Part shown: piece by piece, positions 1 through 10,932 of the stretch
How the letters are laid out: each line of letters starts with the position of its first letter
Numbering within the stretch: the stretch's first letter is position 1
Assembly (NCBI RefSeq): GCF_018420025.1
Contig: NZ_JAEDAM010000033.1
Coordinates: forward strand, 1 to 10,932
Direction: 5' to 3'
Length of the DNA: 10,932 nucleotides
Origin: Candidatus Vampirococcus lugosii
GTDB lineage: Bacteria; Patescibacteriota; Gracilibacteria; Absconditabacterales; Absconditicoccaceae
Notes under the pieces: model-generated
Seen by the model: the letters and a program-made list of their open reading frames with translations, nothing else
Database searches by the model: none
Told to the model about the DNA's origin: nothing
Program-made: the position numbers and the translations under genes

Positions 1-420
1 AAAAGAATAAATATTTTATGATGAATAAATGCTTTAACTATGAAATTTACTTCACTTATAACAGAAAGAAATTGTAATACTGAAACAGTAAAAGAAGTTT
101 TGTATAAAATTAGAAATGAGTACAGAAACTGAAAAAAAATAGTAATTATTTTAGATAATGCTAAATATAATCATGCTAAAGAAGTTCAAATTTTAGCTGA
201 AAAACTGTGAATAAAACTGTGTTATTTACCGCCATATTCACCTAATTTAAATTTAATAGAAAGAGTTTGGAAATTTTTAAAAAAAGTATTAAAAAATACA
301 TATACTCCTAATTTTCTTGATTTTATAGAAAAAATTAAGGCTATTTGCTGAGAATTTAATTTAACTTTTAAGGAAAAATTATCTAGTTTGTTGAATAATA
401 AAATTCAAATAATTAGATAA
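1..420 (+). CDS. IS630-family (DDE_3-type) transposase, C-terminal part; the 5' end lies outside the window
   Basis: Frame 1 is open from base 1 to TAA 418-420 once 5 in-frame TGA are read as Gly. The translation ...ILGGINALT...GKKIVIILDNAKYNHAKEVQILAEKLGIKLCYLPPYSPNLNLIERVWKFLKK... carries the IS630/DDE_3 C-terminal signature (LDNAxxH ... LPPYSPxLNxIExxW). Confidence 0.8.
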
Positions 421-453
421 TTATACTAATATTATTAAATGTTTTTAGTATAA
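421..453. repeat. Inverted repeat or hairpin directly after the transposase stop
   Basis: TTATACTAA (421-429) and TTAGTATAA (445-453) are exact reverse complements separated by a 15-nt loop. This could be a terminator or part of the IS end. Confidence 0.4.
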
Positions 454-487
454 TATACAAGAATTTTTTAATTATTATATAAATTTA

Positions 488-1627
488 TTGGATGAATGAG
501 AAGAAAGAGAATTATATTGAACTAATATATATGCTTATGCATGATTTTATAATATATTAAATTGAGATAATGAGGCTGGAGAAGAGCTTTTGGATAAATG
601 AATGTTAACATTAGATTCACTTTGCCTTGATTACATTTTATATTATTCACAAAATAATGAACAAAAGAAATCGGCATTATATTTTCTTTCTTTAGTTGAG
701 GATACTTGAAATAGTAAATTTGAATTATTAGATTTAATCTATAAATCTGAATGATATGAATGATTAAAATATTTTGCAACAAAAGATGTTGATGAAATTA
801 AATATTTATTTAAATCTAATGAATCATATAAAGAAAGTGAAATTATTTCATACTTGGCATCTGTTGTATATTTATTTAAAGTTATTGTTAATAATATTTT
901 AAATCATAAAGATTTGGATAAAAATAAAAAACTATTTATTGCAGAATTTAGAGTTCTTTATGATAATCTTAAAGATTTATCAATTTTTATATCATATGAT
1001 AAAGATAATCTTAAAATTTGATTAGCAAAAATATGATATATATTTACAATGTCTGTTGACTGATTTGACAAATTATTTCCTGAATTGTTCAAATCTACAA
1101 TTATGGATTATGAAAATAATAAAGAAGAATATACGGATTTGGAAAAAATTAATGAACTTGCAAATTTTGCATTCAAAGATTGATTAATAAAATATCAATA
1201 TGATTTTTGGAAAAATTTGGAAACTTATATAGTTAATTCTAATTATGATGATTTAAATAAACTATATTATTCTATATTTGATAATTATAATGAAAATTTT
1301 TTTATTTCTAGCGAAGAAGAATATATAGATATTAGTGGTATCAAAGTGCAAGAAAGATTATCAGCTTTTATTTCACTTTTTGCAAATAGTTATTTATCAT
1401 TATTAAAATCATATGATTTAGATATTGATCAAAATGTAATTAAAAAAATTTGAGTTATTTTTAATAAACTATGAAAAAATATTGAGTTTAATAAAGCATT
1501 AAGACATAATTGAATTAATATTGATTGAAACTATTTTGATGATAAAGAAATTTTTAGAAGCGAAAAACTTGATGATGATAAATATAAAAATAATTTAAAT
1601 AATAATATCTCATTTTTATTACATTAA
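488..1627 (+). CDS. Hypothetical protein (about 379 aa), acidic and Asn/Tyr/Lys-rich, no recognisable motif
   Basis: Frame 2 is open from 449 to TAA 1625-1627 when about 16 in-frame TGA are read as Gly. It absorbs track ORF 1217-1453. TTG 488 is the first plausible start and ATG 602 is an alternative. No signal peptide or TM segment is seen. Confidence 0.6.
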
Positions 1628-1706
1628 TTTTACTTTTGTTAAAGTAAATGTTTTAAATATTTTTTGATAAATTTTATTCAAAAGTTTTTTATATTCAAAA
1701 AATTAT

Positions 1707-1778
1707 AGTTTCTAAAATAGAATAGAAACTTAAAAATCAAAAAGTTGATTTTGAAATATAAATCATTATTATGATTTA
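1707..1778. repeat. Cluster of three short perfect hairpins in the 290-bp intergenic region
   Basis: The three stems are AGTTTCTA/TAGAAACT (1707-1714 / 1723-1730), AAAATCAA/TTGATTTT (1733-1740 / 1745-1752) and TAAATCAT/ATGATTTA (1759-1766 / 1771-1778). Each stem is 8 bp and AT-rich. Confidence 0.3.
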
Positions 1779-1856
1779 ATACTATTAAATATTTATGTTA
1801 TCTTTTTAATAAGAAATTTGTATTCTAACTTTTTTAAGAAATGTTTAATATAAATA

Positions 1857-1884
1857 TTGATTTTTTTGTTAATAAAATTATAAT
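1857..1884 (+). promoter_or_regulatory. Candidate sigma70-type promoter for the ATPase gene
   Basis: TTGATT (1857-1862), a 16-nt spacer and TATAAT (1879-1884) lie 34 nt upstream of ATG 1918. Such matches are frequent by chance in DNA this AT-rich. Confidence 0.3.
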
Positions 1885-1917
1885 TGCAAAAAATTTTTTA
1901 ATATTTATTTTTGGTTT

Positions 1918-4509
1918 ATGTTAAATAAATTGTTTTTTTATGCTAAGATTTGTTGAGAAAAAATTGCAAATCTTACTAATTCTGAAACACAAAAATCAGA
2001 AAACAAATGATGAGAAGAATTTTTATTTTATCAAATCAAACCTTTCAAAGATGAGGAAAATACTCTTGCTTATTGGCAAGGTTTTTTGGACAGTATACAT
2101 TGAAATAAAGCAAAATTAACTTTTATTGTTGCTTGAAATAGCAAAAATATAAAAATATATGTCAAAATTTCTAATGATTTCAAAGATTTTTTTGAAAATA
2201 ATTTCTATTCATCATTCAAAAATTCTGAATTAATATTAAAAAAAATTAATTTTCCTGATCCTAAATATAATTTAATATTTAAAGATGCAGTATTTCATAC
2301 TAAACAAGATTTTGTAAAAGATTGAATTTATGTAGATCCTATAAATAATTTTTATTCTTTATATTATGATATTTCTGTTTGATTTCAACTTTTTACTTAT
2401 GTTGAATATGATTTTACAGTATCCAAAAAGTCTATATTTATTAATATATTAATCAATATTTTATACTTTATAAAATATGTTTTTATAAAATTATTTTTCC
2501 GACGAAAAGATAAAGAAGATGAAAAAGAAGATAAAGAAAATTTAATAGATAATCAAGAAAAAAAATATTTTGCTAAATTATGATTATCTTTTGCGATATC
2601 ATGAGATTTTAATGAAAAAAATGTTAAAAATATAAAAAAAAATCTAAAATCAATTTTTTGAAATTTATCTAGTTCTTGAGATTTAAAAATTTCAAAAAAT
2701 TATGAAAAATTTAATGTAGATAGTAATTCATTAATAAATTTTTTTCATTTACCAAATTGAGATTTTGAAGTAAAAAATTTGAATTATTTAGAATACAAAA
2801 AACTTTCTTATCCATGAAATATTCCAACTATTGATAATTCTATTAAAAATGATATTACTTTACTTTGAATTACTGATTACAAAAATGATAATATAAAATT
2901 TGGTATTAGAAATGAAGATAAATTTCGTCATGTTTATGTTATCGGTAAAACTTGAATGTGAAAATCAACATTAATTTCAAATATGGCAAGAAGTGATATG
3001 ATTACAAATAAATGACTAGCAGTAATTGATCCTCATTGAGATTTAGTAGAAACTCTTCTTGAACATACTCCTAGTTGGAGAATAAATGATATTGTTCTTT
3101 TTGATGTTGCAGATTACAAATATCCTATTGCTTTCAATATTCTTGAATATAATACTGAAGAAGAAAAAAATTTGGTTGTAAGTGGTGTAGTTGGTACTTT
3201 CAAAAAACTTTATTGAGAATCTTGGGGACCGAGATTAGAATATATATTAAGAAATGTAATACTTTCTTTAGTAGATTATCCTTGAGCAACACTATTACAT
3301 TTGATAAGAATTTTGAAAGATAAAAATTTTAAAGACGAAGTCGTAGAACATCTTACTGATCCTATTGTAATTAAATTTCGAAAAGAAGAATTTGATAAAT
3401 GGAATGATAAATTTAAAGATGAAGCTATAGCTCCTATTGTAAATAAAGTTGGTCAGTTCCTATCTTCTCCTATTATAAGAAATATTTTTGGACAGAGTAA
3501 AACTCAATTAAATATAAGAAAACTTATGGATTCTTGAAAAATAATTCTTATAAATTTAAGTAAATGAAAAATATGAGAAGATAATGCAAGTATGGTAGGT
3601 TCATTTTTGGTTACCAAATTTCAAATAGATGCTATGTCTAGAGCAGATATTAGTTTTAATGAAAGAAGAGAATTTTATTTATATATAGATGAATTTCAAA
3701 ATTTTGCTACAGAAAGTTTTGAAAACATTCTTTCAGAAGCTAGGAAATATAAATTATCTTTAGTAGTCGCCAATCAATATATATCTCAAATAAATGAAAA
3801 AATAAGAAATGCTATATTTGGTAATGTATGAACTATAATTACTTTTAGTTTATGATATGAAGATAGTCAATTAATATCTTCTCAGTTTAAATGATTAGTT
3901 TCTGGAAATGATATAGTATCTCTCCCAAAATTTAAAGCTTATGCCAAAATAATGGTAGATGGTAGTACTACAGATCCTTTTAGTATGTCTAGTTTCCCAC
4001 TACCAGATCCTACAAATTGAGATGAAGTTAAACAAAAAATTATAAAACAATCTCGCCAAAGATATGCTATAGAAAAAGAAAGATTGGAAACTTTAATAAA
4101 AAATTGGTCAGAAAAAAAATTTTCCAAAACTGAAAAAGCAGTACAAAAAGCAAAAGAAATTTCAAAATCTAAAAATAATGAAAGCAAAAATAATAAATCA
4201 GAAAATAATAAATCAGAAAATAATGAAATTAAAAAAACTGAAAATTCTAAATCTTTACAAAATATTGATGATAAAAATACTGTAAAACTTTGAAACTGGT
4301 ATGATTGAATAGTAAAACTTAAATATAATTATTGATTATTTGTAATAGTATGAGATAATGAATGATTACTTCATAAGAAAAAAATTAATGTTCCAGATTG
4401 AGTAAAATGGAAAGATATGTATGATATATCTGATCAAATAAAAGTATATGCTGAAGATTACAAAGAAGTAAATTGAGAAAAAAAAGTAGTATGGACACAA
4501 TTAATTTAA
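1918..4509 (+). CDS. TraD/VirD4/TrwB-type (type IV coupling-protein-like) P-loop ATPase with N-terminal domain, TM helix and C-terminal S1-like OB fold
   Basis: Frame 1 is open from ATG 1918 to TAA 4507-4509 with TGA=Gly. It joins track ORFs 3301-3537, 3592-3831 and 4084-4293. Motifs: Walker A VIGKTGMGKST (core 2944-2970, two Gly encoded by TGA), VIDPHGDL (3028-3042), Walker B region FYLYIDEFQNF (DE at 3688-3693), then LSEARKYKLSLVVANQYISQI...FGNVGT. There is a hydrophobic helix SIFINILINILYFIKYVFIKLFF (2431-2499). The C-terminus GNWYDGIVKLKYNYGLFVIVGDNEGLLHKK...DQIKVYAEDY fits the S1-domain pattern. Confidence 0.85.
4180..4224 (+). repeat. In-frame 15-bp tandem repeat (about 3 units) in the ATPase low-complexity linker
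   Basis: aaatcagaaaataat occurs at 4195-4209 and again at 4210-4224 (both encode KSENN). A degenerate unit gaaagcaaaaataat (ESKNN) precedes them at 4180-4194. Confidence 0.7.
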
Positions 4510-4528
4510 TTTTATTTTAAGTTTAATA
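4365..4528 (+). repeat. Direct repeat copy 1 (164 bp): last 48 codons, stop and 19 nt downstream of the ATPase gene
   Basis: A base-by-base comparison shows 4365-4528 identical to 5010-5173 (offset 645 bp). Identity breaks at 4364/5009 and at 4529/5174. Confidence 0.95.
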
Positions 4529-4590
4529 TATATACTAATAAATACTATCAAATATATGATAGATTTTATTTATAATAAATACAAACACAG

Positions 4591-4917
4591 ATGAACAAAA
4601 AAATAATATTATGAACAATTATTTTATCAGCTACTTGAATTATGACAAGTGCATATGCTAATAATTATGTTTTATGATCAAATAATACAAATGAAATAAT
4701 AAATTTACCAGCTGAAAATGGAAAAATAAATTTACCAGCAGAAATAAATAATAAATTTTGAAGTATCAGGAAAAATTTAAATAAATATAAAATGAAACAA
4801 TTGAAAGAGATTAAAGAACTTGCTAAAAATTGAAATTTTGAATGAGCTAGAGAACTAGCAGAAGAATATTGACTTTGAAATGTTATAAAAAAAATTAAAA
4901 ATTGATATCAAAATTAA
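4591..4917 (+). CDS. Small exported protein (108 aa) of unknown function
   Basis: ATG 4591 to TAA 4915-4917, frame 1, with 9 in-frame TGA read as Gly. The N-terminus MNKKIILGTIILSATGIMTSAYA looks like a signal peptide. There is an internal duplicated INLPAE motif and a helical C-terminus KQLKEIKELAKNGNFEGARELAEEYGLG. Confidence 0.65.
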
Positions 4918-4920
4918 GTT

Positions 4921-4956
4921 AAAAAAATAGAGGAAATTAATTACTCTATTTTTTTA
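4921..4956 (+). terminator. Rho-independent-type terminator, potentially bidirectional
   Basis: AAAAAAATAGAG (4921-4932) is the exact reverse complement of CTCTATTTTTTT (4944-4955), with an 11-nt loop. The 3' arm ends in a 7-T run and the 5' arm begins with a 7-A run. It starts 4 nt after the stop of the small gene. Confidence 0.5.
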
Positions 4957-5154
4957 TAGGAAATATTTTTGGATATAGTAAAACTTATATTTATTAGTCG
5001 CTAATCAATATTACTTCATAAGAAAAAAATTAATGTTCCAGATTGAGTAAAATGGAAAGATATGTATGATATATCTGATCAAATAAAAGTATATGCTGAA
5101 GATTACAAAGAAGTAAATTGAGAAAAAAAAGTAGTATGGACACAATTAATTTAA
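4957..5154 (+). pseudogene. Decayed, internally deleted relic of a second copy of the TraD/VirD4-type ATPase gene
   Basis: taggaaatat (4957-4966) equals 3741-3750. The stretch 4991-5011 matches 3760-3780 (the LVVANQY codons) at 19/21 bases. It then runs straight into the perfect copy of the gene's last 48 codons and stop (5010-5154). The junction shares an AT microhomology, skips about 585 bp of the parent gene and is out of frame. In-frame TAG and TAA codons lie upstream. Confidence 0.5.
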
Positions 5155-5173
5155 TTTTATTTTAAGTTTAATA
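5010..5173 (+). repeat. Direct repeat copy 2 (164 bp), identical to 4365-4528
   Basis: See copy 1. Its last 6 nt (5168-5173) also supply the final sense codon and stop codon of the convergent minus-strand gene. Confidence 0.95.
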
Positions 5174-5935
5174 CGATTCATATTTCAAAGTTCATCATTC
5201 AAAATATATTTCATCTTCATTAATATAATTTGAATAATCCAAATCACTTACAAATCATTTTTTTTCTATAGCTTGCAAAAATGATTCTAAATGATTATAA
5301 GAAGTTCAAGATATATAACTAAAAACTACTTTAATATCATTATTGTCAATATTTTTTATAATTTCAAGTGTATTATCTATTTCCATCATTTCTATCTTAA
5401 AACTAATTTCCAAAGCTTGTTTAATTCATTTTTCTCATTCTAATTTTAAAGTTTCAAATTTATCTTGTGATACTCAATAATTTATTGGTATTTCAATATT
5501 ATATTTATTAAATATAGATTCTATCGCTTGTATATGTTGATATTTAGAATTTGTTATACTCTCAAAAACTTTAATATTATATTTTTCATAAAAATAATTG
5601 TAAAGATCATAAGACAATATTTTTTCAAAATATTGATTCATAAGTTTTTCAGTTTCGTAACTAGATAAAGCTTGTTTTTCTATTGTTTTAATCATAGATT
5701 TAATATTATTTTTTTGATTTTTATTTTGTTTTCAAATATTTTTTGATATTTTTTTATTTTGTTCTCAAATATTTCTTGATAATTGTCTATTTTGTTTTAT
5801 CAAAATTCATCAAGTTTTTTGTATATAATTGTTTTGCTTATTTGGTATTTCTAAATTTGAATAAATTCAGTAACTTGAACTTGTAATTAATATTGTTATA
5901 CTTCCTATAGTTAATAATATTTTTATATTTTTCAT
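5168..5935 (-). CDS. Exported DUF2202 (ferritin-like superfamily) protein, 255 aa
   Basis: The minus-strand ATG is at 5935-5933 and the TAA stop is the complement of 5168-5170. There are 12 in-frame TGA read as Gly, and the CDS extends track ORF 5474-5695. The N-terminus MKNIKILLTIGSITILITSSS is hydrophobic. The core ...LSSYETEKLMNQYFEKILSYDLYNYFYEKYNIKVFESITNSKYQHIQAIESIFNKYNIEIP...KQALEISFKIEMMEIDNTLEII...DIKVVFSYISGTSYNHLESFLQAIEKKG follows the two-half DUF2202 layout. Confidence 0.7.
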
Positions 5936-6036
5936 TTATATAATTTAGTTATTTAAACAGTTTTTTTAATTATTAAATTATAAATATTATAAGATATTAT
6001 CTTAAATTAAAATTAAATATTTTATATAATGAATTA

Positions 6037-6064
6037 TTGAAAAACTTATTTTTTTCTGTATTAT
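6037..6064 (+). promoter_or_regulatory. Candidate promoter for the mod-res operon
   Basis: TTGAAA (6037-6042), a 16-nt spacer and TATTAT (6059-6064) lie 31 nt upstream of ATG 6096. The AT-rich background makes the call weak. Confidence 0.3.
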
Positions 6065-6095
6065 GAAAGCAATTTTTAATTAATATTTTTAAAAT

Positions 6096-7940
6096 ATGTC
6101 AGAAAAAAATATTATAAAAACAAAATGAAGACCTATGCTTCACTGGGAATGAAAAACAGCAAGTTTAAATATTGAATACTACCCTACTCAAGAAAAAGAA
6201 GTTTATTGAAATAAAAAATCAACTGATTTTAATAAAATATTTTGGTGAGATAATTTTCAAGTTTTATCTCATCTTCTCAAAGATTATAAATGAAAAATTG
6301 ATTTAATTTATATAGACCCTCCTTTTGATAGTAAAGCTGATTATGTAAAGAAAGTTAAATTTAAAGGTAAAAAAATTGAAGCTCAAGAACAAAGTATTTT
6401 TGAAGAAAAACAATATGGAGATATATGGTGAAAAGATGAGTATTTACAGTTTATGTATGAAAGACTTTTACTTTTAAGAGAACTTTTAAGTGATACTTGA
6501 AGTATATATCTACACTGTGACCATCATAAATCTCATCATCTAAGATGTATGATGGATGAAGTATTTTGAGAAAATAACTTTAGAAATGAAATTATTTGGA
6601 AATATACTTGATGAACTGATAGTAAGAATTCTTTCTGAAAAAAACACGATAATATATTTTTTTATACAAAAAACTCTGAGTATGATTTTAATATGCAATA
6701 TGAAGATTTTGCTGAAGCTACAATAAAAAGATTTAATAAAATAGATGAAAATTGAAAGAGATATAAAGAAACTTTTAATACTGATTGAAGTTCATATAGA
6801 ACATATATGAAAGAATGATGAAAGAATATGGCTGATACTTGGGCTGATGAAGAAATTATAGAAGAAAATATAGTAGTTAGTAGTCATAATCAAAGTGTAG
6901 ATTACCCAACACAAAAACCTGAAGCTTTGCTTGAGAGAATTATTAAAGCAAGTTCTAATCCTTGAGATTTAGTTTTGGATTGTTTTATGTGAAGCTGAAC
7001 AACTTGTGCAGTAGCTCAAAAGTTATGAAGAAAATGGATATGATGTGATATAAATACTTGAGCTATTCAAACAACAACAAAAAGGTTAAATAAAATTATT
7101 GAAGAACAAAAAGAAAAATATTTGGAAAAGATAAATAATGATGATAATAAAATACTTAATGCAATTATAGAAGCAATTTTAGTTAATTGATGAAAAGCAA
7201 ACTATACAAACGATATTTATCCATATATAAGAGAAAATTACCCTGAAATATATAATAAAGAAATTAACACTTTTAAATGAAGAATAAATGCAACAGTTCA
7301 AAGATATACAAAAGATATGGAATGATACAACTGAAATGAAATATTTATTTCTCATTGAAAATGAATTTGAACTTATAGTTTAAAAAATGAAGTTAATACT
7401 CCTTTATCTTTCAAGGTATATAATGTAAATGAATATAGTGCTTTCAAAAATAAGGATGAGTGAATACAGACTTACAAAGATATACTTCTTGAAGCATATG
7501 GAGTAGAAAGTATAAGATGATTTTTTGATTGAAAAACAAGTAGTAGTTTTGTAAAAATTATAGACCCAAATAGGCTTTTAAGTAAAAAAGATATTGATGA
7601 AGTTTTGAAAAATATTGATGATACACAAGATGAATTTATATCAAATAAAAGCCCTCTAAAATATTATGATGTAGAACTTATATGTTCTTGAAAAGAGCTT
7701 GATATAGAAAACTATATTAAGAAAACCAACAATACACAAATCAAGATAATTGTAAGAGATATATTAATTGAAAAAGAATGACTTATATTCAAAGAAAAGC
7801 CAGAACTTGAGTATGATTATAAAATAAATTGAAAAGAATTGAATATAAATATTATAGATTTTATATCTCCTGTATTATTAAAAAAACTTGATATAGATAA
7901 CAAAAAAACAAGCTGAAAAAACTTTAATAGAACATTTTAA
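6096..7940 (+). CDS. mod: Type III restriction-modification methyltransferase (Mod), beta-class N6/N4 amino-methyltransferase; reading frame ends prematurely
   Basis: ATG 6096, frame 3, open to TAA 7938-7940 with TGA=Gly. Motifs: N-terminal MLHWEGK (6141-6155: cac tgg gaa TGA aaa), motif IV IDLIYIDPPF (DPPF 6315-6326), PTQKPEALLERII, and motif I LVLDCFMGSGTTCAVA (6984-7004, both Gly encoded by TGA). Motif IV before motif I, together with a downstream res gene, is the Type III Mod arrangement. Confidence 0.85.
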
Positions 7941-8148
7941 TCAAGTAATAGATAGCATATCTATTGATATTGATTATGATGGAAATTTATTTAATGCTGA
8001 AATAATAGATAATCCTTGAAAGAATGAAGTAGTAAAATGAAATTATAAATGGGAATACAAAAATAATTGAAAATATACTATAGCAATGAAAATTATAGAT
8101 ATTTTATGAGAAGAATTATTTGTAAGTTTTGATATAAAAATTAAATAA
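7897..8148 (+). pseudogene. mod: C-terminal segment of Mod displaced into the +1 frame (frameshifted continuation of the mod gene)
   Basis: Frame 1 is open from 7897 to TAA 8146-8148 and has no ATG until about 8086. It encodes ...QAEKTLIEHFNQVIDSISIDIDYDGNLFNAEIID...YKWEYKNNGKYTIAMKIIDILGEELFVSFDIKIK. As I recall them, full-length homologues of this methyltransferase class end in this kind of conserved C-terminal module. It overlaps the frame-3 ORF by 44 nt, and that overlap contains an A7 tract and an A6 tract. Confidence 0.6.
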
Positions 8149-8171
8149 TTTAAGAGTTTTTAAAATAAAAT

Positions 8172-10727
8172 ATGAAACAATTTATAGATAAATTAAAAGT
8201 TAAAATTCTTGATTGGAAATTAAATTGATATGAATGAACATATAAAGAAACTCAAAATATTTTGAAATATATAAATAATAATAGATATTTAAGAGAACCT
8301 CAAATTGATGCTTTTGAAACTTATGTATATATAAAAGAAATTCTTTGAAATAAACCTATATGAGAATTAATTTTTGATATTATATGAGATAAAAAGGAGA
8401 TAATAAAAAGCTTATGATTATCTCAAGATGAAATGCTTGATTTAATGATGTCTCCTGAAAAAATGGATGAAAAAATAAAGTCTATTTTATGAGAAAATTC
8501 AAATTCTGATTACTCAAATCAAGTTTATGCTCTTACTATGTGAACTTGAAAAACAGTGTTGATGACAGTTTTTATGTTATATGAGATAGTGCTTTCTTAT
8601 TATCACAGTGAAGATAAAAGATTTGCAAAAAATTTTGTATTTTTCGCACCTGATAAAACAATTATTGAAAGTTTAAAAGAAATTAAGTCATTTGATTACA
8701 ATTTAGTAATACCAAAAGAATATTCAAATAGTTTGTTGCAAATAAAATACCATTATTTAGAAGATACTATAACAAAATTAACTATACCAGAAGGCTCAAA
8801 TTACAATATTATAGTAAGTAATTCTCAAAAAATAATTATTAAGAGTAAAAAGGCAAGTAATGATTTACAAAAACAAATATTTTGAGATGATAAGTCAAAA
8901 GAAAAATCTGAAGTAGAAAATGAGAGATTTACAGCACTTAAAAATCTTGATAATTTATCTATATTTATAGATGAAGCTCATCATAGTTTTTGAAAAACAT
9001 TGGATAATGAAATAAAAAAATTAAAATTTACAATAAATAGAATACACGAAAATAAACCACTTGTAAATTGTATAAATATGACTTGAACACCATATGTTAA
9101 TTGACAACTTATTGAAGATGTTGTTTTTTATTATGGATTAAAAAATTGAATACAAGACTGAATATTAAAACAAGTTGAGGTTATAGAATATTGAGAAGTA
9201 AAATGAGAAGAATTTTTACTAAATGTAATAACTGAATTTTGGCAAAGTTTTTGAGAAAACAAAGTAGAATGAAAACTAGCTAAAATTGCTATATATACAG
9301 CAAGTATTGAAGAATTAAAAGAAGTTAGGAGAACTTTAGAAACAAAAGTATTTAAAAGTTTAAAAATAGATACAAGAAAAATAACTGAAAACCATACTTG
9401 AGCAAGTAAACAAGAAATAGAAGAATTTAAAAATCTTGACACTAAAGAAAGTAAAAAACAATTTATACTTCTTGTATGAAAATGAACTGAATGATGGAAC
9501 TGCAAAAGTTTGTTTGCAACCGCTTTATATAGAAAACCTCCTCAAATATTTACATTACAAGCAACAACGAGATGTTTAAGAGCAATTTGAGATAATAACA
9601 AAAAAGCAAAGATATTCTTATCAAAACAGAATTATAAAATACTTGATAAAGAACTTAAGAAAAATTTTGATATAGAGATATCAGATTTACAAGGTACAAA
9701 AAGAGAATCTCAAGAAATAAATTGTACTATAGAAAAGAGAAAAACTATAAAAATAAAAAAAATTATTAAAGATATAAAGGCTATAAAGAAAAATACTTTT
9801 GATGATTTTATATTAAGTTTCAATAATTATAAATGAAGAGAGATATATAGAAATGTAAAAGAACTTAAATTAGAAAATAATGAAGCTATTTATACTGAAT
9901 GAAAATTAGAAAAAAATAATACAAATATAAATAAAGATTATTCTTATTATGAAATACTTTGAATAATAAATAAATATACTCATATTAATTTTAATATAAT
10001 TAAAAAAATATTTAAAAATAACAAAATAACAAAAGATGAATTAGTAAAAGAAATTAGTAAAGATAATTATAAATTAAATTTTATAATAGATGAGTTAATA
10101 AAAGAATTCTATAATTACGATATTGAAGAAAAAATAGTTGGTGAAGATATGAAAATAATAAAACTTGATGTGAATAAATTTAATTTTGAAGTTTGAGTTG
10201 ATAAAATAGATAGATGACTTGTTTGTTATAAAGAAGATAAAGAAGAAAATAGGCTTTGATTCCATTTAAATCCTTATAATTTTGATAGTACTGATGAAAG
10301 AGAAATTTTTGCACATATTAGAAAAGCATTAAAAGATAATGAAAATGTAAAAGAAATATATTTTACTTGATGAACTGATAAAACAAATTATACAGATTTT
10401 TATTTTGCTTATGAAATTTTTAAGGATTGACAATTATATATTTCAAACTATTTTCCTGATTTATTGGTAGAAATAGAAAATTCTAATTGAAAAACAAAAT
10501 ATATTGTTTTGGAAATAAAATGATGAGATAAAAAATCCGACTATTTAAGTGCAAAACAGAATTATAAAAACTGAGAAAAAATTACTAATGAAGTATTTGC
10601 AAAAGAAATTTGATTTATGAAGTTTAAACAAATAAATAAAGATTTTGAATATAGAATAGTATTTGATTGAAATACACCATCTGAAAAATTAAATACTGAA
10701 AAATATATAAAAAATAATTTAATATAA
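8172..10727 (+). CDS. res: Type III restriction enzyme Res subunit: SF2 DEAH helicase-like ATPase with C-terminal PD-(D/E)xK nuclease, 851 aa
   Basis: ATG 8172 (23 nt after the mod C-terminal stop) to TAA 10725-10727, frame 3, uninterrupted with TGA=Gly. It absorbs track ORF 8556-8885. Motifs: LREPQIDAFE, motif I ALTMGTGKT (8538-8555, Gly encoded by TGA), motif II FIDEAHH (8970-8984), motif III MTGTP, LLVGKGTEGWNC, LQATTRCLR. The C-terminal nuclease motif is YFPDLLVEIE...KYIVLEIKGG (10452-10520). Confidence 0.85.
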
Positions 10728-10895
10728 GTTTTGGCTATTCAAGATTTGGGTGGGTAATTATAAAAGTAGATTCAAACAAGATAAATTTAATTTTCATAAA
10801 CTATATAATGAATAATATTATAATTAGATTAATTTTTACTTGATTTTTTAAAAAATTTAAATAATAATACAGTACATTTATTTAAATAAACTATT

Positions 10896-10932
10896 ATGAT
10901 GAAAAAAATATACTTTTTATTAGTATTAATGT
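10896..10932 (+). CDS. Start of a gene for a probable exported or membrane protein (3' end outside the window)
   Basis: The ATG at 10896 is followed by MMKKIYFLLVLM, a basic-then-hydrophobic signal-peptide-like start. Only 12 codons are visible. Confidence 0.35.
   Translation, partial: MMKKIYFLLVLM

Follow-up and report, generated by a model that had tools for sequence, protein, structure and literature searches.

A Candidatus Vampirococcus lugosii contig in which UGA encodes glycine and CGA most likely encodes tryptophan

The stretch of DNA analysed here (hereafter the window) is a whole contig of 10,932 bp with a GC content of 20.5%. Read with TGA as a sense codon, it carries seven genes, which occupy 9687 of 10,932 nt (88.6%) when counted from their likely starts. 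The genes and the sites referred to below are as follows.

1–420, plus strand: g1, IS630-type DDE transposase cut off by the contig end so that its 3' part is present (Pfam DDE_3, E=1.9e-25, each TGA entered as X); 5 TGA, 0 GGN, stop TAA
449–1627, plus strand: g2, open frame of 392 codons, start uncertain; 16 TGA, 2 GGN, stop TAA
1918–4509, plus strand: g3, VirD4/TraG/DUF87-like P-loop ATPase of 863 aa (Pfam TraG-D_C); 34 TGA, 12 GGN, 8 TGG, 3 CGA
2500–2505, plus strand: pair of CGA codons in g3, FIKLFF-[CGA][CGA]-KDKED, just past a hydrophobic segment in a variable region
2944–2970, plus strand: Walker A motif of g3, GKT[TGA]M[TGA]KST, with TGA at 2953 and 2959
3028–3042, plus strand: DPH[TGA]D in g3, with TGA at 3037
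3379–3381, plus strand: CGA codon of g3 where Trp is invariant, K-F-[CGA]-K-E-E-F-D-K-W
4591–4917, plus strand: g4, small protein of 108 aa; 9 TGA and 1 GGN among its 10 Gly codons
5010–5173, plus strand: exact 164-nt duplicate of 4365–4528, the 3' end of g3
5168–5935, minus strand: g5, DUF2202 (ferritin-like) protein (Pfam DUF2202, E=3.1e-15); 12 TGA, 1 GGN
6096–7940, plus strand: g6, type III restriction-modification Mod subunit (N6/N4 DNA methylase) of 614 aa (Pfam N6_N4_Mtase, E=2.6e-45); 36 TGA, 3 GGN, 6 TGG
6984–7004, plus strand: methyltransferase motif I of g6, FM[TGA]S[TGA]TT, with TGA at 6990 and 6996
8172–10727, plus strand: g7, type III restriction Res subunit (DEAD/DEAH helicase) of 851 aa, homologues with Pfam ResIII; 39 TGA, 4 GGN, 3 TGG
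8538–8555, plus strand: helicase motif I of g7, M[TGA]T[TGA]KT, with TGA at 8541 and 8547

The Mod gene g6 adjoins the SF2 helicase gene g7 on the same strand across a gap of 231 nt, and homologues of g7 are named type III restriction enzyme; the pair thus fits the make-up of a type III restriction-modification system, in which an N6/N4 methylase with DPPY-type and FxGxG motifs stands beside an SF2 helicase. In the PDB, g6 matched EcoP15I Mod (top match), M.MboIIA and CcrM, g1 gave only a weak match to Sleeping Beauty, and nothing usable was found for g3 or g7. Homologues of g3 carry DUF87, TrwB_AAD_bind and S1 domains; the gene is kept across Patescibacteria, with relatives encoded at 598 genome loci. 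A Pfam search with g2 returned no family match, and an Rfam scan of the window returned no match. The hydrophobic N-terminus of g4 looks, by eye, like a signal peptide, and the gene contains a 27-nt tandem repeat at 4689–4758. Two shorter g3-like fragments stand before the copy at 5010–5173, an observation outside the question of the code.

The proteins of g6 and g7 were identical to NCBI Candidatus Vampirococcus lugosii proteins P0001 and P0241, respectively, at every non-TGA codon. NCBI places this organism in the phylum Absconditibacteriota, and the two matches put the window within Absconditabacteria/Gracilibacteria (GTDB class JAEDAM01). The window is therefore a chromosomal contig of V. 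lugosii (Absconditabacteria/SR1), a published predatory bacterium; the original prediction, made from the sequence without database searches, had named the right lineage.

Under the standard code (table 11), the longest ORF was 124 aa (9131–9505, minus strand) and no gene was intact. With TGA as sense, open frames appeared at 1–420, 449–1627, 1876/1918–4509, 4579/4591–4917, 5168–5935 (minus strand), 6093/6096–7940 and 8169/8172–10727. The seven genes hold 151 in-frame TGA codons among 3242 sense codons, with 0 internal TAA or TAG, and all seven terminate with TAA. Taken whole, the six reading frames contain 147–205 TAA each, so the absence of TAA and TAG inside the genes is not due to chance. 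The original prediction had described just such a layout (no intact standard-code gene, TGA-sense frames over about 90% of the window and free of TAA and TAG, TAA as the only true stop), and it was reproduced here; its coordinates for the four motifs were exact, as was its count of TGA among the glycine codons of g4. Treating TAG rather than TAA or TGA as sense brought nearly no gain in open frames. Treating TAA as sense yielded only frames of ≤282 codons that overlapped one another across frames and strands, in contrast to the 392–877 codons obtained with TGA as sense.

The residue encoded by TGA was read from homologue columns. For g6, 91 homologues with normal Trp content showed G 1625 times and W twice opposite TGA. 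Both TGA columns of its motif I were G in 91/91 homologues, M.MboIIA having FMGSGTT and CcrM FFGVGTT at this place, and these two PDB proteins and EcoP15I Mod have G opposite g6 TGA. For g7, 114 reference homologues showed G 2371 times opposite TGA; the motif I columns were G in 114/114 and 113/114, with an archaeal Methanoculleus protein among the references. The g3 reference set consisted of 70 standard-code Patescibacteria loci read from DNA. The tblastn ranking of g3 relatives favoured such standard-code genomes, which therefore served as a non-circular reference, and among the genome contigs with g3 relatives no other V. lugosii contig was returned. Opposite TGA in the g3 core, G was found in 681/981 cells and W in 0; the two Walker A columns and the DPH[TGA]D column were each G in 70/70 loci, and D371, P372, H373 and G374 were invariant in alignment A1. 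Comparison of g5 with the PDB structure of MJ0754 gave G opposite 2 of 4 aligned TGA codons.

When all codons were tallied over 1192 conserved columns, 53/67 columns with TGA had G and 10/10 columns with TGG had W. The remaining codons were standard except CGA (W in 1/1) and the rare ATC and GTG, whose 2–3 columns each reflect Ile/Val interchange. About a fifth of TGA codons fell in non-Gly columns, a share equal to that of ordinary sense codons (for example, GAT corresponded to D in 53/68). TGA accounts for 151 of the 174 Gly codons (87%) and is the main Gly codon of the window, GGN making up 23 of the 3249 codons of all seven genes; the Gly content per gene from TGA and GGN together is 3.6–9.2%. 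As the original prediction had expected, the residues opposite TGA were overwhelmingly Gly and essentially never Trp, and TGG serves as Trp, for example at 6144 within HWE[TGA]K (6141–6155). On these sequence comparisons, UGA = Gly is supported by every test run, with nothing of substance against it. UGG is still Trp, and UAA is the stop of all seven genes. The assignment is correct and already known, as the original prediction had also said: Moreira et al. 2021 (PMC8080830) give UGA = Gly for the V. lugosii genome, on which Prodigal was run with table 25. Textbook knowledge for the phylum and stated in the genome's own paper, it has correct annotation as its sole consequence.

Two other readings of TGA were weighed against glycine. 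If TGA were a true stop, the window would be a field of pseudogenes or would depend on programmed read-through or selenocysteine, which would fit the lack of any intact gene under table 11. Pseudogenes, however, would gather all three stop codons and frameshifts, whereas the stop codons here are wholly asymmetric, with zero in-frame TAA or TAG, and the TGA codons fall precisely on invariant catalytic glycines; this rules the reading out, and we give it practically no chance. Scarcely more credible is TGA = Trp, as in NCBI table 4, which is used by Mycoplasmatales, Entomoplasmatales and some endosymbionts. Table 4 also concerns a reassigned UGA stop in an AT-rich reduced genome, as known from low-GC Mycoplasmatales and several insect endosymbionts, the two tables are often mixed up by gene callers, and the very low GC content would suit it. 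Several database pipelines have in fact translated these genes in this way: P0121 is the g3 of the window with W at all 34 TGA codons, and W-rich sequences made up 28/119 matches for g6 and 52/119 for g3. Against it, the amino acid in the window is Gly and not Trp; the near absence of W opposite TGA in g6 and g3 and the G of the standard-code columns refute it, and TGG already fills every conserved Trp column tested. It would also leave the genes with an implausible composition: 4.3–8.3% Trp in each, and some 0.7% Gly over all of them. Table-4 translations are common in large protein databases, as the 34 spurious Trp residues of this ATPase illustrate, and such entries can mislead code inference unless standard-code references are kept apart.

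With UGA read as Gly, one codon of the window still seemed to depart from table 25. Arg-type codons were dominated by AGA (62 of 3249 codons), with three CGA and no CGG; low GC, rare CGA/CGG and AGA as the dominant Arg codon thus occur together here. Two of the CGA codons, at 2500 and 2503, belong to a variable part of g3. The informative one, at 3379, occupies a column in which 70/70 standard-code loci have TGG (Trp). At the same column, four relatives (L004, L006, L007 and L008) have CGA or CGG and three (L001–L003) have CGA; in the three closest relatives, which have CGA at this site, AGA is the dominant Arg codon. We then counted codons over ten TGA-recoded genomes (the window and nine relatives). 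Their conserved Trp columns contained 17 CGA, 1 CGG and 12 TGG (CGA/CGG in 18/30 cells), whereas their conserved Arg columns contained CGA/CGG in 0/146 cells and AGA, AGG, CGT and CGC instead (Fisher p = 5e-17, the cells being phylogenetically non-independent). Wherever a recoded relative had an "Arg" codon at a conserved Trp column, it was always one of CGA and CGG; AGA and AGG never took that place. The Arg codons of the window itself behaved normally in conserved columns (AGA corresponded to R in 21/25, AGG in 4/5, CGT in 1/1 and CGC in 1/1). The same change had been predicted for the phylum: Shulgina and Eddy 2021 (PMC8629427) predicted CGA and CGG as Trp in Absconditabacteria, a prediction restated in PMC13092985. 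Judged from these codon columns, CGA is most likely read as Trp and not Arg in V. lugosii, and the same most likely holds by inference for CGG, a codon absent from the window. This would most likely be a second known change of the code, missed by table 25 and by the public annotation.

The contrary reading is that table 25 is complete, that CGA means Arg, and that the codon at 3379 records a true Trp-to-Arg substitution inherited within a subclade. It can point to the single informative CGA codon of the window, to the one-base distance between some R and W codons, and to its use in the published annotation. It is unlikely nonetheless, since it must set a substitution against a column of TGG throughout the standard-code genomes, and it leaves unexplained why the "Arg" codons at Trp columns are always CGA/CGG although AGA dominates Arg usage, and why CGA/CGG are missing from the conserved Arg cells; the genome-scale prediction for the phylum is independent of these counts and also speaks for Trp. 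Table 25 is thus probably not the whole code of V. lugosii. The original prediction of translation table 25 holds for UGA = Gly and, as a statement of the full code, is probably incomplete, as CGA appears to be Trp. One further locus, L076, has a single in-frame TGA and yet carries CGA/CGG at Arg columns, which indicates that the UGA and CGA/CGG reassignments are not universally coupled.

Taken together, it is highly probable that the code of V. lugosii is NCBI table 25 (UGA = Gly, UAA stop, UGG Trp) with CGA/CGG = Trp added, and quite likely that the organism reads CGA (and CGG) as Trp alongside UGA as Gly, a combination that no NCBI table lists. The table 25 code, with UGA as Gly, was reportedly described by Rinke and colleagues in 2013. 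The window shares with it UGA = Gly, UGG = Trp, UAA as stop, low GC and membership of Absconditabacteria, and the source genome was published with it. It differs in the behaviour of CGA, which acts as a Trp codon in the window but, like CGG, stands for Arg in table 25, and in that UGA is no minor extra codon here but supplies most Gly codons. The code predicted with Codetta for Absconditabacteria (Shulgina and Eddy 2021) shares with the window the phylum, the scarcity of CGA/CGG, the preference for AGA among Arg codons and the placing of CGA at conserved Trp positions; the support from the window differs from it in consisting of one codon plus relatives, with no CGG, whereas that study also used tRNA evidence.

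From the literature, UGA would be read by a tRNA-Gly with anticodon UCA following loss of release factor 2, and CGA/CGG by Trp-charged tRNA(UCG)/tRNA(CCG), expected to carry Trp identity elements (G73, no A20). A search for tRNA(UCA) and tRNA(UCG) gave no tRNA gene, neither in the window nor in the loci of the nine TGA-recoded relatives (L001–L008 and L010). Extreme AT pressure, also as suggested in the literature, may aid such a change by making codons rare before their capture.

The second change bears on existing data. Table 25 would mistranslate this lineage at CGA/CGG, so that publicly available protein sequences show Arg for conserved Trp, with effects on alignments, structure predictions and proteomics searches. 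If the reading is true, the published table-25 proteome of V. lugosii has Arg in place of Trp at each CGA/CGG, for example at residue 488 of the VirD4-like ATPase, and the Codetta prediction for Absconditabacteria extends to the best-characterised predatory member of the phylum.

The window has a GC content of 20.5% (10,932 nt), and under the standard bacterial code its longest ORF is only 124 aa (9131–9505, minus strand). When TGA was read as sense, seven long frames (g1 to g7) appeared. Their families were assigned with TGA masked as X, so that the family calls are independent of any hypothesis on TGA:

1–420: g1, a DDE_3/IS630-type transposase gene, fragment cut by the contig end
449–1627: g2, a gene without a family match
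1918–4509: g3, a VirD4/TraG/DUF87-like ATPase
4591–4917: g4, a small protein with a hydrophobic N-terminus
5168–5935, minus strand: g5, a DUF2202 protein
6096–7940: g6, an N6/N4 DNA methylase
8172–10727: g7, a type III Res helicase

The seven genes occupy 88.6% of the window and contain 151 TGA codons, with neither TAA nor TAG inside them, and every one terminates in TAA. Because 147 to 205 TAA codons occur per whole reading frame in all six frames of the window, the asymmetry between TGA and TAA/TAG is explained neither by chance nor by gene decay. The motif and codon coordinates in the original prediction were all exact.

The meaning of TGA was examined by tabulating the homologue residues opposite each TGA codon of g6, g7 and g3. 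For g6, 91 homologues of normal Trp content were compared: opposite the 36 TGA codons they carried Gly 1,625 times and Trp twice, and both glycine columns of the FxGxG motif were Gly in 91/91. M.MboIIA, CcrM and EcoP15I Mod, which have solved structures and come from standard-code organisms, also carry Gly at the corresponding sites. The TGA columns of g7 showed Gly 2,371 times among its homologues, including 114/114 and 113/114 in the motif I columns, where an archaeal Methanoculleus protein was among those compared. Most g3 homologues in protein databases come from the same recoded lineage and would be circular as evidence; therefore, genomic DNA was fetched from 80 relatives, and the 70 whose core region lacked an in-frame stop were kept as the reference set. 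In these standard-code loci, Gly filled 681 of the 981 non-gap cells opposite g3 TGA codons and Trp none, and the Walker A, DPHGD and six further TGA columns were Gly in all 70.

A tally of all codons over 1,192 conserved columns matched TGA to Gly in 53 of 67, a rate equal to that of ordinary sense codons, and TGG to Trp in 10 of 10. Composition was in accord with these findings: TGA plus GGN gives 3.6–9.2% Gly per gene, whereas reading TGA as Trp gives 4.3–8.3% Trp per gene and leaves Gly at about 0.7% overall. The alternative that TGA encodes Trp is refuted by this composition and by the presence of Gly, not Trp, in the homologue columns. Together, the columns, the tally and the composition establish TGA as Gly in the window as firmly as sequence comparison permits. 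This supports the original prediction on TGA, as well as its statement that TGG still encodes Trp.

Among the Gly codons of the seven genes, TGA was dominant (151 versus 23 GGN, 87%), with GGC found once and GGG never. The TGA share in g3 homologues of relatives rose with falling GC, from 28 TGA versus 19 GGN in L003 (GC 0.30) through 34 versus 15 in L001 (GC 0.25) to 40 versus 4 in L002 (GC 0.23).

The best matches of g6 and g7 were NCBI proteins of Candidatus Vampirococcus lugosii (phylum Absconditibacteriota in NCBI), identical at all non-TGA codons and with Gly at every TGA. The genome paper (Moreira et al. 2021, PMC8080830) reported that UGA codes for glycine, a reassignment shared with other Absconditabacteria, that genes were called by Prodigal with table 25, and that the defence systems include one type III restriction enzyme. 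This analysis confirms the observation. UGA as Gly had been published earlier for the same genome, in line with the remark in the original prediction that the code is not new.

The all-codon tally also revealed that the CGA at 3379 (g3 residue 488, context K-F-[CGA]-K-E-E-F-D-K-W) falls in a Trp column, which is TGG in 70/70 standard-code genomes. The other departures, ATC and GTG, were rare (2–3 conserved columns each) and represent ordinary Ile/Val interchange. CGA also occupies the equivalent site in the three closest relatives, L001–L003 (62–64% protein identity, GC 23–30%), in which the dominant Arg codon is AGA. We then compared ten recoded genomes with in-frame TGA (the window, L001–L008 and L010) at three columns with Trp in 90% or more of standard-code genomes and at fifteen conserved Arg columns. 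In the Trp columns, 17 codons were CGA, 12 were TGG and one was CGG, whereas CGA/CGG occurred in 0 of 146 cells of the Arg columns, which used AGA, AGG, CGT and CGC instead (Fisher p = 5e-17, the cells being phylogenetically non-independent).

A reassignment of CGA/CGG to Trp, in addition to UGA as Gly, has been predicted for Absconditabacteria (Shulgina and Eddy 2021, PMC8629427), and the pattern above is its signature. That paper attributed the change to the absence of tRNA-Arg(ACG) from the Candidate Phyla Radiation, with decoding by tRNA(UCG)/tRNA(CCG); the prediction is repeated in PMC13092985. CGA/CGG as Trp has thus already been put forward in print for this phylum. The column pattern indicates that table 25, as originally assigned, is very probably incomplete for the window: its UGA-to-Gly part agrees with the homologue columns, but it would misread the CGA in the Trp column at 3379, and the full code would be table 25 plus CGA(/CGG) as Trp. 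The window's own evidence is thin: it contributes one informative codon, it has no CGG, and its other two CGAs (2500 and 2503) fall within a variable segment. Any annotation by table 25 must place Arg at all three CGA codons, including at one or more positions of invariant Trp.

What the codons mean is shown here by comparison with homologues; for the machinery, we infer from the cited literature that UGA would be read as Gly through tRNA-Gly(UCA) and loss of RF2, and CGA/CGG as Trp through a Trp-type tRNA(UCG/CCG). A scan found no tRNA genes in the window or in the loci of the nine recoded relatives.

Many public protein entries of this lineage (Logan, ENA, JGI) are code-25 genes rendered with table 4, in which UGA is Trp. 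Such entries occur among the matches P0121, P0002–P0040 and P0242–P0245; P0121 is g3 itself, with Trp at 34/34 TGA codons. Trp exceeded 2.5% in 28/119 g6 matches and 52/119 g3 matches, the W residues falling at sites of G in standard-code homologues. In five loci labelled 'Candidatus Peribacteria' (L004, L005, L006, L008 and L010), Gly columns contain in-frame TGA and conserved Trp columns contain CGA; these genomes therefore use the recoded code, and the label is probably wrong. Another locus, L076, has a single in-frame TGA, yet carries CGA/CGG at Arg columns.

In the closest relatives, L001–L003, the g3 homologue lies among the core genes dnaG, aspS, nusA and gatB, whereas in the window its neighbours are the transposase fragment, the gene without a family and the type III R-M pair. 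The difference suggests local rearrangement. An exact 164-nt direct repeat occurs at 4365–4528 (the final 145 nt of g3 and the 19 nt that follow) and at 5010–5173, with g4 on one side and the 3' end of g5 on the other. Immediately upstream of this second copy, 4954–4985 resembles g3 3473–3504 (91%) and 4985–5009 resembles g3 3754–3778 (88%), the two stretches keeping their g3 order. The 4954–5173 segment is a remnant of a second g3 copy that has lost internal parts, or else a chimera, the latter being considered because whole-genome-amplified DNA was used for the genome assembly. Three in-frame tandem repeats were also present:

4165–4243: g3, period 15 nt, a KSENN run in a linker
4689–4758: g4, period 27 nt, INLPAE-type
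5702–5796: g5, period 33 nt, encoding repeats of type SRNIGEQNKKISKNIGKQNK

In g6, the 7111–7440 segment (residues about 340–450), which contains 8 of the 36 TGA codons of the gene, forms a stretch of roughly 100 residues that faces gaps in 91/91 reference homologues and is shared only with one W-rich relative, P0002. It may be an insertion specific to the lineage, placed in the target-recognition region.

Follow-up and report, generated by a model that had tools for sequence, protein, structure and literature searches.

The 10,932-nucleotide window analysed here, taken from the assembly of Candidatus Vampirococcus lugosii (Absconditabacteria, SR1; 1,255,885 bp, a 1.26-Mb genome), carries the end of an ATPase gene twice, with a small exported-protein gene between the two copies, and it raises the question of whether this arrangement exists in the cells and by what history it arose. 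The window genes read through only under genetic code 25 (TGA as glycine), on the basis of the Walker A motif of the ATPase, which becomes GKTGMGKST once TGA is read as Gly. The two copies of the repeat (R1 and R2, Table 1) are identical at 164 of 164 positions and their starts lie 645 bp apart, exactly as the earlier note had claimed, and the repeat is found twice in the whole assembly, both times at this locus. Within the duplicated 164 bp lie the last 47 codons of the ATPase gene (S1-like domain) with its stop, then 13 nt of spacer, and then the end of a convergent DUF2202 gene (stop and last codon); the stop and the 19 nt downstream in R1 had been described correctly, but the 48 codons counted before are 47 complete ones. 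The insert between the copies (4529-5009, 481 bp) is single-copy and contains a promoter-like stretch, the gene sp108, a terminator-like hairpin and a relic of the ATPase gene in two patches.

Table 1. Coordinates of the features of the repeat-bracketed locus in the window.
Feature	Positions	Strand	Remarks
HerA/VirD4 (TraG/TrwB)-type ATPase gene	1918-4509	+	863 codons, code 25; assigned by Pfam and orthologs
R1, repeat copy 1	4365-4528	+	third base of codon 816, codons 817-863, stop 4507-4509, 19 nt downstream
29-mer across the R1/insert boundary	4504-4532	+	one more perfect genome copy, C93 17457-17485, minus strand, intergenic
Promoter/5'-leader-like stretch	4526-4555	+	36-65 nt upstream of sp108; putative function
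645-bp unit (481-bp insert plus one repeat)	4529-5173		missing in the SRR13241709 contig
sp108, secreted-protein gene	4591-4917	+	108 codons, 9 TGA-Gly, otherwise no stop; signal-peptide-like N-terminus
Terminator-like hairpin	4920-4956	+	13-bp A/T-rich stem with 3 G-C pairs, 11-nt loop, U-run
Relic patch 1	4954-4985	+	parent 3473-3504, motif IIRNIFGQSKT, 29/32 identical
Relic patch 2	4986-5011	+	parent 3755-3780, motif LSLVVANQY, 23/26 identical; AT 5010-5011 common with R2
R2, repeat copy 2	5010-5173	+	out of frame with both relic patches
DUF2202 (ferritin-like) exported-protein gene	5168-5935	-	Pfam DUF2202 3.5e-17; convergent with the ATPase gene

The ATPase matches the Pfam families DUF87 (1.8e-9), TraG-D_C (2.2e-6) and TrwB_AAD_bind (1.9e-5), and its C-terminal S1-like domain gives a weak S1 match at residues 790-846, with PF00575 (S1) also present in several homologs. 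Orthologs were found in 24 of the 24 same-family genomes searched, at 47-66% identity, the closest aligning through residue 862, and R1 represents the native gene end because these orthologs share the same S1-like tail. On the other side, the stop (5168-5170) and last codon (5171-5173) of the DUF2202 gene both lie inside R2, which bears out the claimed coincidence of the right edge of the repeat with the end of this gene. DUF2202 is patchy in the family (11 of 141 genomes) and lies beside the ATPase ortholog in none; six relatives, all from other genera, as the genus holds this genome alone among GTDB species, carry unrelated genes downstream of the ATPase, so that downstream synteny is not kept. 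The type III mod-res operon of the window (6096-10727) lies outside the repeats.

No mobility gene (transposase or integrase) was found in the 481-bp insert, where sp108 is the sole gene and returned no match in a Pfam search. Its product is composed of a signal peptide and a single helical unit of the kind repeated in an unnamed family ('ELxESGDFEGAxELxEExG'), with residues 50-107 predicted to form three helices (pLDDT 86-91); three to five copies of this unit occur in 17 other cluster representatives, a 219-aa secreted protein of G079 is similar in a pairwise comparison (E = 4e-11), and a word-indexed protein search for sp108 returned the window's own copy alone. The hairpin behind the gene folds at -11.9 kcal/mol (z = -3.85), as strongly as none of 200 shuffles, and it was not called by a simple consensus terminator scan. 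The cassette as first described stands in its signal-peptide reading frame and in its A/T-rich terminator hairpin, but the leader hairpin placed upstream of sp108 is weak (z = -2.4). The promoter-like stretch shares 28 of 30 positions with the upstream sequence of a cold-shock gene (C67 1420-1449, identical to C37 6188-6217). The 29-mer across the R1/insert boundary was also considered as a general promoter or att motif, which is unsupported, as it is confined to C93 and to the window's own contig (C94): beyond C93, R2 (with 4 mismatches) is the only site in the whole genome within 5 mismatches or fewer, and the 25-nt tail of the repeat recurs once elsewhere in the genome, on C93.

The attachment of R2 to a decayed copy of the ATPase gene, as had been proposed, was confirmed by a significant, collinear relic of 58 nt consisting of two abutting patches, with 250 and 584 nt of the parent missing and with patch 1, patch 2 and R2 in three different frames. 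Compared with the ATPase gene, the 60 nt upstream of R2 reach a score of 49 as a single segment, against 24.9 +/- 4.4 for random genome 60-mers (0 of 400 reach it), and 82 as a collinear chain, against 42.9 +/- 5.6 (0 of 150; z about 7). The AT microhomology, the roughly 585 bp missing from the parent and the out-of-frame junction had all been read correctly, and the relic mapping needs revision in its details: the match of 4957-4966 to 3741-3750 is true (10/10) but is a lesser alignment than that of patch 1, and the match of 4991-5011 to 3760-3780 at 19/21 is likewise true but forms part of the fuller patch 2. The relic is closest to the ATPase gene of this genome, and an origin from a paralog or a foreign ortholog is ruled out by their scores of 29 or less. 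The interior of the insert is not decayed ATPase sequence, as 4529-4953 scores at background against the gene, and an extension of the similarity by HMMER to 4792-5010 was treated as spurious, since it falls in the sp108 frame, is non-collinear with the relic and is Lys/Asn-rich and of low complexity.

A marked contrast was observed between the repeat, which differs from its parent at 0 of 164 positions, and the relic, which differs at 6 of 56 (Fisher p = 2.2e-4), and this contrast fits the homogenisation by gene conversion that had been suggested. [quoted passage not shown] R2 would be the end that is left of a partial ATPase gene copy which was formerly longer and covered at least 3473-4528; this copy would then have lost 250 and 584 bp by deletion. 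Gene conversion dependent on RecA, which is encoded in the genome, probably keeps the 164-bp block the same as the functional end of the gene, whereas the patches of 32 and 26 nt, cut off by the deletions, would be too short for conversion and would have drifted by about 11%. Homologous recombination between the copies would excise the cassette precisely and leave both flanking genes intact, and cells could reacquire the cassette by taking up DNA with the filled allele, a step made possible by the DNA-uptake genes (ComEC, ComEA and type IV pili) reported for V. lugosii (PMC8080830). As to the origin of the duplication, the segmental duplication or Campbell-type insertion followed by decay that had been put forward is upheld in the decayed partial ATPase copy, but a simple tandem duplication is not enough, because the repeat alone, and not the repeat together with the insert, is doubled; a tandem or segmental duplication, a Campbell-type event and an insertion with long target duplication are all candidates for the origin.

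Independent Logan assemblies of two runs, SRR13241708 and SRR13241709, were compared with the window; they are k = 31 contigs and not reads, and the expected product of such a removal is found in the second run. In one contig (SRR13241709_374, L023) window positions 3592-4528 are joined straight to 5174-6349 at 100% identity, so that the ATPase and DUF2202 genes stand tail to tail with their stops 13 nt apart, with one repeat copy and no cassette; this is the very arrangement that removal of one 645-bp unit had been said to leave. Because no k-mer is specific to the cassette-free path at k = 31, this contig indicates the absence of insert branches in SRR13241709 rather than a unique junction. 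Direct adjacency of the two genes, for which a comparison with related genomes had been suggested, is thus seen in this contig and never in the relatives from other genera. SRR13241709 holds a distinct strain, in which a multi-copy mobile repeat is inserted in mod at 6349/6350, and which shows 9 mismatches over about 4 kb at a second locus, the nth locus on C93; the strain divergence amounts to 0-0.2%. The 26-nt foreign tail of the contig is the exact terminus of that mobile repeat, which has more than 40 copies, and taking the tail as proof of chimeric Logan threading through repeats is ruled out, as no common k-mer exists. In SRR13241708, one contig (SRR13241708_58, L022) ends exactly at 4528 and another (SRR13241708_2734, L024) starts at 5144, that is k-1 = 30 nt inside the right end of the repeat, and this overlap marks the right edge of the repeat as a true branch point in the reads of that run. 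The former contig passes the left edge unbroken, indicating that the junction of relic and repeat is rare, missing or clipped in SRR13241708. No Logan contig with sp108 is on record (look-ups under code 25, under code 4 and from Met18), a 36-mer from inside the repeat has no match among JGI metagenome contigs or GTDB genome contigs, and no amplified form of the cassette was seen.

These same data bear on an artefact of assembly or amplification, in which each cell would have one repeat copy and the assembler would have circled a graph loop made by a whole-genome-amplification chimera, by a small circle formed as a by-product or by sequence belonging to another strain or locus. The source is probably a set of 2x125-bp reads from MDA/MALBAC amplification, put together with SPAdes 3.6 (PMC8080830), and reads of 125 nt cannot span a repeat of 164 nt. 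The earlier note had counted support for one copy only as evidence against two, and at contig level this applies to one of the two runs, SRR13241709 having the one-copy form only; the unbroken left edge in SRR13241708 and the absence of sp108 from all Logan gene calls point the same way, and the assembly itself has a perfect palindromic contig (C33) and a concatemer-like one (C59, 3,962-bp period). However, the junctions of repeat to insert and of relic to repeat must be in reads, and both tie one unique 481-nt segment to opposite ends of the repeat in direct order, an outcome not to be expected of two random chimeras; the divergence of the relic (6/56) is not yielded by phi29 or PCR chimeras; the breaks between the SRR13241708 contigs fall precisely on the right-hand repeat edge; and a similar 3.9-kb cassette exists at the second locus, where its absence from SRR13241709 is tied to SNPs and so to a different strain. 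Such an artefact is accordingly held to be rather improbable.

A recent gain is also held to be unlikely. The cassette-free state would then be ancestral, and the cassette would have come in by one insertion duplicating a 164-bp target (ILTD) or by Campbell-type entry of a 645-bp circle of repeat and insert, with the patches as template-switch filler. The repeats match without a flaw up to the final base on either side, the patches adjoin each other and R2 with overlaps of 0-2 nt, like template-switch junctions, insertions of this class are documented with empty comparators (PMC2853133), and C93 has a perfect 188-bp repeat without any relic, all of which would be expected of such an event. A copy made in one step should, however, be near-identical throughout, against the excess of differences in the patches over the repeat (p = 2.2e-4), and the strains differ by just 0-0.2%. 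Because the relic looks much older than this strain divergence, the allele without the cassette probably arose by later loss, and the comparison of 6/56 with 0-0.2% favours an old filled state, provided that relic divergence may be taken as age. Under the preferred reading, the locus is most likely an ordinary strain-variable insertion or duplication, removable by recombination between the copies.

The second locus presents a matching layout and a matching presence and absence between the two runs. A perfect 188-bp repeat of the nth 3' end flanks a 3.9-kb cassette with two exported-protein genes, and a look-up of the 768-aa cassette protein did not find it on record; no relic is present, the site is empty in SRR13241709 (L041), and a branch point is seen in SRR13241708 (L039). 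Identical direct repeats at gene 3' ends, at two loci and with presence and absence between strains, might suggest a remnant of site-specific integration, with the repeat as att core at the gene end and a cis-mobilisable cassette on which a tyrosine or serine recombinase encoded elsewhere would act in trans, and tyrosine recombinase genes (PF00589) do occur in the genome, on C90, C18 and C92 only. None lies on C94 or at the C93 locus, however; the 164- and 188-nt repeats share no common att core, their sole common string being the 29-mer, which is placed at the R1/insert edge on C94 and about 300 nt outside the repeat on C93; and an exchange between attP and attB leaves no 164-bp att site adjoined by a relic from far upstream in the gene. 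Site-specific integration is thus a doubtful explanation with little probability. A repeat of about 160 bp over a gene 3' end with a second, non-coding copy nearby also recalls the template and variable repeats of a diversity-generating retroelement, here acting on the C-terminal domain of the ATPase; this explanation is refuted by the lack of a reverse transcriptase (no PF00078 match anywhere in the genome) and of A-to-N differences, the repeats being 100% identical with no adenine-specific change, and the target domain is S1-like rather than of the C-type lectin or Ig-like variable kind, leaving it with a vanishing probability.

Insertion with long target duplication was reportedly described by Nobusato et al. 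in 2000. Elements that integrate at gene 3' ends, such as the ICESt1/ICESt3 family of Streptococcus thermophilus, give rise to CIMEs and to tandem accretion, and the present locus resembles these in its recombinase-less, strain-variable cassette between identical repeats of a host gene 3' end with the gene left intact; it differs in that no cognate integrase or ICE and no common core at the two loci were found, and in the relic of distant upstream gene segments, which is unexpected from att recombination. The survey of the ILTD class (Furuta, Abe & Kobayashi 2010, Nucleic Acids Res 38:2428; PMC2853133) covers repeats of 46 to about 420 bp, mostly in naturally competent species, and took restriction-modification cargo as its screening criterion. 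The locus shares with this class an insert below 20 kb without transposase or integrase, direct repeats longer than 30 bp that far exceed the target duplications of transposons, alignment of the repeat to a single copy in an insert-free comparator (the k = 31 contig SRR13241709_374, not reads), and a repeat that overlaps a gene 3' end and is otherwise unique in the genome of an organism with DNA-uptake genes. The cargo here, however, is sp108 and not a restriction-modification system, the lineage is a recoded CPR bacterium, and the insert holds a relic of the upstream part of the target gene, so that either the duplication must formerly have been far longer (1,056 bp or more) or a distinct, earlier event took place. 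Partial gene duplication with deletional decay and concerted evolution of the block that survives, as in ordinary bacterial relic formation and RecA-dependent deletion between direct repeats, is matched by the collinear parent fragments in three frames, by a perfect block long enough for RecA exchange and by a precise pop-out allele in the population, whereas a plain tandem duplication would double the sp108 segment too, while here the gene end alone is doubled, with foreign sequence between the copies. The mechanism by itself amounts to ordinary homologous recombination acting on a structure of a familiar type, and it is the lineage that is new.

A broader reading, advanced tentatively and with a modest chance of being right, is that a recombinase-free, homology-driven exchange of cassettes takes place in Absconditabacteria such as Vampirococcus, in which accessory genes (secreted or surface, defence) would move between the cells of a bloom by competence uptake and settle at conserved gene 3' ends, where a long stretch of the gene end would be duplicated, the repeats serving as pop-out switch and as homology arms for re-entry, and the relic being an earlier, longer arm. 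If true, this would represent a general way for accessory genes to move in and out of recoded CPR genomes that are poor in classical mobile elements. Deposited single-cell and mini-metagenome assemblies may show one allele of such loops, and comparisons of gene content among CPR bacteria can therefore be skewed by repeat-bracketed cassettes. If the history proposed for the window is true, accessory genes would be gained and lost at conserved gene ends without a dedicated recombinase in a recoded, uncultured, predatory CPR bacterium, with both alleles inside one natural bloom, and this matters for the question of how very small genomes that depend on a host maintain a flexible repertoire of exported proteins, here candidates for host interaction.

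The deposited assembly comprises 1.26 Mb in 102 contigs, of which the window is one whole contig (C94), with a G+C content of about 20%. It makes coding sense only with TGA read as glycine (code 25); in this translation the large ATPase shows a Walker A motif (GKTGMGKST), and DPHGD and further glycine motifs emerge. The homologs of its proteins carry Absconditabacterales annotation; for the ATPase, identity to a HerA-domain protein of Ca. Absconditicoccus praedator is 59%. The sequence is in line with the inventory published for Ca. Vampirococcus lugosii, a genome of 1.3 Mb with code 25, a single type III restriction system and AbiE, as well as ComEC, ComEA and type IV pili (PMC8080830). The 3' part of the IS630-type transposase (104-452), together with its end, recurs inverted on contig C4 (C4:7786-8134, 99.7% over 349 nt) and also on C98 at about 12685-12715; a contig assembled independently from run SRR13241708 begins at 425, the edge of this repeat.

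Features of contig C94, with the ATPase-gene relic and the repeat pair of the second locus (contig C93)
Feature	Position	Remark
IS630-type DDE transposase fragment	1-420	
Gene without assigned function, 379 codons	488-1627	
HerA/VirD4-type ATPase	1918-4509	
sp108, 108-codon secreted-protein gene	4591-4917	
Relic patch 1	4954-4985	parent 3473-3504, 29/32
Relic patch 2	4986-5011	parent 3755-3780, 23/26
DUF2202	5168-5935	minus strand
Type III mod	6096-7940	
SF2 helicase-like gene, 851 codons	8172-10727	read as type III res
Perfect 188-bp direct repeat, nth (endonuclease III) 3' end + 61 nt	C93:17791-17978, 21890-22077	

The perfect direct repeat described in the earlier note was confirmed, with 4365-4528 (copy 1) and 5010-5173 (copy 2) identical at 164 of 164 bases and no third copy in the whole genome assembly. 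Copy 1 opens on base 3 of ATPase codon 816 and takes in the remaining 47 codons, the stop at 4507-4509 and a further 19 nt; copy 2 terminates, as had also been claimed, with the last codon and stop of DUF2202, which is encoded convergently. An ATPase ortholog is conserved in 24 of the 24 same-family genomes searched, and since the alignment with the closest orthologs reaches the very C-terminal end, where several homologs have an S1 domain match, copy 1 represents the native end of the gene. The ATPase core and the S1-like tail are separated by a Lys/Asn/Ser/Glu-rich linker, which is encoded by 15-bp tandem units in frame (AAATCAGAAAATAAT-like, 4155-4242) and differs in length between orthologs, as seen from separate core and tail matches in several relatives.

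The ATPase-gene relic upstream of copy 2 is likewise real, and its description as collinear, out of frame, internally deleted and joined to the repeat at an AT junction stood, while the match to parent positions 3473-3504 had been missed and a lesser 10-nt match used instead. The two patches adjoin each other, patch 1, patch 2 and copy 2 lie in three different frames, and 250 + 584 nt of parent sequence are missing. Compared with random 60-mers of the genome, the 60 nt that precede copy 2 match the ATPase gene at z of about 5.5 as a single segment and about 7 as a collinear chain; the match is to the genome's own ATPase gene, with no paralog or ortholog matching, and the rest of the insert (4529-5009) shows no similarity to that gene.

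Within the insert, sp108 has an N-terminus resembling a signal peptide, and its C-terminal half is confidently predicted to fold into three helices. An exhaustive HMMER search found this half to be a single copy of a unit (approximately ELxESGDFEGAxELxEExG) present three to five times in 17 other secreted proteins (P0125-P0141). A protein of this kind occurs in a same-family genome, and sp108 is therefore a genuine gene rather than a chance ORF. The family, which also occurs in standard-code bacteria, is unnamed and has no Pfam model. A hairpin with a 13-bp stem (z = -3.85) follows the gene. Just upstream of sp108, positions 4526-4555 are identical at 28 of 30 bases to C67:1420-1449 and C37:6188-6217, a sequence that precedes a cold-shock protein gene by 45-70 nt, which suggests that the two genes may share a strong promoter or 5' leader.

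Independent Logan contig assemblies (k = 31) of two runs carry the locus at 100% identity. In SRR13241708, one contig spans 425-4528, ending on the final base of copy 1, and a second extends from 6086 leftward to 5144, where its start lies exactly k-1 = 30 nt within the right-hand end of the repeat; the right edge is therefore a true branch point in the reads of this run, as expected if the repeat precedes both the insert and DUF2202. The left edge is not a branch in this run and sp108 was not found among the Logan gene calls, so that the junction between relic and repeat must be rare or clipped there. As the other contig ends of this run do not fall at repeats, coverage gaps suffice to explain this. 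In SRR13241709, 3592-4528 is joined directly to 5174-6349, giving an allele composed of the ATPase gene, one repeat and DUF2202, with the insert absent and the two stops 13 nt apart.

After 6349 (within mod, 6349/6350), the SRR13241709 contig (SRR13241709_374) leaves the locus for 26 nt of foreign sequence that match precisely the terminus (CTCATCTTTGTAG...) of a mobile repeat. More than 40 copies of this repeat, 84-97% identical, are present in the genome (reference copy C4:8135-8435); all begin at the same base, and many lie at contig ends. Graph chimerism was ruled out for this tail, as there is no shared k-mer, and together with the exact repeat terminus this indicates a real mod insertion in the SRR13241709 population, and hence a different strain. 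The repeat resembles an active MITE- or IS-end element, and in one strain it would have inactivated the type III methylase gene; an IS630 transposase copy on C4 is truncated by the same element.

The deposited assembly shows signs of assembly and amplification artefacts. Contig C33 (5,660 bp) is palindromic, with both ends self reverse-complementary, a form characteristic of hairpins from amplification or assembly; C59 (7,530 bp) is concatemer-like, with a self-repeat of 3,962-bp period (3,568 bp perfect); and 122-nt overlaps are common to many contig ends. Should the source be the published one (PMC8080830), each library would be an MDA/MALBAC product from about 10 consortia, with 2x125-bp reads and a separate SPAdes 3.6 assembly; no read would then span the repeat, and coverage would be uneven. 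It is rather improbable that the two-copy contig does not represent a real single molecule.

A second locus with the same behaviour emerged from a genome scan for local repeats, most of which were in-frame tandem domains inside giant proteins; perfect non-tandem repeats of a gene 3' end occur at only two loci in the genome, on C94 and C93. On C93, the last 42 nth codons and the 61 nt that follow recur 4,099 bp downstream, and the copies bracket two exported-protein genes (405 aa and 768 aa), with no relic present. In SRR13241709 (L041), nth adjoins the gene beyond the second copy and the 3.9-kb cassette is absent, while 9 positions in about 4 kb differ from the deposited sequence, so that this contig derives from a distinct strain; in SRR13241708 (L039), one contig begins 30 nt within the nth repeat, counted from its right end. 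As tip-clipping cannot account for the loss of 3.9 kb, the cassette-free reading of C94 is also credible. A 29-nt string, ATTTAATTTTATTTTAAGTTTAATATATA (4504-4532), across the edge between copy 1 and the insert has one further perfect genome match, at C93:17457-17485 (minus strand, intergenic), about 300 nt past the second nth repeat and 3 nt after a 70-aa ORF, and none beyond these two repeat-bracketed loci; it may be a shared promoter or the trace of a common insertion history.

The C94 layout fits the operational definition of an insertion with long target duplication, in which repeats of >30 bp, single-copy in the empty comparator, flank an insert of <20 kb without a mobility gene (Furuta et al. 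2010, PMC2853133), although the C94 cargo is not a restriction-modification system. Site-specific integration is unsupported, as a recombinase is absent at both loci and they share no common core, and a diversity-generating retroelement was excluded. As the relic reaches parent position 3473, the duplicated ATPase stretch would once have been longer, extending back at least to that point. Differences from the parent number 0 of 164 in the repeat versus 6 of 56 in the relic (p = 2.2e-4), a contrast best explained by RecA-dependent gene conversion, which would keep the repeat identical, no other block being of sufficient length to pair, and would leave the short patches to diverge; RecA is encoded in the genome. 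The cassette-free allele would then be a secondary, precise loss through recombination between the repeats. The main rival is the opposite polarity, with the cassette-free state first and the cassette gained, but the relic appears to predate by far the strain divergence of 0-0.2%, which favours secondary loss. The C94 structure is thus most probably a cassette that varies between strains and is prone to loss by recombination, a known type of structure in a lineage new for it, and its interest lies mainly in the recurrence of the layout within the genome and in the presence of both alleles within one bloom.
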